Shown here: piece after piece, positions 1-64,000 of the stretch | Layout: every line of letters starts with the position of its first letter | Position numbering within the stretch: the first letter of the stretch is position 1 | Source of the DNA: Euryarchaeota archaeon UBA62 | GTDB taxonomy: Archaea; Thermoplasmatota; Poseidoniia; Poseidoniales; Thalassarchaeaceae | Assembly: GCA_002502095.1 (NCBI GenBank) | Contig: DAPJ01000021.1 | Coordinates: forward strand, 29,069-93,068 | Reading direction: 5' to 3' | Length of the DNA stretch: 64,000 nt | The notes under the pieces: generated by a model | Seen by the model: only the letters and a program-made list of their open reading frames with translations | What the model was told of the DNA's origin: nothing | Databases searched by the model: none | Position numbers and translations under genes: made by a program

Positions 1-14
1 CTCAAGTCTTTGCT

Positions 15-719
15 TCACACCATATCCATCGATTCCAAGATATCATTTCCTGTTATCATAGGAATTCCATGCTCCTCAGCATATTTCCTAGCTTCCTGTA
101 GAGATAGTGCTCCATCGCCCTCAGGATCGAGCATCTCCGCGCCTATTGTACAGGGAATATTTCCGGAGAGCCTGGCTATGGCGACCGCCAATTCTGTATG
201 CCCCTGTCTCTTCGAAAGTCCACCAGGAGATTCCCTACAAAGAGGAATATGGCCCGGAGTTCTGAATTCCTTCCCCAAAGCTTCCATAGCTTCGGAGTTC
301 GAGAGTTCAGACACTTCCCCGGCCAGCTCACCAAACCTTCTAGTTGTCAATGCCCTGTCCCTGTCAGTAATCCCAGTATATGTTTCCCTGTGGTTCAGGG
401 ACAGAGTAAATGCCGATCTACTATCATATTGAAGGTCATTGGTAATCAACTCTCCAAGTACAGGATTATCTGCAACTATGGAAGGAGTTGAATGTATGTC
501 TTGAAGCCAAGGTAGTCCAAACTTCTCACCTATTTCGTCACCAATTGCGAGGAAAAGTAAACCCCCACAGTCTCTACGAAGCCTTCTCATTATTTCAGGA
601 GTCGCTCTGGCGGCCGGCCAAAGAAGATCAGTCTCTCTTTCTCTGAAATCCGAGTCAAAAATCATCACAGGATTCCCCAAGGAGAACGCTTCAATCGCCT
701 CAGCTATGCCATTGCCCAT
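15..719 (-). CDS. ribB: 3,4-dihydroxy-2-butanone 4-phosphate synthase (archaeal RibB type)
   Basis: Collinear with archaeal DHBP synthase as I recall it (MJ0055 type). Motifs: FDSDFRERETDL, RRDCGGLLF, NHRETYTGITDRDRA, FRTPGHIPL, RQGHTE. ORF-track start is 746; I prefer the internal ATG (MGNGIAEAIEAF) at 719. Confidence 0.85.
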   Translation of the reverse strand: MGNGIAEAIEAFSLGNPVMIFDSDFRERETDLLWPAARATPEIMRRLRRDCGGLLFLAIGDEIGEKFGLPWLQDIHSTPSIVADNPVLGELITNDLQYDSRSAFTLSLNHRETYTGITDRDRALTTRRFGELAGEVSELSNSEAMEALGKEFRTPGHIPLCRESPGGLSKRQGHTELAVAIARLSGNIPCTIGAEMLDPEGDGALSLQEARKYAEEHGIPMITGNDILESMDMV

Positions 720-877
720 GACTATCGGAGGGGCTACACATACCACTTATTTTCGGTCGAAGCATCTCCATTAGTGCCTATCCAACAAAAATTTCCAATC
801 TCCAGAGTGTATTATCTGAAGTTGAGTTGTAATATTTCAGTCCGAACCCCTAAACGTAACCAGTACCGGCCAACTCC

Positions 878-3800
878 ATGGCGGGACGTAGCGCAGCCAC
901 TGCATCATTCATCATCTTGCTAATGTTGCTACCATTGGCTTCCTCGGATATTCAGCCAATAGAGCAAGGAAAAGGAGGCTTAGATGCTGATGGAGTGTGG
1001 ACAGAAAGTGTGGAATCGGAACTACATTCTAACTGGTGGTCCCACTGGAGCAGAGATAAGGATCGCAATTCTTTGGACGATAGACTTGAATGGCTTCTAG
1101 ATCAACCCTCCCAAACCCAACAAGATTGGTGGAAGAGAGCAGAATCGGGAAGTGCCAGAATTTTCATCGATTATGACCACCATCCTTCCGATGCGGATGT
1201 TGAGGAACTGGAGAGCTTAGGGGTCAAAGTCACGTTTCGTCCCAAATATCTCGATACTGTTTCAGCAACTGCTCCGTTCGAAACTATACTTTCTCAAGAT
1301 GGAATCAGGTCTCTCCCCGGAGTAGTAATGATCGAGGATCTCGGTCTGGCAGAACCACACATGAATGAGGCCGTCCCTAACATGGGTGTCGATCAGGTTT
1401 GGACTGACTTCGGCTTTGATGGGACAGGCTCGGTAGTTGCTGTTCTGGATACCGGTGTTAGAGGAGACCATGAGGGCTTGAATGATATGGATGACGAGCC
1501 CTTTACTACAGGTTGTGAGCAACCTGACCCAGACCCCCTAGATCCAAACCCAATTTTTGTTGATTGCGATCCGAAGATTATAGCATTCTATGATGCAGTA
1601 TTAATGGATGCCGAACAAGACCCGTCCACTTCTTACGACTCAGGAACTCATGGGACCCACGTAGCTGGTATTGCGGTAGGTTCTGGAGGGGGACAAACCG
1701 ATCCTACCACTGGACAAAAGTATGTTGGAGCGGCTCCCGGAGCGTTTCTAATTAACATCTTAGCCTGCTGTGATGGAGATATAGAGGACGTTATCCAAGG
1801 GGCCCAGTGGGCCATAGAGAATAAGGACAAGTATGGAATCGACATCGTCACATCATCTCTTGGAGAACAGCAGCTAGAGGTTCACTTCGACAACAACGGC
1901 GACTCAGCTTGGAGTAGGCAGATGGATTCAGTTGTCGAGGCAGGAATCATCACCACTCTCTCAGCTGGTAATGAGTTCGGAGGGGCTACTTTTGCCGGCT
2001 GTAATACCATAGATAGTCCCGGTGATGCTCAACTTCCGGTCACTGTTGCGAGCCTAGATAAGGATCTAGGACTGGCTATTTACAGCAGTCGAGGCTATAC
2101 TTCTGATGGTAGAGTGAAGCCAGATGTTGCAACTATCGGATCCAACATCATGGCTCCCGACGCGGCATCTAGTGATGGATATACTAGCAAGTCAGGAACT
2201 AGTATGGCTACACCACTCATGGCAGGTATCGCCGCATTGATGGTAGAGGCAAATCCGGATATCACCCCTACAGAATTCAAGGATATTATTTCAGCTCATT
2301 CTATCGAGAGAGATTTGCAACTTCTCGATGATCCAGGATTCAATGATTGTAGTATACTAGAGACTCGTCCAGATAACGAGTTTGGATATGGGCAGGCCGA
2401 TCCACTGGCCTTTGTGGAAGCCGCGGGAAGCATTGACAGATCACTAAATGTCAGTATGAATCTCGAGACACTACAAGAAATTGGAAACCAGTCATACGTT
2501 TCAGGAACAGCTTCTGGCGTTGCTCCTGGGATGGGGATTGTAGAGGTCAGAGTAGGTGGCGGAGAATGGAAGGGGGCGGCCGATCTGAAGGGCGATTGGA
2601 GTGAGTGGAGAGTAAAGCTTGACCCTCATATCGAATCTGGAAACTCTACCATTTATGCCAGACTGGTAGTAAGCGAAGATAGTATTTCTCCTGTAGATGC
2701 AAGGAGAATCATTCTAGTCGATGGTGATGCTTCTGAGATAATGTCAGGAGACATGATGCAATTCGGCCTCTCTGTATTCCTGCTCCCGTTTTTGGGTGCG
2801 GTGGCACTAATCGCATTCATTGCTTTTAGGGAACGCTGGGATAAGAAGATAGATCTCTCTAGCAAGGGGTCAGATTTACCATCTAAGTTGATGTCAAGTG
2901 TGGAAGTCATGAATCCGGTTCGCTATTCTGGGTACGTTAAGTCGTCGATCGAAGCTTGGAAGGATGGAAAGTCACTTGCTGAGAATCAGTTCAGAAGGTA
3001 TGTATCACTCTCGATATTATACACGGCTCAGGGACTCCCACAGGGATTCACTTATGTTGCATTCCCTGCTTTCTTGGCTGTTAACGACGTCAGCCCAGTC
3101 GCCATAGCGCAACTTTGGGCCGCGATAGCTCTGCCATGGACATTCAAATTTGTATGGGGCCCGATGGTGGATGGTATCCAAGCCCCGTCCTATGGACGGA
3201 GGAGGCCTTGGATACTATTCGCACAAACGGGGATGGTAGTAACGCTGGGAGCACTACTATTCGTTTCAAATCTAGCTGAATCTATACAATTAGTTACGCT
3301 GATGCTGTTCATTCACAATCTATTCTCATCATTGCAAGACGTAGGTGTCGATGCACTAGCAGTAGATGTACTGCAACCGGATGAAGTCGCCAAGGCAAAC
3401 GGATTCATGTTTGCAGCTAAGAGGGCTGGATATATCTTGGGTGGAGCGATTCTGGGTATAATGGCCACTAAGTTTGGAATCAAATCGGCTATAGTAATTC
3501 AACTACCATTGTTGGTAATAATCATGGCTCTTCCATTGTTCTTGAGGGAAAGGCCAGGGGACAAGCTCTTCCCCTGGAGTGCCGCCAGAAGCTCCAGTCT
3601 TTGGGATACTAAAGAACAGGAGCCAGAGGACGTAGATGATGAAAGTTCAGATTCCTCCGAGTTAGAAGTTCCATGGACAGAGAATGAGGAAGATGATCCT
3701 TACAGGGCAGCTCATTGGACTGCTAAGAATCTAGTTTCCAAGAATATCTCCCTATCTGCAGCTGTTCTTTGGGTGTCTATTTCCCTAATTCTTCTGGCTA

Positions 3801-4693
3801 TGGTAGTTTACATCGGAGGGGTACTGGTTGAGGAAGACTGGCGAGATCGTCCTATTTTATTCATGGATATAGTTGATTTTGGAGTAGTTTCTATATCCCT
3901 AGTAATTCTTTTACAGCTATTCCAGAAACTAGGAATCAGACTTCCTAAAGTACCAAATCCGTTTGCCCGATTATTGATGGGCCCCGCAGTTACATCATAC
4001 AATATTGTGAAGGGATTCTCCCTAAGATCCTCATTCCTACTAATCTTCCTATGCCTCCTCTCGGAATTGTATCTTTTCGTCGACCCTATTATACTGGATA
4101 TTTTCATCAATGAGGCTGGGTGGGAGATGGACAAATACAGCGCTGTAATGGGAGGGGTAGTGATAGCTTTCCTCATGGCAGGGCAACTGATAGGTGGATT
4201 CCTGGGTGATCGATTCGGCGTTAGGGAGGTGGCCATGATTGGGTTCACCCTATTGGCCCTGGCTAATGCAGGACTCGCTCTGTTGCAGGGATACTGGGAA
4301 AATACAACTATCATGGTCGCCTACCTATGTCTAAGGGCAATAATCAACGGATTGGCTTGGATTTCTATAATATCTGTATCTATGCGATTAACCTATAGTA
4401 AGGCAGGAGGGACCCAATTCACGGCATACATGTCCATGTTCAATCTTTCAGGTGTCATCGCACTAAGTCTGACAGGCAAGGCGATCGAAATCATGGATTA
4501 TATCTCAGCATTGTATCTAGGAGCGGCGCTCACGCTAATGACAGTGATATTCCTAGTCTTCATTGATCCAGATGAATGTGATAGGGTTTTGGAAGGGAGA
4601 CTAGATGATGAAGATGAGAATTATGGAGGGGACTTAGGAGAATCGTCTGAGGTATGGTGGGAGGAAGGCGAACCGGATGTCGTCTCTGCTTGA
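878..4693 (+). CDS. Fusion protein: secreted subtilisin-like S8 serine protease, TM anchor, AmpG-family (PAT family) MFS permease
   Basis: N-terminal signal-like segment (FIILLMLLPLASSD). S8 catalytic triad motifs VAVLDTGV, HGTHVAG, SGTSMATPLMAG. TM helix FGLSVFLLPFLGAVALIAFIAF. AmpG-like signatures follow: LYTAQGLPQGF, LPWTFKFVWGPMVDG..YGRRRPWIL, SSLQDVGVDALAVDVL. Multiple further TM helices run to the C-terminus. One uninterrupted 1271-codon ORF. Confidence 0.8.
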   Translation: MAGRSAATASFIILLMLLPLASSDIQPIEQGKGGLDADGVWTESVESELHSNWWSHWSRDKDRNSLDDRLEWLLDQPSQTQQDWWKRAESGSARIFIDYDHHPSDADVEELESLGVKVTFRPKYLDTVSATAPFETILSQDGIRSLPGVVMIEDLGLAEPHMNEAVPNMGVDQVWTDFGFDGTGSVVAVLDTGVRGDHEGLNDMDDEPFTTGCEQPDPDPLDPNPIFVDCDPKIIAFYDAVLMDAEQDPSTSYDSGTHGTHVAGIAVGSGGGQTDPTTGQKYVGAAPGAFLINILACCDGDIEDVIQGAQWAIENKDKYGIDIVTSSLGEQQLEVHFDNNGDSAWSRQMDSVVEAGIITTLSAGNEFGGATFAGCNTIDSPGDAQLPVTVASLDKDLGLAIYSSRGYTSDGRVKPDVATIGSNIMAPDAASSDGYTSKSGTSMATPLMAGIAALMVEANPDITPTEFKDIISAHSIERDLQLLDDPGFNDCSILETRPDNEFGYGQADPLAFVEAAGSIDRSLNVSMNLETLQEIGNQSYVSGTASGVAPGMGIVEVRVGGGEWKGAADLKGDWSEWRVKLDPHIESGNSTIYARLVVSEDSISPVDARRIILVDGDASEIMSGDMMQFGLSVFLLPFLGAVALIAFIAFRERWDKKIDLSSKGSDLPSKLMSSVEVMNPVRYSGYVKSSIEAWKDGKSLAENQFRRYVSLSILYTAQGLPQGFTYVAFPAFLAVNDVSPVAIAQLWAAIALPWTFKFVWGPMVDGIQAPSYGRRRPWILFAQTGMVVTLGALLFVSNLAESIQLVTLMLFIHNLFSSLQDVGVDALAVDVLQPDEVAKANGFMFAAKRAGYILGGAILGIMATKFGIKSAIVIQLPLLVIIMALPLFLRERPGDKLFPWSAARSSSLWDTKEQEPEDVDDESSDSSELEVPWTENEEDDPYRAAHWTAKNLVSKNISLSAAVLWVSISLILLAMVVYIGGVLVEEDWRDRPILFMDIVDFGVVSISLVILLQLFQKLGIRLPKVPNPFARLLMGPAVTSYNIVKGFSLRSSFLLIFLCLLSELYLFVDPIILDIFINEAGWEMDKYSAVMGGVVIAFLMAGQLIGGFLGDRFGVREVAMIGFTLLALANAGLALLQGYWENTTIMVAYLCLRAIINGLAWISIISVSMRLTYSKAGGTQFTAYMSMFNLSGVIALSLTGKAIEIMDYISALYLGAALTLMTVIFLVFIDPDECDRVLEGRLDDEDENYGGDLGESSEVWWEEGEPDVVSA

Positions 4694-4943
4694 ACACCTT
4701 AGGTCCGCAGATACGGACTTTCTATTCTTCAGTCAAACAATTTGTCCATACTGTACTAGGGCCGCCCGAACCCTGGAAGCTAACAATCTAACATATACCG
4801 AGATTAATTTGGATCACTATGAGGGCCTTAGACAGAAGATCATCATCGAGACGGGCCATAGAACAGTTCCTGTGGTTTTTGACTTGAGGCAGGATTCGCC
4901 GATATTTGTCGGGGGATCCGATCATCTGATTGACTATCTTTGA
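4677..4943 (+). CDS. Glutaredoxin-like protein (CPYC active site)
   Basis: 88 aa. CPYC motif early in the protein, then TVPVVF and GGSDHL, the classical glutaredoxin layout. Start overlaps the end of the upstream fusion gene. Confidence 0.75.
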   Translation: MSSLLEHLRSADTDFLFFSQTICPYCTRAARTLEANNLTYTEINLDHYEGLRQKIIIETGHRTVPVVFDLRQDSPIFVGGSDHLIDYL

Positions 4944-5524
4944 GAATTTTCTGCAATCTCAGAGACCTGCTCACGCATCTCCTCAAATTGATTGAGATTG
5001 ACCATATGTCCCTTTTCATGTTCCAATCTCGTTACGGGCCAACCAGATTCCTCAAAGATTTCGATATGTTCTATACCCACATCAAGTGGGACCAAATGAT
5101 CGCGTTCTCCATGCATCCATATCACTGGCCGGGGCTTCAGGAATGGAAGTACCCCTCTCAATTCATCAGGCCTGGCCGTTTTTGTAGCAATCAATACTAG
5201 TCCGACTATAGAACTACTCGCCTTAGTCTCTAGCAAGGCCGATGCCATCGCACCCCCCTGGGAGAAACCACCAACAATTATCGGGCCATCTGGTATTATC
5301 TCCAAGATTCCTGATAATGAGTCTTCCATTTGGGATATCGACTCGTCCTCAGAGACGCCCCCCTCAAAAAGCCACCATGCAAAACCTCCTCTCGTAGGAT
5401 GCCTAATCTTAGCCTGAGGGCATAAAGTCGACCATCCATCAGGGGTTAGTCCCCGTGCGAGCTCTTCCATCTTTTCAGATGTCCCAGTCATTCCATGCAT
5501 CATTATGAGCGTACCCTTGCTCAT
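4934..5524 (-). CDS. Alpha/beta hydrolase, phospholipase/carboxylesterase family
   Basis: 196 aa. Nucleophile elbow GFSQGG. Late conserved Asp and His (ERDHLVP, EKGHMV), typical of the small carboxylesterase family. Confidence 0.65.
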   Translation of the reverse strand: MSKGTLIMMHGMTGTSEKMEELARGLTPDGWSTLCPQAKIRHPTRGGFAWWLFEGGVSEDESISQMEDSLSGILEIIPDGPIIVGGFSQGGAMASALLETKASSSIVGLVLIATKTARPDELRGVLPFLKPRPVIWMHGERDHLVPLDVGIEHIEIFEESGWPVTRLEHEKGHMVNLNQFEEMREQVSEIAENSQR

Positions 5525-5532
5525 CTAATCCC

Positions 5533-6501
5533 TCACAGATTCCATTGGAAAACCAATGCTCCGGCAACCTTGAGGTGGATGTATGAAGATTGGCCACGAA
5601 CCGTTACAGTAAGCGAGTATTCTCCAGAGTTGGAGGGTATAGTGCCTATGGCACCCTTTTCTGTCGCTCCTGACCCCCATGCACGAGTAAGGGGAGAAGC
5701 TCCAGCATGATCCTTCATTGTTAGGGAACCGGAAGATGCCCCATTAGATGCAATTTCTACATCAAGATACCAAACTAAGGTATCCCAATCTCCTTCTGTT
5801 GGGTGCCCATCGTCGAAAAATGAGTCATATATTTCCTGGTCATTCTCCTCATACAGCCGATCAATCAAGTCTCTAGCTCTATAGAAGAAAACGTCTCCTT
5901 GATAGTTTGATCTGGCGACATTCAAATCCATACGTAACTGGTTCCTTCCCTCCGAGTCTTCCCAAACTAGCCTTTCTAGGAAACCATCACTTCCGCTGAA
6001 TGTATATTGCAATTCATGACCTTCAGAAGATTCAGCACTTACTCTGGCATTTCCATTGTTTATGGAAACAGTAGTAGCACTCCACTCTTGGCCGAATAGC
6101 GTGAATGACCACTCATCACCGATGACCCATGGAAATGAGAATACTTGTTGTGGTATCCCATTTTCGTATACTGACAATCCATCAATTGTCATTCGGCCCA
6201 GAAATGGATTATGGTTGATTACCGCGTGTCTTTGAGCTTCTCTCTCAGAGGAAATACCGACTTGATAATCTCCTGATTCGTTATCAATTTCTGCTACAAC
6301 CAACCTAGCGCTATCTTCTCCGAATTGTGGTGTGATGAATGTGTACAGCCAATTATTTCCAACTTCCCATTCTGGGAGAATCATATCATCATCCACAGAT
6401 TCTCCCGATTGCACAGAATCGCCTGTCTCAATGCAACCCGAGACAATACATATCGTCATCAAACAGGCCATACCAATTGCAGACCTGCCACTCATGCCCA
6501 T
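5533..6501 (-). CDS. Hypothetical secreted lipoprotein
   Basis: N-terminal hydrophobic segment ending in a lipobox-like VSGC. No recognised catalytic motif. Lies 8 nt upstream of the esterase on the same strand. Confidence 0.45.
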   Translation of the reverse strand: MGMSGRSAIGMACLMTICIVSGCIETGDSVQSGESVDDDMILPEWEVGNNWLYTFITPQFGEDSARLVVAEIDNESGDYQVGISSEREAQRHAVINHNPFLGRMTIDGLSVYENGIPQQVFSFPWVIGDEWSFTLFGQEWSATTVSINNGNARVSAESSEGHELQYTFSGSDGFLERLVWEDSEGRNQLRMDLNVARSNYQGDVFFYRARDLIDRLYEENDQEIYDSFFDDGHPTEGDWDTLVWYLDVEIASNGASSGSLTMKDHAGASPLTRAWGSGATEKGAIGTIPSNSGEYSLTVTVRGQSSYIHLKVAGALVFQWNL

Positions 6502-6540
6502 GCGACAGGGGTTACAGTCAAGAGACTGACGCTTTGATTA

Positions 6541-8595
6541 TCAGAGTAATCCAGCGATAACAACCGATACTATTGACATCAGCTTGATCAGAATGTTCAG
6601 GGAAGGGCCACTAGTGTCCTTGAAAGGATCTCCGATGGTATCCCCAACAACAGCAGCCGAGTGAGCGTCATCTCCCTTTTCTGCTCCATCAATTTCTCCC
6701 TGCTCAATAGCCTTCTTTGCATTGTCCCAAGCTCCTCCTGCGTTGGCCATGAATAGTGCCATTAGAACTCCAGTAGCTGTAGCACCGGCCAATGTACCGC
6801 CAAGAGCGGCAGGACCCAGCACTAGTCCAATAATTACTGGGCTGGAAATTGCTATCAGTCCAGGCATGATCATCTCCCTAAGAGCAGCTTGAGTAGAAAT
6901 ATCTACGCATGTTGCACTATCTGGTTCGACACCTTCCTTTCCTTCTAGAAGACCCTCAATTTCCCTGAATTGACGCCTGATTTCAGTTATCATAGCTTCA
7001 GCAGCTCTACCGACGGATTTCATAGTCATGGCGGCTACTACGAAGGGCAGTCCACCTCCGATAAGAAGTCCAATTACCACATCTGGATTGGTAAGTGAAA
7101 GATCAGCAGCGCTCAGTGATGCACTGGTTTTGTAGGCCGCGAAGAGAGCCAATGCAGTTAGAGCGGCACTCCCAATAGCGAATCCTTTTCCTATCGCAGC
7201 AGTGGTATTTCCTATAGAATCGAGGCCATCCGTAATGTCTCTGACTTCTTTTCCTAAACCTGACATCTCAGCAATTCCACCAGCGTTGTCAGCAACAGGC
7301 CCATATGCGTCAACTGTCATTGTAACTCCAACAGTACCTAGCATTCCCATTGCTGCCATCGCTATGCCGTAAAGTCCCATATCCCCGCCGTTCATCACAT
7401 CGTTAGCGCCATATATTCCTGCAGATATCAGTAATACTGGAACCATCACAGACTCCATCCCAACAGCTAGTCCCGCTATAGCGTTAGTAGCACTACCTGT
7501 CTTGGACGCCTCCCCGATGTACGGTATCGCCTTTACTTTGAAACCAAATACAGGTTCTATTCCAGTGTAGTACTCAGTAACTAATCCGATCAGGATTCCC
7601 ACCAAGCTACCAATCGCAACTGCAAATATGACTTGGGTATCCATATCATAGTAGTCTAGAGCTAGATAGCCCACTCCTATGAAGAGACCCGCTCCAATGA
7701 AAGTAGTATTTCTTAGAGCCGCTCCAGCATCCATATTCTTCATCGCTGAGATTGAGAATACGCCAACTATAGATGCAAGATATCCGACGATAGCCAGAAG
7801 TATTGGTATCATCAGATATTCAGATCCCATCTGGTCGCTAGCAGATGCAATCACCATGGCTGCAATAATTGAACCTACGAAAGATTCGAAGATATCAGCA
7901 CCCATACCAGCAACATCTCCAACGTTGTCACCAACGTTATCTGCAATAACGCCAGGATTTCTCGGGTCATCCTCAGGTATTCCAGCCTCGACTTTTCCTA
8001 CCAGATCAGCTCCAACATCAGCGGCTTTGGTGTATATTCCGCCACCAACGCGAGCGAAAAGAGCAATTGATGATGCACCCATACCAAATCCAGCAATATT
8101 AGCTACTGTTAGAAAATCTGTCTCTGTGAAGTAGAACATCAATGAGATTCCAAATAGTCCCAGTCCTCCAACTGCTAGGCCCATTACAGCTCCTCCATTG
8201 TATGAGGTAGTTAGTGCGGCTGCCTGGCCTCCACTAGCCGCTGCTTGGGCTGTTCTGCCATTGGCGCTAGTGGCAGATTTCATTCCACTGAATCCTGCGG
8301 CACCGCTACATAGTGCACCTATTATGAATGCTACAGTTGTCTCCATTCCAAGGTCATCGTTATAGCTCCCCCCGACAAACAAAAGAGCGGCTACGACAGC
8401 TATGAATATGGTGAGCATTCTGTATTCTGCGACCATGAAAGCCATGGCTCCATCTTGAATACGCTCAGTGATTTTTGCAACTGTCTTGTTCTCAATCTCT
8501 ATTGAATCAACTTTCCTGTATAGCATGAATGCGACAAGTAGGCCGAATACGCCTACTCCCATTCCAATTGTTCCTAGTGTCTCTCCTTCTATCAT
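6541..8595 (-). CDS. hppA: Membrane-bound proton/sodium-translocating inorganic pyrophosphatase
   Basis: 684 aa polytopic protein. Signatures: [60 protein letters not shown]. Confidence 0.95.
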
Positions 8596-8671
8596 GGTAT
8601 CAACCTGTATCGGTCCCGCGACAAAAGTCCTACTTATAATTCAAGCCGTAAAAAAACACTATTGAAGGCAA

Positions 8672-9574
8672 CTAAGGAGTATGTCCTAAAACCACATTGG
8701 CAAAAGATTCGAGAACTCCAGCACCATCATGGTCTCTCTGGAATGATAGCATCTCAGCTTCGCTAATGTGGCCCCATTGGAATGCACGCTCGATCCTGTG
8801 CTTAGCCGCTTCTGGATGGAATTGAACCCCCCATGCAGGTAACTTATCCCCATCAGCGCCCAGAACTCTAATTGCAGTAATCTCGTTATGGGAAGCAGAG
8901 CCAAGTAGGATAGAGTTTTGTGGCATAGTGACTACATGGTCTTGGTGAGAGTAAACTACGGCAGGACCAACGTCTTCCATCTTCCGTAAATCAAATAAGA
9001 CATCTTCATGTCCTTCCTCATTTAGTTTCATATTCCAAATTCCGCTCGACATACTATCTGCTCTAGTGACCTCTGAACCAAGAGATTTGCATAGAAGTTG
9101 GTGACCAAAGCAAATGCCGAGAGTAGGAGTCCCAGATTTCGAAGACACCCTCATTAGAGACGATGCGCCATCCATCCAACCTTCCCACATTGTGACATTT
9201 TTCCTTGAACCAGAGCAAACAACCGCATCGACCTTTATCGATTCTAGCCACTTGGCCATTTCGAGGTCTTCTCTTCCGGTTGGCAGTGCCACTCTGTAGA
9301 ATCTAGCAACATTCTCTCCCATGGGGACCTCACAACTTTCCCAGAATGGATAATCATAGTCCCAATTTGGAACATCTTTCTCTCCTATGAAGTAAAGCCC
9401 TTCTTCATTAGCCTTGATTCCAGATTCTTCAGATTGCATATGCGGAGTGAGTAGGAAGATATCGACATCTCCTTCCCTTGCAATCGGCTGAATAACTTCC
9501 TGGTTGCCACCATGTCCGAATTCGGATCTTTCAACAAGAAGGTCGAGTAATAGTATACGCCTAGTACGACTCAT
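8672..9574 (-). CDS. Class I glutamine amidotransferase-like protein
   Basis: GATase1 motifs GICFGHQLL (nucleophile Cys) and QFHPE. ORF-track start is 9697. I prefer MSRTRRILLLDL at 9574, which removes the overlap with the divergent NifU-like gene. Confidence 0.7.
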   Translation of the reverse strand: MSRTRRILLLDLLVERSEFGHGGNQEVIQPIAREGDVDIFLLTPHMQSEESGIKANEEGLYFIGEKDVPNWDYDYPFWESCEVPMGENVARFYRVALPTGREDLEMAKWLESIKVDAVVCSGSRKNVTMWEGWMDGASSLMRVSSKSGTPTLGICFGHQLLCKSLGSEVTRADSMSSGIWNMKLNEEGHEDVLFDLRKMEDVGPAVVYSHQDHVVTMPQNSILLGSASHNEITAIRVLGADGDKLPAWGVQFHPEAAKHRIERAFQWGHISEAEMLSFQRDHDGAGVLESFANVVLGHTP

Positions 9575-9634
9575 GCCAGTGGGAAGAGGCGATTGCTTGA
9601 AAGCCCCCCGTATGTACAGAGGTATGGGGCGGAC

Positions 9635-9913
9635 ATGGTAGATAAGCAGTTGATACTGGATTCTGTAGGCCCGGTTCAAGCAGTTCTTGATGCTCACGAT
9701 GGGGTTGTGAATGTCATCGATACTACTGCGGGAGTAATTTCTATTTCCCTAGAGGGTGGCTGTACCGGATGTAGTGCTACTCCGATGACAGCAATGCAAA
9801 TCTACTACTCCCTGATGAAATTAGAAGAAGTCAATGATGTAATATTTGTCAACGGCGAACTTCCTGCATACATGAGGTCCTTCATCGATGATAAGATAGG
9901 TGGAGAGAGCTAA
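9635..9913 (+). CDS. NifU C-terminal (Nfu-type) Fe-S scaffold domain protein
   Basis: About 92 aa with a GGCTGCSATPMT CxxC motif in the typical Nfu context. Start trimmed to MVDKQL. Confidence 0.6.
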   Translation: MVDKQLILDSVGPVQAVLDAHDGVVNVIDTTAGVISISLEGGCTGCSATPMTAMQIYYSLMKLEEVNDVIFVNGELPAYMRSFIDDKIGGES

Positions 9914-10326
9914 CGATTTTCTTTCTTCAGCTTCATAATTTGATGAGGATTAGCTTCGCCCTGAACATCCTTTCCTTTCAGGCTCATAGAAGCCGAAATT
10001 GCTACAATGACTGCTACAAGCGCCATAGGAAGTGCCACTGACTTCGACCCCCAGAGTTCTCCTCCCATGAAATTTAGTACGACTAAAAGAAATGCAGAAA
10101 CTACACACAGGGTAGCAATGGTTCTCTGAGCGAAAATCTCTCCTTTCATACTCCTCGAGAATGTACCTATAGACATCCATAGAATAACCGCTACACCGCA
10201 CATTCCTAGTGAAAGGGACTCTATCAGGTCAACCAGTCCGCTGTTCATGAACGTCCTAACTAGCAAACACTTGTGAGCGTTGGGGAGGCGGGTAGTAGTA
10301 TATGGCAAATAACGAACCTTCATCAA
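9910..10326 (-). CDS. Hypothetical membrane protein
   Basis: ORF with 3-4 hydrophobic helices and no recognised family. Start uncertain. Confidence 0.35.
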   Translation of the reverse strand: MMKVRYLPYTTTRLPNAHKCLLVRTFMNSGLVDLIESLSLGMCGVAVILWMSIGTFSRSMKGEIFAQRTIATLCVVSAFLLVVLNFMGGELWGSKSVALPMALVAVIVAISASMSLKGKDVQGEANPHQIMKLKKENR

Positions 10327-10347
10327 AAGAAAGCGTAACCGGGTAGC

Positions 10348-10557
10348 ATGAGTTTACTGCGCGGTCTCACACTTAGCTTAATCGCGCTACTTCCAGGGGT
10401 AATAGTCGGTGCTCTTGCATATCTTGTTATTGGAGGCAGTACCGATACCACCGAGTGGGAATCATGGATGTATCTGCCATGCTATGGCATCCCTCTTTTC
10501 TGTATGTTCGCGGCGTTTCTTTTCGGAATGAGATCCAGTAAGGTGGAAGAACAGTGA
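10348..10557 (+). CDS. Small hypothetical membrane protein
   Basis: 69 aa with two hydrophobic helices. The stop overlaps the nth start, suggesting coupling. Confidence 0.35.
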   Translation: MSLLRGLTLSLIALLPGVIVGALAYLVIGGSTDTTEWESWMYLPCYGIPLFCMFAAFLFGMRSSKVEEQ

Positions 10558-11195
10558 AAAGATCTGAAAAGGCCAAGAGAATAGGCGAGCAACTAGACTC
10601 ACTATACCCAGAAACACCAATACCCCTCGACCACAAAGACAGCTATACTTTACTCGTCGCAGTGATGCTTTCTGCCCAAACTACAGACAAAAAGGTGAAT
10701 GAAGTCACACCAGCATTGTTTGATATCGCTGACTCTCCAGAAAAGATGGCCGAACTTGAAGTCGAAGAGATAAGATCTCTAATCAGAGAAATAGGTTTAG
10801 CGCCAACAAAGGCAAAGAACCTCAAGAAGATGGCCGAGCAAATCATTGACTCAGGTGGAGAAATATATCCAGATTGGGATTTCCTTGAGTCTTTGGCAGG
10901 AGTTGGCCATAAAACAGCCAGTGTGGTCATGTCTCAGGCTTTTGGGGTTCCTGCATTTCCAGTTGATACTCATATCCATCGTCTGGCCGATAGGTGGGGG
11001 CTTTCCAATGGGACTAATGTAGTAAAGACCGAGAGAGATCTGAAGAAGGTTTTCTCAAGGGATACATGGAATCGAAGACACCTCCAGATAATCTACTTCG
11101 GAAGGGAGTATTGCCCAGCTAGGAATCATGACCTGTCAGAGTGTCCTATATGCTCGTGGTCAGCCACAAAGAAGAGAATTAGACAAGGAAGGTAG
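10554..11195 (+). CDS. nth: Endonuclease III (HhH-GPD DNA glycosylase/AP lyase)
   Basis: MLSAQTTD, helix-hairpin-helix LAGVGHKTASVV, VDTHIHR, and a C-terminal Cys cluster (CPAR..ECPIC). Confidence 0.9.
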   Translation: MKRSEKAKRIGEQLDSLYPETPIPLDHKDSYTLLVAVMLSAQTTDKKVNEVTPALFDIADSPEKMAELEVEEIRSLIREIGLAPTKAKNLKKMAEQIIDSGGEIYPDWDFLESLAGVGHKTASVVMSQAFGVPAFPVDTHIHRLADRWGLSNGTNVVKTERDLKKVFSRDTWNRRHLQIIYFGREYCPARNHDLSECPICSWSATKKRIRQGR

Positions 11196-11202
11196 TAATT
11201 TG

Positions 11203-11775
11203 ATGATTTTTCGTGGCAGGATTACTTCATCGGGCTTCGAAAGTGGGGACTCATTGGTAATTGGCGACTGGATAGAGTCGCCATTGGGGTCCTTCACCAA
11301 CATAATGTGGTCCAAACCAGACGGTAGCAGAGTACTACTTTCGCCCTCTCCCGAGCATGCTGATTTTGTATCCTCACTGTACTATTTTGATGAGGTAGTA
11401 GTAACCGAAATAATCGTAAATAGGAAGAGAAAAGCAGTTTCCATTAAGACGGATTATCTACAAGTTTCCATGTCTTGGGGAGTATCATTGCCGCTCCCAC
11501 TTCCAAGGCCACTATGGTTCATCTCTTCCGTCGAGAACCTCTTCGGAAAAACCATTTTTGGCTCAAGTACCTATGGGATAGCTAGGGATGGAAGCAGGGA
11601 ATGGTACTCAATAAGAGGGATTTCAAGAGTTTTTCACGCAGAGGCAAAAAGCCCCGATTCGAACTTCGGAAAAATTGGAAAAACATCATTCTCCAAGCCA
11701 TTTGGATTTAGTAGTCCGCCAAAGATGCCCACTAGCATCATAGTCAATTCTCATATTGACAGAGAAAAGGCTTGA
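11203..11775 (+). CDS. Hypothetical protein
   Basis: ORF without a recognised family. Start trimmed to MIFRGR, just after the nth stop. Confidence 0.35.
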   Translation: MIFRGRITSSGFESGDSLVIGDWIESPLGSFTNIMWSKPDGSRVLLSPSPEHADFVSSLYYFDEVVVTEIIVNRKRKAVSIKTDYLQVSMSWGVSLPLPLPRPLWFISSVENLFGKTIFGSSTYGIARDGSREWYSIRGISRVFHAEAKSPDSNFGKIGKTSFSKPFGFSSPPKMPTSIIVNSHIDREKA

Positions 11776-11800
11776 AGAACCTAGCAGTAGAGTGAGTAAC

Positions 11801-12283
11801 ATGAGCGAAGTAGTCACATTGATGGTTGGAGATGACGCACCAGATTTTGAAGCACCTTTGACAGATGGATCCAAGTTCGTTCTTTCACAGGTTTTAGATT
11901 CTGGAAAGGGAGTCATTCTTTACTTCTACCCTCGTGATAATACCCCTGGTTGCACAACGCAGGCTTGTGATTTCAGGGATAACTTTAGCAGAATTTCCGA
12001 TAAGTCTTGGATTGTAGTAGGTGTTTCTACTGACTCCGCAAAATCACATGAGAAATTTATTGATAAACACGATCTGCCATTTGACTTGATCGTGGATGAG
12101 GGCGCGGAGTTGCATACCATGTATGGAACATGGAGGGAGAAGAGCATGTATGGGAAGACATACATGGGTACTCTCAGATCGACATTCGCAATCACTCAAG
12201 AAGGTAAACTATCATGGGTTGGATACAAAGTCAAAACAAAGGGCCACGTTGATCAGCTGATGACGGATTTAGGAATTGAGTGA
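11801..12283 (+). CDS. bcp: Peroxiredoxin, Bcp/PrxQ type
   Basis: GDDAPDFEAP, then FYPRDNTPGCTTQAC (peroxidatic Cys in TPGCT). Start trimmed to MSEVVT. Confidence 0.85.
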   Translation: MSEVVTLMVGDDAPDFEAPLTDGSKFVLSQVLDSGKGVILYFYPRDNTPGCTTQACDFRDNFSRISDKSWIVVGVSTDSAKSHEKFIDKHDLPFDLIVDEGAELHTMYGTWREKSMYGKTYMGTLRSTFAITQEGKLSWVGYKVKTKGHVDQLMTDLGIE

Positions 12284-12530
12284 TATAATGGAATCCGACC
12301 AAAGAAGGGACTTGGTCGAAAGGTTCCTCAGGAGATGTGTAATCTATGCTAATGAGTCCATTCGCAGGAAAAGAAAGAGAGGAGAGGATGAAGAAACCAT
12401 AGCCAAGTGGACCGTTTACAGAGATTTTACTGAACACGCTGCAGAGGAAGTCGCAGCTGGGGACCTTGATTCTTGGTTGGAGGACGGACCTGTGGATTTC
12501 GAACCCGATGATCAGGACTCAGACAAGTGA
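12276..12530 (+). CDS. Hypothetical acidic protein
   Basis: 84 aa, charged and acidic C-terminus, no family recognised. Its 3' end overlaps the convergent gene by 19 nt. Confidence 0.3.
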   Translation: MSDIMESDQRRDLVERFLRRCVIYANESIRRKRKRGEDEETIAKWTVYRDFTEHAAEEVAAGDLDSWLEDGPVDFEPDDQDSDK

Positions 12531-12982
12531 CCGTTCCCGCCTATTCCTAGGTCATATTTCGTCGTATCCACTCTCATCATTGCACCAGGTACCATTAGCA
12601 ATGAATCATCCTCGTTTATTGCGAAAGCATGTAGTCCGAGTCTCTCTGACATTTCTTGGACCCTTCTCTTGCATACGTCCTTCTGACTTGGCATATGAGC
12701 TAGAGACCCCAGGTCTACGATTACCATGCATCCTCTGGAAAGCGGTAATGACATTCCTTCAAGAGATAGTCTATGCAATCCATCCGGTTTCAGATAGACT
12801 ACATTTCTGGATGCGCTTGGAGTATGCCTAAGTGTTCTTTCCGACCACTTCATTTCACCTAAGTCAATATGTAGATCCCCCTCCTGTGGGCCGGGATCAG
12901 TGGAAATCGTTTTCCTCTTAGTTTTAGAGGCAGTAGCCTTTGACGGGTCAGGCAGTCCGAGTAGTCTAAACAGGTTTGCCAC
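12512..12982 (-). CDS. sepF: SepF-like cell division protein (DUF552-like core)
   Basis: N-terminal amphipathic MANLFRLLGL resembles the SepF membrane-targeting helix. A linker follows, then a core (VVYLKP..GCMVIVDLGSL..RRVQEMSERLG..LLMVP) whose pattern matches archaeal SepF as I recall it. Confidence 0.5.
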   Translation of the reverse strand: MANLFRLLGLPDPSKATASKTKRKTISTDPGPQEGDLHIDLGEMKWSERTLRHTPSASRNVVYLKPDGLHRLSLEGMSLPLSRGCMVIVDLGSLAHMPSQKDVCKRRVQEMSERLGLHAFAINEDDSLLMVPGAMMRVDTTKYDLGIGGNGHLSES

Positions 12983-12996
12983 GAGGCGCCCGAGAG

Positions 12997-15900
12997 CTAC
13001 TCCTCAAAGAGTGCTTCTATGTCTTCATCATCCAGAGCCTCTTCTAGGGACATAGCGACACTTTCCGAGACCTCCTCCTGTGAATCTTCCTCGTCATCTT
13101 CCTCGAGAGCCCCCTCTGCTTCAGATTCTTCCTCATCCAAAAGAATTCTACTTACATCGTCAGGTATCACAGTCTCCTGTGAAATAGACTCAATTTCCTC
13201 CTCGGTCTGAGTTTCAGAAAGGTCCTCGCTTGAATCATTCAGTCCAGCTTTTGGACCTTCTTTTCTACTTCTATCATCGAATGGATCATATTCCGGGTCA
13301 TCAAATGCATCGTCCACGGATACCTTCTTCAATCTACTAGTTTGATCAACTTGAGGATCTAAGGGCTGAACATTACTCTGCCTATTCCTGATTACAAAAA
13401 CCACTCCAACAATGGAAACAATCAACATTATCACGATTATTAAGCCATAAGAAGCCATGAAATCCCCTAGGCTGAATGGTGCTTCAGAGATAATAACTGT
13501 AAGGGTAATTGAGGAACCGGGACCCTCGTCAACGGCTGTCATGCTAACAGTTCTACTGCCAGAGCCCGTGAATGTCCACTCGATCCACTTCCCCTGGATA
13601 TCAATGTCATTGGCCGCATTGCCGTCTCCATCACTGTCAACTGATGTATCCATGTCCCAGTTGTAAAGTAGATTTTCCATGTCATACGAAGAATCAGTAG
13701 TTCCATTGGCGCTAAAGAAAACAACATCCCCTTCCACTGGAGAGAATGTGCTTGGAGAAGCTCTTGGATCCGGATTGACATTTCGTATATCGATCGGAAT
13801 TTCTATCATCGCCGTACTTCCATCATCATCTGTCACGTGAAACACAATCATTGTAGGGGCAGTAGTTGCATCCGGCCAGGATCTCTCCAGTGTGTTGGAC
13901 TCCAGATCGCAATCGTCGGAGGATCCTCCTGAATCATCAGAATCGGTCATTGGGTCCAAATCGAAGCAATTTCTGAGCGTTAGCATATCTCCTGACGTAT
14001 CAATCGTACTTACGGATATAGATACAGTAGAATCCTCAGCGGCGGGAAGCGGAGGGGCCAGGGGAGTGATTTGGGGATCGATATTCTGGATTTCTATGGG
14101 CACGATCAGAGATTCAGTGCTAGCTCCATCATTATCTACCACTTGAAGGGTTGCAAGATGCAACCCAGATGTGTGATATGTGTGTTCAACAGTGCTTTTC
14201 CTGCCCTCATAGTTGATGGTAAGCTCTGGATTATTTTCTGCATCGGGATTCCAAATGTGAAATAGGGTACTCAGGTCATTCTGAGAATCATCCGCAAATC
14301 CTTCAAAAATCAATAAATCTCCCTCATTGGCCATGTAGACGCCCCTACTATCTGGTATCATTCTATTTCCTCCCATCCAAATCTCAGCACGAGGATTAGT
14401 GGGTGCAATGTTCCTGACCTCAATTGTTTTGTTTGAGTATCCTATGTCATCATCATCATCGACGGCTTCGACTCTGATGGTATAGTTGCCTTCAACTTCT
14501 GGAGTTACAGTACAATAGACTCCAACTTGACCTTCGTCACAGGGGTATGTAGAGTCCCATAGTATATCCATTGGAGCCTGTGGAGTCTGAGTATCAACAT
14601 CACTACGCTCCTCGACATTGAATTGTAGAGGGGAGAGGACGTAGGTCCACTCATACTCGGAACCAATGGAGATTTCAGGAGGCCTGTTTAGAATCTCTAT
14701 ACTCTGAACAATAACTACCTCATCGTTTTCATCATCTGTAACGGACAGCTGGACATCGTAAGTACCGTCATCATCCCATGTATGCTCAAAGATACAATCT
14801 TCCTCTGTAGAAGAAACGGAGTTTCCTTCCGGCATCGAAATGGTGAACATACAAGACAAATCCCCTCCATCCTCATCATAAGAGACACTACCGTCCAACA
14901 CCACTTCGGACTTAGTCAAGGACTGGGTTGGCATATCCAGAGATACGATCGGAAGCCTTCCGATAAACAAAGAAAATACCCCATTGTTATTCGTCCTGTC
15001 TCCATCATCGGAAATCAACGCATCAGGATCTACTTGGAAAGAAAGAGTGATTTCTCCGATGGGATGGGAATTTCGTACAGTCCAATTCACCTCTACTACC
15101 GCCTGTTCCAAACTGTCAAGAGATGGGACCTGAACAGTTTGAGTTGATCCATCAGGGGAAACAACATTCATTGTCGTCGAGGGAGAGGTCATCAGTCCCC
15201 TGTTCTGAATGGGAACATAGAATTTTAGAATATCCCCGGGAACTGCATTGAAGCCTGTAGAAGAAGCCAGAGTAGTGGTAGACTGCCCCCTAGTCCTGTC
15301 AACCGTGACTCCTTCGGTCAGTGCGACCAAATCAATAGTACTGACATTTGGATCGATTGTTATTGTTGAAGCGCCAACTATCTTCTGAGAGGGAATCCAT
15401 GCAATTACGCCATGACTCCCAGCTTCACTGCCACCGGTGGAGTCATCGGCAGAATTGCCTGTATTGAATGCAATATTGACAGAACCATTTGCCGAGGTCG
15501 TGACGGTCCTTATATCGCCATCAATTCCGTATCTGAACTCTAGCTCCTGCCCTGAAACAGGTTGTCCATTTTGAGTCACATTTGCCCATGCCGATGTATC
15601 GAAGTCCAAAGGAGAAAGGGGATATTCAAATTCAATCGAGATCTGCTTACTTCTTCCAGCCTGGTAAGTCTCCAGCTCATGGAATGCATTGATCCCATCA
15701 ATTATGTCTGTACTGGATGAAACATCCCCTCTAACTGCTGGACAGAACCACCTGTATCCGTCCGCTGAACCATTAGAATCGAAGGTCGTCACATTGTATG
15801 ATTGCTGACAGGAGGCAAAAGAAGTACCTGGTGCACCCCTACTCATAACTTGCCAGCTTCTAGATTCAGCGGACTGACTATCATCAGGTATGTCTACGAA

Positions 15901-16533
15901 GTCACTAGAGCCCTGATAATCAGTCTCTTGGTAATAGCTAGATGACCAGTAGTCCCCGACAGTAAGGGGGAAGTCATATCCCTCTGTAGGCGGGGAGTAT
16001 GTCTGAGTAATAGTCAATTCTGCTACATCGATGTCTATCGTCCACCAGAAAATTCTGTATCCAAAGTCTATGTCTATTGTCGCTTCCTGTTCGATAACGG
16101 CCAAGTCGGATGCACGAACTAACTCCAGAGTCTGCATCTCTATGTCTAAATCACCAGTATTTCCATCTAGATCCACATTCTGGGCGTCATAGGTGCCGAT
16201 AGATACCGCCTCATAAACCAGCGTTGAACGGTTATCAACGATCATTGTGTAGGTATCCGTGACTGTCCTATCTAGCGTACCAGTCAGGAATTGTACATTT
16301 GTGGATACGCCCGAAGAGCTAACGAATTCCCCAACATCAAGATAGCCGTCATATACCCACCTATCTCCAACCTGCCAAGTTGGAACATCTGTAATCGCAA
16401 TGTTTCTACCTACCGATTCTAGCTTCAAACTGTCTTCATCCATACTCTCCATTTCATCGGAATAGAACATCAATACGCTTTGTGAAGAGAGAAGAATAAC
16501 TACCATAAGTGCTGACGCGAGTGACTTACTCAT
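12997..16533 (-). CDS. Large cell-surface protein with PKD-like repeats, C-terminal TM anchor and acidic cytoplasmic tail
   Basis: Signal-like N-terminus. Several PKD-type units (e.g. DGSVSYDEDGG..HTWDDDGTYDVQLSVTDDEND, HTYHTSGLHLATLQVVDNDGAS). TM helix YGLIIVIMLIVSIVGVVFVI. About 130 aa D/E-rich tail. Confidence 0.7.
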   Translation of the reverse strand: MSKSLASALMVVILLSSQSVLMFYSDEMESMDEDSLKLESVGRNIAITDVPTWQVGDRWVYDGYLDVGEFVSSSGVSTNVQFLTGTLDRTVTDTYTMIVDNRSTLVYEAVSIGTYDAQNVDLDGNTGDLDIEMQTLELVRASDLAVIEQEATIDIDFGYRIFWWTIDIDVAELTITQTYSPPTEGYDFPLTVGDYWSSSYYQETDYQGSSDFVDIPDDSQSAESRSWQVMSRGAPGTSFASCQQSYNVTTFDSNGSADGYRWFCPAVRGDVSSSTDIIDGINAFHELETYQAGRSKQISIEFEYPLSPLDFDTSAWANVTQNGQPVSGQELEFRYGIDGDIRTVTTSANGSVNIAFNTGNSADDSTGGSEAGSHGVIAWIPSQKIVGASTITIDPNVSTIDLVALTEGVTVDRTRGQSTTTLASSTGFNAVPGDILKFYVPIQNRGLMTSPSTTMNVVSPDGSTQTVQVPSLDSLEQAVVEVNWTVRNSHPIGEITLSFQVDPDALISDDGDRTNNNGVFSLFIGRLPIVSLDMPTQSLTKSEVVLDGSVSYDEDGGDLSCMFTISMPEGNSVSSTEEDCIFEHTWDDDGTYDVQLSVTDDENDEVVIVQSIEILNRPPEISIGSEYEWTYVLSPLQFNVEERSDVDTQTPQAPMDILWDSTYPCDEGQVGVYCTVTPEVEGNYTIRVEAVDDDDDIGYSNKTIEVRNIAPTNPRAEIWMGGNRMIPDSRGVYMANEGDLLIFEGFADDSQNDLSTLFHIWNPDAENNPELTINYEGRKSTVEHTYHTSGLHLATLQVVDNDGASTESLIVPIEIQNIDPQITPLAPPLPAAEDSTVSISVSTIDTSGDMLTLRNCFDLDPMTDSDDSGGSSDDCDLESNTLERSWPDATTAPTMIVFHVTDDDGSTAMIEIPIDIRNVNPDPRASPSTFSPVEGDVVFFSANGTTDSSYDMENLLYNWDMDTSVDSDGDGNAANDIDIQGKWIEWTFTGSGSRTVSMTAVDEGPGSSITLTVIISEAPFSLGDFMASYGLIIVIMLIVSIVGVVFVIRNRQSNVQPLDPQVDQTSRLKKVSVDDAFDDPEYDPFDDRSRKEGPKAGLNDSSEDLSETQTEEEIESISQETVIPDDVSRILLDEEESEAEGALEEDDEEDSQEEVSESVAMSLEEALDDEDIEALFEE

Positions 16534-16581
16534 ACATCTCCTATGGAGATGCTACAAATCAATGTGACTGTAAGGTCTTGA

Positions 16582-17310
16582 TTACATAGCCCTGTAATCA
16601 GGAAGGTCTGCTAACTCATCCTGAATGAACTGAACAGCCTCTAGAATCTGATCTTTTGCCCTTGCTCCGGTTATGACCATCTTGCCACTTCCGAAAATCA
16701 GACAAACTACCTTGGGATAATCTAACCTGTAAATTAGACCCGGGAACTGCTCTGGCTCATACTCTACCTTGTCAAAAGGAAGATGGAAAGTTAGGTTGTT
16801 GAGATTCAGTCTTCTAGGGAGTGCAGCTAAGGGCTCTCCTTGCTTGATTCCCCTGATTCTCGAGTCCTCATTCTCAACTTCCTCGTCAGTAGCAGCTCTG
16901 ATTCCACCAGCATCATCGATAACCTTGGTGTTGATATCATCCATCTTAGCGACTCCAGTGTAATCTTCAGGGAAGAAGAGAGAATAAGTCGCAACCATGT
17001 TCTGAACCTCAATATCCACATCGGCAACATCCCATGTTGAGATTCCCGCAGCGCGAAGATCGCCAATCATCCTCTCGATTCCTGTTTCAATATTCTGCTG
17101 ATTCTTACCGCCAGTGCACACTGCTCTGCCAGATCTGAACATGAGTATAGCCAGTTTGGGATCTACAACACGGTAGACAACTCCTGGGAATTGTTCAGGC
17201 TCGTATTCACAATTCAACTGAATTGCTATATCCGGGAGATCAAGCTCCTCGGCAACTCTTGTCGACGCTACAACATTCACTACGGTTAGGCGTTCTTCAT
17301 CGCTTAGCAT
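16582..17310 (-). CDS. tbp: TATA-box binding protein with an insertion in repeat 2
   Basis: Two TBP repeats, each with EYEPEQFPG(V/L).YR and F.SG..V.TG. 242 aa versus about 180-190 aa usual. Confidence 0.9.
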   Translation of the reverse strand: MLSDEERLTVVNVVASTRVAEELDLPDIAIQLNCEYEPEQFPGVVYRVVDPKLAILMFRSGRAVCTGGKNQQNIETGIERMIGDLRAAGISTWDVADVDIEVQNMVATYSLFFPEDYTGVAKMDDINTKVIDDAGGIRAATDEEVENEDSRIRGIKQGEPLAALPRRLNLNNLTFHLPFDKVEYEPEQFPGLIYRLDYPKVVCLIFGSGKMVITGARAKDQILEAVQFIQDELADLPDYRAM

Positions 17311-17375
17311 GGGTCCCGCACTTATATTCTACTTATAAAAGATATCAGTCATTATCAGTAAGAAATGTCCTGTAT

Positions 17376-18356
17376 TCAATTTTCTTCTGCCACAATCCTG
17401 GCTCCACCTGAACCAAACTTCGATACCAGAGGTCTGCCCCCAGCAATTTCAATACATTCAGCTACTCTCTGGGGATTTCTAGTCAGTGAGACCATACATC
17501 CGCCTCCACCAGCTCCTGTCAGTTTCGCTCCCAGAGAGTGACTTTCTGTGGCTGAAATAAGATTTTCAAGCTCTGGACTACTTACCCCAATTTTACGTAA
17601 TCTTTCCTGACACTCATTCATGGCCCGACCAACTTCTTCCATATTTCCCGATGAAAGCTCTCTCAGGCCAGAATAAGTAATCTCCCCAATAGCTTCTATT
17701 TCCTTCATCTTTAGTGGGTCGGACTTGAGTAATTCAGACACCCCTGCTACCATATCCCCAGTAGGAGAACCTATGCCAGTGAATCCTAATACTAGCCACA
17801 CATCTTCTATTTCTGGCATCTCAACCTTGCTAATTGACCAATTTCTGCTACCTTCGGGAGTTTCTAGGGTCGCATCAAAGATATGCTTCGTTCCAGCGGG
17901 GGAGCTCCCTGAAACTACAACGCATCCTCCGAGAGCGCTTGTTGCCGTATCAGTAGGGCTGGCTCTGCCTTTCTGGGCATTGGCCTCAGCTGAGTGCCCC
18001 ATCCTAGCTAGTGAAATCAAGTCAAGTGTAGATTCTGGATCTACCAATTCTTGCAAGGCCGCACCCATAGCATTAGACAGTGCCGCCGATGAACCAAGTC
18101 CAGCCGCCGAATATAGACTACTCTTGATATCTATTTCTAGAGGGGGGCCGGAGTACTGGAAGATATCATTTAGTATATGAGAGATATGAGGGTGCTTTGA
18201 AGCTTCAAATGGCATTCCTTCTAAGCTCCACCTGTTTGACTCAGATATTGAAACCTCTACGCCAGCTTCTATTGAAACAGCAACTGCAGGTTGCCCATAT
18301 ACCACTGCATGCTCTCCAAACAAGATACATTTGCCCGGTGCGAACGCTCTTGCCAC
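17376..18356 (-). CDS. mvk: Mevalonate kinase
   Basis: GHMP kinase motifs: APGKCILFGEHAVVYG, SAAGLGSSAALS, KLTGAGGGGC. GTG start. Confidence 0.9.
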   Translation of the reverse strand: MARAFAPGKCILFGEHAVVYGQPAVAVSIEAGVEVSISESNRWSLEGMPFEASKHPHISHILNDIFQYSGPPLEIDIKSSLYSAAGLGSSAALSNAMGAALQELVDPESTLDLISLARMGHSAEANAQKGRASPTDTATSALGGCVVVSGSSPAGTKHIFDATLETPEGSRNWSISKVEMPEIEDVWLVLGFTGIGSPTGDMVAGVSELLKSDPLKMKEIEAIGEITYSGLRELSSGNMEEVGRAMNECQERLRKIGVSSPELENLISATESHSLGAKLTGAGGGGCMVSLTRNPQRVAECIEIAGGRPLVSKFGSGGARIVAEEN

Positions 18357-18500
18357 GTCCCTCGCCCGTAGTCAAGGGAAATGAGCATTGGCATAGATCA
18401 ATAGCATCGGTTCCTTCAAGTCCAACTACTGTTTGGGAGGGGTACTAGTAAGCACAGAGGGGATAATCTGGAACATCCATTACTTCAGTCATACGGGCCT

Positions 18501-20510
18501 TTGGAAGGTTGGCATATTCTGTTAGTCATCGGATTCATATCAATTGGATTCTTCACTTATCAAGTTCAGAAGGCTACTAGATTGGTAATGCTCGGGTCTT
18601 CCGATGACAGGTTTGATTCATGGAGCACCAGGATCAGTGAATTCATCTCTGGATGGTTATTCCAGAAGAAAGTCCTCAGAGATAAGGTCGCAGGAACTAT
18701 GCATGTTCTGATGTTCTGGGGTTTCCTAATGTTAGCATCGGACATGCTGGACTTAGCTACTGCTAATGCATTTTCTGGAAAGGTACTGCCAGCAATTTTA
18801 GTCGGGCCTTGGAATGGAATGGTGGAGTTGGGATACTTCATGGCTCTTGTCGGTTGCGTCAGTGCTCTAACCCGCAGGGTTGTATTCACTCCTGAGAAGC
18901 TGAAGGGAAAATCTCAGCTTGAGGGAAACGTCATTCTACTGCTTATTTTCACCATCACTACTACTTCTTTCATAGTGGAGTCAGCTGAGTCACCCAGTTC
19001 TTTTTGGGAGCCACTCGGGTACTGGTTCTCGGAACAAGGACTTTCGGAGCAAACCGTAATCCTGTCATACTGGGCCCACATGCTGGCAATCTCTGTTTTC
19101 CTGTTCTTGATTCCTTTGTCTAAGCACATGCACTTAGTCATGGCCGTCCCAAATGTCTTCTTCCACGATGCTGGTCCCATGGCTAGGATGAGGCCATTAG
19201 CAACTGGAGATGACGGTAAGGCAGTACCCCTGGAAGATTTAGATATTGACTCATTCGGAGTCAGCACTTACAATCAGTACTCTTGGAGACAACTCATTGA
19301 TGGTTGGTCATGTACCTCCTGTGCTAGATGCCAAGACGTATGCCCCGCCTATGCTTCTGGCAAGGGATTGAATCCAATGCAAGTTATCCATGATGTAAGG
19401 AACTACGCAAATGATCACGCTCCGATTCTTCTGTCCGGGGGCCAACCAGATGAAACAATGCTCGAGAGGATTACAGAGGAGGCAGTTTGGGCATGTACTA
19501 CATGCAACGCTTGCGTTGATGTTTGTCCCCTGTACATTGAGCATGTTCCAAAGCTAACCGATCTAAGAAGGAACGCAATGATGGAGACTATGGAGTATCC
19601 AGAGGTCCTTAATACGGCAATGGGAAATATAGAGTCAGCATCTAATCCATACGGATTTGGGGCGCATGAGAGGGCTGACTGGGCTTCAGATCTAGGAGTT
19701 AAGGTAGGAGAGCCAGCCGAGTATATTTACTTCGTAGGATGTGCAGCTAGTTTTGATGAGAGGAACCAGAAGGTGGCTAGATCTACCATCTCTCTACTCA
19801 AGGAGGCTGGGTTGGACGTAGGAATCTTGGGAATGCAAGAAGGATGCTCTGGAGACCCTGCCAGAAGGGCAGGAAACGAATACCTTTTCCAGATGCTAGC
19901 CGAGACAAATATGTCTACATTCCAAGAGCTTGGAGTCAAGAGGATTGTTGCATCTTGCCCACATTGTTTCCACACTCTAGGGAAAGAATACGGAGATTTT
20001 GGAGGAGAAGACTTGGAGGTATTTCACCATTCTGAGATAATCGCCAAGCTTCAGCAAGAAGGAAAACTTCCAGAGGCAGAAAAGAATGGGCGCAGTATCA
20101 CATTCCATGATCCCTGTTACCTAGGAAGGATTGGGGATATCGTGGACGCTCCTCGATCAGTAATAGGGGGCGTTGACGCCGAGCCCGAGAGGCACGGTAA
20201 GGACTCATTCTGTTGCGGTGCAGGTGGTGCTCAGATGTGGATGGAAGAAGATGCCGACAAGAGAGTTAACGAGATTAGGGCGGCAGAACTTGCTGAGACA
20301 GGATGTGACACTGTAGCAGTTGGTTGCCCCTTCTGTTCAGTCATGGTCAAGGATGGTTTGGATGCAGTAGGTTCTGATATGGAAGTTCTCGATGTTGCAG
20401 AGCTACTATGGGAGCAGATCGTTGCACGTGATCTGGAGATACATGACAAGTCTAAAAATAGGACTGGAAAGGCAAGAATATGGGACTCATCAATTTCCGA
20501 TCTGGTATGA
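18501..20510 (+). CDS. Membrane-anchored HdrD/GlpC-like Fe-S oxidoreductase (fused integral-membrane and CCG domains)
   Basis: N-terminal part has about 5-6 TM helices. Two ferredoxin-type motifs: CTSCARCQDVCP and CTTCNACVDVCP. Two Cys-rich CCG-type regions: VGCAASFD..SCPHC and DPCY..FCCGAGG..GCPFC. TTG start per the ORF track. Confidence 0.75.
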   Translation: MEGWHILLVIGFISIGFFTYQVQKATRLVMLGSSDDRFDSWSTRISEFISGWLFQKKVLRDKVAGTMHVLMFWGFLMLASDMLDLATANAFSGKVLPAILVGPWNGMVELGYFMALVGCVSALTRRVVFTPEKLKGKSQLEGNVILLLIFTITTTSFIVESAESPSSFWEPLGYWFSEQGLSEQTVILSYWAHMLAISVFLFLIPLSKHMHLVMAVPNVFFHDAGPMARMRPLATGDDGKAVPLEDLDIDSFGVSTYNQYSWRQLIDGWSCTSCARCQDVCPAYASGKGLNPMQVIHDVRNYANDHAPILLSGGQPDETMLERITEEAVWACTTCNACVDVCPLYIEHVPKLTDLRRNAMMETMEYPEVLNTAMGNIESASNPYGFGAHERADWASDLGVKVGEPAEYIYFVGCAASFDERNQKVARSTISLLKEAGLDVGILGMQEGCSGDPARRAGNEYLFQMLAETNMSTFQELGVKRIVASCPHCFHTLGKEYGDFGGEDLEVFHHSEIIAKLQQEGKLPEAEKNGRSITFHDPCYLGRIGDIVDAPRSVIGGVDAEPERHGKDSFCCGAGGAQMWMEEDADKRVNEIRAAELAETGCDTVAVGCPFCSVMVKDGLDAVGSDMEVLDVAELLWEQIVARDLEIHDKSKNRTGKARIWDSSISDLV

Positions 20511-20575
20511 TTGATCGATTTTTATTCTGCCACGTCCTCAGTGAGTGTCATAAGTAAAACCTCCAAGCCAGAACC

Positions 20576-20977
20576 ATGGAAGGCACCTTCACATTCATGG
20601 GAATGTCAGTCACTAATCTTGCAAAACTATTCGGAGGAATCTTGGTAGTATGGGGAATTATAGCTTATTTTACGCAGAGCTCAGATCCTCCCTCTATCAC
20701 TGCAATGATTCCGGCATTCATGGGTCTTCCTTTACTGTCCTTGGGCCTACTAGCAGATTGGAATGAGTCCAATCTACACCACTATATGCACGCTGCCATG
20801 GTCTTCGCACTGCTAATGGTTCTCGGAGGTGCACAGGGACTTCTGGATATCGATGGAAAATCTCAGCTGGCCATCGGCTCTCATCTAATCTTAGTTGTTC
20901 TAGGAATAACTTTCATGGTCGCCGGAATAATGTCATTCAGACACGCTCGGAAACTAAGAGAATCTTCAGGTGTTTGA
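20576..20977 (+). CDS. Hypothetical membrane protein
   Basis: 133 aa with four hydrophobic helices and no family recognised. Confidence 0.4.
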   Translation: MEGTFTFMGMSVTNLAKLFGGILVVWGIIAYFTQSSDPPSITAMIPAFMGLPLLSLGLLADWNESNLHHYMHAAMVFALLMVLGGAQGLLDIDGKSQLAIGSHLILVVLGITFMVAGIMSFRHARKLRESSGV

Positions 20978-21667
20978 TTGCGTCCAGTCATTGGAATAAC
21001 ATGCTTCATGCGAGACACAGTTTATGGAAACTGGAGCAGGCATGCAGCAATTCTTCCTTCAGCTTATGTTTCAGCAGTAGAGAGGGCAGGAGGAATTCCG
21101 ATGATAATCCCTCCAGCTGGGGATATGACAGTCTTGTTGGGGGCTATTGATGGCCTCATTATCTCAGGCGGCCCCGATGTTTCTCCTGAGCAGTACGGAC
21201 AAAAACCAGAGCCAATGACAGTAGAGTTTTATCCCAATCAAGACGAAACTGAGATCAGCCTAATTTCCGAAGCACTGGAAAGAGATTTGCCCTTACTGGG
21301 GGTCTGCAGGGGAATGCAGATTCTTAGTGTAGCTCATGGCGGGTCTCTTCATCAGCATCTGGATAATACGCCCGGCCATGAGGGTCACGGAGGCTATGAT
21401 GGGATCTCGACAGAACATTCCGTAATCGTCGAAGAGAACTCCCTACTTTGCAGTTTGATGGGTACGTCCTTCTCAGTTAACTCAACACATCACCAAGGGG
21501 TATCGGATCCCGGATCACTCTCAATATCAGCAATAGCTGGGCACGATGGTTTGATTGAAGCAGTCGAGAGAAGGGATAAGAAATTCTGCTTAGGCGTTCA
21601 ATGGCATCCCGAGCGTTATGGGCATGACTTACTCTTCGCCGCACTCGTAGAAGCTGCGAGAAGTTGA
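20978..21667 (+). CDS. Gamma-glutamyl hydrolase-like class I amidotransferase (peptidase C26 / PuuD-like)
   Basis: GVCRGMQIL, HHQG, QWHPE. TTG start directly after the upstream stop. Confidence 0.75.
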   Translation: MRPVIGITCFMRDTVYGNWSRHAAILPSAYVSAVERAGGIPMIIPPAGDMTVLLGAIDGLIISGGPDVSPEQYGQKPEPMTVEFYPNQDETEISLISEALERDLPLLGVCRGMQILSVAHGGSLHQHLDNTPGHEGHGGYDGISTEHSVIVEENSLLCSLMGTSFSVNSTHHQGVSDPGSLSISAIAGHDGLIEAVERRDKKFCLGVQWHPERYGHDLLFAALVEAARS

Positions 21668-21693
21668 TGATGGCAACCCCTCTAGAAGGCACT

Positions 21694-23136
21694 ATGACGC
21701 TCAGGGTTTACGACACGCGATCGCGTTCAAAGCGTGTTTTCAAGCCCCTGGTTGAGGGCCAAGTAGGAATATATGCATGTGGCATAACCCCCTATTCCCC
21801 TAGCCACATAGGGCATGCTAGACAGGCCATAGCATTCGATATAATTGTCAGATGGCTCCGAAAGAGTGGATTCAAAGTCAATTACATCTCAAATTTCACA
21901 GATATCGATGACAAGATAATCTCTGTTTCTCTTGAGGAGGGCGTTAACTTTCTTGAAGTGGCTAACAGGAATATAGATGATTATTTCACCGTAATGGATG
22001 CTCTCAATGTGTTAAGGGCTGACGCATATCCTAGAGTTACTGAAACCATTCCAGAAATAATTGAGATGATTCAAGATTTGATTGATAAGAAACACGCTTA
22101 TGAGGCAGAGGATGGCGTTTATTTCGAGATAGACACAGCTCCGGAAAAATACGGCCAGCTAACCGGACAGACATTGGACATGGTTAGGAAAGGAGCCGGG
22201 GGCAGGGTCGACAATACTGGTTCAGGAAAGAGGGATCATAGAGACTTCGCACTTTGGAAATTAGCTAAGGAAGGAGAGCCCAATTGGGAGAGTCCGTGGG
22301 GAAATGGAAGACCAGGATGGCATATTGAATGTTCAGCAATGTCACTTAAGCACCTAGGGGAGAAATTCGATATCCATGGAGGGGGTTCAGATCTGGTATT
22401 CCCTCATCACGAGGCAGAGATTTTCCAGTCTGAATGTTGTCTGGGTCATGATCCAGTAGTCCAGTATTGGCTACATAATGGAATGATAAATATCGATGGA
22501 GAGAAGATGAGTAAATCTGTTGGTAATTTCTGGACAGTCAGTGACGCATTAGAGAAAATCGAACCTCTTGTACTCAGATATGCTCTGATTAATGCGCCAT
22601 ACAGACAGCCTGTAGATTTCAATTCCGTCATGATCGATGACTCAATCTCTCATCATGGTAGGTTGCTAAGCTCATATTCGGAAGCCCTATACTACTCTGA
22701 AGGAATCAGGAATGACTACTCAGGAATTGAACATCTCGACGAAGCCACTCGTAGAATCAGGGCCGGTATGGATGACGACTTCAATACCCGTATTGCTCTG
22801 GTAGAGATTCAGTCTGTAGTGAAATCACTTACATCGTTAATTGACTCAGACGAGAACGATACTCATCTGATGTCAGCCTATGTGCAGTGGCTAGAGGAAT
22901 TTGCGGGAGAAGTTCTGGGAATTCTGCCAACTCCAAGTGTAGCGATTTCTCTACATGAGGAAAAAATCTCGAGGAGATCCGAAATATCATCAAAAGTAGA
23001 ATCATTACTAGAGATGAGGGAATCTGCGAGGGCTTCAAAAAATTGGCCAGAGTCAGATAGGATAAGGGATGAGCTTACTGAAATGGGAGTAGTAGTTGAG
23101 GATAGCCCAGATGGCACAAAATGGAGAATAAGCTAG
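21694..23136 (+). CDS. cysS: Cysteinyl-tRNA synthetase
   Basis: HIGH variant (PSHIGHAR), KMSKS, WHIECS zinc-site region. Start trimmed to MTLRVYDT, the conserved N-terminus. Confidence 0.93.
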   Translation: MTLRVYDTRSRSKRVFKPLVEGQVGIYACGITPYSPSHIGHARQAIAFDIIVRWLRKSGFKVNYISNFTDIDDKIISVSLEEGVNFLEVANRNIDDYFTVMDALNVLRADAYPRVTETIPEIIEMIQDLIDKKHAYEAEDGVYFEIDTAPEKYGQLTGQTLDMVRKGAGGRVDNTGSGKRDHRDFALWKLAKEGEPNWESPWGNGRPGWHIECSAMSLKHLGEKFDIHGGGSDLVFPHHEAEIFQSECCLGHDPVVQYWLHNGMINIDGEKMSKSVGNFWTVSDALEKIEPLVLRYALINAPYRQPVDFNSVMIDDSISHHGRLLSSYSEALYYSEGIRNDYSGIEHLDEATRRIRAGMDDDFNTRIALVEIQSVVKSLTSLIDSDENDTHLMSAYVQWLEEFAGEVLGILPTPSVAISLHEEKISRRSEISSKVESLLEMRESARASKNWPESDRIRDELTEMGVVVEDSPDGTKWRIS

Positions 23137-23151
23137 TATAATTCTACCAAC

Positions 23152-25683
23152 TCATTCATCTTCTCGTATCAGTGACCCGAACACCGTCTTTCTGAAGAGG
23201 GCCACAAAAGAGACTAGAAGGACTATTCCCACTATGACACTCGGAGTGAAAAATCCATCACTACTTCCCTGGTCTTCCCCCAGCAAAGGATCTTCGGTAC
23301 CGGTGTTCTGTACGTACTCCACATTGTGTCTGCAACTAACTTCCTCGGGATAGACTCCAGCATCGGTACATATCCTTCCAGGTACTGTGAACGCTTCAGA
23401 TACGTCTAGCATACAGAAAGAGGACTCCCCTGAAATGATGCACTCCTCCGTTTCTTCCATTACGATAAGTATCGAGCCACAGAGAACCTGCTCTCCATCC
23501 CTATCTGTTAGCGATGGATGTTCTGAGAGGCACTCCTCCAGATGGACCCCCTCTTCCAGAGAAGTCGGATGAGCTATGTATCCCCCTCTTGGTCCAAAGC
23601 TATTGAAGAAGTCTGGCAGCACTGGACGAGGTACTATTGGTTCTCCCCCTCCCTGCGAAATATTCGTAGCAATAGGGTCCGCTCCGCCAACAGTCCCTCC
23701 AATCCTGTGGCCGTCTTCATCTAATTCAACGTCATAGAATTCTGTCCACAAATCGATGCTCCTTCCATTCTGGAACGAAGGAGTCCTATTCAGGACATCG
23801 AAATAACGGTCATCGCCCATGGTGAATAGATATTCAATGGGAACGTCCTTTCCCTCGTTACACCCGCTAAGATATTCCATCATTTCTGAGAAGGTCTGCT
23901 GAGCCTCGGGAACTCCATCATAGGTAATATCAACAGCCTTTCTAAATCCATCTCCCTGTATTATTTCGACTTCATCATCCAATGCCTGCATGATATCCAC
24001 ATCGCCGAACACTGGCAGGCCCCCCACGACTACCAATCTAACATCGGGATCGATCGCTTCAATCACGTTCCTGTATGGGTCGGCTTCAAATGTATCCAAG
24101 ACAACTAAGTCCGCGGCAAGGCCACTCTGGATTCTACCAGTGTGATCAGACCATCCAATAGCATCAACTACATTGGTAGTAATCGTCTGAACCAACTCAT
24201 AATCGGAGAAAATATCTCCAAGAACATTCCTGTCCCACCAATCAGCAATCTTCAGTTCGTGCATAGAGCTCTTAGATCCTGACGGGCTCCAGTCAGGTCC
24301 AATCATGATATTCACTCCCTCTGATTTGGCAGTGTAGATATCAGTCGTCTCCCCATATAGTAGGAGATTCGAGGTCGGTGACCAAGCGAGACTACCTCCT
24401 ATATCGCCCAGAGCAGAGAACTCAGGTTGGGTCAGTCCCGTTCCGTGGATGATGACTATCTCCTCCACGAGCAAGTCATTCTGGACCAAGACATCAAACT
24501 CCGATCTACTGGACTCATCGATGCCCTCCGCCAAATGTATGAACCATGCATCCAGATTGCCATTTGAGTTGCCTTGCTTGATGTGATTGCCTTCATAGTC
24601 AGACTCAATTTCTGTCACCTTGGTATGGATTTGGTCCTTTCCGAAGTTGTAGTACTCAATATTCCTAGCTAGCATTGTTTGGAAAGTATCCTTGTTTGAG
24701 GTTGAGCTTCCTTGAATAGCAGTATTCCCACCTGCAATAGCCCTCAATTCTGCGAATCTCATAGTTGATGAATCAGATGTAGAGCAGCCCACATCCTTGG
24801 CATCACGATATGCATCATCAGCCTGCCACTGATACCTATTCTGCCAACCACTAGTCCCGTGGTCCCATAGTGGGATAATGTTGTAATGAGCGTGGTTATG
24901 AGGGTCTATGAATCCTGGATAAATCGTACCACTAGTAGGTATTGAAACTACTCCCTCGGCTGAACTTGGAGTTGGTTCCGACGAACTCCAAACCTCCTCG
25001 ATGACCCCATCTCGTATGAGTATCCTGCCATCATCGATAACATCAGTCTGGGATTCCATAGTTACTACTCTGCCTTCCAAGATATACTCTCCTCTGTGGA
25101 TATGATCCTCTGGTGGGTAGCAGTTCCCCATCAGATGGTTAACGCCGACCCATTCTTGATCGTTAGCTCCTCCTGGAGTAGGGGTTGAATCGGATAGCTT
25201 TGCCCAACCTCCATCGCTCCCATAGCCATATGGGGTCCCAAAGTCAGAGTCTTCCGAAGGATAGCTTACAGAGTCTATCTCCAAACCCTCGCCATTGCTA
25301 ATTGTGACCGTATCCCCCTCCCAGTAGTCAAACTCAATATTGGTCTGTGCCCTATAGAATACAACATAGGCACCAGGCTCAATGATAGTCCCCCAAGCTA
25401 TACTGCACATTGGCGAACCGCCGTTCTCCAAGTCATCTATCCACCATCCCCCTATATCTATAGCAGAATCAGTAGGGTTGTGCAATTCTAGGAACTGGTT
25501 AGAGAACCTTCCAATTTCTCCATCTCCATTCCAATCTATCCCTCCATACTCCTCGCTATTTGGAGATACGTATATCTCGTTGATAATGACCGAATCCCCC
25601 ACTCCCTGCGCTGAAGTAGTGGTAATCGGCGATGATACGACTAGAATCAACAAGGCAGTCACGACAAGTGACCCGGCGCGCAT
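23152..25683 (-). CDS. Secreted lamin-tail-domain plus amidohydrolase-superfamily protein with C-terminal TM anchor
   Basis: Signal-like N-terminus (MRAGSLVVTALLILVV). LTD-like INEIYVSPN..FLELHNPTDSAIDIGGWWIDD. Metal-dependent hydrolase motif PGFIDPHNHAHYN with later IHLAEG and GPDWSPSG. Terminal TM helix VIVGIVLLVSFVALF. Start trimmed from 25755. Confidence 0.65.
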   Translation of the reverse strand: MRAGSLVVTALLILVVSSPITTTSAQGVGDSVIINEIYVSPNSEEYGGIDWNGDGEIGRFSNQFLELHNPTDSAIDIGGWWIDDLENGGSPMCSIAWGTIIEPGAYVVFYRAQTNIEFDYWEGDTVTISNGEGLEIDSVSYPSEDSDFGTPYGYGSDGGWAKLSDSTPTPGGANDQEWVGVNHLMGNCYPPEDHIHRGEYILEGRVVTMESQTDVIDDGRILIRDGVIEEVWSSSEPTPSSAEGVVSIPTSGTIYPGFIDPHNHAHYNIIPLWDHGTSGWQNRYQWQADDAYRDAKDVGCSTSDSSTMRFAELRAIAGGNTAIQGSSTSNKDTFQTMLARNIEYYNFGKDQIHTKVTEIESDYEGNHIKQGNSNGNLDAWFIHLAEGIDESSRSEFDVLVQNDLLVEEIVIIHGTGLTQPEFSALGDIGGSLAWSPTSNLLLYGETTDIYTAKSEGVNIMIGPDWSPSGSKSSMHELKIADWWDRNVLGDIFSDYELVQTITTNVVDAIGWSDHTGRIQSGLAADLVVLDTFEADPYRNVIEAIDPDVRLVVVGGLPVFGDVDIMQALDDEVEIIQGDGFRKAVDITYDGVPEAQQTFSEMMEYLSGCNEGKDVPIEYLFTMGDDRYFDVLNRTPSFQNGRSIDLWTEFYDVELDEDGHRIGGTVGGADPIATNISQGGGEPIVPRPVLPDFFNSFGPRGGYIAHPTSLEEGVHLEECLSEHPSLTDRDGEQVLCGSILIVMEETEECIISGESSFCMLDVSEAFTVPGRICTDAGVYPEEVSCRHNVEYVQNTGTEDPLLGEDQGSSDGFFTPSVIVGIVLLVSFVALFRKTVFGSLIREDE

Positions 25684-25772
25684 GATATGCCGATGGAACG
25701 ATATGACTTCAACCCAACTATACAGGAGCATTGAGGGCGAAGTGCGAAATAGCACTATTTCTGCCCAGCTTC

Positions 25773-27248
25773 ATGTCTGGCATTAGGGCAACCTGTGTCG
25801 CACTCGTTACAATCATGTTCTCCTCCGTTTCCCTGTCTGGATGTATACATGATGCAATTATTGAGAATCTGAGTGTCCCCTATCCAGAATGGTATGGAGA
25901 AATGGAATTTATCGATGATCCAATGAGTCACACAGACTCCTGTTTCAGTACTCCATGTGTGAGAAATTTCACAATAGGAGAGCCATTCTCAGATGAAATC
26001 TGGGACGAGACTGGCAACAAATGGGCTGTTTTTGGGAATGTCGAGGGAGGCAATTGCTGTGAGCACTACCTCGCCGCTACCAAGGAGGGTTGGATAATGA
26101 ATTTTGGAGGTGAGTACCCTACTTGGTCCGAAGATAGGGGGCATACATGGCAGGAGTATCAACCCTCAATATTCTCTCAGCTGGGGTGCATGGAGCCCAA
26201 GCCAACAGTACCTGGACAGGAGGGGCTGGGAGAGGGAAGTATAGTTCAGGCGACCAATGGGGATATTATTTCCATGGGGTGGTTCCCATATCCGAGTGCG
26301 AGTGGCGCCGATCAATTCTATGCGTTCTTCTATGACGCCGAAGACGAAGAGTGGAGTTGGTGTTTCAACAGAACTCCAGAGCCTTTCTATGATCGTTCAT
26401 GGCAAGTCGAGGTAATAGGCCCGATTAACGGCGGACTCTACGGCAATGGGCCATGGGCCAGTCTTGTAATTTCCAACTTCTGGCATCAAGTACAGAATGT
26501 AGGAGGTCAGATTTCCACTGATGGACTAAATTACGAATACTTCGGATTCCCAGATAGAGATACTGATTTGGATATAATGGAAGTAGACCTGGATCCTTCT
26601 GAACTGGGCACTGAGTGGGATTTCACTAAGCCCCATAAAGAGATGAGGGCTTTCCCGGTTCCCTCAGGAGGCCTGTACTTCCCAGACTACTTCATTGATG
26701 GCAGGGATGCGTTTCTCGATACCTCGCTCAATTGGTGGACAGGGGTTACTTTAGCTGGGAATTCTCTACCCTCTCAGTATTGTGCATTTGACTCATCAAC
26801 AGCTCTACATTGCGTCACTACGAGTAATTCTAACCTCACCCATATGCTCTCTTGGGATGGGGGGGAGACATGGGAGAACCAATCCTATGACCTCTCAATA
26901 GAGGCCACAGGATTGGAAGAGTGGGAATTTCACTCCAATGGAATGCACGACTTATTCGTTCTGAATGTGAGGTATCAGAGCTCCTCCGGGCCCGATGTCG
27001 ATATAGCTTGGCATGTTAGGGACTTCTCGGAGAGTATGGTTCCAGACTCAAGGACCTATATCGGGCAAGGCGATCTTGACTCGACATCAGGAGCAGGAAA
27101 TGATATCAGATTTGACTTCGCTAGCATGGGGATCCTTCCAGATGGTGGCTCATTCATAGCGTATCAGGATTCTACCGACCCTGATCCATTATTCTCTGTG
27201 GAGTTATTACTGCCATCAGGATACATAGCAAAATCTCAAACATTCTAG
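25773..27248 (+). CDS. Lipoprotein with BNR/Asp-box repeats (sialidase-like beta-propeller)
   Basis: Lipobox-like SLSGC. Asp-box motifs SEDRGHTWQ and SWDGGETWE. Start trimmed to MSGIRATC. Confidence 0.55.
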   Translation: MSGIRATCVALVTIMFSSVSLSGCIHDAIIENLSVPYPEWYGEMEFIDDPMSHTDSCFSTPCVRNFTIGEPFSDEIWDETGNKWAVFGNVEGGNCCEHYLAATKEGWIMNFGGEYPTWSEDRGHTWQEYQPSIFSQLGCMEPKPTVPGQEGLGEGSIVQATNGDIISMGWFPYPSASGADQFYAFFYDAEDEEWSWCFNRTPEPFYDRSWQVEVIGPINGGLYGNGPWASLVISNFWHQVQNVGGQISTDGLNYEYFGFPDRDTDLDIMEVDLDPSELGTEWDFTKPHKEMRAFPVPSGGLYFPDYFIDGRDAFLDTSLNWWTGVTLAGNSLPSQYCAFDSSTALHCVTTSNSNLTHMLSWDGGETWENQSYDLSIEATGLEEWEFHSNGMHDLFVLNVRYQSSSGPDVDIAWHVRDFSESMVPDSRTYIGQGDLDSTSGAGNDIRFDFASMGILPDGGSFIAYQDSTDPDPLFSVELLLPSGYIAKSQTF

Positions 27249-27294
27249 AGGAAGAAGCAAGATTTCAACCGACTGATATAGACATAGACTAGTA

Positions 27295-30200
27295 TCAAGT
27301 CTTCTCGATATGGACCGATATCTTCACTCCATCTACTTCGAATTCTATGGAGTTATCATTAGCCACTCCCTCGTTCAGATATGCTTTCTCTGAGCGAGTC
27401 TCAGATACTACTCGCTCCCAGTCTCGATTGGATAATTTACCGTCTTCGATCCAAACGCTAAGATTTATGGTCGCCTCAATTTCTAGGTCCAAATCCTTCC
27501 TTTTAGCCTGAATTCTCCTAATTATATCTCTGGAAAGGCCTTTGGAAAGGAGATCTTCATCAACTTCCATATCCAAGACTAGGGAGACATCCCCATAATC
27601 CCCGGAGAGCGTCTCGGCGGCAAAACCTTCCCTTTCAACTCTCTTTATGTCAATATCACTGTCATTTATTTCATATCCTCCGACAGCAGCAATTCCAGCC
27701 TCAATCTCAAGTAGTAATGACTCAGGATCAATCATTTGTAACTCAGAGAGAACATTCGGGAGGTCAGCTCTACACTTAGCTCCAAGAGCCTTCCTATTAG
27801 GCACGATTTCGATCTTCTGGAAAGTATCCAAGTCGTCTATGACGCTGATTTCCTCAACATTAAGCTCCTCCGAGAGAATTTCATGGAAGCTCGAGAGGTC
27901 AGGACCGCCAACTATCCATCCAGACCTACATGGAAGCCTCTGCCTCCTCCCAGCATCTACCCTTACTCTCCTGCCCGCTTCAGCAATTGACCTAACCAAT
28001 TCCATTTCCATTTCTACCAAGGGATCAACGGGAGGAAGGGTACTCTCGACAATATCAGAACCAACAGGCCAATCCGCCAAGTGAACAGACGATCCAGTCA
28101 GTCCTCTATGTATTGCGTCAGATACGAAAGGAGAGACAGGAGCCATAAGCCTACAAACTATCAGGAGAACTTCATGGAGTGTGTTCTGACAAGAATGCTT
28201 ATCCGTACTATCCACTTCATTCCATAGCCTCCTTCGTGACCTTCTAACATACCAGTTTGAAAGATCATTAACTACGAATGCCTCGAGATCCCTTCCAGCT
28301 TTATGAAAGTCCCATCGAACGAATTTATCATGATATTCCTGTGCCATCGATGAAGCCTTCGATAAAATCCATCTGTCAAGATGGCTTCTCTCTTCTAGTG
28401 GGACAAATGTATCTCCATTACCAGGGTCAAATCCATCGAGTGAGGCGTAATCGGCATGGAACTTGTATACATTCCACAATGTCAAAAACATCTTCGCGTA
28501 AGACTCCCTCACTCCATTCGGATCGAAGTTCGTAGGCGACCAAGGGGCACTCTGAGTTGTCATATACCATCTGATTGAATCAGCACCTTCCTTGTTGAAG
28601 TGGTCCCAGGGGTTCACGACATTTCCCTTCGACTTACTCATCTTCTTCCCGTCCTTATCGAGAATATGGCCAAGAGATAGGCATCTACGGTAGGAGATAC
28701 TATCGAAAACTGTAGTGGAAACCGCCATCAAAGAATAGAACCAACCTCTGGTCTGATCTACTGCTTCACAGATGTAATCGACTGGGAACGAGCCATCGAA
28801 CTTATCCTCATTTTCGAAGGGGTAGTGCCATTGAGCGAATGACGCACAACCAGAGTCAAACCAGCAATCCATTACATAGGGTTCCCTAATCATCTCGCCA
28901 TCGCATTCCACTTGCGGGCAAGAGAGGGTAATCTCGTCTACATACGGCCTGTGTAGTTCTGGTGGCATTTCCGAGGATTCAGTCTTCATTTCCGAGAGCT
29001 CTTCTATACTTCCAACACAATGTTCGCTCCCGCATTCCTTGCAAATCCATACTGGCAGAGGGGTGCCCCAGTATCTTTCCCTGCTGATTGCCCAGTCCTT
29101 GATATTGGATAGCCATTCCCCCATTCTCTTGGATCCAGTCCACTCAGGTGCCCATTCTACTTCTGAGTTGTACTGAAGTATCTTTTCTTTCACTGCAGTC
29201 ATTCTAACGAACCAGCTGTCCATTGCATAGTACAGTAACGGATGGTCGGTCCTCCAACAGTGAGGATAATCGTGAGTATACGAGTGCTCTCTGTAAAGGA
29301 GCCCTTCCTTCTCCAGTAGATCAATGATAATATCATCGCACTCTTTAACATACTTGCCATCAATATCATTGTGGGTTCCTTGGATAAATTTGCCGTCCAT
29401 CCCCACGGTATGTTGCGCTGGAAATCCGACTTCCATGCCAAGACTGTAGTCGTCCTCACCATACATAACCGCAGTATGCACAACCCCGGTTCCATCAGTA
29501 GTGGTGACAAAGTCCGCCCCTACTATGGTCCATGCAGATGGATGCCCCTCTCCCTCAATGGCCCCGGGGAAAAGTGGCTTGTATGATTTTCCAATTATTT
29601 CTGAACCGGGAAACTCGTCTAATACCTCCATGTGGTTTCTCAATACATTACCAATCAGGTCCTTGGCCAGTATCAACTCTTCACCAACCTCTGCTCCTCC
29701 TCTGCCTTCCCAAGAATCAGACGGGCCAGAGGTTATCTTTACTCTGCAGTAGGTTAGATCCGGACCAACTGCAAGACCTACATTGCCCGGAAGTGTCCAA
29801 GGAGTAGTAGTCCAAGCCAACACAGAAGCTTCATCCTCCAGAAGCTTGAATTTCACGAATACTGCAGGCTCGGTAACCTCTTTGTAACCTAGTGAAACCT
29901 CGTGGCTAGAGTAGCTAGTTCCGGTTTGAGGGCAATATGGTAGAACCTTATGGCCTCTAAATAGAAGGCCCTTATCGAACATCTGCTTCAATGACCACCA
30001 TGCCGACTCTATGTATTGGTCATGCAGAGTTACATAGGGGTCGTCAAGATCGACCCAGAACCCCATCCTCTCTGTCATTTCTCTCCAGGTCTCTTCGTAA
30101 GTCCACACGCTCTCCTTACATTTCTCGTTGAATTCTTTCATGCCATAGGCTTCAATCTCTTCGTTGGACATTAGGTTTAGTTGCTTCTGCACCTCAATCT

Positions 30201-30483
30201 CTACCGGTAGACCGTGAGTGTCCCATCCTGCCTTTCTTTCAACCACATGCCCTTGCATTGTCTTCCATCTGCATACCATATCTTTGAACAGCCTCGAAAT
30301 TACATGATGGATTCCCGGTTTCCCATTGGCAGTGGGTGGCCCTTCAAGAAATGTGAAAGCGGATCCATGCCCTCTCCTTGACTCAATGGATTTGGCAAAA
30401 GTCCCCTCCACTCTCCAAGTATCCATCAAGGAGCTCTCCAGGGCAACTGGATCAAACTCACCCGCAGGCTCGGGCACTACCAT
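27295..30483 (-). CDS. ileS: Isoleucyl-tRNA synthetase
   Basis: EGPPTANGKPGIHHV (HIGH region), KMSKSKGN, and large CP1/editing and anticodon-binding regions. Start trimmed from 30573 to MVVPEP, leaving a 99-bp divergent promoter gap. Confidence 0.93.
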   Translation of the reverse strand: MVVPEPAGEFDPVALESSLMDTWRVEGTFAKSIESRRGHGSAFTFLEGPPTANGKPGIHHVISRLFKDMVCRWKTMQGHVVERKAGWDTHGLPVEIEVQKQLNLMSNEEIEAYGMKEFNEKCKESVWTYEETWREMTERMGFWVDLDDPYVTLHDQYIESAWWSLKQMFDKGLLFRGHKVLPYCPQTGTSYSSHEVSLGYKEVTEPAVFVKFKLLEDEASVLAWTTTPWTLPGNVGLAVGPDLTYCRVKITSGPSDSWEGRGGAEVGEELILAKDLIGNVLRNHMEVLDEFPGSEIIGKSYKPLFPGAIEGEGHPSAWTIVGADFVTTTDGTGVVHTAVMYGEDDYSLGMEVGFPAQHTVGMDGKFIQGTHNDIDGKYVKECDDIIIDLLEKEGLLYREHSYTHDYPHCWRTDHPLLYYAMDSWFVRMTAVKEKILQYNSEVEWAPEWTGSKRMGEWLSNIKDWAISRERYWGTPLPVWICKECGSEHCVGSIEELSEMKTESSEMPPELHRPYVDEITLSCPQVECDGEMIREPYVMDCWFDSGCASFAQWHYPFENEDKFDGSFPVDYICEAVDQTRGWFYSLMAVSTTVFDSISYRRCLSLGHILDKDGKKMSKSKGNVVNPWDHFNKEGADSIRWYMTTQSAPWSPTNFDPNGVRESYAKMFLTLWNVYKFHADYASLDGFDPGNGDTFVPLEERSHLDRWILSKASSMAQEYHDKFVRWDFHKAGRDLEAFVVNDLSNWYVRRSRRRLWNEVDSTDKHSCQNTLHEVLLIVCRLMAPVSPFVSDAIHRGLTGSSVHLADWPVGSDIVESTLPPVDPLVEMEMELVRSIAEAGRRVRVDAGRRQRLPCRSGWIVGGPDLSSFHEILSEELNVEEISVIDDLDTFQKIEIVPNRKALGAKCRADLPNVLSELQMIDPESLLLEIEAGIAAVGGYEINDSDIDIKRVEREGFAAETLSGDYGDVSLVLDMEVDEDLLSKGLSRDIIRRIQAKRKDLDLEIEATINLSVWIEDGKLSNRDWERVVSETRSEKAYLNEGVANDNSIEFEVDGVKISVHIEKT

Positions 30484-30582
30484 GACATCGCGAGCAAAGG
30501 CATCGTATTGAATATGACTCGTTATCAGATTCGGACATATCTCACTAGTAGAGTTCAATAATGTCTTCGCCAACGCCGTGAT

Positions 30583-31230
30583 ATGACAGAGACGCTGACA
30601 GTCAATGTCGGAGGCATGACCTGTGACGGTTGTTCGTCAAATGTGTCTTCAGCTCTAAATTCACTAGCTTCAGTTTCATCTGCAGATGTATCTCATGTAA
30701 CCGGGACTGCTGTCATCACTCACTCGGGAGCTACCTTCGAGGAGATAAAACTCGCAATTCAGAAGTCCGGATATCTTGTAGACGGAGAGTCAGAACCATT
30801 CAACTGGACAGACGGTCCTGTGTGGAGGCAGTCTGCCCATAACACGAAATGGTGTTTGGTCGGTTGCAGTATCGGAGACTTCGGAACCATCGCCGCATTC
30901 CAATTTATTCCTTATTTTAATGATCTTGGTTGGTCTACAATGTCGATTATGCTACTTGCGATGTTCAATGGAATAATGACCTCTATCGCTCTTGAGACAT
31001 TCATCCTATCTGCACAGATGGCATTGAACGAAGCTTTCAGAGTCGCTATTGGAATGTCTCTAATTTCGATGATTTCAATGGAAGCGGCTATGAATATTGT
31101 TGATGTCGTTCTGACTGGAGGGGCCAAGCTGACTTTATGGGTCATAATTCCGATGTTGGTCGCAGGATTCCTGACGCCATGGCCCTACAACTACTGGAGA
31201 CTCAAGAAGTACGGAGTAGCTTGCCATTAG
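30583..31230 (+). CDS. Heavy-metal-associated (HMA) domain fused to a DUF4396-like membrane domain
   Basis: N-terminal GMTCDGC metal-binding motif in a ferredoxin-like HMA context. The membrane part has WCLVGCSIGDFG, resembling the DUF4396 signature. Confidence 0.6.
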   Translation: MTETLTVNVGGMTCDGCSSNVSSALNSLASVSSADVSHVTGTAVITHSGATFEEIKLAIQKSGYLVDGESEPFNWTDGPVWRQSAHNTKWCLVGCSIGDFGTIAAFQFIPYFNDLGWSTMSIMLLAMFNGIMTSIALETFILSAQMALNEAFRVAIGMSLISMISMEAAMNIVDVVLTGGAKLTLWVIIPMLVAGFLTPWPYNYWRLKKYGVACH

Positions 31231-31240
31231 GTGATGTATC

Positions 31241-32017
31241 ATGCAGGACTGGGAAAGACTAGGTGAACAGATTACTGAATGGATATTAGACTATGCAAAA
31301 AGCAACGGGATAACAACCCTAGTAGTGGGAGTTTCTGGAGGGATAGATTCAGCTGTAACTTCCACCCTGTGCGCCAAAACTGGACTCAATACACTTGCTC
31401 TAAATATGCCTATCCATCAGATTGAGGATCAATTTGACCTCTCCAATCAGCATTTGTCATGGCTGACAAAAAACTGGGATAATGTAAGATCCGAGACTAT
31501 CGATTTGTCTGAAACATTTGACTCATTTAGTAGTGCCTTTGGGGACAACTTCACAAATCATAGTATGGCAAATTCTAGGGCCAGACTTAGGATGGCCGCC
31601 TTGTATAATTTCGCTGGTATTGAAGCCATCAATGGTATTGTTGTGGGTACGGGAAACAAGGTCGAAGATTTTGGAGTCGGATTCTACACCAAGTATGGCG
31701 ATGGAGGCGTAGACATCTCTCCAATCGCCGATCTCTACAAGTCAGAAGTCTACGCACTCGCCGGTGCTTTAGGAGTCATCCAAAAAATTCAAGACGCCGC
31801 ACCAACCGATGGCCTCTGGGCAGATGGTAGGACCGATGAGGAACAGATAGGGGCTACCTATGAGGAACTGGAGTGGGCTATGAGGGAGATCGAGGACCCT
31901 TCAGATGAGGAGCCCAGTGAAAGGCAGAGACAGGTAATGGCAAGATACATCGAACTCAATAAGGCCAATTCGCATAAGATGAAGCCTATTCCAGTGTTCA
32001 AGAGAAGTGACCGCTGA
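31241..32017 (+). CDS. nadE: NH3-dependent NAD+ synthetase
   Basis: PP-loop GVSGGIDS. Length and C-terminal pattern typical of NadE. Confidence 0.88.
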   Translation: MQDWERLGEQITEWILDYAKSNGITTLVVGVSGGIDSAVTSTLCAKTGLNTLALNMPIHQIEDQFDLSNQHLSWLTKNWDNVRSETIDLSETFDSFSSAFGDNFTNHSMANSRARLRMAALYNFAGIEAINGIVVGTGNKVEDFGVGFYTKYGDGGVDISPIADLYKSEVYALAGALGVIQKIQDAAPTDGLWADGRTDEEQIGATYEELEWAMREIEDPSDEEPSERQRQVMARYIELNKANSHKMKPIPVFKRSDR

Positions 32018-32591
32018 CTTCAATTATGGGCCACACCCCGGTTATTTCATGGATGAACTCTCACAAACCCAAACCAGCTATGCCGATAGTGGCCAGATGA
32101 TGGCCGTCGAGTTCGATAGGAAGATCATCATTTACTGGTGGATGTCTGCAAATGTGGGACTTCTATTTTCGGTGGTCGGAATCATACTAATGCCGATCTG
32201 GATTCCATTTGGGTGGCTTGTTCACCAGAAGCAGTACGAACATATGAGTGGGGCCCTCACAGAACGCTCGCTCAATATGCGCATGGGTTGGATGTTCAAG
32301 AAGCAGCAGAATATCGCCCTGGACAAGCTAACAGATGTCTCAATTCATGAGGGCCCCATTCTCAGTGCCTTCGGAGTCGTTAGGATGCAGTTCGAGACTG
32401 CTGGTGCGGCCCCATTCATACTGACTGGGGTGAAGAATGCCAACGAGTTCCGTGACCTCGTCCTCAGACAGAGGGACTCTCTGGTAACCGGGCCAGCTCA
32501 ACAATCTACACAAACAACCGAATCCAGCGATGTTCTAATTGAAATTAGGGATATTCTAACGAAGATTGAGTCCAAGCTATCAGAAGAATAG
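32007..32591 (+). CDS. Membrane protein with bacterial PH domain (bPH_2 / DUF304, YdbS-like)
   Basis: Two TM helices, then LTERSLNMRMGWMFKKQQNIALDKLTDVSIHEGPILSAFGVVRMQFETAG, typical of bPH_2. Start uncertain (GTG 32007 or ATG 32049). Confidence 0.55.
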   Translation: MTADFNYGPHPGYFMDELSQTQTSYADSGQMMAVEFDRKIIIYWWMSANVGLLFSVVGIILMPIWIPFGWLVHQKQYEHMSGALTERSLNMRMGWMFKKQQNIALDKLTDVSIHEGPILSAFGVVRMQFETAGAAPFILTGVKNANEFRDLVLRQRDSLVTGPAQQSTQTTESSDVLIEIRDILTKIESKLSEE

Positions 32592-32592
32592 G

Positions 32593-33342
32593 TCATATTC
32601 CTGAGGAGATCTTCATCCTTTGGTACCATGGCCAAACTGTAGAGTGGCTCTCCACGATATCAAAGCCATACAATCCCTCCATTGACCTCAAGATCCCATA
32701 GTTTGCGAAGTCAGCTCCATTGGGGTTTTCCCCGCCGAAATAATCGCTCTTGATCCCACTGGACATGTGATCTAATTGAAACTCTAGGTTTTCTCTAGGG
32801 GGTAGTTCGAACATCTTGGCTCTGGACTTTCCTACCATCCTCATGATGATTCCACCTAACCATTTATTCACCAACCTAGCTCCAAATGAGAAGTTATCAA
32901 TCCTAGTGACATAGTCTAAGGCTTGTACGGAGGTCCTGTATGATTTGTATATCACAGCAACAATCGACTTTCCGAGAATTAGATTGGAGAAATCCATCCA
33001 TTCATCTTGCTCAGGGTCTTCTCCCTCCCGTGGGAAACTACTGGAATCCTTGCTGTCAATATAGTGTAAGATGTAATTGGAATCGTTAACTTGAGTTCCA
33101 TCGATATCTACGAAAACAGGTACAGCGCTCCATTCTGACCATTTCAACTGTGTCTTGAAAGTAGGATCTACTTCCACCTTTGAGTACTCTATTCCCCTGC
33201 TGCCTAGCAGTGCTTTGACCTTGAAGCAGAATGGACAGGTCTCAAAGCAGTACATGGTAGGAAGGCCGTCTACGACTCTTTCTGGGACTAGCGTATCTTG
33301 AACGCCCGAAGTAGCTGAAGCCTTATCCTTTTCATCTGCCAT
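32593..33342 (-). CDS. Glutaredoxin/GST-fold protein (Grx2 / prostaglandin-E-synthase-2-like)
   Basis: CPFCFKVKALL active-site context followed by VPV, then a GST-C-like helical region. Confidence 0.55.
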   Translation of the reverse strand: MADEKDKASATSGVQDTLVPERVVDGLPTMYCFETCPFCFKVKALLGSRGIEYSKVEVDPTFKTQLKWSEWSAVPVFVDIDGTQVNDSNYILHYIDSKDSSSFPREGEDPEQDEWMDFSNLILGKSIVAVIYKSYRTSVQALDYVTRIDNFSFGARLVNKWLGGIIMRMVGKSRAKMFELPPRENLEFQLDHMSSGIKSDYFGGENPNGADFANYGILRSMEGLYGFDIVESHSTVWPWYQRMKISSGI

Positions 33343-33371
33343 GTCTTTCGCACCACCATTGAGTTTGTAGT

Positions 33372-33740
33372 TTATTTGTCTAGCCCCAAAGAAGACCTCA
33401 AGGTACTCTCGAACGAGCTAACCGACTTATTGCATCCTTCCAGACTTTCCGCATCGACGAGTATCCTCATTTCACCCGACTCCTCACCAACTACGCAAGG
33501 AGTCTTACCAGCAGTAAAATCAGCGAGCCCCTGACTTTGTTCATTCAGATGCAGAAGCTCAAAATCTACATCCAGGCCATTAGTGAAATCTTTCCAATCT
33601 CTCTTCATTGAGACTCCTTTGTGTGTGATGTCACAGAGTGAACAATGTGCCGTTCCAGTAATCTTTCCCCAGACGTATGAAAGCTCCCCAATGATCCCCC
33701 CATCTGCATGATAAATTCCGTAAATCTTCTCAATCTCCAT
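33372..33740 (-). CDS. Hypothetical CxxC protein
   Basis: 122 aa with a CSLCDITH motif and no confident family. Same strand as the Grx/GST-like gene, 29 nt upstream of it. Confidence 0.35.
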   Translation of the reverse strand: MEIEKIYGIYHADGGIIGELSYVWGKITGTAHCSLCDITHKGVSMKRDWKDFTNGLDVDFELLHLNEQSQGLADFTAGKTPCVVGEESGEMRILVDAESLEGCNKSVSSFESTLRSSLGLDK

Positions 33741-33924
33741 CTTCTCACCATTTGGGTCATTGTTGTATCATATACCAAGTGTTAATACCTCTACATCCGG
33801 GCTTACGCAACTGACTATGCTAGACTGAATCAGTAGATAATATGGAGTTCTCCACCGTAGCATAAATATCATCATATCATAATCAATTTTCTCATTTACA
33901 CCTAATCTTGAAGGTGCTTCCACC

Positions 33925-35679
33925 GTGTCACCATGTGTGGACGTCCCTTCAGAATTGAACTCAATGCTCGTTGGCCAACATGGCCCCACCAAGCAGAAGG
34001 CGGCTAGGCTGGTTGTGGATTTGGCTTCAACAGCGGGGGCCAGTGAATTCGTCAGGGTCAGTAATGCACATGTCTCAGGAGTCAGCGTGATCACTGGCGG
34101 ACATGGACTAAGGAGGTTCTTAGCAGATTTATCTGGTGATCCTTTGGGGAAGATAACTATACCAACGACTCTGAATTCTGCAGGTTGTGATCATGAGAAG
34201 ATGGAGGAGATGGGAATAGACTATCCAGATTTTCTCGAGCAACAATTCGAAATCGTACACTCATATTCAGAACTCGGAATAGAAGCTACCCTCTCATGCA
34301 CCCCCTACGATAGGGGAATAGAAGACGTGGATGGAATCGGCTCATGGGCCGAATCAAATGCTGTTTGCTTCTCAAATTCCTACACTTCACTGGTGACAAA
34401 TAGGGAATCCGGACTTTCTGCTTTGGCGACAGCCTTGACCGGTTGGGCTCCCAAATGGGGCTTACATATGGATGAGAATAGAATCCCAAACATATTCGTT
34501 CAAGTTGAGTGTGAGATGGAAGATATAACTGACTGGAGTATACTAGGTGATTGGATAGGAAAACAAATCAAACCCGAATGGAATCTTCCATGGGGCCCGA
34601 TGCCAAGGATTAGTGGACTTCCTCCTGCAACATTTGAGATGAAAAAAGCATTAACTGCGGCGGCGGCTAATTATGGATGTCCGATGCTGTGGGCTGACGG
34701 GCTAACCCCAGACCCGCCAACGGTTCAATCATACGAAGGAGTATTGAACTTCAAAGAATCAGATTTGTCTGAAAGATATCGTGATCTATCTCCCAAGGGA
34801 AAGGTAGATTTGGTAGTTATTGGATGTCCCCAGGCCAGTGTTGGAGAAGCCAGGACAACCGCTGCATTCATGCGTTCGAGGATGGAATTAGGTGAGAAAA
34901 TACCAGATCATAGACTCTGGGTCTTCATGAGCTCTCATAATTACGATATGATAGAGGCGGATGGAACGCTGGATATTCTAGAGGAGGGTGGCGCATTGGT
35001 TCTGAGGGACACTTGTCCTGAGGTGACTCCTTACAACCGTTCTCGATACAATCACTTACTAACCAACTCGCTAAAGGCAGAGCATTATCTAACTAGTGGA
35101 CTTAACAAGATGCCAACAAGCGTGGCTAAAATCGAAGACTGTGTGTCCCATGCATTTGACCCTTCACTGATTACCGGTGAAAGACCCACACTCTCCTCGG
35201 GAAAAGTCAAGAAGTCAATATCTTCCAAATATGTTGCTAAGGGCGATTTTTCTACTGAAGGACGCGGAATACCAAGTCAGGATGAATGGTCAGTAACAGG
35301 AAAGGCTCTCGTTACGGACGTACCGATTACATATCTGGGATACGTAAATAGAGACACAGGAGTAATAGAGGAGCCGGGACACCCTCTTGATGGCATAGAA
35401 ATCGCAGATAAGATACTGATATACCCCAAGGGATCAGGTTCTACTGTTGCCCCATTCGTCCTAATGGGCTTGATTTACACAGGAGTGGGCCCATTGGCTA
35501 TTATCAATCGAGATGTTTGCCCCCTGACTCTACCAGCCGCGTCTCTCTTAGGGACTCCATATGCACATAGTTTTGAGAATGATCCGATTCAGGAAATCAA
35601 TACAGGGGACGAAGTTAGAATGGAACTAATGAATGGAAAAGTCAGTATGTATGTGATGTCCAGATTTAGCGAGGGTTGA
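33925..35679 (+). CDS. Aconitase X family protein, fused large (DUF521) and small (DUF126) domains
   Basis: The N-terminal ~400 aa fits the DUF521 pattern (AARLVVDLA..GA..FVRVSNAHVSG). The C-terminal ~140 aa fits DUF126 (GKALVTD.PITYLGYVNRDTGVI..HPLDG..IADKILIYPKGSGSTV). Single ORF. GTG start per the ORF track. Confidence 0.7.
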   Translation: MSPCVDVPSELNSMLVGQHGPTKQKAARLVVDLASTAGASEFVRVSNAHVSGVSVITGGHGLRRFLADLSGDPLGKITIPTTLNSAGCDHEKMEEMGIDYPDFLEQQFEIVHSYSELGIEATLSCTPYDRGIEDVDGIGSWAESNAVCFSNSYTSLVTNRESGLSALATALTGWAPKWGLHMDENRIPNIFVQVECEMEDITDWSILGDWIGKQIKPEWNLPWGPMPRISGLPPATFEMKKALTAAAANYGCPMLWADGLTPDPPTVQSYEGVLNFKESDLSERYRDLSPKGKVDLVVIGCPQASVGEARTTAAFMRSRMELGEKIPDHRLWVFMSSHNYDMIEADGTLDILEEGGALVLRDTCPEVTPYNRSRYNHLLTNSLKAEHYLTSGLNKMPTSVAKIEDCVSHAFDPSLITGERPTLSSGKVKKSISSKYVAKGDFSTEGRGIPSQDEWSVTGKALVTDVPITYLGYVNRDTGVIEEPGHPLDGIEIADKILIYPKGSGSTVAPFVLMGLIYTGVGPLAIINRDVCPLTLPAASLLGTPYAHSFENDPIQEINTGDEVRMELMNGKVSMYVMSRFSEG

Positions 35680-35703
35680 TGACGGAAACTCATACCCACA
35701 ACC

Positions 35704-37833
35704 ATGGACTCGAACCGGGAACCGGAACCCTGCCGGCCCCAAGACTGGGGCAAGTTCGAGATAACCAATAGGGATGGCGCTGCTAGGATTGGGAAATTCC
35801 ATACCCGTCATGGAGTAGTCACCACTCCAATGTTACTTCCTGTGGTCAACCCAAATTTACGGACCATAGAGCCGAGGGAAATGTGGGACATGTACGGTAT
35901 CGAAGCTCTGATAACAAATTCCTATGTGATTTGGAAGCATGAGAAGCTTAGTATTCCCGCTAAATCGGATGGAATTCACAAATTATTGAATTTTCCCGGA
36001 GCAATAGTAACCGACTCAGGAACGTTCCAGTCGTATGTCTATGGGGATGTTGAGGTTTCACCAGAAGAGATTGTTTCATTCCAAAGAGAAATCGGAGTTG
36101 ATGTGGGAACTATGTTGGATGTTTTCGGAAGACCCGATATGAGTAGGGAACAAATTGAACATGCAGTAGATGAGACCTTCGATAGGGCAAATATATCCCT
36201 ACTGGAAGCAAGAGATGATATCTTACTCAATGGACCAATCCAAGGAGGACTTCATCACGATTTAAGAGCTCAATCTGCGAGATTAATGAGTCAAGTACAA
36301 GATTCAGGGAAGACATTTGCAGTTCATCCAATAGGAGGCATTGTCCCTCTGATGGAACAACAGAGATATCTAGAGTTATTCGGAATTATATTGGCCGCAA
36401 GATCGGAAATACCCCCTGATAAGCCAATACACATGTTCGGTTGTGGACATCCACTTCTCTTCCCACTATCTGTGGCCTTAGGAGTTGATTTCTTCGATAG
36501 TGCCGCATATGCACTATTCGCTCGTGACGATAGAATACTTACTCCTGAGGGAACAGTAAAGATACAAGGTTTGAATGAGTGGCCTGTAACATCTTCCGCG
36601 CTCTTTGGAAAGACTCCAAAAATGGTTCTGGAAATGACCAAAGAAAGAAGATCAGAGATTCTAGCACATCACAATCTAGAGGTTACCCAGGCCGAACTAG
36701 CTAGGTGTAGGGAGGCTATTAGGGATGGAAGTATTTGGAAACTTGCTGAGGTAAGAAGCCATGCTTCTCCTAGGCTCAGGGAAGCTTTCGAATGGGTTTT
36801 GGATCAACTCGAAGAGCTCGATGATTCAGAAGTCGGCTCAACACTTCTGGAGCTCATGGCTTCTACAAATCCCATCAGGAAAGGCGGAGAGTCACTTTCT
36901 GAGGACATAGCTTTCAGGCCACACATTCTCCATCTTCTAGCCTTGATCTCACTGAGGTGGCGTCTACCCGGGTCTTGGTGGGATGGTAGCTCTGGACCTC
37001 CAGAAAGAGTCCTGATAATCCAAAATTCTCCACCTCCCTGGAGAGAAAGCGCTCTTGGCTCAATAGTTGAGAATCTAATCGAGAATCCCAAGACAGTAGT
37101 TCTGGTAGCTACACCCTTGGGGCCAATCCCCTATTCCTTCGAAGACGTCTCTCCTTTCTGTCACTTAGATGGCCCTGACTCTATTTGGTCTGTTGAATTC
37201 GATCAGAGCAATTCTCTCGAAGACGTTTCATATCTTGGACTAGAGGAAATTCCTATCAAAACTTCATCACCAAAGATTTTAGGAGAATCTTCAGAAGAAA
37301 TTAGTAAGATAAGAACATGGCTAGACAGGTGTTCGATTGTTGACAAATTATCAGTTTTCTGTGGAGTTCACCCAAAGAAACTCTGCGAAGTATCGGAGAT
37401 AATGGAAGCAAGAAGATCCAATACCGATAGGATGGTGAATGTTAGTTTCAATGGGCAACATGTACTGTCTCCAAGATTGAAGGACGGGGGCATTTCCTTG
37501 ACTTCAGAAGGGGCAAGAGTTCTGTATTCACTCAACCCAGGAGTCCCAGATTTATTTGATGAAGAAAACTCTTCTGAGGAGGAAGATTATCCGGGTATAC
37601 CAAGAGTGATGATTTCCGAAGATGCGATACCTTTCGTCGGAGATGGACGTAACGTAATGCATGGTTACATAATTGGTGCCGATCCTCATACCACTCCCGG
37701 ACAACCATGTGTAGTAGTCTCTCAAGAAGGGGATTTGGTAGCTCATGGAGTTCCCACTTCAACAACATTAGAGATGGCTACTTTCAAGAAGGGGATCGCG
37801 GTTAAAGTTAGAGATGGGTGCTTAAAAGAGTGA
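35704..37833 (+). CDS. tgtA: Archaeosine tRNA-guanine transglycosylase (ArcTGT) with C-terminal PUA domain
   Basis: FEITNRDGAARIGKFHTRHGVVTTPMLLPVVNP, VTDSGTFQ, MFGCGHP, AHHNL, and a PUA-like C-terminus (GQPCVVVSQEGDLVAHG..KKGIAVKVRDG). 709 aa. Confidence 0.88.
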   Translation: MDSNREPEPCRPQDWGKFEITNRDGAARIGKFHTRHGVVTTPMLLPVVNPNLRTIEPREMWDMYGIEALITNSYVIWKHEKLSIPAKSDGIHKLLNFPGAIVTDSGTFQSYVYGDVEVSPEEIVSFQREIGVDVGTMLDVFGRPDMSREQIEHAVDETFDRANISLLEARDDILLNGPIQGGLHHDLRAQSARLMSQVQDSGKTFAVHPIGGIVPLMEQQRYLELFGIILAARSEIPPDKPIHMFGCGHPLLFPLSVALGVDFFDSAAYALFARDDRILTPEGTVKIQGLNEWPVTSSALFGKTPKMVLEMTKERRSEILAHHNLEVTQAELARCREAIRDGSIWKLAEVRSHASPRLREAFEWVLDQLEELDDSEVGSTLLELMASTNPIRKGGESLSEDIAFRPHILHLLALISLRWRLPGSWWDGSSGPPERVLIIQNSPPPWRESALGSIVENLIENPKTVVLVATPLGPIPYSFEDVSPFCHLDGPDSIWSVEFDQSNSLEDVSYLGLEEIPIKTSSPKILGESSEEISKIRTWLDRCSIVDKLSVFCGVHPKKLCEVSEIMEARRSNTDRMVNVSFNGQHVLSPRLKDGGISLTSEGARVLYSLNPGVPDLFDEENSSEEEDYPGIPRVMISEDAIPFVGDGRNVMHGYIIGADPHTTPGQPCVVVSQEGDLVAHGVPTSTTLEMATFKKGIAVKVRDGCLKE

Positions 37834-37934
37834 GCATACATAATCAACTATCTGTGGTTGGTATTTTCGGGGATTAATTCAAGTGTTGCCTTCCAGAGGG
37901 CCTATTGACTCCCTACGGGAGTCGGGTGCTATAC

Positions 37935-38927
37935 ATGGTCTCCGATGCAGTCGATGAGATGCTGATAACAGCACGCTCAATGAGGAAAATGTATGGCCCT
38001 CACCTAGCTCTAGATGATGTTAGTCTAGACATCCCGCATGGCGCTGTAGGAATTCTAGGTCCAAATGGAGCGGGTAAATCGACATTTTTCAAATGCCTAC
38101 TTGGTCTCATAAAGACAACCTCTGGCTCTGGAAAGGTATTGGGGCACGATATCAGGACTGAAGGGGAGTTGATACGCTCAAAGATTGGATATATGCCCGA
38201 ATATGACTCCCTTGATCCCGGCCTTACTGCAATTGACCAAGTTAGGTATTCTGGTGAGTTATTGGGGATGAACCCAGACGCCGCTACCCAGAGAGCACAT
38301 GAAGTACTGCAATACGTAGGCCTGAAAGATCAGAGATACAGAAAAATCGAGACCTTTAGCACGGGTATGAAACAAGCTGCTAAATTAGCCTGTGCGCTAA
38401 TACATGATCCAGAGATTCTGATTTGCGATGAGCCAACTAATGGATTAGATCAGAGGGCCAGGGAATTCATGCTACAGACTCTAAGAAAGACCGTAATTGA
38501 AGGTGGAAGATCAGTACTGATGAGTAGTCATGTAATGGACGATGTAGAAACCGTATGTGATAGTATTGTGATGATTCACAAAGGCAAGATAGTCGTCCAC
38601 AGGAGTATAGACGACATGGTCAAACAGGTTGAGAAGGAAATAGAAATCTCAGTCTGGGGAGGGGCATCTCAGATGGAAAGTGAACTGTCTTCAAGAGGAC
38701 TTTCTGTCAGGAGGATGGGGAGAAATATGAGGGTCACCAAGGTCGATGAGGATACATATACCGAGATACTGTCATCTGCGGCCAAAGCAGGAGTTCAAGT
38801 TAGGAAAATGACAGAATATGAGCCAGATTTAGAGGATATTTTCCTTCTGATAATGGATAAGCTAGGCGAAGAAGTTAGGGAAACAGGAGAATTGATGACT
38901 TCCGACCATACGGGGGAGGGGCTATGA
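37935..38927 (+). CDS. ABC transporter ATP-binding protein (cluster ATPase 1)
   Basis: Walker A GPNGAGKST, signature FSTGMKQ, Walker B ILICDEPTNGLD. Start trimmed to MVSDAVDE. Confidence 0.88.
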   Translation: MVSDAVDEMLITARSMRKMYGPHLALDDVSLDIPHGAVGILGPNGAGKSTFFKCLLGLIKTTSGSGKVLGHDIRTEGELIRSKIGYMPEYDSLDPGLTAIDQVRYSGELLGMNPDAATQRAHEVLQYVGLKDQRYRKIETFSTGMKQAAKLACALIHDPEILICDEPTNGLDQRAREFMLQTLRKTVIEGGRSVLMSSHVMDDVETVCDSIVMIHKGKIVVHRSIDDMVKQVEKEIEISVWGGASQMESELSSRGLSVRRMGRNMRVTKVDEDTYTEILSSAAKAGVQVRKMTEYEPDLEDIFLLIMDKLGEEVRETGELMTSDHTGEGL

Positions 38928-39937
38928 CTTCCGAACTGGATATCTCTGGTGGCACGACCAGGATGGAATCAGCATTTGGATCTGGAGACGGAGATGATGA
39001 GGCAAAGGCTTCAGTAGCACAGAAAGCCGAAGTTAAAGGCTCAATATTTGAACAGACATATCGTCCATGGAGAGGCTCTTTAGGGCCCAGGTGGGTCAGG
39101 AACTATGCGATCTTCCGACACCATGTCTACGGTTTATTTTCAAGTAAGGGGCACAGATACTATCACCCTATTGTCAGACTCACTATCCTCATAGTATTCC
39201 TATTCTCTCTTTCTCCAGTAGCAATGCTATTTTTGGCATCATTGGGAGGGCAAGGAGGTTTCGGGGAGGTACTTTCCAGGATGTGGGGCATTAACAGGTA
39301 TAACTTGTGGGGCCAAGTACTCGGATTCTTCCCACGTAATCTTTGCATGTGGCCGCTCCTTACTGCACTTGTTGTGGGGGGCATGATTTCAGATGACCGT
39401 AGAAACGGAACGAGTGCCATATACTTCTCAAGACCAGTCAATAGGATAGATTACACGGCTATGAAATATCTTAGTAGCGCAGTAGTATTGGGCTTCGTGA
39501 TAGTTTTCTCTTACATGGTTTACTATACTAGTGCAATAGTCTTGAACGGAGAGGGTTGGGCATTTCTGATCGATACCTTTCCCATCTTCATGGGGGGGCT
39601 GTTAGCGGGAATTCTTTTGGTTCTAACTTACACTTCTATTGGCCTAGCACTTTCCAGTATCAGTCAAAGTAGATTCTTCGCCGCAGTAGCCTTCTTGGCA
39701 GTTATCTACGGGACGAAGATGGTCGCATTCCTAATCGAGTCTACGTTCGAATCATCGATCCTCTATCTATTGAGTCCTTATGATGGTCTGGCCCATATAG
39801 GGCAGTGGCTAGTTGGAATAGAGTCTAATTATGACTATCCTCTCGCCTTTTCAATCGTCTCAATATTACTCATCAATTCCTTATCACTGGCTTTACTCAC
39901 GAGTAGGGTTAGTTCTCTGGAGGTGACTAGAGAATGA
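38924..39937 (+). CDS. ABC-2-type permease-like membrane protein (cluster permease 1)
   Basis: About 6 TM helices after a charged N-terminus (YRPWRGSLGPRW). ATGA overlap with the upstream ATPase. Confidence 0.6.
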   Translation: MTSELDISGGTTRMESAFGSGDGDDEAKASVAQKAEVKGSIFEQTYRPWRGSLGPRWVRNYAIFRHHVYGLFSSKGHRYYHPIVRLTILIVFLFSLSPVAMLFLASLGGQGGFGEVLSRMWGINRYNLWGQVLGFFPRNLCMWPLLTALVVGGMISDDRRNGTSAIYFSRPVNRIDYTAMKYLSSAVVLGFVIVFSYMVYYTSAIVLNGEGWAFLIDTFPIFMGGLLAGILLVLTYTSIGLALSSISQSRFFAAVAFLAVIYGTKMVAFLIESTFESSILYLLSPYDGLAHIGQWLVGIESNYDYPLAFSIVSILLINSLSLALLTSRVSSLEVTRE

Positions 39938-40869
39938 CTGCAAAGGCCCCGGCTGTAATGATTGAATCTGCTTCTAAGTGGTACGGAGAAGTGATAGGAC
40001 TCAATGATGTTTCTCTAGCAATAGATGGCGGAGTTACAGGTGTTTTAGGTCCCAATGGTGCTGGTAAATCAACACTATTCAAACTACTTCTAGGTAGACT
40101 CAAGCCAAGCCAAGGTTCAGTGAGATTGTTCGGTACTGATCCGTGGGAGAGCACGTCTCCCTTCAGAAGAGTAGGTTATGTTAGCGAAACCGAACCATTG
40201 TATGAGTGGATGACTGGATTGGATTTCCTTATGACCATGGCGAGACTGCATGGAATGACTAGGGACGAGGCTAGGGAAAGGGCTGAGCATGTCTTGGAAT
40301 TCGTTGGCTTGAGTGATGTTCGTCACAAAGAAGTTGGCAAGTATAGTAAGGGCATGAGGCAGAGAGTGAAGATTGCCCATGCACTTGTTCATGATCCGGA
40401 TCTGATAATTCTCGACGAGCCCTTACATGGTTGCGACCCTCTCGCCAGAACCAGTATAATGAGCGTTATCAGAGAGCTAGGTAATCGTGGAAAAACTGTA
40501 ATTGTTTCCAGTCACATACTTGAGGAAATAGAGAGAATTACAGAGCAGATTGTGATTCTCCATAATGGTAGACTACTCGCTCTTGGTAATCTACATGCCA
40601 TTAGGGGCCTTCTAGATAAACACCCTCATAGAATTCTACTTGAAACAGAATCTCCTAGAGATTTGGCCAAGGAATTAATTACAAGAAAGCCGATATACGG
40701 TGTTAGGTTTCCAGAGGAGGGTTTTCTGGAAATTCAGACAGGGGACCTCTCCGCCGCACATGAAATTCTTCCTAGCGCAATAATTGAATCTGGAATCAGG
40801 GTCACTGCAGTTGAGAATCCTGATGATAACCTGGACTCACTACTCGGGTATCTCGTAGGAGGTGGATGA
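39934..40869 (+). CDS. ABC transporter ATP-binding protein (cluster ATPase 2)
   Basis: Walker A GPNGAGKST, signature YSKGMRQ, Walker B LIILDEPLHGCD. ATGA overlap with the upstream gene. Confidence 0.88.
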   Translation: MTAKAPAVMIESASKWYGEVIGLNDVSLAIDGGVTGVLGPNGAGKSTLFKLLLGRLKPSQGSVRLFGTDPWESTSPFRRVGYVSETEPLYEWMTGLDFLMTMARLHGMTRDEARERAEHVLEFVGLSDVRHKEVGKYSKGMRQRVKIAHALVHDPDLIILDEPLHGCDPLARTSIMSVIRELGNRGKTVIVSSHILEEIERITEQIVILHNGRLLALGNLHAIRGLLDKHPHRILLETESPRDLAKELITRKPIYGVRFPEEGFLEIQTGDLSAAHEILPSAIIESGIRVTAVENPDDNLDSLLGYLVGGG

Positions 40870-42534
40870 TTGGACGTTCAGGGAAGGGATCTTTCAGAAA
40901 CAGTCTGGACCAGACTGGATAGGAAGGCAGGCGCTGTGATTGAGTTAACTATCAGGCAACTCAGACATAAAATATCTACTTGGGTAGTTTTAGCATTGGG
41001 AACGATCCTGATGGTCCTACTTCTTGCATTCTATGTCGACTCAATAAGAGAAGGATTCGAATCAATAGATAACGATGGAGACAGTGTGGATCAGGATAGA
41101 GATGGATACCCCCTCGGGCAAGAGAGAAAATATGGGACTAGTGACTGGAACGGAGAAGAGTACCCAGGGTCGGGAACATACGTCTACGAGGGAGAAATAG
41201 ACTGGAATGATGAGAATCGAGAAATTTCAGGAAACAAGACATGGGAGGGAGTCACTCTCCTTGATGCTACTTGGATAGATACCGATTACAAGGGAGGGCA
41301 ATGGGACTATGTTATCGACTGGGACGATGTCACGGATTGTCCAGATACACGAGGAGAGTTATTTGTAGATTGGATCCCCGATTTCGCGACAGCATGTCAA
41401 CTAGAAGACGGTACATATGCCACTAATGGGAAGTTCAATGCAGAAGGAAACATCACAGTTCCAAGGGACTACTTTCTATCCTACGGCTATGTCACTGGAA
41501 TATTTGTCGTCCCGAAAGATCCCAAGGAGATGTACATAGATGAGGATGATATCGATTGGGATGGTTCTGCAGGAAGCCAGGGAGTCGACGATGACGGAGA
41601 CTGCCTTAGAACGGATTGGTTCACTCAATTTGATGACTCAGGGAATCAGATGTGGTGGGAAGAGCCACATAGGCCAGACGCAAATGGAAATGGCATCCAA
41701 TGTGACGTTATTTGGGTGATCGACTCACGAACCGGAGAGGTCATTTCTATCAGTGCCGACTCTTCCGTGGATGAAGATCCAGTAGACGAAAATTATGCGG
41801 GTGAAGCCAGCCATAGGACCTTTGTAATAGCGACAGGAAAGATAGCATTCGTCCTTCTCCTAGGCCTATTCCTGCCTCTCTTCCTTTCTTTGGGATTAGT
41901 TCGAGACGAGACTGAGAGGGGAACATTACACTACCTACTTTCCAAGCCAATTCACAGGGGGGAGTTCATACTTTATCGTGTTCTAGGATATCTAGCGGTT
42001 GTCTCAGTTTTTGTTCTAGCTTTATCTTTGGTAATGGGATTAATCACATCGATAATAGGGCCAGGAGAAAGCCTGCTCAGAGTGGGAGACCTGCCCGTTT
42101 GGCTTGGAATCGCTATTGCTACAATACTTGTTTTGGCAGCATATGGTTCTCTGTTCAACACTATAGGGCTACTCTTGCCGAAGTACGGAGTATACCTGTG
42201 TATTGTGATTGGAGTATGGGAATTTGCTATGGGATTCACTACTCTTATTTCTCCCAGTTCTTCGATTGCCACACTTTCTGTATCTCACTGGGGCCTACAG
42301 CTAATCGACTCAATTGTCATGGTTTCTTGGCCCGATACTCTTCAATTTTCTCAGATGTCATCAGCCTTCGGGCTAGCGACTGGATTAGAATGGATTTGGT
42401 CACCTCCGGTTCATACTCTAAATTCTAGTAATGCATATTTAGGTATCCTCACTTCGGTAACCATGCTCATAGGAATCTCTGTTTCCATGATAGGCATTGG
42501 TAGTGCAGTCTTCAGCAAGAGAGAAATAATGTGA
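40870..42534 (+). CDS. ABC-2-type permease-like protein with large extracytoplasmic Asp-rich (calcium-binding-like) domain (cluster permease 2)
   Basis: TM1, then about 300 aa of soluble domain with DxDxDG-type motifs (DNDGDSVDQDRDGYP, GVDDDGDC, DANGNGIQCD), then about 5 TM helices. TTG start abuts the upstream stop. Confidence 0.55.
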   Translation: MDVQGRDLSETVWTRLDRKAGAVIELTIRQLRHKISTWVVLALGTILMVLLLAFYVDSIREGFESIDNDGDSVDQDRDGYPLGQERKYGTSDWNGEEYPGSGTYVYEGEIDWNDENREISGNKTWEGVTLLDATWIDTDYKGGQWDYVIDWDDVTDCPDTRGELFVDWIPDFATACQLEDGTYATNGKFNAEGNITVPRDYFLSYGYVTGIFVVPKDPKEMYIDEDDIDWDGSAGSQGVDDDGDCLRTDWFTQFDDSGNQMWWEEPHRPDANGNGIQCDVIWVIDSRTGEVISISADSSVDEDPVDENYAGEASHRTFVIATGKIAFVLLLGLFLPLFLSLGLVRDETERGTLHYLLSKPIHRGEFILYRVLGYLAVVSVFVLALSLVMGLITSIIGPGESLLRVGDLPVWLGIAIATILVLAAYGSLFNTIGLLLPKYGVYLCIVIGVWEFAMGFTTLISPSSSIATLSVSHWGLQLIDSIVMVSWPDTLQFSQMSSAFGLATGLEWIWSPPVHTLNSSNAYLGILTSVTMLIGISVSMIGIGSAVFSKREIM

Positions 42535-42538
42535 TAAC

Positions 42539-43735
42539 ATGCTTCAAGAGAATACTCATTTCAAGGGCGACTTCTCATCCCTGTGGAGGCTTGACGTCAT
42601 GCCTCCTATTCGTCGCTTATCATGGTGGTGGTGGTGGGCACTAATACTCATCCCAGACCCCGATAGGCCGGGTAGATCAAAGCAATTGATGATATTATGG
42701 TCAACAAAAGAAACGCCCGCAATAAGAGTGAGTGGGCACTGGTGGAAGCCCGGAGGTAGGATGTTTGTGGATGACCACGGAGGTCATGTTATTCCCGGAA
42801 TGGTCTGTGCTTGGTGGTTTGATGGAGAGAAAATGTTTGAGCCTCTGGTTATGAGGGAATGCAGGATGGCCAGTATTTCAGATACACATCCTCTGTGGCC
42901 AGGGGAGGGCAAAGGAGAAGGAGCAGGAGCGGTAATACCACTGATTCCTCAAGATATGTCAATAGGAATGGCACCCGGAAACAAGTCCTTCTGGATAAAT
43001 CTCTCAAGTGATGAAGAGGCAGTAGCCAGAGGCGCACCCAGTAAGTTCGAAGCCGAACTAACTCCTTGGTGGGGGCCTCCTAGTGAATTAACATACAAGA
43101 ATAATGAGTACTTCTTGGGCATGGGATATGATATCCTCAGGTTACAGGCTACAAAGTGCAGGCTAGTTGTTGATGGTGAGGTTTTGGAGGGAACGGGCTA
43201 TTTCCAGAAGGTTTCCGTTCAAGCGCCTTCATTTCCATGGTTTTGGGGGATGTTACACTTCAATGATGGATCATATCTTGATTGGTTTATGCCACACGTC
43301 ACACCGATGTGGTCAGCGAGAGATGACAAGCCTTGGAGGTTGAGGGATTTCTTCCGTTCTCCAAATATAGGCACAGGCGTTTTCCAGGATAGAAAGACCG
43401 GAAAGACTCAGAATTTCGATAACTGCACTGTTGAGCTTTGCAAGCAAAGCTCTGAAGATGCATTACTGGATGATAATGGAAATATTCTCCCGGAATTCAG
43501 AGTCAAGGTTTGGAATGACGACTCAAGCGCTACTATCAGAGTTAGGGCAGTAAGTAGAGCAAGATGGATTTTCGACCAACCAACTAGGGCTTCATGGGTC
43601 AGTCACCTAACCTACAATGAATATCCACTGGAGGTACTCTCAATCACATTTGAGGATTCCGAGGGAATTAGGACAGAGCAGGACTATGAATGGATTCATG
43701 GAAATGCAGAACATGCATGGGGAGTTCTACATTAG
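42539..43735 (+). CDS. Hypothetical protein, possibly tocopherol-cyclase / CrtC (AttH)-like fold
   Basis: GTGYFQKVSVQAPSFPWFWGMLHFNDGSYLDWF resembles the G.GY.EK.WG..FP..WFW motif of tocopherol cyclases and carotenoid hydratases as I recall it. N-terminal LSWWWWWALILIP. Assignment is weak. Confidence 0.3.
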   Translation: MLQENTHFKGDFSSLWRLDVMPPIRRLSWWWWWALILIPDPDRPGRSKQLMILWSTKETPAIRVSGHWWKPGGRMFVDDHGGHVIPGMVCAWWFDGEKMFEPLVMRECRMASISDTHPLWPGEGKGEGAGAVIPLIPQDMSIGMAPGNKSFWINLSSDEEAVARGAPSKFEAELTPWWGPPSELTYKNNEYFLGMGYDILRLQATKCRLVVDGEVLEGTGYFQKVSVQAPSFPWFWGMLHFNDGSYLDWFMPHVTPMWSARDDKPWRLRDFFRSPNIGTGVFQDRKTGKTQNFDNCTVELCKQSSEDALLDDNGNILPEFRVKVWNDDSSATIRVRAVSRARWIFDQPTRASWVSHLTYNEYPLEVLSITFEDSEGIRTEQDYEWIHGNAEHAWGVLH

Positions 43736-43743
43736 GTGTCGTT

Positions 43744-44652
43744 ATGAGTGAAATAATTTCCAGCTTCAGATCAAAATTGGACCTTGATTCAGTAAGAGAA
43801 AGGTTCCCAGAGATTTCCGACTCAGAGACTCCAATATGGCATGGAAGCCCAGCTTTAATGTCCATGTCTGGCAAATATGCTCTAGCTGGATTAGTATTAG
43901 TAATCCACCTGGTATTCTACTGGGCCGCTAAATATGATACTGTTATCGAGGGGGAGGCTAATCTGAATCTGGTAGTTGGACTGGCCAAAGCAATCATAGA
44001 TATTTCGGGTGTTTTGGGATTCGCAATAATGATGCTACTGGTCGCAAAAATAAATCATTATCTCAATACATCCACATCAGGGGGGTGGACGACATCTTGG
44101 TTGCTCATTAACGGATTAATTCCCTTATCTTGGTACGCTATAACACTCATAAACTCAATTTTAATATTTATTGGATATCATGGATTTGATAATTTTATTG
44201 GAGAGCACATACCAGTATGGAAAGATTGGTATTATCTCTTTCTAGGGGTATTTTCTTCCATCTCTGCCGTGGCCATGACTGCACATTACAGCAATGCATT
44301 CCAGTATGCTATTACAGATAAGAGGGTCCATATTAGGAAAAAGTTCCTTTACTTCGATACTAGTGTGGTTGGCATCCCATTTGAGAAGGTCGAGAATCTA
44401 AAGGTTGAGCCTTCGATCATTGGGAGAATATTTGGTTTCGGAAATATACATGTGATTACTGACGGAATGCAATCAAATATCTCCGATGATAATGACTCGG
44501 TTAAACAATCAGGTTTGTTAAATCCATTGAGCTGGATTTTCATCCAGAGAAAAAACAATCCTTCTTCTCAAGATCCAAGTGAATGTCTTTACTGTATCAA
44601 GGAACCTATGTCTGTTTACGCATTAATCAATGAGTTGATAGACAATTCATAG
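43744..44652 (+). CDS. Polytopic membrane protein with C-terminal bPH_2 (DUF304) domain
   Basis: Several TM helices, then ITDKRVHIRKKFLYFDTSVVGIPFEKVENLKVEPSIIGRIFGFGNIHVITDG. Start trimmed to MSEIISS. Confidence 0.55.
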   Translation: MSEIISSFRSKLDLDSVRERFPEISDSETPIWHGSPALMSMSGKYALAGLVLVIHLVFYWAAKYDTVIEGEANLNLVVGLAKAIIDISGVLGFAIMMLLVAKINHYLNTSTSGGWTTSWLLINGLIPLSWYAITLINSILIFIGYHGFDNFIGEHIPVWKDWYYLFLGVFSSISAVAMTAHYSNAFQYAITDKRVHIRKKFLYFDTSVVGIPFEKVENLKVEPSIIGRIFGFGNIHVITDGMQSNISDDNDSVKQSGLLNPLSWIFIQRKNNPSSQDPSECLYCIKEPMSVYALINELIDNS

Positions 44653-44708
44653 TGGTCTTCCGCACCGTTCTTAACTGCAAGGCCGCCGATTAGGCCCGAG
44701 GGAGACCG

Positions 44709-45251
44709 ATGGAAGACACAGTAACTCAAGCAGCCCAACTAATCACAAAAGGAGATTTCATGGGGGCGATGGAAATTTTCGAGGCTTTTTCGAACGCCAA
44801 TCCTGACGATCCAGCAGGTTTCCATGGCTGGGCAGAAGCGGCTCTTTTTGAGATTCAGGCCAATGGAAATCTAGATGACAAAGGAAATGATAGGATTAAC
44901 GAGGGCCAGATAGCTGCCTATTTCAGAAAAGCGTCGTCCATGGATCCGAAGAACCCTGACTACCTCGCCTCCTATGCAAATGCTCTACTCGAGTTCGACA
45001 GAATGCCAATGGCAGTTCGCGAATTCAGGAAGCTGAAGTCACTAGGAGACGAGTTAGACGACGTAGATGTCTCATTCCACTTGTATGAAGCCGCCAAGGC
45101 GTTGATTGAATTGGTAGATATGAAGACAAATTATGACAGGAGTAATCCCAACGCTCGGCAATTTATCCCAATAGCTTTGGAGTTCGCGATGTTAGGTCTT
45201 GGCTTTTCGTCAGTAGACGAGGCGATGGAGTACCTAGTTCCAGAGGAATAG
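44709..45251 (+). CDS. Hypothetical helical-repeat (TPR-like) protein
   Basis: All-helical composition with TPR-like A/Y/L spacing (DYLASYANALLEFDRMPMAVREF). No specific family. Confidence 0.35.
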   Translation: MEDTVTQAAQLITKGDFMGAMEIFEAFSNANPDDPAGFHGWAEAALFEIQANGNLDDKGNDRINEGQIAAYFRKASSMDPKNPDYLASYANALLEFDRMPMAVREFRKLKSLGDELDDVDVSFHLYEAAKALIELVDMKTNYDRSNPNARQFIPIALEFAMLGLGFSSVDEAMEYLVPEE

Positions 45252-45264
45252 GGGGGAAGATCAA

Positions 45265-46146
45265 CTGACTAGCGACTGTTTTCTAGTCGCCATCGGGTAC
45301 CATGGAAGCCTATTTCACGGCTCACAGATTCAACCTGATGTAAGAACTGTCCAAGGTACTCTGAAGGAGTCACTGAAAGAGATAGGATGGTGGAGAGAGG
45401 GCTGTTTACGACTCTCCAGCAGGACTGACGCAGGAGTCAGCGTGAGGATGAACTTGGCTAGTATAGATCTCCCTGAGTCAGTAATCTCATCTATAGATGG
45501 TTCAAGAGTAATCAGGGCCCTTAACGATCGCCTTCCCGATGATTTGGTGGCATGGGCCGCAAAAAAAGTCGCTTCCACTACTCCGACACGTCCAGTAATT
45601 TCAAGGAAGTACTATTATAGATGCGAAGTTATCAAATCATGGCCCGAAAATGTTGATGTCGATATCCTAACCAAAGCATGTCAAATTTTTGTAGGGACTC
45701 ATGACTTCACTAATCTCTGTAGGCTTGAAGAAGGAAAAAATCCAACTAGGACTGTAATTAGTTGTGATCCCTGGCTAGATAGTGACAACAGGCCGATAGG
45801 AATTTGTGTGGTTGCCAAATCTTTCCTGTGGAACCAAGTCAGGAGAATGGCCTCCGCCATCACAGGAGTCGTATCAGGGGAATATGATCTGGACTTCCTA
45901 GCTAAATCTATTGAAAATCCAAATATTCCAATTGATATGGGGATGGGGAGCTCCAGAGGTTTGATTCTTTGGGAGATCAATCATTCGGCACTGGATGGAA
46001 TTGGAATGGGTTCTATCCCCGATACTAGAATATTCTCAAAGCCACCATCTTCACTAAGGGGGCATAAGAATTGGATGGGTTTGTGTAATTTGGAAATGTC
46101 GACATTGGTTAATTCAGAATGGATTAGAGAAATCGGTCTATCCTAA
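45265..46146 (+). CDS. truA: tRNA pseudouridine synthase A (non-canonical start inferred)
   Basis: The conserved N-terminal block FLVAIGYHGSLFHGSQIQPD..TVQG and the catalytic SSRTDAGVS lie in frame upstream of the ORF-track start at 45442. No ATG/GTG/TTG occurs between the in-frame stop (45235-45237) and this block. A CTG at 45265 follows a G-rich SD-like run. Confidence 0.75.
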   Translation: MTSDCFLVAIGYHGSLFHGSQIQPDVRTVQGTLKESLKEIGWWREGCLRLSSRTDAGVSVRMNLASIDLPESVISSIDGSRVIRALNDRLPDDLVAWAAKKVASTTPTRPVISRKYYYRCEVIKSWPENVDVDILTKACQIFVGTHDFTNLCRLEEGKNPTRTVISCDPWLDSDNRPIGICVVAKSFLWNQVRRMASAITGVVSGEYDLDFLAKSIENPNIPIDMGMGSSRGLILWEINHSALDGIGMGSIPDTRIFSKPPSSLRGHKNWMGLCNLEMSTLVNSEWIREIGLS

Positions 46147-46567
46147 TCCAAACTTCTTCACCATCATTACAGGGCAGGCTCTCTCTAAGGAATGAGTTAG
46201 AGATAATTTCAGCAGTTTTGGTATGCCTAGTTAAGTCAGGGATAAGTAAGGCACATTTTGTCCATATTTCAGAATCTACAGAGATACTAGCATGAAAAGC
46301 TGTAGCCCCTCCAAATGATCTTCCATCTCTCTCGAAACCTTGAATCCTAATTGGCTCAAGTCCGACAACATCGCTCCCTTCATCCAGTCCAGAAGCAACT
46401 CTCAATTTCCTGTATGGGTCCAAGCTCTCACTTTCCAGATCTACGTTCAGTGTGCCAGGCCAAGCACTGGATCCTAGTACTTCTTTGAATTGCTCTTGGT
46501 AATGTGGTTGGGCCATGAAAACATGGGCCCTGCCCAGACCACTAGACACCGCACCGTGTAGTAGCAC
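46124..46567 (-). CDS. ribK: CTP-dependent riboflavin kinase (archaeal RibK)
   Basis: GAVSSGLGRA..F....Y.EQFKEVLG...WPGTLNVDL matches the MJ0056-type N-terminus as I recall it. About 147 aa. Confidence 0.75.
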   Translation of the reverse strand: MLLHGAVSSGLGRAHVFMAQPHYQEQFKEVLGSSAWPGTLNVDLESESLDPYRKLRVASGLDEGSDVVGLEPIRIQGFERDGRSFGGATAFHASISVDSEIWTKCALLIPDLTRHTKTAEIISNSFLRESLPCNDGEEVWIRIDRFL

Positions 46568-46609
46568 ATCGCTTCCTAATACATCTCCCTCATAAGGTTC
46601 CGCTTCAGT

Positions 46610-47494
46610 TCACAGATGGTACACTGCGCCTTGCTCAGAAATGCTCCATCCCGTCTCCGATAAATATCTACTTTCATTACTCCCCTCTCTCAATAGAGGG
46701 TTTGTATGGTTGAAATGAATGAAAGAAATTTCAGGATCTCCTTGTTTTCTATTTCCTAGCAATCCCAAGGTCTCCGTTACAGTGGGATGAGGAATCTCAC
46801 TAACATCTCTGCTTGATATCTCATCATAATTCCAGAATGTCCCATCTATCAATGCTATATCTACCTCCAACCGCTCAAGCCAGTCCAGAATTTCCAACTC
46901 TCCCCCCAGGGTTTCTCCCCATGAATCCTGATCTGGCATGAAAAGTAGGCCTTTTTTATCTCCTCTGATTATCAAAGCATGGTTATCCGACAGTTCAGAT
47001 CTATGGGGGACTGGAATTGCTGTTAACGTAAATCCACAACCTGGGGTCGGCTCAAAGGGCTCCATAGGGGCCCAATAATTGGGAATAATCACTCCTTGAT
47101 CGATCATTATTGACCATGAAGGTGTTGAATCTAGAAGATCTCCCATCGAAGAGCTACAGTGAAGAATTATTCCCGAAGAACCCATCACTTCACGTCCAAA
47201 TAATCCCAGGCCATCCGTGTGCCCAAGATGGGCATGCGTCAATGAAACACTAGAGGGTGGCCATTCTGGAGTTCCAACGGAATTCCATAACTCAAATTGT
47301 CCTGCCATCATCCTACTCGCCTCGATTATGTGACATGTCCCATCTGGCCCTCGTATCCCCAATGAAACTGGCATCTTAGAGAGCTCGGGGGAGCGCCTAG
47401 CATCTTCGCAACAATCCTTCAAACACCCTACTTGGGGAAACCCTCCATCCTGCGCGATTCCAAGCAAAGTCACCTCAACTGAACCCCTCTCCAT
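46610..47494 (-). CDS. Metallo-beta-lactamase fold protein (PqqB-like)
   Basis: LTHAHLGHTDGL (an HxHxxH-type variant) plus downstream His/Asp positions. Family-level call only. Confidence 0.5.
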   Translation of the reverse strand: MERGSVEVTLLGIAQDGGFPQVGCLKDCCEDARRSPELSKMPVSLGIRGPDGTCHIIEASRMMAGQFELWNSVGTPEWPPSSVSLTHAHLGHTDGLGLFGREVMGSSGIILHCSSSMGDLLDSTPSWSIMIDQGVIIPNYWAPMEPFEPTPGCGFTLTAIPVPHRSELSDNHALIIRGDKKGLLFMPDQDSWGETLGGELEILDWLERLEVDIALIDGTFWNYDEISSRDVSEIPHPTVTETLGLLGNRKQGDPEISFIHFNHTNPLLREGSNESRYLSETGWSISEQGAVYHL

Positions 47495-47568
47495 ATAGCC
47501 GGATAGGCCTATGGGAAATGAACACCTCGCTCCGATGGAGCAATGTACCTCCTGCTTAATGGAGTGGC

Positions 47569-48747
47569 ATGGCGGCCGACATGTCTTGGATGTCAGAAAG
47601 ACTAAATCAACTGAAACAACAGGATTTGGATTGGAATCCCCCTGTGTTAGAATCTGCGAGTACTTCTCATTGTAGGGTAGAGGGAAAAGATATGATCATG
47701 CTTTCGGCAAATAACTATCTCAACCTGACAACTCACCCAAGAGTAGTTGAGGCGGCTATTGAGGCTACTAGGAAATATGGTGCTGGATCAGGTTCTGTCA
47801 GGGCAATAGCTGGAACTCTCGATATCCATATAGAAGCCGAGAAAAAGGCTGCAGAATTCAAGGAAGTGGAATCATCTCTGATTTACTCAGCTGGATATAC
47901 AGCAAACGTTGGCCTGATACCGTCTCTTGTCAGAGGCAAAGAAGATATTATCATCTCTGATGAACTTAATCATGGCTCTATAATAGATGGAGTGAGGCTG
48001 ACCAAGGCAAGCAGAGCAGTATATCCTCACAATGATGTCGAGGCCCTGGAAAGAACCCTCAAAGAGAATAAGAATGCAGAGAGGAAGCTGATCATAACCG
48101 ATGGTGTTTTCAGTATGGATGGGGACATAGCTCCACTAGATGACATTACAGATGTAGCTGAGGAATATGGTGCTATGGTAATGGTCGATGATTGCCATGG
48201 CGAGGGAGTACTCGGGGACGGTAAAGGAATAGTCGCGCATTTCGGCCTCCAAGGACGTGTTGACTTTGAAATTGGATCGTATTCTAAGGCCATGGGAGTT
48301 CAAGGAGGGATATTGGCGGGTTCCGATCTAGTGAGAAGTTACGCGCTTAACCATAGTAGATCGTGGCTTCTCTCTGGAAGTCAACCACCTGGAGTAGCAG
48401 CCGCCCAGAAGGCCGCCGTTGAAGTTTTGATGGAGGAGCCTCAGCATGTGAGGAAGTTATGGGAAAATACCAATTATTTCAGAATGCAACTACAATCTAT
48501 GGGATTTGACACTGGTCGTTCGGAGACTCCGATAATTCCAGTGATGTGTGGAGAAAGTAAAGTTGCCAAAGATCTCTCTAGTATGCTTGGCGAGAGTGGT
48601 ATACTTGTTGGGGCGATAGTATTCCCAATGGTCTCGAGGGATAAAGCGAGAGTCAGAACGCAAATGTCATCAGGACTTACCCGTGAAGATTTGGACACAG
48701 TTCTATCAGAGTTCGAAAGATGTGGTAAGAAATTAAGATTGATTTAG
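47569..48747 (+). CDS. kbl: 2-amino-3-ketobutyrate CoA ligase / 8-amino-7-oxononanoate synthase family PLP enzyme
   Basis: Alpha-oxoamine synthase pattern: NNYL.L, SGY.AN, DDCHG, and the PLP-lysine context SYSKAMG. Confidence 0.8.
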   Translation: MAADMSWMSERLNQLKQQDLDWNPPVLESASTSHCRVEGKDMIMLSANNYLNLTTHPRVVEAAIEATRKYGAGSGSVRAIAGTLDIHIEAEKKAAEFKEVESSLIYSAGYTANVGLIPSLVRGKEDIIISDELNHGSIIDGVRLTKASRAVYPHNDVEALERTLKENKNAERKLIITDGVFSMDGDIAPLDDITDVAEEYGAMVMVDDCHGEGVLGDGKGIVAHFGLQGRVDFEIGSYSKAMGVQGGILAGSDLVRSYALNHSRSWLLSGSQPPGVAAAQKAAVEVLMEEPQHVRKLWENTNYFRMQLQSMGFDTGRSETPIIPVMCGESKVAKDLSSMLGESGILVGAIVFPMVSRDKARVRTQMSSGLTREDLDTVLSEFERCGKKLRLI

Positions 48748-48758
48748 GAGAGGTGTAA

Positions 48759-49214
48759 ATGTCAGTAGATCGCATTGAAAATGAAAGTAATATTTGGCCC
48801 GTTTCAACGGAGATAAAAGTAAACTGGGGAGATATGGACGCTCTAGGACATGTCAATCATTCAGTTTTTGCAAAATGGATGGAGACTGTTAGAATGATGT
48901 ATTTCTCTGAGATTGGAATGATGAATCTCTATGATGATTCCAATATCGGACCAATTCTTGCTAGGATAGAAATAGACTACGAATCACCAATAGTATTCCC
49001 AGACGTAGTTACAGTAAGTACTTCGGTTTCTAGAATTGGGAATTCATCATTCGATATGAGATATAGAATCGAGAGTCTAAGCAATAATGGAAAATCCGCG
49101 GCAACTGGAAGTGTAGTCTGTGTTCTATTGGATTATAGTTCTGGCATCCCTCATAAAATTCCTCCAAAACTAAGGGAATCTATCGCCAGATTAGAGGGAG
49201 ATTTCCAATATTAA
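48759..49214 (+). CDS. Acyl-CoA thioesterase, 4HBT (YbgC/FadM-like) hotdog fold
   Basis: VNWGDMDALGHVNHSVFAKWMETVRMMYF, typical of 4HBT thioesterases. Confidence 0.7.
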   Translation: MSVDRIENESNIWPVSTEIKVNWGDMDALGHVNHSVFAKWMETVRMMYFSEIGMMNLYDDSNIGPILARIEIDYESPIVFPDVVTVSTSVSRIGNSSFDMRYRIESLSNNGKSAATGSVVCVLLDYSSGIPHKIPPKLRESIARLEGDFQY

Positions 49215-49219
49215 GAATA

Positions 49220-49882
49220 TTAGACAATATCTATTACTTCTTCCAAATCAAAGTCAGATTCCGGACTCGCTGTCTTAGTATCGCCATATATGGTCATTTT
49301 CATCCCTTCGAATGGCTCGATTCCTCTGTCAATCCTGTCAATAATTCTCCATCTGGGAGCATACGATAGATGAATCCAAAGAGGCCCTGGAAGAATGTAG
49401 ATGAACCAACCTAATCTATCTAGAATAATCCCATACTGGTTATCTATGATTGAGGCTGATAGTACAGTTAGTCCAATGAATGGAAGAGCAAAGAGAATCC
49501 TCCTAATATAAACAAGTCTCGCAGGGGGTCTCTTTACAATCGTTGAAATTAGGATCGAGAAAGCGCCTAATATGGAAGTTATTGCGACAATTACAAGCAT
49601 CTGAAAGAGCCACTCTCTCCCAATTTGCGAATATCCTTCTCCAATAGAAAGACCGCCATAAGTCATTAGAGGAAGTAGCGCAACTGAAATCATAAGGCCG
49701 TAGAGTCCGCCTACAAAGATAGGATGGCACAGAGTCAGAGAATCTCTCAGGAAGAAATTGCTCACAGAACCCCCTCTTAGCATATGCCTATGCTCAGAAT
49801 CCATGGATTCAACCACATTTTGCCACCCCTCCACGGCCCTCCGCCAACAACTCCCAATTATCACCATTGGGGTGTTTACCAA
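49220..49882 (-). CDS. Hypothetical membrane protein
   Basis: About 5 TM helices, no family recognised. Confidence 0.4.
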   Translation of the reverse strand: MVNTPMVIIGSCWRRAVEGWQNVVESMDSEHRHMLRGGSVSNFFLRDSLTLCHPIFVGGLYGLMISVALLPLMTYGGLSIGEGYSQIGREWLFQMLVIVAITSILGAFSILISTIVKRPPARLVYIRRILFALPFIGLTVLSASIIDNQYGIILDRLGWFIYILPGPLWIHLSYAPRWRIIDRIDRGIEPFEGMKMTIYGDTKTASPESDFDLEEVIDIV

Positions 49883-49993
49883 CCAAAATAGCTCACTAGT
49901 AAATTATCTGACCTCCGAATTAGGATTCGGAGAAGCAAATATATACGGAGGGATTATGACTCATTCACTAATCCCAACAGCCTAGGTGTGTGC

Positions 49994-51163
49994 ATGGAAG
50001 GCGAAGAGACTCTATTCAATGTCCTCGAGTCTAATCTAGATACCGGCCTTAGGGGAATTCCTGTTGGAACCTGTCAGACTTCATATGTCGATCCAATCGA
50101 GGGGGTTCACTATGTTGGCTACCCAGTAGAAGATCTAGTAAATCTAGAAGAGGAAGATGTCATTTATCTCCTGCTTTTCAAAGAGCTACCATCACCAGAG
50201 CAATCGGATAAGTTCAGAGCAGAACTAGCTCTTAGGGGCGAATCACTTCCAACTGGGGCATTGAGGGTGCTAGAGTCACTAACTCCCGGAAGTGGGCATC
50301 CAATGGATTGGCTAGCAATTGGGATAATGGCACTCGGGACTGCTGAAGCGACAGGTGACATCCGATCCGACTCAATGAATCTAATAGCTAGAATGCCTGA
50401 ATTGATGGCTCGTGTATTTCTGCTCAGAGGAGGTAAGAAGGAACAACTAAGGCCCCGAAAACCGGAGCTGGGCCTGGTGGAGAATTTCGTCCATATGCTC
50501 GGAATAGAAGGTGAAGAGGCAGATAGAATGAACCGAGTTCTGAGATTCTTTTTCATCCTCCATATGGATCATGGAGGAGGTAATCTTTCCACATTCACTG
50601 GTAAAGCTGTAGCATCTGGAAGAGCATCCATTTATTCTGCCCTGTCTAGCGCTATGAACGCTCTTTCCGGGCCCCTACATGGAAGGGCGAATCAAGCAGT
50701 GTTGGAGTTTATCCAGAGAATTGGAACATCTGACGAGAACGAGGTTTCATCATTTGTCAACGCGGAAATTGATGCTAGGCGACCAATATACGGTTTTGGA
50801 CATGGCGTCCTAAGGGCCGAAGATCCAAGAGCGAGACTTTTGATAGGGCTAGGGGAGGAAATCTGTCCCGATGAAGATCTTTACAAAACTGTAAAGGTCC
50901 TAAGAAAAATAACTCCTGATATCCTCAAGGAGAGGATTCCAAAAATAAGGAATCCATATCCCAATGTAGATCTTGGTAGTGGAACTCTGCTTCATTCAGT
51001 GGGATTCAGAAAGCCTGACTATTACACCACTTTCTTCGGTTGGGCTAGAGTTGCAGGGATTTGTGCCCAGATACTAGATGAGAGAAATGCGAGGGAAGGC
51101 AGAGGTACTCCGATTTACAGGCCCAAGTATATCCCACGTAACCAACCTCATCGCAGACTGTGA
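49994..51163 (+). CDS. gltA: Citrate synthase (type II / archaeal-bacterial short form)
   Basis: LHMDHGGGNLS and GFGHGVLRAEDPRA signature motifs. Start taken at the ATG two codons into the ORF-track ORF. Confidence 0.88.
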   Translation: MEGEETLFNVLESNLDTGLRGIPVGTCQTSYVDPIEGVHYVGYPVEDLVNLEEEDVIYLLLFKELPSPEQSDKFRAELALRGESLPTGALRVLESLTPGSGHPMDWLAIGIMALGTAEATGDIRSDSMNLIARMPELMARVFLLRGGKKEQLRPRKPELGLVENFVHMLGIEGEEADRMNRVLRFFFILHMDHGGGNLSTFTGKAVASGRASIYSALSSAMNALSGPLHGRANQAVLEFIQRIGTSDENEVSSFVNAEIDARRPIYGFGHGVLRAEDPRARLLIGLGEEICPDEDLYKTVKVLRKITPDILKERIPKIRNPYPNVDLGSGTLLHSVGFRKPDYYTTFFGWARVAGICAQILDERNAREGRGTPIYRPKYIPRNQPHRRL

Positions 51164-52501
51164 TTACTTCTCTCTGAGAGATAAGAGTGCAGTTTCTACA
51201 GCCGCCATTGTAATCCTCTCGCCACTTTCTCTAACCATGGTAGCAACCTTCTCGACCTCATGATCTTCCGCACCCGCGGCGGCCACCATATTCATCAGAT
51301 GTAATTTCATATGGCCAGCCTGAATTCCGACTGTGGCGAGAGCCCTCAAGGCACCAAGGTTCTGTGCCAATCCCGCCGCCGCCATTACCTTGGCCAAATC
51401 ATTAGCAGTACGCAGACCCAATAATGCAACATTTGCTTGTGCCCCAGGGTGGATTCTAACGGCACCTCCTACTAATCCTACGGCCATTGGAATCTCAATT
51501 GATCCGACTAGATTCCCATCAGAGTCTTTTTCCCAGTGAGTCATTGAGGAATATTCTCTCCCAAAGGAGGCATACGAGTGAGCTCCTGACTCTATGGCCC
51601 TCCAGTCCTGCCCACATGCTATAGCAATTGGTGAAATCGCGTTCATTATTCCCTTATTGTGAGTAGTCGCCCTGAATGGATCGGCAGCGGCAAAGTGATA
51701 CGCCTGAATAACGCCATCAATAACATTGGAGCCATTCTCTGAATCTTTACCGTCATCAGACATCTCTTCAGGGGTGAATATTGCACTTACCTTGGCTAGC
51801 CTATGTACTGCTAGATTACTGATTATACGGAGTATTACAGTTCCAGAACTCAACTCTTCAATTTTTTGAGCTATTGTCTCTGCCATGGTATTGACGGCAT
51901 TGGCTCCCATTGCATCCCTACAATCAACTAGGATATGTACGATAACCATCGGTCCAGATTCTGTCTCTATGACTCGAACTTCTACATCCCTGCATCCTCC
52001 TCCAAATTTTACAAGAATCGGATCAACCTCGTTGCAAGCATCAATCAACTCGTTTTTAGATGAGAGGATGGCATCTTTGGCTAAGTATGGATCCTCACAT
52101 CCAACAACCTGAATTTGACCTATCATTACGGGAGCATCATTATCTGAAACAAAACCCCCATTGGAATGGCATCTTTTAGCCATATTGGAAGCGGCCGCTA
52201 CAACACTCGCTTCTTCCACAACGAATGGTATCAGATAATGCTCGCCATCAATGATGAAGTTTGTAGCCACTCCAATCGGTAACGAGTATGTACCAATTAC
52301 ATTCTCTATCATCCTATCTGCAACTTCTTCTGAAAGCTCCCCATTAGATGCCCATGCCTCTACCATATCATCCTCTAGTCCTGCAATCTCCGAGAGCAAG
52401 TCCCTCCTCTCTGAGACAGATAGTTTGTAGAATCCTTTCAATCGACTGCTATCCACTGGCATGTTATCGTACCTAGTCGGCGAAAACACCCTTCTGTACA
52501 T
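51164..52501 (-). CDS. hmgA: HMG-CoA reductase, class II type
   Basis: ENVIGTYSLPIGVATNFIIDGEHYLIPFVVEEASVVAAASNMAK closely parallels the class II (Pseudomonas mevalonii-type) block as I recall it. DAMGANAVNTM also present. Its stop abuts the citrate synthase stop with no gap. Confidence 0.9.
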   Translation of the reverse strand: MYRRVFSPTRYDNMPVDSSRLKGFYKLSVSERRDLLSEIAGLEDDMVEAWASNGELSEEVADRMIENVIGTYSLPIGVATNFIIDGEHYLIPFVVEEASVVAAASNMAKRCHSNGGFVSDNDAPVMIGQIQVVGCEDPYLAKDAILSSKNELIDACNEVDPILVKFGGGCRDVEVRVIETESGPMVIVHILVDCRDAMGANAVNTMAETIAQKIEELSSGTVILRIISNLAVHRLAKVSAIFTPEEMSDDGKDSENGSNVIDGVIQAYHFAAADPFRATTHNKGIMNAISPIAIACGQDWRAIESGAHSYASFGREYSSMTHWEKDSDGNLVGSIEIPMAVGLVGGAVRIHPGAQANVALLGLRTANDLAKVMAAAGLAQNLGALRALATVGIQAGHMKLHLMNMVAAAGAEDHEVEKVATMVRESGERITMAAVETALLSLREK

Positions 52502-52572
52502 TTCGCTTGAATATCTCTCATAATATCACTTAGGTGACCACATAATCTGATCCAGATACAATATTTTCATCA

Positions 52573-52749
52573 CATTAAAGCGTTAATTATTCTATTAACG
52601 CTTTGTTAACGCATAATTAAAGCGTTAGTAAAACGTTAATATTACTAATATACATTCGACTTACTAATCTAAACTATTGAGAATTTTATATCTAAAAATG
52701 CGTAAATATACGTTAATAATAACTATCTTATCTGTTAGTAAACGTTAAT
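52573..52749. repeat. Cluster of CGTTAAT-core repeats in an AT-rich intergenic region
   Basis: Read directly. CGTTAAT at about 52580, 52633, 52710, 52742. ATTAACG at about 52593. Imperfect copies at about 52605 (TTAACGC) and 52622 (CGTTAG). 12-bp direct repeat ATTAAAGCGTTA at 52573 and 52615. Direct repeat GTTAGTAAA(A)CGTTAAT at 52623 and 52733. Confidence 0.85.
52576..52603. promoter_or_regulatory. Perfect 11-bp inverted repeat AAAGCGTTAAT-N6-ATTAACGCTTT (candidate dimeric protein-binding site)
   Basis: Read directly from the sequence. The arms are exact reverse complements. Function is inferred only. Confidence 0.6.
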
Positions 52750-52779
52750 GTTATGTACTCCTGACTATTCACCAACATC

Positions 52780-54669
52780 GTGGCAGGTGTTCCATCCGAG
52801 AATCTTGGTTTGCCCTTGTTGAGAGGCAACCCCTTTGATCTCAGGCCAATCGAGAGTGGAAGGGCCGAGTACCTAGTCGGAAGGGATAGGCTAATCGCTT
52901 CTTGGAGAGAGCATATTATTTCACAATCACCAAGGATGTTACTACTTGTTGGCGAGAGGGGTTCCGGGCGTTCATCAGTTGTGAGAACTTTAGCTTCACA
53001 GACGAGAAGAAGTTTTGTCGGTCAATATTGGCCTACCAGCGATCCCGTGAATGCAATAATTCATGAATTAGCAATTCATTTTTGCGGGTTTAGTTCATCG
53101 GGCTCAAATCAGAAAATGATAGATGATTTAGTCTCCAATCTGGAAGAGAGTTCTGGATCCCTGCCCGTGATATCTCTTGATTATCCATCAAATATAGAAA
53201 TCTCCATGGTATTGAATTCAATATCCCCCATTCTTCAAAGACTGAGGGCGCTAGTCATCGTAGTACTCACTCCCTCTCAATTGTCTTCTATTGATGAAGA
53301 GACTCTCGAGCTTTATGACAGGCCAGAATATACAACACATCTATCTAAAGAGCAAATCCAAGAGTTATCTAACAGACTCGTATCAAGAAAGGCTAGAGAG
53401 AAATGGATTATTGATGATATTTTACTATCAAGGATTTATGAATCTACCTCTGGAAACCCTAGAGATGTTATTCGACTTTTGAGGGACCTAATCGATGAGA
53501 GGAGGGATGTTGGTGCACATGGGGCACTAGAGAGACTAATGCGTTGGAAAATTATCAATGACTCCAGTGATGTATATGAAAAGGATGGAGAAAATCAAAT
53601 TTTATTTCCGGATGAATCTCAAGGTCATATCACTGAAGAGGATAATCAATTATCCGTAGATGATCCTCCCGAAAACCGAGATTTCAAATTACAATCAACT
53701 TATTCTGATGGTGATGAATCAATCCAAGACATTACTGAATACATCGAAGATCAAGGAGACAACCTCCATAGTGATGAGCTTGAAGAATACCCCTTCAATT
53801 TCCAAACAGAAACAGGTGAAAGTCAAGTAAATATCGAGGATTTCTCTGAAGATCCAGATGACCTATGGGAGGGGGACTTAGATACCGATGTAGAAGAAAT
53901 ACCCGTAGAAAGAAATACCGAGCAAGGGACATTGGATGATTTTGTCTACATTCAACCAGGTACGGAGCCCCCAATGTTTCATTCAGGAAGTGGTTTCAAC
54001 GGCCTCGCCCAGAGATCAAAATTAGCCCAAAGTCAACAGCCCAACGAAAAAGAAGATACTCCACTCATAGAGTCAGTATCTGAGATTTCACATCTCTGGG
54101 AAGGGGATAAGATAGATATTGAAAGCAATCAACCGGAAAAAAATATTCCAATCATTAGTAATATCGATCCAGAGTGGGAAATAGAAGATCCACAACTCCC
54201 AGAAAAAGAGACCTCCAGTGTCATTTCGACTGATTCCGCCCACTGGTCAGTGGAGCCATCAATGGCCTCTTCATTGCCCGTTTTCGAAGATTCAGAAACT
54301 GAGATTATTGATACTCCATTTGGTATCGAAGACGCTCCCGTTCAATCAATTGATATTATTGAAAATAAATCTGAAAATCCTCGAAGGGAAAACTTCCGTC
54401 CGACTACTTCATGGGAGCCTGACAATCCTTTTGATGAGGAGAGGAGTATATATCTAAATGAAGCTGAAATGTTAGTCATTTCAATGGCTTCAAAGAGAGA
54501 GATTTCTCCCTCAGATGCAGAACTCCAGGCCAGGCTCGAGGTTGGAAGACCCCGCCTCTCTCAGATATACAATGGACTCCACAAGTCCGGATACCTTTCT
54601 GTCAGGAAGCAAGGAAGAAAGAGACTATTCAAAATCACAGAAGCTGCACAGAAATTAGTGGAGGCATAA
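52780..54669 (+). CDS. Divergent Orc1/Cdc6-like P-loop protein with degenerate Walker motifs, long acidic linker and C-terminal winged helix
   Basis: The N-terminus has the same layout as the canonical Cdc6 in this window (P..LVGRD, about 20 aa, then a P-loop): YLVGRDRLIASW...LLLVGERGSGRSSVVRTL. The Walker A Lys position is Arg. The candidate Walker B VISLDY lacks Glu. About 300 aa of D/E-rich low-complexity follows. The C-terminus LSQIYNGLHKSGYLSVRKQGRKRLFKIT is wHTH-like. GTG start per the ORF track. Confidence 0.5.
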   Translation: MAGVPSENLGLPLLRGNPFDLRPIESGRAEYLVGRDRLIASWREHIISQSPRMLLLVGERGSGRSSVVRTLASQTRRSFVGQYWPTSDPVNAIIHELAIHFCGFSSSGSNQKMIDDLVSNLEESSGSLPVISLDYPSNIEISMVLNSISPILQRLRALVIVVLTPSQLSSIDEETLELYDRPEYTTHLSKEQIQELSNRLVSRKAREKWIIDDILLSRIYESTSGNPRDVIRLLRDLIDERRDVGAHGALERLMRWKIINDSSDVYEKDGENQILFPDESQGHITEEDNQLSVDDPPENRDFKLQSTYSDGDESIQDITEYIEDQGDNLHSDELEEYPFNFQTETGESQVNIEDFSEDPDDLWEGDLDTDVEEIPVERNTEQGTLDDFVYIQPGTEPPMFHSGSGFNGLAQRSKLAQSQQPNEKEDTPLIESVSEISHLWEGDKIDIESNQPEKNIPIISNIDPEWEIEDPQLPEKETSSVISTDSAHWSVEPSMASSLPVFEDSETEIIDTPFGIEDAPVQSIDIIENKSENPRRENFRPTTSWEPDNPFDEERSIYLNEAEMLVISMASKREISPSDAELQARLEVGRPRLSQIYNGLHKSGYLSVRKQGRKRLFKITEAAQKLVEA

Positions 54670-54670
54670 T

Positions 54671-54964
54671 ATGGATGAAAACGTATTAATTACCGAAGAA
54701 AGAGTGAAGAAATATATCTCAATCACCCTTCAAGCAAGGAAGAAGGCCACACCAAATAATCTTAGCAAGGCGGACTTGGAAAGATTGGACTCTATGATGA
54801 GAATGTGTGATGACTACTACTCAGATTCAAAATACTTCCTTGAGAAAGGGGATTTGGTCCGGGCATTCGGAGCAATAAACTACTCGCATGCATGGATCGA
54901 CGCGGCAGTAAAAATCGGCTTAATGGATGGGCATGGAGATGATGTTCTTTTCACTCTTCCTTAA
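54671..54964 (+). CDS. Small archaeal protein, DUF357-like
   Basis: 97 aa helical protein. The pattern (YYSDSKYFLEKGDLVRAFGAINYSHAWIDA) resembles the archaeal DUF357 family as I recall it. Starts 2 nt after the upstream stop. Confidence 0.4.
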   Translation: MDENVLITEERVKKYISITLQARKKATPNNLSKADLERLDSMMRMCDDYYSDSKYFLEKGDLVRAFGAINYSHAWIDAAVKIGLMDGHGDDVLFTLP

Positions 54965-55326
54965 TCAACTAGGCGTAGCATTCTATCTGATACGACTTCA
55001 ATATAGGAGCAACCAGACTCAGATAGTTTTTCTTTCAATCTAGTATCAACCGTAAGTACTGGCCAGTTATTCATTTTTGAAAGCCGTACTAGCATCATAT
55101 CGGTGTGCCTTTCCCCGGGAGGATCATCCATCATTTCTGAGCGACTGTTCAAGAGTCCAAGGAGAAGCCCCCTCTTGCCCCTAGATAGATCATCCAGCTC
55201 CCTCCAGACACTATCAATTACTATCAGATCTGGCTTTCCTATGACATTAGACATCGCAGAATCCAAGTTCAGCCCTGACTTGACAAATGCAATCCAGCCA
55301 CAAGTATCGACGAGAACTCCCGCCAA
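54961..55326 (-). CDS. PIN-domain protein (Fcf1/Utp24- or VapC-like nuclease)
   Basis: N-terminal VLVDTCGWI acidic motif and C-terminal VLTVDTRLKEKL. Lies directly downstream of aIF2-gamma. Confidence 0.5.
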   Translation of the reverse strand: MAGVLVDTCGWIAFVKSGLNLDSAMSNVIGKPDLIVIDSVWRELDDLSRGKRGLLLGLLNSRSEMMDDPPGERHTDMMLVRLSKMNNWPVLTVDTRLKEKLSESGCSYIEVVSDRMLRLVD

Positions 55327-55330
55327 TTAA

Positions 55331-56572
55331 TCACCCTTTGATAGTTCCATGGCCTATCAGTCTCCATCGGGCGCCTACTCTTCTAGATAGAGTGATCCTG
55401 CTTCCCATCTTCGCACATATTGGTAATCTCAGCGCTAGCTTAGCCTCTCCCTTCTTGGAGGATGAAACAGTTCCAACACTGGTGGCTGTAGCAGAGTTTA
55501 CCATCAGCATCTCGTTTGTTTGTAGCGGCTTCACCACGCCTTCTTCGCCTTCTCCTCCAGAGACCATCTTATCCAAAAGCTCCAATTTAAGATCCAAGGA
55601 TTCCCAGACAGGAGGCAGCTCTCCTTCCTTTGCCATCACTTGTCCTGAGAGATCATCTGCCTTCGTCGACATCGGGTCCATGGGAGTAGCAATTCCACAA
55701 AGTCCTCCAGCATGAGCCGATTGAAGATCTAGTCCGCCAGCTTGGATATTTTCTATTGTAGTCTTCAAAGGCTCCCATCTGGTTTTATTTCCCTCTGAAA
55801 TCCTTCTTCCGGGAGCGATTAAAATAGAGTCTCCAACACTAAAGGATCCTTCGACAATACTGCCTCCTATTATCCCCCCTCTCAGTTTATTCGGTCTAGA
55901 ACCAGGCCTATTGACATCGAAAGAGCGTGCTACATACATCAGGCCCTTGTCATCGGAGTCTAGGGAGGGACTAGGAATCGTATCTTCTATGGCCTGAATC
56001 AACATGTCCAGATTAACATCATGATGTGCTGAAACAGGAACTATCGGAGACCCCTCTGCTATCGTACCTTCAATGAAAGAAAGTATTTCCTGGTAGGACT
56101 CAATTGCACGCTCTTTACTAACAATATCGACTTTATTCTGTACTACGACTATATTTTCTATGCCCGCTATCTGTAACGCGGCCAAATGCTCCCTAGTCTG
56201 CGCTTGCGGACATGACTCATTAGCGGCCACTAAAAGTAAGGCGCCATCCATTATAGCTGCACCTGAAATCATTACAGCCATCAGGGTCTCGTGTCCCGGT
56301 GCATCCACAAATGAAATAACTCTTAGAAGATCATTTTCGGAGTCTTCTCCTCCATCTGGATTCTTTCCTCTGGCATAGTATTCTCCTTCCTTATTCTTGT
56401 AAAATGCAGTATCTGCATATCCAAGTTTTATGCTGATCCCACGCTTCCTCTCCTCGGAATGAGTATCTGTCCAAGTGCCTGAAAGAGCCTGCGTCAGAGT
56501 AGTCTTTCCATGATCTACGTGCCCGACCATTCCAATATTTACTTCCGGCTGACTAGGTAGATCACTCGCCAG
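55331..56572 (-). CDS. eif2g: Translation initiation factor aIF2 gamma subunit (non-canonical start inferred)
   Basis: GHVDHGKTT, DAPGHE, NKVD GTPase motifs. The conserved SQPEVNIG block lies in frame upstream of the first ATG (56530). Upstream there is only a CTG (56572-56570), immediately after an in-frame TAG. Confidence 0.85.
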   Translation of the reverse strand: MASDLPSQPEVNIGMVGHVDHGKTTLTQALSGTWTDTHSEERKRGISIKLGYADTAFYKNKEGEYYARGKNPDGGEDSENDLLRVISFVDAPGHETLMAVMISGAAIMDGALLLVAANESCPQAQTREHLAALQIAGIENIVVVQNKVDIVSKERAIESYQEILSFIEGTIAEGSPIVPVSAHHDVNLDMLIQAIEDTIPSPSLDSDDKGLMYVARSFDVNRPGSRPNKLRGGIIGGSIVEGSFSVGDSILIAPGRRISEGNKTRWEPLKTTIENIQAGGLDLQSAHAGGLCGIATPMDPMSTKADDLSGQVMAKEGELPPVWESLDLKLELLDKMVSGGEGEEGVVKPLQTNEMLMVNSATATSVGTVSSSKKGEAKLALRLPICAKMGSRITLSRRVGARWRLIGHGTIKG

Positions 56573-56591
56573 CTAGACCATCTCCTACTAT

Positions 56592-57086
56592 TCACTCCTC
56601 TTCACCAGAGGACTGATCCGCAGGAACTTCTTCTTCAATACCAAATATGACGCCAAGTGGCCTTTTCCCAGCCTCAACTATCTTCAGGTTAATCTGCCTA
56701 GTTTCCTGCCCTATTACGTTTCCACGAAGGTTCCTCCTCCTTCTTAGCCCATCATACTTGTAGCGGTATATCTTACCCTTCTTGTTGACTTTCTTATCTC
56801 CCTTGTAACCTATCCCGGCGGTGATTAGTACTGATTTTACTCCACTACCATCAAGATCTGGTCGCATAGGCCTTCCTGTTAGATCGGATCCTCCTGTGAT
56901 TTCTAGGCGGTATCCAGTTAGTGACTGATCGCCTTCTCCGATAAACATCCCATCTACCGAATCGCCTATCTTTTTTCCTAGGAAATGATTGTAATTAGAA
57001 CCAGTTATCTCAACCGAGAACGCACGTCCTCCATATTTTGGATTCGTGTCGTTAACGACTGCCTTGAATGACTGTTCGCCTGCCAT
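56592..57086 (-). CDS. rps6e: 30S ribosomal protein S6e
   Basis: ITGGSDLTGRPMRPD and overall S6e pattern. GAGGTG SD-like sequence 5 nt upstream of the ATG. Confidence 0.85.
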   Translation of the reverse strand: MAGEQSFKAVVNDTNPKYGGRAFSVEITGSNYNHFLGKKIGDSVDGMFIGEGDQSLTGYRLEITGGSDLTGRPMRPDLDGSGVKSVLITAGIGYKGDKKVNKKGKIYRYKYDGLRRRRNLRGNVIGQETRQINLKIVEAGKRPLGVIFGIEEEVPADQSSGEEE

Positions 57087-57157
57087 ACTTACACCTCGGA
57101 CGGCAATCCGACATGAGGCCCCTATAAGAGCGGTTCGGAAGTAATGGCAAATCGCCC

Positions 57158-58366
57158 CTACCGCTTCGTGAACTCTTCCTCAATCCTACTTCCTATTGTT
57201 GCGGGTGCGGTATTGGTCATTGTAATGTATGTAGTTCTACCCCTACCAACTGTAGTATTAGTTGACCGGGCATCCAACAAACCTTCCTTTTCCAGTGCCT
57301 TGAGATGCTTCCAGAATGTCGTATAGCTCCGTGGTTTTACTCCAAATTCCTCACATACCACTTCATATAGCTTCCTAGCATCTCCACTTGATATCTCCTC
57401 TTCCTTACGTAATCTTCTACATATCCCGAGAAGTACAAGTTTCTGATGGGCACTAAGGGAGTCAACCTGGCTCGGCTCCACAGAAGCAGACCTTATGGTA
57501 CTCGGCATTACATCATTCAACGCAACCTCTCCTCTTCCATCCATCTCCGCCCTCCTTACCGCTGCCTCAAGAAGCTCGATAGCTAGCCTGGCATCGCCAG
57601 TACCCTCAGCAAATCTTCCTATCTTCTCGAGAATATCATCGCTCACTGATCCGGATCTACAAGATGCCTCATATCTCTGTTTGGAAATTCCAATCAGGCC
57701 ATCGTACCCATAGGGCTCCAGCTTCAGTACGTTACTCTCTCCAAGTCTCGAGATTATCGCCGGCTCCATCATACCCATCAGTGACAAGTCCTGACTAACT
57801 AGAATCAGAGAGATAGTTCCTTGCCCGCCCTGTCCTTCATCGATTCGCAGTAGTTTGTAGATTAGATCGCTATTATCTCTCCTAATGAGGATATCAACCT
57901 CGTCTAATACCAATATCATATGGAGCCCCCTAGACCGAATATTCCTCCTTATCGACTGAATAATTTCCCCAGAGCTAAACCCCCTCTCAGGATGTCGGGA
58001 GTCCAAAGACAGTGCAATCTGTTGTAAGACCTGATTCGTAGAGGGATGATTACGACAATTAACATGAGACAGAGTCATCTTCCTAACTCCATCCAACTCT
58101 CTGATTACATCCTCTCCAAATCTTCTAGTTAGTACGGTTTTTCCCGTTCCAACATGACCTATGACCACTGCACGACCACTCACTCCCTCGCTACCTATTC
58201 CCATGAACATCGAGGCTAAAAGGCCTAGTTCCTTGTCCCTGCCTACAAGATTTGGAGGAGTCCAATCGAATGAAAGTGGCCCCCTGTCGACGAGTATCTT
58301 GCCAGCACCGATATTGTCAAGGTAGTCTGTCATCAGACCACACGCGCTAACATCGTTATTAGACAT
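57158..58366 (-). CDS. cdc6: Orc1/Cdc6 replication initiator
   Basis: LVGRDKEL, Walker A GHVGTGKT, Walker B ILVLDEVD, sensor regions, and a C-terminal winged helix (LKALEKEGLLDARSTNTTVGRGRTTYI). Confidence 0.92.
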   Translation of the reverse strand: MSNNDVSACGLMTDYLDNIGAGKILVDRGPLSFDWTPPNLVGRDKELGLLASMFMGIGSEGVSGRAVVIGHVGTGKTVLTRRFGEDVIRELDGVRKMTLSHVNCRNHPSTNQVLQQIALSLDSRHPERGFSSGEIIQSIRRNIRSRGLHMILVLDEVDILIRRDNSDLIYKLLRIDEGQGGQGTISLILVSQDLSLMGMMEPAIISRLGESNVLKLEPYGYDGLIGISKQRYEASCRSGSVSDDILEKIGRFAEGTGDARLAIELLEAAVRRAEMDGRGEVALNDVMPSTIRSASVEPSQVDSLSAHQKLVLLGICRRLRKEEEISSGDARKLYEVVCEEFGVKPRSYTTFWKHLKALEKEGLLDARSTNTTVGRGRTTYITMTNTAPATIGSRIEEEFTKR

Positions 58367-58421
58367 ATTCTGGGGAAATTAGAAATTAGCTACACATCAT
58401 GTCGATATCTCATTCGCCAAA

Positions 58422-59528
58422 TCACGGAATCTCATCAAATTGGTAACCATTTTCCCACTTCTTTTCTCCCAAGGCAACTTCAAGCTCATATGGAGTTACC
58501 AACGGCTTGTCATACCTCACTGAGTCATCAATGGCTATCCTCGGACATGCAGTATTCACGAACGCATCAACCGGGTAGAAGTCTATCAAATCAGGACTCA
58601 CGTGATCGAGTGCGAGTAAGTATCCCTTCTTCCCATGCTTCTCGAGAATTCTTTTCATCCTTATTGCGAGATTCCTCCTCATCTGCCCTGGCTTCTCCCC
58701 AATTAGAATTCCAAAAGTAGTAGCATTGTCTATTTCCATAATTAGTCCAAAACGTTGCCTCAGGATTCTTTCAATACGCCCAAAAGACATCTCACTCGAG
58801 TCTCCAGTGTAGGGATCTAGTAGGGCCAAAGGCTTCCCTGTATGGAGGACCAAACCTATCGGATGGAAGTCTCCCGAACCAAGGAACAGGTAATGCCCTA
58901 TATTTTCATTATCTCCAGAATAATTGCAACCGAGAACCTGCCCGGGGAATGTTAGCCTATCTCCTCCAGTTGGTATTTCTACTTCGAAGCCAGCTCTTTC
59001 CAACATTTCTTTGTATTTTGGAAGTAGGTGTAGGTGTTGTATTGATCCGACAAGACCAAGCTTGGTCTCTTTTAGAGGAGAGAACCTACCTACTGCATCT
59101 AAGAAAATCTCCTGCGCCTCCTCCTCGTCGAGATCATTCTTTCTTTCCGCTCCCTTCCTAGACTCGGCAATTGATAGATGAGCTCTAAGAATTGGTAAGA
59201 CTCCTTCAATTTCTGGCTCGCCATCGTACGTCACCGAGATGAACTGCGTCGGCATCCCAGAGTCTATGTTCATCTGACTATGTCCCATATGTGCCACTAG
59301 CTCAACTCCCATCGCTCTCATCTTGTCATGTACTAAATCACAGGCACCATAGCAAGGATCCGCCGCAAGAACTACCTTAGCATCTGAATCATCTTCTATC
59401 TGATCCATCATTTCCAGAGCTTGCATTTTCAGGCCCTCTGGAACTTGTAATGCAATAAGACGATGATCATTCGATTTTATTCTCGTAACCAACTCATCGA
59501 GCTGAAAGTCATGTCTGTCTAAATCCAT
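58422..59528 (-). CDS. dph2: Diphthamide synthesis protein Dph2 (2-(3-amino-3-carboxypropyl)histidine synthase)
   Basis: IALQVPEGLK, DPCYGACD, and later conserved Cys contexts (GCNY, NTACPR), typical of archaeal Dph2. Confidence 0.85.
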   Translation of the reverse strand: MDLDRHDFQLDELVTRIKSNDHRLIALQVPEGLKMQALEMMDQIEDDSDAKVVLAADPCYGACDLVHDKMRAMGVELVAHMGHSQMNIDSGMPTQFISVTYDGEPEIEGVLPILRAHLSIAESRKGAERKNDLDEEEAQEIFLDAVGRFSPLKETKLGLVGSIQHLHLLPKYKEMLERAGFEVEIPTGGDRLTFPGQVLGCNYSGDNENIGHYLFLGSGDFHPIGLVLHTGKPLALLDPYTGDSSEMSFGRIERILRQRFGLIMEIDNATTFGILIGEKPGQMRRNLAIRMKRILEKHGKKGYLLALDHVSPDLIDFYPVDAFVNTACPRIAIDDSVRYDKPLVTPYELEVALGEKKWENGYQFDEIP

Positions 59529-59534
59529 CGGTAA

Positions 59535-60113
59535 TCACTCAATAATCTCTACTTTCCCATCAACTATTTCTATTCTGGCTAGTGTTCTTATGGGCCATCC
59601 GGGTTTCTCTTTGGAGAGACGTTCGCGCCCATCTCCTTTCTCTATTGCGATGATAATATCCTGTAGCTTCGCGCCCATTCCTTCGATTGCCTCAAGAATT
59701 GGCTCTAATGTGCCTCCCGTGGAGATTACATCATCGACAATAAGTATCCTCTCTCCGGGTTTGATATCGTTGATATACGTGGTAGATTTTGAATATCCTG
59801 TGGAAACGTCGACTTCCACTTCCCCCTCCATTCCATATGATCGCTTTCTAATAACAACAGTAGGTTTTCCCGATGCCTCGCCAACCGCGGCCAACAATGG
59901 CAATCCCATCGCCTCAACACTGACTATGAGATCTATTTCCGACCAATCGACCATTGAGACAATCAGGTCTCTTGTAGCACGAAGAACATCAGGGTCCATC
60001 CTCGGTATCCCATCTGAAATTGGATGTATGAAGTATGGATACTCTCCTTTCCAAATTATAGGAGCGCCCCTCAGTGAATCCTGAAGTATGGCAAGGGGGT
60101 CGCCGGGCTCCAT
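59535..60113 (-). CDS. hpt: Archaeal hypoxanthine/guanine (purine) phosphoribosyltransferase
   Basis: PRPP-binding ILIVDDVISTGGT and N-terminal GEYPYFIHPISDGIP, matching the archaeal Hpt family as I recall it. Confidence 0.8.
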   Translation of the reverse strand: MEPGDPLAILQDSLRGAPIIWKGEYPYFIHPISDGIPRMDPDVLRATRDLIVSMVDWSEIDLIVSVEAMGLPLLAAVGEASGKPTVVIRKRSYGMEGEVEVDVSTGYSKSTTYINDIKPGERILIVDDVISTGGTLEPILEAIEGMGAKLQDIIIAIEKGDGRERLSKEKPGWPIRTLARIEIVDGKVEIIE

Positions 60114-60125
60114 TGCCCATCAACC

Positions 60126-60665
60126 TCAGACTTTGCCCTTCAAGTGCTCGGCTCCCCTGACAACTCTCTGGGAACAAGGAGTGGGGAACTTACAGCTCGC
60201 TTTACGAAGGGCATCCCTAGCAGCATCATAATTTTCTGGATTCAAATGGATTGACACAATAGTCTGTCCTCTTAAGACTCTAGCGGCGGTTCCTACATTC
60301 TTACCGAACGCCTGCCTCATTCCCTGGGAAACACGATCAGCACCCGCACCAGTGGCCTGCTTATTTTCTCGTAGAATTTGATGTGGATAAACATGAATCC
60401 TGAGGGCGTAGCCATCGACACCAGCCGAATTTCTTATTGTGGCATTAGCTACCTGTCTAGCCGATTCAAGAGCACTATCTCTGATTTGACACGCATTATC
60501 TGATGTCAGCTCAACAACTATTGGAAAATCTCCTGCCTCAGCGGCTTTTCTATTCCCCATGAAGTACCTGAGAATACGATTGTTGGGAACTCCTCCGGTG
60601 TACTCTCTACGAGTAAATGACTGGCCCTTTACCTGACGATACATCTTCGCTGGTTTGCGTGCCAC
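60126..60665 (-). CDS. rpl10e: 50S ribosomal protein L10e (uL16)
   Basis: ARKPAKMYR...YTGGVPNNRI, the typical L10e N-terminus. GTG start with an AGGTGA SD-like sequence 4 nt upstream. Confidence 0.9.
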   Translation of the reverse strand: MARKPAKMYRQVKGQSFTRREYTGGVPNNRILRYFMGNRKAAEAGDFPIVVELTSDNACQIRDSALESARQVANATIRNSAGVDGYALRIHVYPHQILRENKQATGAGADRVSQGMRQAFGKNVGTAARVLRGQTIVSIHLNPENYDAARDALRKASCKFPTPCSQRVVRGAEHLKGKV

Positions 60666-60733
60666 TTACTCACCTCTCTGGCGGGCGACCAACCCCCCAT
60701 ATTTAATCGTGAGGACAAAGCAACGAGAGCTCC

Positions 60734-61711
60734 TCAACCATTCGAAACACGTTCACTCTGTTTCTGAACCTCTCTAACCCCTACAACAATTAGAATGAAT
60801 CCAACTATCATGGACGCACCAATATTCTCCCCTAATAATGCCCAACCCCCTATTACTCCAAAAACTGGGACGAGGAAAACATAGGAAGAAGCGGCTGTCG
60901 GCCCAATTACCTCTATTCCTTTCGCAAATAGTACGTAAGCAAGAACGGTAGAAATAACACCTAGATATGCAATAGTCGCCCATTCTGCAGAGCTAGGAGT
61001 GGGTATTCCGGAAGACCAGATCTCGAAAACCATCCAAGGGGTTAGTAGAATCCAACCAATGAATGAGTACCATACTACTATCTCAAGAGGGGAAACACTG
61101 CTTTTACGTGACAGCAAAATCTTAGTTAAATTCGTAGTCGTAGCCCATGAAAAAGCGGCCATCAGAATCATAAAATCTCCGGTCAATCGGTGATTAAATG
61201 GAATATCTGAGTTTGGACTCCATCCGATAACAACAACAACCCCAGCAATCCCAGTGAGGAGCCCCAGGGACATTCTGCCAGTAATTTTCTGATGTAGCAT
61301 AGGGGCGGCTAAGAGGACAGTAAAAACAGGATTGAGAGAAACTATCAGGGAAGCATCTCCTGCTGCCGTCCAAGACATTCCATGCATGAAAAATAATTGA
61401 TAACACATAGTCCCGAAAATACCTAGCCAAATCGATAACCTCCATGATTCTCCGTCCGGAGGGACGAATCTGAAGCCTCCTCTGGATCTATTTGCCAAAT
61501 ACCAGATGAAGAACACTACAACTGCAAATGCATATCTAAGCCATGCCGAAGTAGCTGGCTCAAGAGTAGCGGAATTACTGTCGTCGGTACCGTAACTAAG
61601 AAATCTGCCAGCAGCCCAAGTAGAGCCCCATATAATGGCAGCCAACAATAGTAGGAGATGCGTCCTAAGATTCCCAGTTTTTGATTCCACTATCGGTCCC
61701 CCGGTAGTCAA
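60734..61711 (-). CDS. EamA/DMT-family transporter
   Basis: Ten predicted TM helices in two EamA-like halves. Start uncertain. I prefer TTG at 61711, which overlaps the aroA TGA stop (TTGA). The alternative is GTG at 61690. ORF-track start is 61771. Confidence 0.65.
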   Translation of the reverse strand: MTTGGPIVESKTGNLRTHLLLLLAAIIWGSTWAAGRFLSYGTDDSNSATLEPATSAWLRYAFAVVVFFIWYLANRSRGGFRFVPPDGESWRLSIWLGIFGTMCYQLFFMHGMSWTAAGDASLIVSLNPVFTVLLAAPMLHQKITGRMSLGLLTGIAGVVVVIGWSPNSDIPFNHRLTGDFMILMAAFSWATTTNLTKILLSRKSSVSPLEIVVWYSFIGWILLTPWMVFEIWSSGIPTPSSAEWATIAYLGVISTVLAYVLFAKGIEVIGPTAASSYVFLVPVFGVIGGWALLGENIGASMIVGFILIVVGVREVQKQSERVSNG

Positions 61712-62901
61712 GCACTCTCGCAGATGCTTTGGATGCGTTTTGTAAATTCGGGATCTGTGGCACTCACACAATCATCTCCTTCTACACACCCACCGGTCTT
61801 AGAAGCAATTATCATCGCGGTCATTGCCATTCTATGATCGGAATAAGTCAGTACAGGATCGACAGGACGGGATGGTTCCTGTCCTCCCGGGACAATAATA
61901 CCATCACTACTTTCCATTGATTTTATTCCGAATGCACCAAGCATCTCTACCGTCTTGGATATCCGGTCACTTTCCTTCCCCCTGGCATGTGCACATCCTG
62001 TGATTCTTCCTCCTTTTCCAATTGCCATTATCGCGGCAGAAGGGGTGATAATATCCGATGCATGGGTTAAATCTAGAATCTCTGAACCGCCAATCAACAT
62101 ATCGATAGCTTTCTTCAATCCGATAATCTCATCAACCTTATTTTTTCTAATTGTAACTCCATGTATTCTAGAGAAAAGAGTAGCCATCGGTATCAAGCTC
62201 TCCTCAGCATATACTTCAATTAATGAGGGCGTACAAACTTCCCATGGGCCTAGTTGTATTTCGCCTCTATCGACGCTGATATTTTTTCCCGACATTGAGC
62301 ATATTTTCTTAGTCAGGCCCCAATATCCTTCGCTAACACTTACTCCCTTTATTTTGAGAGAAATTTCATGTGGTAAATTGGGCGATGCCAGGGCCATGGC
62401 AGTCAAACCCTGACTTGTTCCACTCAAATCAATAGTGGCATCTTTAGAACTAATCCTCCCCGATACTGTCCTAGGTACAGAATTACTACTTATCTCACAT
62501 CCAAGTTGAGATAAAGTATCACAGAGTCCTACAGAAGTCCTCCTTCTAAGTGAACTATCCCCGTCTATTACAGCATCACCTTTCAAACAAGCCGATATCG
62601 CCGAGATTACGCTGGCTGTAGTTCCAGAATTTCCACAATTCAGAACATTATCAGGAACATACAATCCATCTCCTGGGCCTTCAATGATCCAATTACCTTC
62701 TCTAAAATCAATTTTAGAGCCCATTGTTGCCAAACAATTTGCCATCGAGAAAGAGTCCTCCCCAGGCACTCCTTCAAATGAAATATTTGTCTCCCCATAA
62801 CTCTGAGATCCAAGAGCTAGCCATCTAATCATATGGCTCTTTGAAGGAGGCATTAACCAGTCAAAAGAACCGGTCAGATCGGTACCATCGAATTCCCTCA
62901 T
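61708..62901 (-). CDS. aroA: 3-phosphoshikimate 1-carboxyvinyltransferase (EPSP synthase)
   Basis: PPSKSHMIR, GNSGTTA, LRRR, KESDRI, DHRMAM motifs. Confidence 0.88.
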   Translation of the reverse strand: MREFDGTDLTGSFDWLMPPSKSHMIRWLALGSQSYGETNISFEGVPGEDSFSMANCLATMGSKIDFREGNWIIEGPGDGLYVPDNVLNCGNSGTTASVISAISACLKGDAVIDGDSSLRRRTSVGLCDTLSQLGCEISSNSVPRTVSGRISSKDATIDLSGTSQGLTAMALASPNLPHEISLKIKGVSVSEGYWGLTKKICSMSGKNISVDRGEIQLGPWEVCTPSLIEVYAEESLIPMATLFSRIHGVTIRKNKVDEIIGLKKAIDMLIGGSEILDLTHASDIITPSAAIMAIGKGGRITGCAHARGKESDRISKTVEMLGAFGIKSMESSDGIIVPGGQEPSRPVDPVLTYSDHRMAMTAMIIASKTGGCVEGDDCVSATDPEFTKRIQSICESA

Positions 62902-62916
62902 GAGCCCACGTATAGC

Positions 62917-63810
62917 TCATTCGTGTTGAATCCTCGTATCTCTGCTTCTAATCCAATCTCCGAAGTCAACAGAAGAATCCCACTCTCTAGATACCTCATC
63001 TATGACGCTCAAATGCATGGTTTCATCCAATCCTCCAGTATCTTTAACTAGATTATTTCGAAGTAGCATTTTTGGACTCAGGCCGGGCATTAGTACTCCT
63101 ATCGCCCAAGGGACTCTTCCTGGGTATACCTCATTTACATGATTGACTATGTTTGTGGTACAGGTGTTTGTGAGAGTGTTGTACCACTCTGGCTCATTTG
63201 CCAACTTGTTTGTTCTTCTTATGTAAGACTCCAGCATCCTTCTTTCGTTTCCCGGTCCAAGGACCACCCCTTCGAAAAGATGCGTCTTAGATTTTAATCT
63301 GCATCGGGATCTCACTCCGATTATATCACGCTCAGTGCCCCAGACATAGATTAACTCATAAGTTCTAAAAATACCTTTCAAAGGGTCATAAGAGACTCCT
63401 TTCTTCTTTCTAACCTCGATTGAGCAAGCCAGTCTTCTGCCATCTTCAAATTCATAGCTCAGTATAGTATGTGCCATCTCCCTTCTTTCAGGGCTAAAGT
63501 ATTCAAGTACAAACCATATCTTCGTCACCTTACTCAGGTCCACTTTCACATCTATCCATTGTTCATCGTAATCCTTGGTAGTTCTCCAATTGAAATCACG
63601 GACATTTCTGAAAAATGCTATATCTCCTACAGATTCAACAGTGGCTAGCCTTTCATTATCATTGACCCATGATCTTTCATTTGAGGGGGACATCGCGAAA
63701 TGCCTCCTGAGAATCAGTATCAGAGCTATTGATAATATCAGAAAAATGACGATAGTCAAATCTGCGATTGACGTCACAGACTCCCGTAAGCGCATGAGGA
63801 AATAACTCAT
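62917..63810 (-). CDS. Membrane-anchored DUF4105-like protein
   Basis: One N-terminal TM helix, then a domain whose pattern (HTILSYEF.DG..L..SIE.RK) resembles DUF4105/Lnb N-terminal proteins as I recall it. Start trimmed to the ATG at 63810 so it does not overlap the tRNA. Confidence 0.4.
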   Translation of the reverse strand: MSYFLMRLRESVTSIADLTIVIFLILSIALILILRRHFAMSPSNERSWVNDNERLATVESVGDIAFFRNVRDFNWRTTKDYDEQWIDVKVDLSKVTKIWFVLEYFSPERREMAHTILSYEFEDGRRLACSIEVRKKKGVSYDPLKGIFRTYELIYVWGTERDIIGVRSRCRLKSKTHLFEGVVLGPGNERRMLESYIRRTNKLANEPEWYNTLTNTCTTNIVNHVNEVYPGRVPWAIGVLMPGLSPKMLLRNNLVKDTGGLDETMHLSVIDEVSREWDSSVDFGDWIRSRDTRIQHE

Positions 63811-63822
63811 GCCCAGAATTAA

Positions 63823-63909
63823 TGGCGCGGCAGGGGAGATTCGAACTCCCGAGGTGAAACACCACTGGATTAGCAATCCAGCGCAATGGCCAGGCTATGC
63901 GACTGCCGC
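63823..63909 (-). tRNA. tRNA-Ser (anticodon GCU), class II with long variable arm, CCA encoded
   Basis: Folded by hand. Acceptor GCGGCAG/CTGCCGC (7 bp). D-arm GCA..TGC with a GG-containing loop. Anticodon stem CTGGA/TCCAG with loop TTGCTAA. Variable arm GGTG-TTT-CACC. T-arm GGGAG-TTCGAAT-CTCCC. Discriminator G, terminal CCA. Confidence 0.9.
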
Positions 63910-64000
63910 AGCGCTCTAGCCACCATAGGTCCCCGCTTAAGCCGAGCGGTCTCACTCTTCCTCTTCGGAAGATCTGATATCAACTAATGAAGAGGGTAAT

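Follow-up and report, generated by a model that had tools for sequence, protein, structure and literature searches.

In Bacteroidota, Sus-like utilisomes and the RagAB peptide importer hold surface hydrolysis and uptake together, so that the products are not lost, and ABC bacteriocin exporters that carry a C39 peptidase domain at the N-terminus unite protease and transporter in one chain. A precedent for coupling between an enzyme and a permease of the AmpG type is provided by A. baumannii AmpG1, which binds the lytic transglycosylase Slt, and for which coupling of cleavage to import has been proposed with experimental support (PMC13507758). In addition, an internal insertion equivalent to TM13/14 is known in the AmpG proteins of P. 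aeruginosa and A. baumannii, and roles have been reported for individual AmpG residues, including Tyr152 and Lys132, which are needed for disaccharide binding (PMC11568325). In surface seawater, the uncultured Marine Group II reportedly ranks with the most abundant archaea, and evidence from genomes, transcripts and labelling experiments suggests that its members feed on protein and peptides (PMC6461757, PMC9723583). The Poseidoniales have been portrayed as proteolytic archaea that rely on amino acids from outside the cell (PMC6461757), with extracellular S8 proteases in all MGII MAGs (PMC6864105) and a subtilase among the highly transcribed genes (PMC9723583).

Our analysis of a window of 64,000 nucleotides from Euryarchaeota archaeon UBA62 identified a gene that brings a protease and a permease together in a single ORF (positions 878..4693 of the window, plus strand, as are all the features below). 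Based on ORF calling, profile matches and relatives, this ORF encodes an S8 subtilase - TM0 - PAT/AmpG-like MFS fusion, in the order: signal-like N-terminus, pro-region, S8 subtilase, beta domain, TM0, cytoplasmic linker, and 14-helix MFS permease. As the original prediction held, it is uninterrupted, with an ATG start, 1271 codons plus stop and zero internal stops. The GC content across the region is 0.44-0.50 and the composition is unremarkable. The neighboring genes have housekeeping functions (DHBP synthase, GHMP kinase, glutaredoxin, H+-PPase, and GATase). The glutaredoxin-like gene (CPYC; 4677..4943) overlaps the end of the fusion ORF by 17 nt, and is the same-strand downstream neighbor at 70 of the 80 related loci described below.

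The N-terminus (residues 1-23; 878..946) consists of MAGR, a hydrophobic core and PLASS, with R4, P19, and S23 invariant. By hydropathy, its sequence (MAGRSAATASFIILLMLLPLASS) has a positively charged n-region followed by the hydrophobic core, consistent with the signal-like N-terminus proposed earlier. The following segment (residues about 24-170; 947..1387) was delimited by conservation (WW..WSRDKD..LDDRLEWL) and modeled secondary structure, and includes a beta-alpha-beta-beta unit at residues 92-133 (pLDDT 70-83) that resembles a subtilase propeptide. Since a Pfam scan gave no I9 propeptide match in this segment, its assignment as the subtilase pro-region is inferred. The Peptidase_S8 catalytic domain (residues 182-505; 1421..2392) was defined by the Pfam profile, conservation, and alignment with Tk-SP of Thermococcus kodakarensis (PDB 3afg), the closest solved S8 structure (E 1e-36). 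The match to PF00082 covers profile positions 1-288 of 288 (144.2 bits vs. a cutoff of 21.8; 6.5e-42). D191 (DTG; 1448-1450), H258 (HGTH; 1649-1651), the oxyanion N365 (AGNE; 1970-1972), and S442 (GTSMA; 2201-2203) align with their Tk-SP counterparts and are invariant across 20 and across 34 homologues; the orthologue from Marine Group III retains them too. The complete S8 catalytic triad of the original prediction is thus confirmed in its Asp-His-Ser order, together with the oxyanion Asn, and, judged by its residues, the S8 domain is catalytically intact. After the S8 core, modeled strands, conservation and the Tk-SP match delineate a conserved beta-rich domain (residues about 520-613; 2435..2716), followed by a predicted extracellular tether (residues 614-631; 2717..2770) whose sequence varies among homologues. 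Identity in the homologue comparison is 37-68% over residues 601-700.

The ectodomain is followed by the anchor helix TM0 (residues 632-651; 2771..2830), recognized by hydropathy and conservation, modeled with pLDDT >90, and carrying the motif vF..PF, in which F634, P637, and F638 are invariant. Sequence and topology then place a cytoplasmic linker of 52 residues (652-703; 2831..2986), which begins with RERWDKK directly after TM0 and varies in sequence and length among homologues. K+R residues number 26 in the predicted cytoplasmic loops vs. 2 in the short external loops, a distribution that supports the arrangement anticipated in the original prediction (protease outside, one TM, and an N-in MFS). 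On this basis TM0 is predicted to be oriented N-out/C-in, with the ectodomain on the outer face of the membrane. The full-length AlphaFold model is too poor to be read for protease-permease geometry.

Alignment to AmpG and the structure model define the MFS N-bundle (TM1-TM6, residues 704-887; 2987..3538) and C-bundle (TM7-TM12, residues 1050-1228; 4025..4561). The N-bundle harbors an AmpG-type extended motif A (residues 756-778; 3143-3211) with K757, W760, P762, D765, R775, R776, and W778, corresponding to AmpG K62, W65, P67, D70, R80, R81, and W83, and the TM4 acidic residues D821, D825, and D830, corresponding to AmpG D125, D129, and D134. Accordingly, the motifs cited in the original prediction (FKFVWGPMVDG..GRRRPWIL, residues 756-780, and SSLQDVGVDA, residues 817-826) are present and align with AmpG motif A and TM4. 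The acidic insertion noted at about 3590-3720 is also real, and corresponds by sequence and structure model to a predicted-disordered cytoplasmic loop (residues 888-942; 3539..3703), the acidic segment having 18 D+E in a 71-residue loop. Structure models further show two additional helices (residues 959-984 and 992-1017; 3752..3928) that form a hairpin between the N- and C-bundles. This hairpin corresponds to the TM13/14-equivalent insertion that lies internally in the AmpG proteins of P. aeruginosa and A. baumannii, and the permease, like AmpG, has 14 helices. Topology assigns residues 1229-1271 (4562..4690) to an acidic cytoplasmic C-terminal tail.

AmpG (E. coli; PDB 9c3f, 8zgz, 9j9z, and 8zbb; PAT, TIGR00901) is the best match of the permease by sequence and fold, ranking top in the PDB sequence search (E about 1e-10), Foldseek (E 1e-13 to 2e-9) and NCBIfam, which agrees with the AmpG/PAT likeness first proposed. 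The AF2 model of the permease (pLDDT 80, pTM 0.80) shows 12 core helices, with D765...R775 R776 of motif A between TM2 and TM3. MFS_1 (PF07690) matches residues 712-1060 and a second stretch (90.5 bits vs. a cutoff of 33.4; 1.3e-25), and the BT1 and Acatn Pfam matches cover the MFS N-domain. Acatn (PF13000) exceeds its cutoff (39.5 vs. 23.7 bits), yet its match is limited to profile positions 5-170 of 546, the shared N-domain. The permease falls below the NCBIfam cutoffs of the AmpG family model TIGR00901 (116.7 vs. 350 bits), of the AmpG equivalogs NF008238 (57.3 vs. 756 bits) and NF008867 (66.5 vs. 656 bits), and of RhtX/FptX (TIGR02718; 102 vs. 356 bits), the second-best NCBIfam match. The paralogues and nearest stand-alone relatives that were tested score likewise low against the AmpG model (97-144 bits). 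The Pfam scan at E<=0.1 gave no PTR2 match (POT/PTR, PF00854), and in Foldseek the PepT structures are generic MFS fold matches ranked below AmpG. At the residue level, AmpG Tyr152 is replaced by Lys848 and Lys132 by Ala828, both replacements being invariant, while Tyr59 corresponds to Trp754 and Ser123 to Leu. AmpG Lys235/Asp238/Glu326 correspond to E1063/L1066/R1153, with charges reversed, although this C-domain mapping is less certain because the C-domain alignment is low-scoring. Taken together, these comparisons place the permease in a PAT-family clade whose nearest characterized relative is AmpG, although it does not appear to be a bona fide AmpG. The idea of muropeptide-like products, suggested in the original prediction, is weakened by both the family score and the replaced residues.

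We retrieved 80 related loci from species-level genomes, including 68 complete loci and another 11 running off the contig. The 68 complete loci each contain one intact ORF of 1230-1308 codons in conserved synteny, span 57-100% identity, and never have the fusion split, and none of the 80 loci has an ORF break at the protease-permease junction. The continuity in other assemblies and the recurrence of the architecture in related genomes that were sought on the original prediction are therefore both borne out: a relative is encoded by 136 species-level genomes, and relatives range in identity from 98% to 46%, the latter for the orthologue of Marine Group III. Hundreds of clusters (from ENA, JGI, NCBI, Tara, and Logan) share this architecture, as do SAGs and a PacBio MAG. 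The fusion is genuine and not an assembly artefact. In Poseidoniales the gene belongs to the core set and has been inherited vertically, and it occurs in Marine Group III as well. Purifying selection acts on both halves, with the S8 catalytic residues, motif A, K757, D821, and D825 invariant. The S8 and MFS halves also recombine independently between lineages, generating mosaic alleles with breakpoints near the junction. We found no paper describing this protease-permease architecture in the searchable literature, in keeping with the earlier statement that no described example was known, although JGI automatic annotation already names a 'subtilisin family serine protease/MFS family permease'.

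The TM0-permease chassis of Poseidoniales is not restricted to the S8 subtilase, as it also bears an M28 aminopeptidase (P0130), a halocyanin-like blue-copper domain (P0132), and two unknown domains, one of them Cys-rich (DUF-fused families P0125/P0126/P0131). These paralogues share with the S8 fusion a homologous TM0 (vFF.PF/W), the permease clade, and the order signal peptide-ectodomain-TM0-MFS, and differ from it in the ectodomain. All ectodomain-fused classes retain K757, W760, P762, D765, R775, R776, W778, D821, and D825. Permease clade A comprises the S8-fused and some DUF-fused cores, clade B the M28- and Cu-fused cores, and one DUF is found on both clades. The mean identity between M28 and Cu permease cores is 65% vs. 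66% among M28 cores (their consensus cores are 0.83/0.82 identical), and since the two types are as alike as M28 cores are among themselves, permease specificity does not follow ectodomain chemistry. The M28 peptidase is ligand-intact and was fused independently to the homologous chassis. Finally, there is an S8 paralogue with the anchor alone and no permease, and the one S8-only look-alike (P0122) maps to another locus, without an adjacent MFS.

We propose that proteolysis and uptake may be coupled as follows. A Sec-type signal and the pro-region would place the S8 subtilase and beta domain on the external side of the membrane, and the short variable tether, TM0, and the cytoplasmic linker join this ectodomain to a 14-helix, putatively proton-coupled MFS permease. 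The S8 domain would cleave proteins at the cell surface, no more than a few nanometres from the cavity that opens outward in its own permease, which would import the cleavage product, most likely oligopeptides rather than muropeptides, driven through the conserved K757/D821/D825/D765 proton-coupling machinery. This would limit the diffusive loss of hydrolysate for a free-living, planktonic, single-membrane cell, and would amount to a one-polypeptide form of 'selfish' uptake. In support of such coupling, the permease models retain the hairpin that gives the AmpG vestibule space for large peptide-bearing substrates. The M28 fusion to the same chassis counts in its favor as a second peptidase family, whereas the blue-copper domain on a near-identical core and the anchor-only S8 paralogue count against it. 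The same anchor-only paralogue also implies that 14 extra helices with intact transport motifs would be needless for mere anchoring. We know of no characterized PAT member that transports plain peptides. With evidence pulling both ways, including the other ectodomains, the cores that do not track them and the anchor-only S8, coupling in one polypeptide is plausible and unproven, and we rate its chance as somewhat less than even; as a whole, a single-chain surface protease plus product-importing permease is, tentatively, the best explanation. A broader and more doubtful version is that Poseidoniia possess a modular ectodomain-TM0-permease system, in which a proton-coupled AmpG-like importer is fused to exchangeable surface modules with one-to-one coupling, forming an archaeal counterpart, in one protein and one membrane, of the bacterial machines for selfish uptake, and a main route of protein consumption in these abundant ocean archaea. 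Under this reading the S8 endopeptidase is possibly the ancestral partner, the others being the M28 aminopeptidase, the blue-copper domain, and the unknown domain.

A serious rival to coupling, although itself somewhat less likely, is that the TM0-PAT chassis acts as a generic platform for shuffled ectodomains, with a transport job unrelated to S8 products and a fusion that anchors, positions or co-expresses the protease. The variety of ectodomains on one chassis, the two permease clades that do not match ectodomain type (with the same DUF on both), and the mosaic alleles breaking near the junction are all in line with this role. Nevertheless, a single helix suffices for anchoring in the anchor-only paralogue, peptidases make up two of the three ectodomains that can be identified, and the fusion is unsplit at every complete locus across 57-100% identity, although the variable linker could easily gain a stop and a start. 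Coupling could also run outward. The permease might then export a precursor peptide for the S8 domain to mature, in the manner of LanP-type subtilases, or else supply the ectodomain with a cofactor or a metal chelate. S8, M28, and cupredoxin families are metal-binding modules, the PAT relative SLC33A1, which was matched in the PDB sequence search, moves its substrate out of the cytosol, and the RhtX/FptX metallophore permease, second-best as an NCBIfam model, nearly ties AmpG for the Cu-fused paralogue (118 vs. 122 bits). We consider export improbable, as the characterized near relatives (AmpG, RhtX/FptX, and BT1) are importers, the housekeeping neighbors include no precursor-peptide or modification genes, and Ca2+ for the subtilase is plentiful in seawater.

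A true AmpG-like function, in which peptidoglycan fragments from bacterial debris are imported and the S8 domain trims attached peptides or proteins, is less probable still. AmpG is the closest characterized relative by sequence and fold, the equivalents of K62, D125, and D129 are conserved, and the hairpin that forms the vestibule in AmpG is present; against this, the TIGR00901 score is far below its cutoff, the Lys848 and Ala828 replacements remove reported disaccharide-binding residues (PMC11568325), and the C-domain cluster proposed as a stem-peptide sensor is charge-reversed (E1063, R1153). Moreover, the host is an archaeon, in which murein recycling is not expected, and an S8 endopeptidase is neither a muramidase nor an amidase. 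Hardly credible is an artefact, whether a merger of two neighboring genes through faulty sequencing or assembly, or one ORF that always yields two products via an internal start. We found nothing in its favor. The linker of this ORF does contain Met codons; none of these is conserved among homologues, indicating that there is no conserved internal start, and the S8-only look-alike sits elsewhere with no MFS alongside. The assembly-error form is effectively refuted by the many independent assemblies and the intact ORF at 68/68 complete loci.

A core, syntenic, and strictly conserved ectoprotease-permease gene offers a concrete test protein for the capture of extracellular proteolysis products, and its paralogues reveal an archaeal family of AmpG-like permeases with swapped ectodomains. 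If coupling is true, the fusion would represent a compact covalent protease-importer design, of which we found no description in the searchable literature, and would matter for how dissolved organic nitrogen turnover is modeled. If coupling is false, the family still shows an unusual anchoring of surface proteins to a polytopic transporter.

Tk-SP likewise has a C-terminal domain after its S8 core, but it is a soluble secreted enzyme, whereas the protein described here is tethered to a polytopic transporter and contains, between Asp and His, an insertion that is conserved. Relative to AmpG, the fusion gains an N-terminal helix (TM0) and an ectodomain of 600 residues, and its host is an archaeon. 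C39-ABC exporters differ in having a cytoplasmic peptidase and in coupling maturation to secretion through an ABC exporter, and the Sus-like and RagAB systems are multi-protein, TonB-dependent outer-membrane complexes, as opposed to one inner-membrane MFS polypeptide. A. baumannii AmpG1 is likewise a permease physically linked, through its periplasmic domain, to a substrate-producing hydrolase (PMC13507758). There, the link is non-covalent, via a docking domain, and the partner is a glycan-cleaving transglycosylase; in the fusion, the enzyme is a serine endopeptidase that forms part of the same polypeptide as the permease.

The ORF at 878-4693 (+) of the window is a single reading frame of 1271 codons whose composition matches that of its surroundings, and the original prediction was that it fuses a secreted S8 subtilase to an AmpG-family permease. 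Behind the signal-like N-terminus, which is present where it had been placed, lies a full-length Peptidase_S8 match (Pfam; residues 182-505, 6.5e-42). Alignment to Tk-SP (3afg, E 1e-36), the closest solved subtilase, pairs Asp191, His258, Asn365 and Ser442 with its catalytic residues, and none of the four varies across alignments of 20 and 34 homologues, bearing out the complete catalytic triad. The C-terminal half is covered by an MFS_1 match, with BT1 and Acatn matches on its N-bundle (Pfam). Scans against Rfam and for tRNAs detected no RNA genes in or near the fusion gene; the sole RNA gene of the 64-kb window is a tRNA-Ser (GCT) at 63823-63909 (-) (Rfam, ARAGORN).

The S8-permease fusion is real. 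A protein search returned 892 relatives, and each of the best 120 of these, which come from ENA, JGI, NCBI, Tara and Logan assemblies, contains both domains, with a length of 945-1317 aa (nearly all 1255-1317) and an identity to the window protein ranging from 98% down to 63%; some carry the JGI label 'subtilisin family serine protease/MFS family permease'. The architecture recurs in related genomes, a relative being encoded in 136 species-representative genomes. We fetched 80 loci, including single-cell genomes and one PacBio MAG, all from Poseidoniales and, where a family is named, from Thalassarchaeaceae. The ORF is uninterrupted over 1230-1308 codons in 68 of the 80 and leaves the contig end in 11, and the junction is interrupted in none, as expected if a single gene encodes both halves. 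At one locus (L008:28-3570), a single in-frame stop about six codons past the match start lies at the contig edge, within the pro-region and not at the junction, and is probably an end-of-contig error. An orthologue in Marine Group III is 46% identical and has intact motifs. In addition, relatives differ in both the sequence and the length of the cytoplasmic linker, and none of its Met codons is conserved, which argues against a conserved internal start. That the fusion is an artefact and not a true single gene is therefore scarcely credible. One locus (L064, NZWI01000049.1), labelled Candidatus Neomarinimicrobiota bacterium, has the fusion next to DHBP synthase in the archaeal arrangement; the contig probably comes from Poseidoniales and was placed in a bacterial MAG by binning.

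A protein of 672 residues, P0122, was considered as a split-gene case refuting the fusion and was rejected, as it is a paralogue at another locus without an adjacent MFS gene. It consists of a signal peptide, pro-region, S8 domain, beta domain and anchor helix (TM0), ends five residues past the anchor, and shares 68% identity with residues 1-656 of the window protein. P0122 was found on nine marine contigs (among its loci L083:1649-3667, L084:1437-3455 and L085:1406-3424), at a locus distinct from that of the fusion, where its neighbours are SnoaL_2, GtrA and MICAH genes and no MFS gene lies beside it.

An AlphaFold model covering residues 600-1240 and based on a diverse alignment (mean pLDDT 80, pTM 0.80) places TM0 at residues 632-651 (pLDDT >90) and TM1-6 at 704-887, with short cytoplasmic helices in the linker between them. 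These are followed by an acidic loop predicted to be disordered (888-942), a hairpin of two helices (959-984 and 992-1017) and TM7-12 (1050-1228). The anchor helix, the cytoplasmic linker and the acidic loop are all found where the original prediction had them. With the ectodomain taken as outside, 26 Lys and Arg residues fall in predicted cytoplasmic segments versus 2 in short external loops, which together with the model supports the proposed topology of an external protease, one anchor helix and a permease with its N-terminus inside. The external loops of the permease have at most 7 residues each, and the tether between protease and TM0 is variable and only about 18 residues long, so that the protease must lie near the outward face. 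The protease-permease geometry is not readable from a model of residues 36-1235 (mean pLDDT 52), whose S8 core is too poor (about 23).

By both sequence and fold, the permease is nearest to AmpG. The AmpG family is the first-ranked NCBIfam model (116.7 bits, against a cutoff of 350 bits), followed by RhtX/FptX (102 bits); AmpG structures top the PDB sequence search, with SLC33A1 next, and provide the top four Foldseek matches for both models. The AmpG-like motifs that suggested this kinship are present at their noted position. AmpG residues from the E. coli cryo-EM study (PMC11568325) were mapped through the PDB alignment and checked for conservation. The AmpG-specific extended motif A (Lys62, Trp65, Pro67, Asp70, Arg80, Arg81 and Trp83, AmpG numbering) and Asp125, Asp129 and Asp134 of TM4 are kept in all relatives, whereas the disaccharide-binding Tyr152, Lys132 and Ser123 correspond to Lys848, Ala828 and Leu819, and the C-domain cluster Lys235/Asp238/Glu326, where the mapping is less certain, to Glu1063, Leu1066 and Arg1153. 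The hairpin occupies an internal position, as in the AmpG proteins of P. aeruginosa and A. baumannii (PMC11568325). On the AmpG model, the closest stand-alone relatives and every paralogue tested likewise reach only 97-144 bits. Since AmpG is the best match and motif A and TM4 are kept, yet the binding residues are replaced and the cutoff is missed, we place the permease in an uncharacterised PAT-like clade. Judged from its residues, it appears to have the AmpG transport engine with a different binding site and should not be filed as AmpG; the predicted AmpG assignment thus stands as kinship and not as family membership.

The fusion gene sits in a conserved neighbourhood, which indicates a vertically inherited core gene. 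This comprises DHBP synthase and at some loci a GHMP kinase, then the fusion and a glutaredoxin-like gene, then at some loci an esterase, and lastly genes for a secreted unknown protein, an H+-pyrophosphatase and a GATase. The glutaredoxin-like gene (CPYC; window 4677-4943, +) directly follows the fusion on the same strand in 70 of the 80 loci, and in this lineage it begins within the fusion ORF, the two sharing 17 nt. A role in lanthipeptide or bacteriocin maturation was considered and found no support in the neighbourhood. The fusion alleles are mosaic: P0030 matches the window protein at 96-100% identity in residues 1-500 and at 74-80% in the permease, and P0028 has the reverse pattern (alignment A1). 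At two loci (L009 and L038) the fusion gene is 78% and 74% identical, with neighbours up to 97-98%. Together, these sequence patterns suggest recombination with breakpoints near the junction. For the secreted protein encoded beside the locus at 5533-6501 (-), identity in related genomes is bimodal, at either about 42-47% or 91-100%, whereas that of its neighbours varies smoothly, a pattern resembling that of a surface protein with two allelic types.

An exhaustive search over 1.84 billion representatives revealed that the same permease clade bears other ectodomains, each with a homologous anchor helix (vFF.PF/W motif, then basic residues). One family (P0130; about 57 clusters, annotated Euryarchaeota or Thermoplasmatota) carries an M28 aminopeptidase with invariant canonical metal ligands, and a divergent M28-fused version occurs in Thalassarchaeaceae. 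Another (P0132; at least 120 clusters, named Candidatus Poseidoniaceae) carries a halocyanin-like blue-copper domain with type-1 copper ligands. Among the paralogues whose ectodomain belongs to no recognised family (DUF-fused), P0125, P0126, P0131 and P0428 share a Cys-rich domain of about 200 residues, which has no match in PDB or Pfam. These fusions of an ectodomain, TM0 and a PAT permease, P0133 also among them, are encoded outside the window, by Poseidoniales and related marine archaea. Two proteins of about 890 aa, P0412 and P0414 ('M28 family peptidase [Candidatus Thalassarchaeaceae archaeon]'), have multi-helix C-terminal halves that keep the motif-A-like PVDRMQTLPWGRRRSW and have lost the MFS_1 match; the proteins resemble an M28 ectodomain followed by a permease that has diverged strongly. 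In P0151 and P0257, from the same permease clade and encoded outside the window, the extra domains are C-terminal and not N-terminal (a 3-keto-disaccharide hydrolase-like domain and FG-GAP repeats, respectively).

A strict search for class-specific permease positions gave almost none, and its relaxed version exposed two clades of permease cores that do not follow the ectodomain: one with the S8-fused and some DUF-fused cores, the other with the M28-fused, copper-fused and other DUF-fused cores. M28 and copper cores have a mean identity of 65%, versus 66% for M28 cores among themselves. In a rough neighbour-joining tree, which carries no support values, all N-terminally fused forms are monophyletic relative to stand-alone relatives, and the first to branch off is the S8 fusion of Marine Group III.

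The architecture and orientation of the protein are established, as are the conservation of both active centres and the persistence of the covalent link. The reading that we tentatively consider the most likely is that one protein combines surface proteolysis with import of a product: the tethered protease would cleave proteins at the cell surface, and the permease would take up the cleavage product, probably oligopeptides, by proton symport. This is favoured by P0122, in which TM0 alone suffices for anchoring, while the 14-helix permease and the link are kept in the fusion without a single split; by the joining of a second, unrelated peptidase (M28) to the same TM0-permease chassis; and by the large cavity and vestibule of AmpG-type permeases, which suit bulky peptide-bearing substrates. 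The lifestyle of the hosts points the same way: Poseidoniales are described as proteolytic organisms that rely on amino acids from outside the cell, and S8 enzymes are reported throughout the group and are transcribed (PMC6461757, PMC6864105, PMC9723583); the subtilases listed in the metatranscriptome supplement of PMC9723583 include none attributable to the fusion gene. A recent precedent, in which the hydrolase that produces the substrate of an AmpG homologue is recruited by that permease (PMC13507758), also favours coupled cleavage and import.

A serious rival, possible although we consider it the less probable, is that the permease is a shared chassis for swapped ectodomains. A blue-copper domain is borne by a nearly identical permease, ectodomain type is decoupled from permease lineage and, to our knowledge, no characterised PAT transporter carries plain peptides; all three count for the chassis reading and against cleavage coupled to import, and the retained link and the M28 fusion weigh on the other side. 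Less likely than both are export or cofactor supply by the permease, which we regard as improbable, and true muropeptide scavenging by an AmpG-like importer, which seems more doubtful still.

Both halves of the protein are members of well-known superfamilies. We found no description of the S8-TM0-AmpG-like fusion in the searchable literature, and automatic annotations record the domain pair; what is new is that a major ocean lineage has this covalent architecture in a core gene, together with a surrounding family with swapped ectodomains. Coupling of a hydrolase to an importer is itself familiar from Sus-like utilisomes. It is also known from the AmpG1-Slt pair (PMC13507758), in which the hydrolase is recruited to the permease, whereas in the window protein the protease is covalently joined to it.

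Follow-up and report, generated by a model that had tools for sequence, protein, structure and literature searches.

A conserved six-gene row in Poseidoniales archaea sets two ABC-2 transporter gene pairs beside genes for an AttH-fold protein and a bPH_2 membrane protein

Introduction

What could two ABC ATPases, two permeases, a soluble protein and a polytopic membrane protein have in common, when their genes lie end to end in a marine archaeon? The window analyzed here, a stretch of 64,000 nucleotides from the metagenome-assembled genome of a Thalassarchaeaceae member (Marine Group II, Poseidoniales), holds such a row of six open reading frames, all on the plus strand, at positions 37905-44652, where an earlier note on this DNA had placed them. 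We tentatively propose that the row encodes a pair of exporters of hydrophobic cargo that are co-expressed with a cytoplasmic protein acting on isoprenoids.

Results

The row is compact. The first ATPase gene, A1 (37905..38927), shares an ATGA overlap at 38924-38927 with the permease gene P1 (38924..39937), and a second ATGA at 39934-39937 joins P1 to the second ATPase gene, A2 (39934..40869). A2 abuts the TTG-initiated permease gene P2 (40870..42534) in a TGA/TTG junction at 40867-40872. The genes X398 (42539..43735) and PH (43744..44652) follow after gaps of 4 nt (between 42534 and 42539) and 8 nt (between 43735 and 43744), and the junctions from A1 to PH therefore run -4, -4, 0, +4 and +8 nt. 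All five, read from the sequence itself, bear out the earlier description of a close-packed set of genes, probably transcribed together, and GGAGG-like Shine-Dalgarno sites lie upstream of the P1, A2 and P2 starts. By crude longest-ORF calling, 41% of same-strand neighbors in this genome are at most 10 nt apart, and runs of at least five consecutive tight junctions occur about five times in the 1.3-Mb assembly; the compaction of the row is unusual but not unique. Downstream of PH by 56 nt lies a gene for a small TPR protein, TPR180 (44709..45251, plus strand; weak TPR_19/TPR_14 matches), whose position is kept in all nine Poseidoniales loci L011-L019. The spacer is GC-rich and contains no T-run and no TATA-like hexamer. 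TPR180 may be co-transcribed with the six genes, and its membership in the unit is uncertain.

The domain assignments agree with those made previously: ABC_tran in A1 and A2, ABC-2 permease families in P1 and P2, and bPH_2 in PH. A1 is a DrrA/GldA-like ATPase (ABC_tran, 3e-31) with a DrrA1-3_C C-terminal domain (2.5e-6) that scores under the cut-offs of the drrA and GldA models. Its Walker A, signature FSTGM, Walker B with catalytic Glu and H-loop are intact, as is every NBD motif of its paralog A2 (ABC_tran, 1e-29; 40% identity), and on these motifs both proteins look catalytically competent. Ortholog alignments set in only at residues 10-17, and A1 therefore more likely starts at ATG 37935 than at TTG 37905. 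The NCBIfam GldA model matches the two ATPases with scores of 195 and 189 against a cut-off of 402.6, and the PmtA and PmtC models match both at 101-134 bits against cut-offs of 350-375.

P1 (337 aa) matches ABC2_membrane_5 (4e-8), ABC2_membrane_2 (2e-7) and, weakly, GldF (29.7 against a cut-off of 288.5); it has a cytoplasmic N-terminal extension of ~85 aa and, by a crude hydropathy scan, five hydrophobic segments. P2 (554 aa), 24% identical to P1, has TM1 followed by an acidic extracytoplasmic domain of ~270 aa (residues 57-325); its C-terminal transmembrane domain is of type V and matches ABC2_membrane_2 (4e-11, residues 308-552). Foldseek searches with its AF2 model (pLDDT 71) retrieved ABCG25, ABCG5/8, ABCG1/2, PmtCD (9Q2N, prob 0.90) and NosY (7O0Y). 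The earlier note called the two permeases atypical. Since the P2 model shows the type V fold seen in ABCG, PmtD and NosY, and both proteins have Pfam ABC-2 matches, P1 and P2 are instead ordinary ABC-2 permeases of this fold. Homologs are named "multi-copper enzyme maturation permease" in the sources, and the naming of COG1277 is NosY-type.

The P2 ectodomain is 16% Asp, with a net charge of -47, and contains three DxDxDG-like motifs where we estimate roughly 0.2 from composition. The acidic motifs and four cysteines are invariant in 31 homologs, and the invariant loops comprise D67-P81, D240-C245 and N272-D279. The calcium-site-like loops noticed earlier are real and conserved, in a domain of ~270 rather than ~300 aa. 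Overall, the ectodomain is poorly conserved: within the order its size falls from about 270 to roughly 100 aa, and P2 as a whole measures 385-555 aa.

X398, a soluble protein of 398 aa, is rich in tryptophan (6.3% W), and its gene has five TGG codons in a row at 42623-42637. The protein has no match among Pfam, NCBIfam or PDB sequences, in Pfam not even at E<=10, and judged by its sequence it defines a family that has no Pfam model. Its AlphaFold (AF2) model (pLDDT 83, pTM 0.88) is an AttH-like double beta-barrel. Foldseek aligned it at prob 1.00 with 2ICH (the top match), 7A0T, 7E5U, 7E5T, 7DMO and 6KBC; all of the best 12 matches have the AttH fold and this probability, after which values drop below 0.3. 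These fold matches comprise AttH, kievitone hydratase and decalin-forming Diels-Alderases/pericyclases, and nothing else. Profile-profile comparison with canonical AttH/CrtC was insignificant (hhalign probability 11%). The CrtC-like character claimed from a motif therefore stands at the level of fold and falls at the level of sequence. A hydropathy scan found no hydrophobic TM-like segment and inspection by eye no signal peptide; canonical AttH-like proteins in other Thermoplasmatota bear N-terminal signal or TM regions. X398 is found in 41 of 41 relatives and is under strong purifying selection (69% mean column identity). The broad family (286 clusters among 1.84 billion representatives) retains invariant Glu, Tyr and Trp residues and has a patchy, almost exclusively archaeal distribution.

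PH (302 aa) is, as proposed before, a polytopic protein that ends in a bPH_2 domain (1.5e-8). Given the 8-nt gap, its start is ATG 43744 and not the longest-ORF ATG 43690. The hydropathy scan yields three hydrophobic segments, and a fourth was read by eye. Orthologs in Poseidoniales share only 23-37% identity, and the X398-PH gap there ranges from 8 to 205 nt. No outgroup locus has a PH-like gene adjoining X398 or the ABC genes; the lone outgroup match is weak and lies 7 kb from X398 (locus L081).

The six genes keep their synteny in all Poseidoniales loci examined, as part of a nine-gene order from TGT to TruA that is conserved across three families. Because the unrelated flanks (TGT, the TPR protein and TruA) are as syntenic as the block itself, and close same-strand junctions are so common in this genome, order-wide synteny is weak evidence of a functional unit. 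Spacing is another matter: in the 8 Poseidoniales loci beyond the window, which represent three families, the P2-X398 gap never leaves the range from -4 to +27 nt, and the TGT-A1, PH-TPR and TPR-TruA spacers measure 15-211 nt.

Outside the order the row comes apart. Elsewhere in the Thermoplasmatota, five loci and one truncated contig contain ATPase-permease-ATPase-permease cassettes whose permeases are P1-like and P2-like and which stand without X398 or PH; in the sister family (f4) the cassette is present and X398 missing. Conversely, no cassette lies beside an X398 homolog in any of 67 outgroup loci, a P1-like gene at E<1e-8 is missing from 17 of 24 X398-positive outgroup genomes, and no family accounts for more than 4 of the 102 genes that flank X398 in the outgroups. 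Orthologs of P1 at E<1e-60 are confined to Poseidoniales; the outgroup cassettes hold distant P1-like genes, their second ATPases are 38-47% identical to A2, and their enlarged permease is P1, not P2. The cassette is an ancient archaeal ABC-2 module of two paralogous pairs, A1-P1 and A2-P2, which X398 and PH joined only in Poseidoniales; the partnership of X398 with the cassette is not obligate. The earlier note had named loss of synteny in relatives as one observation that would undo its six-gene unit. Synteny holds in the Poseidoniales loci examined and fails beyond the order, where cassette and X398 separate.

A few outgroup loci connect X398 with isoprenoid lipids. In a Ca. Iainarchaeum MAG (L090), two X398 paralogs are flanked on one side by the gene for tetraether synthase Tes (652.8 bits, cut-off 450) and on the other by a UbiA prenyltransferase gene, which overlaps the second paralog by 13 nt; UbiA also adjoins an X398 homolog in L051 and L107. 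This context is thin: of the 67 loci, three show it, and two of these are nearly identical. Archaeal hydroxy-GDGTs are made by an AttH-like hydratase (bioRxiv 10.1101/2025.10.20.683597). Canonical Tes is absent from 61 of 61 Poseidoniales, and the substrate there therefore cannot be a Tes-made GDGT. A lipid-handling role common to the pumps, X398 and PH is plausible.

Discussion

We envision a scenario in which the two type V-fold pumps, as is typical of their kind, would take up hydrophobic or amphipathic cargo within the membrane and extrude it, with P2 contributing a disulfide-bonded, acidic and probably calcium-binding ectodomain at the outer face. The pairs could act as one A1A2P1P2 complex or as two cooperating homodimeric pumps; the earlier proposal of a single heteromeric machine with fixed stoichiometry does not follow from gene order, since pmtABCD, the most thoroughly studied operon of this order, encodes two distinct transporters (PMC9974410). 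Cytoplasmic X398 may bind the isoprenoid chain of a membrane lipid or quinone-like compound and probably hydrates or cyclizes it by acid catalysis, for which the invariant Glu361 and Glu391, Tyr221, Tyr359 and the Trp cluster are candidate residues, and its product or cargo would pass to the pumps. PH, its bPH_2 domain probably cytoplasmic, could serve as a membrane-side accessory like the bPH_2 proteins of peptide export in Firmicutes.

A rather unlikely alternative, although the best of those we considered, is that the synteny is frozen. The four ABC genes would then form a self-sufficient housekeeping exporter, and X398 and PH would act independently, merely sharing a compact polycistronic row in streamlined Poseidoniales genomes, as TGT, TPR180 and TruA do. 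The conserved TGT-TruA order, the abundance of tight junctions, the cassettes that lack X398 and PH in other Thermoplasmatota and the sister family, and the 67 of 67 outgroup X398 loci with neither cassette nor strongly recurring neighbor all suit this explanation. It fits less well with the P2-X398 junction, which stays tight in every family while the flanking spacers vary, with the small number of comparably tight runs in the genome, or with the recurrent bacterial pairing of a hydrophobe-binding fold and a hydrophobe exporter.

It is improbable that the locus instead serves membrane defense or the export of amphipathic peptides, with two homodimeric pumps resembling PmtAB and PmtCD, aided by a bPH_2 helper, clearing membrane-active compounds, and X398 only sequestering hydrophobic molecules or being unrelated. 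PmtAB and PmtCD of Staphylococcus aureus are separate ABC-2 exporters of phenol-soluble modulins, and PmtCD, which withdraws peptides from the membrane, gives protection against LL-37 (PMC9974410). The shared gene order, the PmtCD match of P2 and the Pmt model matches of both ATPases speak for such a role, as does the requirement for the bPH_2 proteins DdE and DdF, encoded beside ABC genes, in leaderless-bacteriocin export (PMC8657885). However, the ATPase matches are far under cut-off, a non-systematic look at the cluster and its surroundings revealed no gene for a small peptide, PH is absent beside outgroup cassettes, and X398 would be left without a role. Least probable is a mechanotransducing surface machine of the GldAFG, NosDFY or FtsEX type, in which ATP hydrolysis would drive the calcium-binding ectodomain on an S-layer or envelope component: GldA and GldF give the best or near-best NCBIfam matches of both ATPases and of P1, P2 resembles NosY in structure, homologs carry the multi-copper permease name, and acidic loops and paired cysteines are invariant in the ectodomain, but the Gld scores are far below cut-off, the ectodomain is poorly conserved while outgroups enlarge P1 instead, and the cluster has no NosD-, NosL- or GldG-like partner.

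How does the proposed exporter pair with an isoprenoid-acting protein compare with known systems? NosFY and GldAFG provide the best family-level matches (GldA, GldF, COG1277) and a structural one (NosY), although every score is under its curated cut-off, NosD, NosL, NosZ and GldG are missing here, and the cluster has two ATPases and two permeases rather than one of each. With pmtABCD, whose products clear hydrophobic or amphipathic cargo from the membrane (PMC9974410), the cluster shares gene order and the ABC-2/type V permease fold; it differs in its archaeal host, in ATPases far below the PmtA/PmtC cut-offs, in the large acidic P2 ectodomain, in the AttH-fold and bPH_2 genes behind, and in having no evident peptide substrate genes. 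YdbS/YdbT and DdE/DdF, like PH, combine a TM bundle with bPH_2, whereas PH carries just one bPH_2, placed behind several TM segments, diverges fast in sequence, has an archaeal context and a predicted function, and lacks a YdbS-like partner gene.

The LolD-like ABC proteins belong to type VII systems, not to ABC-2. Bacterial AttH-family genes associate with ABC transporters, and the partners reported for them are LolD-like ABC proteins (PMC2954199); for X398, the pairing is confined to one archaeal order. The two orthogonally packed lipocalin-like barrels of X398 recall AttH/NE1406 (2ICH; CrtC PF07143 plus a lipocalin-like C-domain), from which X398 differs by having neither a sequence-level match nor a signal peptide. 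Carotenoid 1,2-hydratase CrtC, whose Pfam model does not detect X398, kievitone hydratase (7A0T) and the archaeal hydroxy-GDGT synthase Hgs also share this fold. Hgs homologs are reported chiefly from Methanobacteriota and Bathyarchaeota. The partner of Hgs is the Ted desaturase and not an ABC pump, yet Hgs provides a precedent for an AttH-like fold that modifies archaeal membrane lipids (bioRxiv 10.1101/2025.10.20.683597). As in the AttH-like hydratases, the invariant acidic and aromatic residues of X398 would suit carbocation chemistry.

Results

Six plus-strand open reading frames of 340, 337, 311, 554, 398 and 302 (or 320) amino acids fill positions 37905-44652 and encode, in order, an ABC ATPase (A1), an ABC-2 permease (P1), a second ATPase (A2) and permease (P2), a 398-residue protein (X398, 42539..43735) and a membrane protein with a bPH_2 domain (PH, 43744..44652). 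The tight packing claimed in an earlier note can be read directly from the sequence: ATGA overlaps lie at 38924-38927 and 39934-39937, a TGA/TTG abutment at 40867-40872, and gaps of 4 nt and 8 nt precede the ATGs of X398 (42539) and PH (43744). The internal starts have GGAGG-like sites upstream. A look for promoters and terminators was uninformative, as the intergenic sequence has neither T5+ runs nor TATA-like hexamers. By crude ORF calling, junctions of 10 nt or less make up 41% of same-strand junctions in the 1.3-Mb assembly and runs of at least five tight junctions occur only about five times, so the packing of the row is notable but not unique. Homologues are labelled Thalassarchaeaceae or Thermoplasmatota, which places the organism in Marine Group II (Poseidoniales). 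The main text of a metatranscriptome paper on Marine Group II (MGII) at Sapelo Island does not mention these genes.

Two starts deserve comment. The longest A1 frame opens at TTG 37905, and since orthologue alignments start at residues 10-17 the start is more likely ATG 37935, which would widen the spacer to the upstream flanking gene, TGT, to about 100 nt. At the A2-P2 junction an out-of-frame ATG at 40866 combines with the A2 stop into an ATGA resembling the other two overlaps, yet the conserved P2 frame opens at a non-ATG start, TTG 40870. Within 44653-45251, 56 nt of GC-rich spacer, which has a GGGAG site but lacks a T-run, separate PH from a downstream gene for a 180-aa TPR protein; because the position of this gene is kept order-wide, it may be part of the same transcript as the six-gene row.

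A1 and A2 match ABC_tran at 1e-29 to 3e-31, are 40% identical, and retain intact Walker A, signature, Walker B (with the catalytic Glu) and H-loop motifs. P1 and P2 are distant paralogues (24% identity) that match Pfam ABC-2 models above their gathering scores, P1 with PF13346 and PF12679 and P2 with PF12679. An AlphaFold model of P2 (pLDDT 71) matched ABCG25, ABCG5/8, ABCG1/2, staphylococcal PmtCD and NosY with fold-search probabilities of 0.9-1.0, at E-values of only 5e-3 to 0.1 and with low TM-scores that are attributable to the P2 ectodomain. Judged by their profiles, A1 and A2 are canonical ABC ATPases and P1 and P2 ordinary ABC-2 permeases, and the transmembrane part of P2 has the predicted fold of a type V ABC exporter; the description of these permeases as atypical is not borne out.

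Scores against the curated subfamily models DrrA, GldA/GldF, NodI and PmtA/PmtC were all well below cut-offs, and the transporter cannot be assigned to a characterised substrate class. Membership of the PmtABCD phenol-soluble-modulin exporters was rejected (NCBIfam NF047565 and NF047568, cut-offs 350 and 375 bits; A1 scored 134 and 103, A2 106 and 101). So was membership of the gliding-motility ABC systems (TIGR03522 and TIGR03518), with GldA scores of 195 and 189 against 402.6 bits and a GldF score of 29.7 against 288.5; the cluster has no GldG-like gene. The comparison with NosFY and gliding-motility systems proposed earlier yielded NosY as a structural match of P2 and sub-cut-off Gld scores.

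The first transmembrane segment of P2 is followed by an ectodomain of about 270 residues (57-325) with 16% Asp, a net charge of -47 and the DxDxDG-like motifs that had been described as resembling calcium-binding sites. There are three of these, and the acidic loops D67-P81, D240-C245 and N272-D279 are invariant, together with four cysteines, among 31 Thalassarchaeaceae homologues. These features fit an extracytoplasmic, disulfide-bonded module that would bind calcium. The ectodomain shrinks across Poseidoniales, where P2 ranges from 385 to 555 aa, and a whole-chain fold search, dominated by the transmembrane domain, identified no fold for it. Three ABC cassettes from genomes outside Poseidoniales (outgroup loci L032, L034 and L035) carry a large insertion in the first, P1-like permease (560-630 aa), unlike Thalassarchaeaceae, where it lies in the second; this seems to reflect independent acquisition of the ectodomain or its transfer between the two permeases.

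PH scores 35.2 bits against PF03703 (bPH_2; cut-off 22) and has hydrophobic segments before the domain. It thus answers, on profile evidence, to its earlier description as a polytopic protein ending in bPH_2, and belongs with the bPH_2 membrane proteins of YdbS/YdbT type. It evolves fast, with identities of 23-37% within Poseidoniales.

X398 has no match in Pfam, NCBIfam or a PDB profile search, and hmmscan of the protein and 24 family members returned no Pfam family of any kind at E<=10. It contains 6.3% Trp, with five TGG codons in a row at 42623-42637, and shows neither a detectable transmembrane segment nor a signal peptide; its mean column identity across Poseidoniales is 69%. The AF2 model (pLDDT 83, pTM 0.88) is all-beta, and its best 12 PDB fold matches are all AttH-fold proteins (probability 1.00, E 2e-8 to 2e-6), among them putative AttH (2ICH), kievitone hydratase (7A0T/7A0Q), and the decalin-forming enzymes Phm7, Fsa2, CghA and 7DMO; the next matches are outer-membrane barrels with probabilities below 0.3. 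As modelled, X398 adopts an AttH-like fold of two orthogonally packed lipocalin-like beta-barrels, and TM-scores of about 0.45 suggest that its inter-domain geometry differs from that of the matched structures. A search of viral structures (BFVD) gave one AttH-fold match, the uncharacterised Catovirus CTV1 protein A0A1V0SB04, which is uninformative.

The CrtC-like character ascribed to X398 in the earlier note therefore holds at the level of fold but not of sequence, where Pfam gives no match and hhalign against canonical archaeal CrtC/AttH-like proteins reaches a probability of 10.9%. That weak alignment pairs GTAYFQK..PWYWG with G.AWIDHQWGN and is not relied on. The canonical archaeal proteins have N-terminal signal or transmembrane regions, whereas X398 has none. 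The CrtC model PF07143 has zero matches in the UBA62 genome and in every sampled Poseidoniales genome, and X398, with no profile match, was rejected as a member of that sequence family (PF07143 plus a C-terminal lipocalin-like domain). Tocopherol cyclase (PF14249) is likewise unmatched at E<=10, leaving a likeness in a short motif only. E361, E391, Y221, Y359 and Trp residues are invariant in X398, and we propose E361, E391 and Y221 as candidate catalytic residues.

Discussion

These results lead us to favor, tentatively, a model in which an exporter pair for hydrophobic cargo is co-expressed with an isoprenoid-binding or -modifying X398 and a PH accessory. The old type V ABC-2 exporter pair would clear the membrane of hydrophobic cargo; its Poseidoniales version would be co-expressed with the cytoplasmic AttH-fold X398, which would bind or modify an isoprenoid, and the bPH_2 membrane protein would serve as an accessory. 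The main rival, which we consider somewhat unlikely, is frozen synteny without functional coupling. X398 was found in 41 of 41 relatives and then in all Poseidoniales genomes of a later sampling, the six genes are adjacent in all Poseidoniales loci, and nine loci from three families preserve the gene order TGT-A1-P1-A2-P2-X398-PH-TPR-TruA (L014, one of the nine, is cut at P2). Across Poseidoniales the P2-X398 gap is -4 to +27 nt, the X398-PH gap 8-205 nt, and the outer spacers (TGT-A1, PH-TPR and TPR-TruA) 15-211 nt. Since the unrelated flanking genes are as syntenic as the row itself, synteny across the order is a weak argument for a common function.

Frozen synteny also draws support from genomes outside the order, in which the cassette and X398 separate. 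P1 orthologues at E<1e-60 occur only in Poseidoniales. Thermoplasmatota outside the order, among them the sister family, have more distant A-P-A-P cassettes; each combines a P1-like with a P2-like permease, the four genes always occur together, and at none of the five loci does X398 or PH follow. Conversely, neither an ABC cassette nor a PH gene adjoins X398 at any of 67 outgroup loci; a local HMM search for genes resembling PH, TPR, P1 and P2 placed P1/P2-like genes only at the cassette loci and an adjacent PH gene at no outgroup locus. The gene-neighborhood check thus found the six genes side by side in Poseidoniales, whereas an operon conserved beyond this high-synteny lineage is rejected by the missing adjacency at the 67 X398 and five cassette loci. 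The cassette can exist without X398 and X398 without the cassette; their juxtaposition is a Poseidoniales innovation. If frozen synteny is the true explanation, the row consists of an ordinary exporter with two unrelated orphans next to it.

The X398 family is almost confined to archaea. It comprises only 286 clusters among 1.84 billion representatives and occurs in 24 of about 306 other Thermoplasmatota genomes, being absent from the sister family. A scan of species representatives found it in Thermoplasmata, Methanomassiliicoccales, Methanofastidiosia, ANME-1, Halobacteriota, Hydrothermarchaeales, Altiarchaeota and several DPANN phyla. Outgroup X398 has no dominant partner, by clustering of 336 neighboring proteins and a Pfam tally of 102 immediate neighbors: the top families are M32 peptidase (4), GT2 (4), UbiA (3) and radical SAM (3), and ABC_tran falls outside the first 25. 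In L084:5045-7292, L101:2750-4996 and L109:926-2549 (Methanophagales/ANME-1 and related MAGs), the gene immediately preceding the X398 homologue in the same orientation is a KamA-family radical SAM aminomutase-like gene.

A clue to function comes from Ca. Iainarchaeum (L090:4571-9880, JAFCCL010000006.1), where a same-strand row encodes an HTH regulator, the tetraether lipid synthase Tes (652.8 bits; cut-off 450), two tandem X398 paralogues and a UbiA prenyltransferase whose gene shares 13 nt with that of the second paralogue. In this DPANN archaeon, the row may be a cluster for lipid modification. UbiA also adjoins an X398 homologue in L051 and L107; the latter (DAOWAC010000028.1, labelled 'Chloroflexota bacterium') has HTH, X398-paralogue and UbiA genes 83-89% identical to those of L090 and is probably a misbinned archaeal contig. 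A 2025 preprint (10.1101/2025.10.20.683597) shows hydroxy-GDGT formation in archaea by Hgs, an AttH-like hydratase. The Tes/UbiA context, at few loci, together with Hgs, the almost wholly archaeal range of the family and the invariance of Glu, Tyr and Trp residues, supports a role for X398 in acting on isoprenoid lipids. Tes itself was rejected as the substrate source in Poseidoniales, as none of 61 genomes has a canonical Tes above the NCBIfam cut-off; the X398 substrate there would not be a Tes-made tetraether. Seven of the 61 encode a Tes-like radical SAM protein of about 500 aa that matches the N-terminal two thirds of the model at 214-234 bits, and the remainder have only generic radical SAM matches to it.

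A bolder version, which we regard as unlikely, is that X398 founds an unrecognised, almost wholly archaeal family of cytoplasmic AttH-fold enzymes that hydrate or cyclise membrane-lipid isoprenoids. Its co-translation partner in MGII would be a type V ABC exporter or flippase of lipids, and the two would jointly make a modified (e.g. hydroxylated) isoprenoid lipid and place it in the outer leaflet or envelope. Still uncultured, Marine Group II archaea rank among the most abundant planktonic archaea of the surface ocean, and their membrane lipids are still debated. Which lipids they make matters for ocean temperature proxies based on lipids. X398 occurs in all Poseidoniales genomes examined, is strongly constrained and without annotation, and has the fold of isoprenoid hydratases; if it modifies membrane isoprenoids, it offers a concrete gene for heterologous expression and could mark a lipid trait of the group.

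In bacteria, AttH-fold proteins are already known to be associated with ABC transporters (PMC2954199). What is new here is that the six-gene unit comes apart outside Poseidoniales, that X398 belongs to a near-exclusively archaeal family with paralogues between Tes and UbiA in one lineage, and that the Pmt precedent speaks against assuming a heterotetramer. The Thermoplasmatota genome G060, whose X398 homologue lies at another site, encodes a canonical secreted CrtC/AttH-like protein of 475 aa divergently from an adjoining ABC ATPase gene (L041:1-2709); this pair may be an archaeal example of the bacterial pairing. For PH there is a precedent in the Firmicutes bPH_2 proteins DdE and DdF, which are needed for leaderless-bacteriocin export and encoded beside ABC genes (PMC8657885); by analogy, PH could be an export accessory.

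The earlier note took the alternating gene order as a sign of a heteromeric machine. The A-P-A-P cassette is an old archaeal module, and its best-characterised counterpart in gene order is pmtABCD, which encodes two distinct transporters, PmtAB and PmtCD, the latter pulling amphipathic peptides out of the membrane (PMC9974410). A Pmt-like membrane-defence or peptide-export module seems improbable to us. PmtCD is among the structural matches of P2; by the membership test gene order alone is shared with PmtABCD. Least probable of all is a surface mechanotransducer, to which we give little credence. Neither A1 nor A2 has a degenerate site, and as both nucleotide-binding domains are canonical, no asymmetric site argues for a heterodimer; the constant co-occurrence of the four genes fits either a heterotetramer or two cooperating pumps. 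With two pumps as the Pmt precedent, the A-P-A-P order alone should not be taken to indicate a heterotetramer.

Follow-up and report, generated by a model that had tools for sequence, protein, structure and literature searches.

The AT-rich gap between hmgA and the gene at 52780 contains an array of short CGTTAAT-core repeats that is far above chance. With a probability of about 0.58, we read this gap as a multi-site operator of the protein encoded next to it, serving mainly autoregulation and possibly also the control of hmgA. The preliminary description had offered two readings, a candidate replication origin and a dense operator array, and the evidence favours the second. The putative operator is supported by the phylogenetic footprint, the depth of conservation and the exclusivity of the site clusters to the gap, by the invariant recognition helix and the ArsR/SmtB-type domain of the adjacent protein, and by the fixed register with the 52780 start and the predicted promoter overlap. 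Throughout, the window means the whole stretch of DNA that was analysed (64,000 nucleotides, or 64 kb).

Composition and conservation of the repeat array

The region had been presented as the only long intergenic one in the window, holding two clusters of repeats and several longer repeated elements, and this account proved accurate. The claim about length is essentially right: the other "large gaps" produced by a greedy ORF picker (at 43.7, 60.7 and 10.3 kb) are artefacts, occupied by genes. Nor is any other 278-bp stretch of the window as AT-rich as the gap (72.7% AT vs 54.3% overall). Exact copies of CGTTAAT lie at 52581, 52634, 52711 and 52743 on the forward strand and at 52594 on the reverse strand, and the imperfect copies were identified as CGTTAGT (52623), CGTAAAT (52701), GTTAACG (52605, reverse strand) and TGTTAGT (52733), the last of which is the degenerate site S8, reading CGTTAGT or CGTAAAT in relatives. 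The longer elements comprise a perfect 11-bp inverted repeat, AAAGCGTTAAT-N6-ATTAACGCTTT (arms at 52577-52587 and 52594-52604), a 12-bp direct repeat, ATTAAAGCGTTA (at 52574 and 52616), and a 16/17-bp direct repeat, GTTAGTAAA(A)CGTTAAT (52624-52640 and 52734-52749). The two clusters occupy 52577-52640 and 52700-52749, and between them lies a 56-bp core (52641-52696) of 80% AT. The gap contains 8-9 RCGTWARY sites, paired at 10-11 bp (Table 1).

When CGTTAAT was counted in the gap and in the rest of the window, the window-wide form of a genome-wide check proposed with the preliminary description, the motif was strongly concentrated in the gap: five of the nine copies in 64 kb fall inside these 278 bp, and the other four are solitary and all intragenic. 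RCGTTART occurs six times in the gap vs once in the rest of the window. Chance expectation was taken from dinucleotide-preserving shuffles of the gap (n=5000), which gave a mean of 0.15 copies, and none of the 5000 reached the observed five. Scans for tRNAs and Rfam families detected no RNA family in the gap, the sole hit being a tRNA-Ser at 63.8 kb. hmgA probably begins at Met14 (52462), giving the N-terminus MPVD(S/N)SRL with which the clade C genes are annotated; the gap would then measure about 317 bp instead of 278 bp.

Table 1. Coordinates of the features in and around the array (window positions)
Feature	Position	Strand	Basis or remark
hmgA (class II HMG-CoA reductase), divergent, possible second target	51164..52501	-	family models, synteny
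Divergent intergenic region, hmgA / AAA+/wHTH gene	52463..52779	.	ORF map; 278 bp (52502-52779) if upstream hmgA ATG used
Perfect palindrome AAAGCGTTAAT-N6-ATTAACGCTTT (S1+, S2-)	52577..52604	.	repeat search and alignment
Site S1 GCGTTAAT	52580..52587	+	invariant in alignment of relatives
Composite unit U1 (S2+S3, 11 bp apart), GCGTTAACAAAGCGTTAAT on - strand	52594..52612	-	repeats and alignment
Composite unit U2 (S4+S5, 11 bp apart), GCGTTAGTAAAACGTTAAT	52622..52640	+	repeats and alignment
Central box CGAnnTACTAaTCT	52656..52670	.	partly conserved, 47% of columns invariant; inside AT-rich spacer
Composite unit U3 (S6+S7, 10 bp apart), GCGTAAATATACGTTAAT	52700..52717	+	repeats and alignment
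Composite unit U4 (S8+S9, 10 bp apart), CTGTTAGTAAACGTTAAT	52732..52749	+	repeats and alignment
Conserved (G)TTATGTACTC, probable TATA-like element	52750..52760	+	64% of columns invariant; function inferred
Gene for 629-aa candidate array-binding protein	52780..54669	+	domain searches, alignment, structure models
AAA+ domain	residues ~30-255, nt 52867-53544	+	predicted fold
Acidic disordered linker with conserved short motifs	residues ~256-545	+	disorder prediction, alignment
C-terminal ArsR/SmtB-like winged helix	residues ~553-629, nt 54436-54666	+	predicted fold

Alignment of the syntenic hmgA-upstream gaps showed that the repeats are kept in relatives, with wAAnGCGTTAAT sites common to about 90 syntenic loci of the Poseidoniales (Marine Group II, MGII) and diverging spacers between the sites. 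Among the 11 loci of clade A, all of which have a gap of 316-318 bp, invariant columns make up 78% of the sites, 24% of the non-site positions within the array and 7% of the hmgA-proximal part, and the arms of the palindrome are invariant around a variable N6 spacer. Clades B, C and D have the wAAnGCGTTAAT motif in the corresponding gap as well, with neighbouring sites 9-12 bp apart. The sites are helically phased and present in both orientations, and they persist across genomes of 38-70% GC and down to 25-30% identity of the neighbour proteins. CGTTA cores average 6.9 per gap (86 loci), a density of 26 per kb vs 0.72 per kb elsewhere, and clusters of at least three sites per 100 bp are confined to this gap within 1.28 Mb from 105 loci. 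A scan of viral contigs for the palindrome returned 60 isolated, chance-level matches and found neither arrays nor homologues of the proteins of the locus. A literature search on the MGII origin and on the motif found nothing relevant.

The start codon of the AAA+/wHTH gene follows the main cluster at 140-142 bp in both clade A and clade B, at 149-156 bp in clade D and at about 105 bp in clade C. The last repeat had been described as overlapping the likely promoter of this gene. With the promoter elements placed by eye, S9 would occupy the predicted BRE position; it lies directly against a conserved TTATGTA, some 26 nt upstream of the start codon. The TATA-like (G)TTATGTACTC is retained in clade B and in L103 and is centred about 26 nt upstream of the GTG start, from which a leaderless or short-leader mRNA is predicted. 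In the 70%-GC relatives the double site nearest the gene, CCGTAAA(T/C)ACGTTAA, is found some 20-40 nt upstream of the start codon. Calibration of promoter elements on the other genes of the window was noisy and no more than suggestive.

The AAA+/winged-helix protein encoded beside the array

The preliminary description had treated the gene at 52780 as a winged-helix (wHTH) gene. A winged helix is indeed present, but the 629-residue product is more than that, also having an AAA+ domain and a disordered linker. This combination of AAA+ domain, disordered linker and winged helix defines an undescribed protein family, whose profile recovered 195 clusters among 1.84 billion proteins and did not reach into Orc1/Cdc6.

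The N-terminal domain has a predicted AAA+ fold (pLDDT 70-84). Its Walker A motif is GERGSGR[ST]S, with Lys replaced by Arg, and its Walker B motif is hhhhDYP without the catalytic Glu; some distant family members retain GKT in Walker A. The domain is probably a nucleotide-binding, oligomerising module and not a motor. The top fold matches were Cdc6 (7jgr_G), MuB/TnsC and Sulfolobus solfataricus Orc1 (2qby), with RFC, NLR and Vps4 nearly equal, and two helices between strands 2 and 3 resemble an initiator-specific motif. In Pfam the AAA_16 match scored 28.5 bits vs a cut-off of 32.6 and the AAA_22 match 27.2 vs 27; the AAA_16 and nSTAND1 matches were below threshold, and NLR NB-ARC domains were among the fold matches. 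The product matched none of TIGR02928, Cdc6_lid (PF22703) and Cdc6_C (PF09079), all of which are matched by the orc1 of the window. Direct comparison with Orc1 by BLASTP and hhalign gave P-loop similarity only. No sensor repeat domain was found, residues 256-545 being predicted as disordered. The short motifs conserved within this linker are DPDDLW, MEPGTEPP, WSVEPS, FGIEDAP and WEPDNPFD. A PIP-box-like QGTLDDFVY in the linker was set aside as evidence because it occurs in clades A and B only and is absent in C and D.

The model of the C-terminal domain (AF2, pLDDT 84, pTM 0.72) matched HlyU, SqrR, SmtB, BigR, CzrA and NolR in Foldseek at TM ~0.65; all of the 50 best PDB fold matches were ArsR/SmtB or MarR proteins, with no Orc/Cdc6 WHD among them. 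Weak sequence matches of this domain were to BigR and HlyU, and a PDB sequence search with the protein gave weak wHTH matches only. Close family members all share the recognition-helix segment RPRLSQI and the wing sequence VRKQGR, and RxRLSQI is kept in the most distant ones. Family and fold searches brought up neither ParB nor SegB nor any other known centromere-binding protein.

Three known kinds of regulator can be compared with this pair of array and protein. MalT-type (STAND) regulators have a P-loop NTPase N-terminus (AAA_16/STAND) and a C-terminal DNA-binding domain, and their promoters carry several asymmetric direct and inverted boxes in a divergent promoter region, on which oligomerisation is expected. 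The 52780 protein is like them in its domain order and in the multi-box divergent region beside it, and it too would be expected to oligomerise on DNA; unlike them, it scores below threshold for AAA_16 and nSTAND1 and has a 300-residue acidic disordered linker in place of a TPR or WD sensor, an ArsR-like winged helix instead of a LuxR HTH, Arg for the Walker A Lys, and an archaeal host. With ArsR/SmtB proteins (HlyU, SmtB, BigR, NolR) it shares the C-terminal fold, a palindromic element and, as predicted, sites on its own promoter, but those are dimers of ~100 residues acting on one or two inverted repeats, whereas the 52780 protein has this fold at the end of a 629-residue chain fused to an AAA+ domain, and its operator would have 8-9 sites, mostly direct double sites. 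Sulfolobus Orc1-2 is a DNA-damage transcription factor, a bona fide Orc1/Cdc6 with a short motif in many promoters. It sets a precedent for AAA+ plus winged helix as a sequence-specific transcription regulator and not an initiator; the 52780 protein differs in standing outside Orc1/Cdc6 and in having its sites confined to one locus in the sampled sequence.

Proposed operator function of the array and its alternatives

In the mechanism that we propose, the AAA+ domains would gather several protomers, whose tethered winged helices would fill the 8-9 phased wAAnGCGTTAAT sites, that is, one palindrome and four double sites of ~19 bp. The last double site would lie on the BRE/TATA of the gene's own, probably leaderless, promoter, so that its occupancy would set the expression of the protein itself, most simply by autorepression, and the upstream cluster may act on the divergent hmgA promoter too. 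The perfect palindrome and the sites over the predicted promoter are both conserved. The role of the adjacent protein as binder, the placing of the promoter elements, the direction of the regulation and any influence on hmgA are inferred; another factor could be the binder, because adjacency and co-conservation are circumstantial.

Against an operator stand the nine sites over 170 bp and the exactly conserved length of the gap, which are more than ordinary autoregulation requires; and the AAA+ plus wHTH architecture, the Cdc6/Orc1/MuB fold match and the vicinity of orc1, SMC-ScpAB and gyrase would also fit chromosome biology. Array and gene might together form a self-contained, Poseidoniales-specific chromosome module, either a non-Orc origin or a centromere-like or condensin-loading site, in which the acidic-linker motifs would recruit replication or segregation partners, an idea we regard as unlikely.

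It is a little more doubtful still that the array is chiefly a regulatory region of hmgA, and hence of isoprenoid-lipid synthesis, bound by the adjacent protein or by another factor. The divergent neighbour is hmgA in all of the ~90 loci and in every clade, the upstream cluster faces it, and a degenerate site-like AAGCGAAATGTAC lies beside the hmgA start region. Measured from the array, however, the hmgA ATG lies 50 to 425 bp away depending on the locus, as against the near-fixed distance to the other gene, and conservation within the gap is lowest on the hmgA side. The adjacency itself is inseparable from general synteny: the whole gene block is syntenic at every locus found, so that an array tied to the AAA-wHTH gene and one tied to hmgA or to the region cannot be told apart by broken synteny. 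Of the two divergent genes that the earlier suggestion placed under the operator, the 52780 gene is linked to the array more strongly than hmgA.

An unorthodox origin, at which the AAA+/wHTH protein (non-Orc, or extremely diverged Orc-like) would bind GCGTTAAT, melt the DNA and recruit MCM, seems to us very unlikely. The gap looks like an archaeal oriC in being non-coding and, in this window, AT-rich, with oriented, phased repeats in two clusters around the AT-rich core and a gene for AAA+ plus winged helix adjoining; Cdc6, Orc1 and MuB/TnsC are among the best fold matches of this neighbour, and hhalign aligned it with Poseidoniales Orc1 at 87.7% probability, although over 68 P-loop columns. 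The canonical orc1/cdc6 (57158-58366, with five genes between) lies 4.4 kb from the gap, as it does at every locus, and its own upstream gap is below origin size. With no canonical ORB in the window, the true origin is unaccounted for.

The gap also differs from an oriC in several respects, and initiator sites flanking an unwinding element, as first proposed, are not supported. The preliminary description had itself remarked that the motif does not resemble ORB/mini-ORB, and wAAnGCGTTAAT is indeed unrelated to the ORB consensus. With the consensus GTTCCAGTGGAAA..GGGGT (PMC4153887), ORB/mini-ORB sequences were not found in any intergenic spot of the window. Neither TTCCASTGGAAAY (up to 2 mismatches) nor TCCANTGGAAAN5GGGG (up to 3) was found in the gap or beside orc1/cdc6, the nearest match being at 53445, inside the 52780 gene. 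ORB-like strings near the gap, in the window and in relatives, are the coding start of hmgA, ATGCCAGTGGA(T/A)A. The supposed unwinding element is present in the window and unconserved in relatives: the AT-rich core is limited to the low-GC clade, the GC content of the clade C gap is about that of the locus, with a lowest-GC 50-bp stretch that is often unremarkable, and relatives of 59-70% GC retain the sites around a spacer of ~48-65% GC (L015 ~48%; also L101 and L102). L102 (70% GC) has a gap of 65% GC that keeps its sites and lacks any AT-rich stretch. A ~1-kb "gap" upstream of orc1 in the 70%-GC relative L101, considered as an origin, is GC-rich degraded coding sequence, and L102 has a saccharopine-dehydrogenase gene at the syntenic place.

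Skew analysis, also proposed with the preliminary description, was carried out to 72.9 kb and gave an unchanged sign at the gap, the GC and AT skew of four-fold sites having the same sign on either side. The sum of squared errors was lower under a constant bias (63.7 for GC4, 72.0 for AT4) than under a model switching at the gap (75.2 and 86.6), and the bootstrap probabilities of a sign flip there were 0.10 and 0.018; these ~73 kb include just 20 kb right of the gap, which limits their power, and a replication cause of the bias is not established. The flanking genes had been seen to point mostly toward the gap, and this convergence was found again and includes the ribosomal-protein genes S6e and L10e as well as eIF2-gamma, which would be head-on to forks leaving the gap. 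Finally, the neighbour fails the Orc1/Cdc6 models, has neither the Lys of Walker A nor the Glu of Walker B, carries an ArsR/MarR-like winged helix, and belongs to a family whose profile does not spill over into Orc1/Cdc6.

Very improbable too is a role in chromosome organisation, with the array acting like a centromere or as a loading site for condensin and the AAA+/wHTH protein binding it as ParB binds parS: smc-scpA-scpB lies directly beyond hmgA in all clades but the window's own, orc1/cdc6 comes a few kb downstream, gyrB-gyrA is ~10-15 kb downstream in the window's genome (gyrA is also at the end of L013/L014), each sampled neighbourhood has one array with many clustered sites, and an oligomerising NTPase domain is joined to linker motifs resembling partner-docking sites, but this is evidence of neighbourhood in a syntenic block that could be historical, the direct neighbour is hmgA and not smc, the window's own clade has citrate synthase in place of smc and an unchanged array despite the lost adjacency, the start-codon register and predicted promoter overlap point to transcription, and similarity of the ParB/SegB type was not found.

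Significance for Marine Group II archaea

Marine Group II archaea are uncultured and among the most abundant archaea of the surface ocean, and to our knowledge essentially nothing is known of their gene regulation and chromosome biology. The locus provides a pair that can be put to experiment: a motif of ~10 bp in a fixed architecture of 8-9 sites, and an undescribed protein family. The pair is kept over genomes of 38-70% GC, beside the gene for the key enzyme of lipid synthesis in archaea, with orc1/cdc6 and SMC not far away. Looks alone do not justify annotating the AT-rich, repeat-rich gap nearest to orc1/cdc6 as the oriC of MGII genomes. If an origin or a centromere-like site were the true function, the pair would represent an initiator or a partition system of a new kind. 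Should the protein be a regulator acting on the array as an operator, it would represent a new architecture for archaeal transcription control and could give a first handle on the control of the mevalonate pathway in MGII.

Site array in the gap and its conservation

The gap between hmgA and the AAA-wHTH gene was found to contain all of the sequence features listed for it in the preliminary description, namely CGTTAAT copies, a perfect palindrome and two direct repeats. Five of the nine CGTTAAT strings in the 64-kb window fall inside these 278 bp, which is well beyond chance (mean of 0.15 in dinucleotide-preserving shuffles of the gap, with 0 of 5000 reaching five). The degenerate pattern RCGTWARY matches eight times, and a ninth site reads TGTTAGT, where relatives have CGTTAGT or CGTAAAT. 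The majority of these single sites (S1-S9) belong to double sites with 10-11 bp spacing, comprising four units (U1-U4) of about 19 bp each with the form GCGTTARnAAAnCGTTAAT; S1 is an additional site outside them. The gap is essentially the only long intergenic region of the window, since the further long gaps that a crude ORF picker suggested were rejected as being occupied by real genes, and its AT content (72.7% vs 54.3% for the window) is the highest of any 278-bp stretch. The AT-rich core flanked by the two site clusters, described earlier as roughly 55 bp, measures 56 bp and is 80% AT.

Features of the gap and of the genes around it (window coordinates unless a locus is named)
Feature	Position	Strand	Remark
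hmgA, class II HMG-CoA reductase	51164-52501	reverse	
Gap	52502-52779		
AAA-wHTH ORF	52780-54669	forward	629 residues
Canonical orc1/cdc6	57158-58366		4.4 kb from gap
CGTTAAT, exact	52581, 52634, 52711, 52743	+	
CGTTAAT, exact	52594	-	
Palindrome AAAGCGTTAAT-N6-ATTAACGCTTT	52577-52604		S1 paired with S2
Double site U1	52594-52612	minus	
Double site U2	52622-52640		
Double site U3	52700-52717		
Double site U4	52732-52749		
Extra gene, clades C and D	L022 7794-8870; L101 11823-12956		equivalents in other C/D loci

About 100 syntenic loci were gathered: species-representative genomes supplied 12, metagenomes 80 (via a profile of distant family members), and exact protein look-up several more. In an alignment of the gaps from the closest 11 loci, whose proteins are 60-97% identical, 78% of site columns were invariant, vs 24% of non-site columns within the array and 7% in the hmgA-proximal part; the palindrome arms never vary, while the N6 spacer varies freely. 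Gap length is 316-318 bp throughout the window's own clade (clade A). The same motif is kept in every other clade found, including clade B (proteins 48-57% identical, genomes 50-59% GC), clade C (proteins 25-30% identical) and two more relatives of 70% GC. The position weight matrices of all three main clades give wAAnGCGTTAAT, and adjacent sites are 9-12 bp apart. The number of CGTTA cores in the gap is 4-9 in a set of 86 loci, at a density of 26 per kb vs 0.72 per kb elsewhere. Clusters of at least three sites per 100 bp occur in this gap only, in 1.28 Mb of sequence. Being footprinted, kept in all clades found and clustered nowhere else sampled, the array is, on comparative sequence evidence, a real, functional and locus-specific element, and it co-occurs with the invariant DNA-reading head of the neighbouring protein. 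Two 70%-GC loci also carry repeats of their own, a lineage-specific 61-bp tandem duplication with GTTCCAG strings in the same gap (L102, 9540-9661) and a 17-bp tandem repeat, TGTGGCAGGGTGGCGCC, present twice (L101).

Neighbouring genes and the AAA-wHTH protein

One gene block, (smc-scpA-scpB)-hmgA(-), gap, AAA-wHTH(+), DUF357, PIN(-), eIF2-gamma(-), S6e(-), orc1/cdc6(-) and dph2(-), was common to all collected loci. The smc-scpA-scpB genes lie directly past hmgA in all clades but the window's own, where citrate synthase occupies their position. The distance previously reported for orc1/cdc6 and its 55-bp upstream spacer both hold. DUF357 and PIN_9-domain genes are always downstream of AAA-wHTH (54671-55326 in the window, and in all related loci), and only 1 nt separates the AAA-wHTH stop from the DUF357 start, which suggests co-transcription of these two genes. 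Clades C and D have a further gene between AAA-wHTH and DUF357, about 360-410 aa long (358 aa quoted for clade C), with no Pfam match and absent from the window's clade. The start of hmgA is probably Met14, the ATG at 52462 (MPVDSSRLKGFY), rather than the ATG lying upstream at 52501. In clade C, hmgA genes begin at the equivalent MPVDNSRL, and the protein sequence of the 13-codon extension (52462-52501) is not kept between clades. The DNA of this extension (ACACCCTTCTGTACATTTCGCTT) is invariant throughout clade A and includes a degenerate site-like AAGCGAAAT; it may represent the hmgA promoter or 5' region.

The 52780 product had been described simply as a wHTH protein; the winged helix is present at the C-terminus, but it is preceded by an N-terminal AAA+ domain and an acidic disordered linker. 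The N-terminal domain matches AAA_16/AAA_22 weakly (AF2 pLDDT 70-84), and its best fold matches include Cdc6, Orc1, MuB and TnsC, with RFC, NLRs and Vps4 scoring nearly equal. In the close family, Walker A is GERGSGR[ST]S (residues 58-66), with Arg in place of the catalytic Lys, and Walker B is hhhhDYP (VISLDYP in the window, residues 130-136), without Glu; both motifs are invariant. Several distant members (P0126, P0127, P0186 and P0192) retain GKT, a pattern suggesting that ATPase activity was lost repeatedly while the AAA+ fold was kept. The linker of about 300 residues (approximately 256-545; nt 53545-54415) contains the strongly conserved short motifs DPDDLW, (Q)GTLDDFVYMEPGTEPP, GFxGLAxRS, SVISTDSAHWSVEPS, FGIEDAP and WEPDNPFD, which look like partner-docking motifs. 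A linker string QGTLDDFVY, found in clades A and B only, resembles a PCNA-interacting box. In the C-terminal domain (model pLDDT 84), the close family shows no variation in the recognition-helix region RPRLSQIYN or in the wing VRKQGR. All 50 top fold matches of this domain were ArsR/SmtB and MarR regulators, and no Orc/Cdc6 winged helix was among them. The protein did not match TIGR02928, Cdc6_lid or Cdc6_C, whereas the true orc1 matches all three. The family profile retrieved only 195 clusters from 1.84 billion proteins and did not reach Orc1/Cdc6, and hhalign against a Poseidoniales Orc1 alignment aligned only 68 columns, around the P-loop.

A putative operator for the AAA-wHTH gene

The best-supported reading, with a probability of about 0.58, is that the gap serves as a multi-site operator for the adjacent AAA-wHTH protein, because the array lies at a near-fixed distance from the AAA-wHTH start and S9 appears to be placed at the promoter. 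The main cluster is 140-142 bp from this start in clades A and B, 149-156 bp in clade D and about 105 bp in clade C, whereas the array and the hmgA ATG are separated by anything from 50 to 425 bp in the same clades. The evidence favours the dense operator array, offered previously as the alternative. S9 (52742-52749) adjoins a conserved TTATGTA whose centre lies about 26 nt upstream of the GTG, where the TATA box of a leaderless mRNA would be expected, so that S9 would occupy the BRE position, in line with the earlier remark that the last repeat overlaps the likely promoter. The 70%-GC relatives have a proximal double site, CCGTAAA(T/C)ACGTTAA, roughly 20-40 nt upstream of the start. Since synteny is intact in every locus found, association of the array with the AAA-wHTH gene is not separable from association with hmgA or the region.

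Several protomers would be gathered by an oligomerising, probably non-hydrolysing AAA+ domain, and the assembly would present several winged helices of the ArsR-like type, attached by long and flexible tethers, to the helically phased sites. With these sites filled, the protein's own promoter would be covered. The outcome would be autoregulation, most simply repression, and the upstream cluster possibly acts on the divergent hmgA promoter too. MalT-type STAND regulators, which act at multi-box divergent promoters, and ArsR/SmtB autoregulators are the closest functional analogues; the AAA-wHTH protein fits the definition of each weakly at best, and is therefore treated as a variant and not a member.

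Improbable roles in chromosome organisation and replication

The elaborate site architecture of invariant length, the AAA+/wHTH layout of the neighbouring protein and the conserved neighbourhood of smc-scpAB, orc1/cdc6 and gyrase would also suit a chromosome-organising site, which we consider improbable. An unorthodox replication origin, to which the same three features could point, is equally improbable, and the winged helix and missing Orc1/Cdc6 model matches of the neighbouring protein speak against it. The archaeal and Methanomassiliicoccales origin recognition box (ORB) consensus, GTTCCAGTGGAAA..GGGGT (PMC4153887), has no match in the gap or beside orc1/cdc6, and the motif is indeed unlike ORB/mini-ORB, as first noted. 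Near the gap, relatives have ORB-like strings, which were rejected as hmgA start codons. The AT-rich core is not conserved among relatives: in clade C the GC content of the gap equals that of the locus (e.g. 0.53 vs 0.51, 0.38 vs 0.38) and the 50-bp window of lowest GC is often unremarkable, the spacer of L015 (59% GC) has about 48% GC, the AT island of L101 (70% GC) is formed by the sites alone, and L102 (70% GC) has a gap of 65% GC that retains the sites with no AT-rich stretch. The flanking genes to the left and right, ribosomal-protein and translation-factor genes among them, aim at the gap, as had been pointed out.

Skew of GC and AT at four-fold degenerate positions (GC4 and AT4) was analyzed per gene, with transcription-strand and top-strand effects separated, both for the window alone and for a 72.9-kb stretch that adds a 99.95%-identical contig (L100). 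In both cases a constant top-strand bias describes the data better than a bias that switches at the gap (over 72.9 kb, sum of squared errors 63.7 vs 75.2 for GC4 and 72.0 vs 86.6 for AT4), and the sign of the bias is the same to the right of the gap as to its left, in a test of limited power (bootstrap probability of opposite sign 0.10 for GC4 and 0.018 for AT4). The proposed origin with initiator sites around an unwinding element was not upheld. A second sizeable divergent gap lies upstream of gyrB (L100 3875-4290, from the same genome as the window and corresponding to about 68.6-69.0 kb in the numbering of the extended stretch), with a perfect palindrome, TTGAGGGTTCC-N3-GGAACCCTCAA, immediately ahead of the gyrB start. 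It also has an inverted pair, ATCCACAGTGTG / CACAGTGTGGAT, separated by 293 bp. For GC4 skew the best change point falls, by a narrow margin, at 68-70 kb, with only three genes beyond, and this may be chance. With gene orientation accounted for, the top-strand bias is uniform over 73 kb (GC4 about -0.06, AT4 about +0.06); if it reflects replication, which is unproven, the whole 73 kb would be replicated in one direction.
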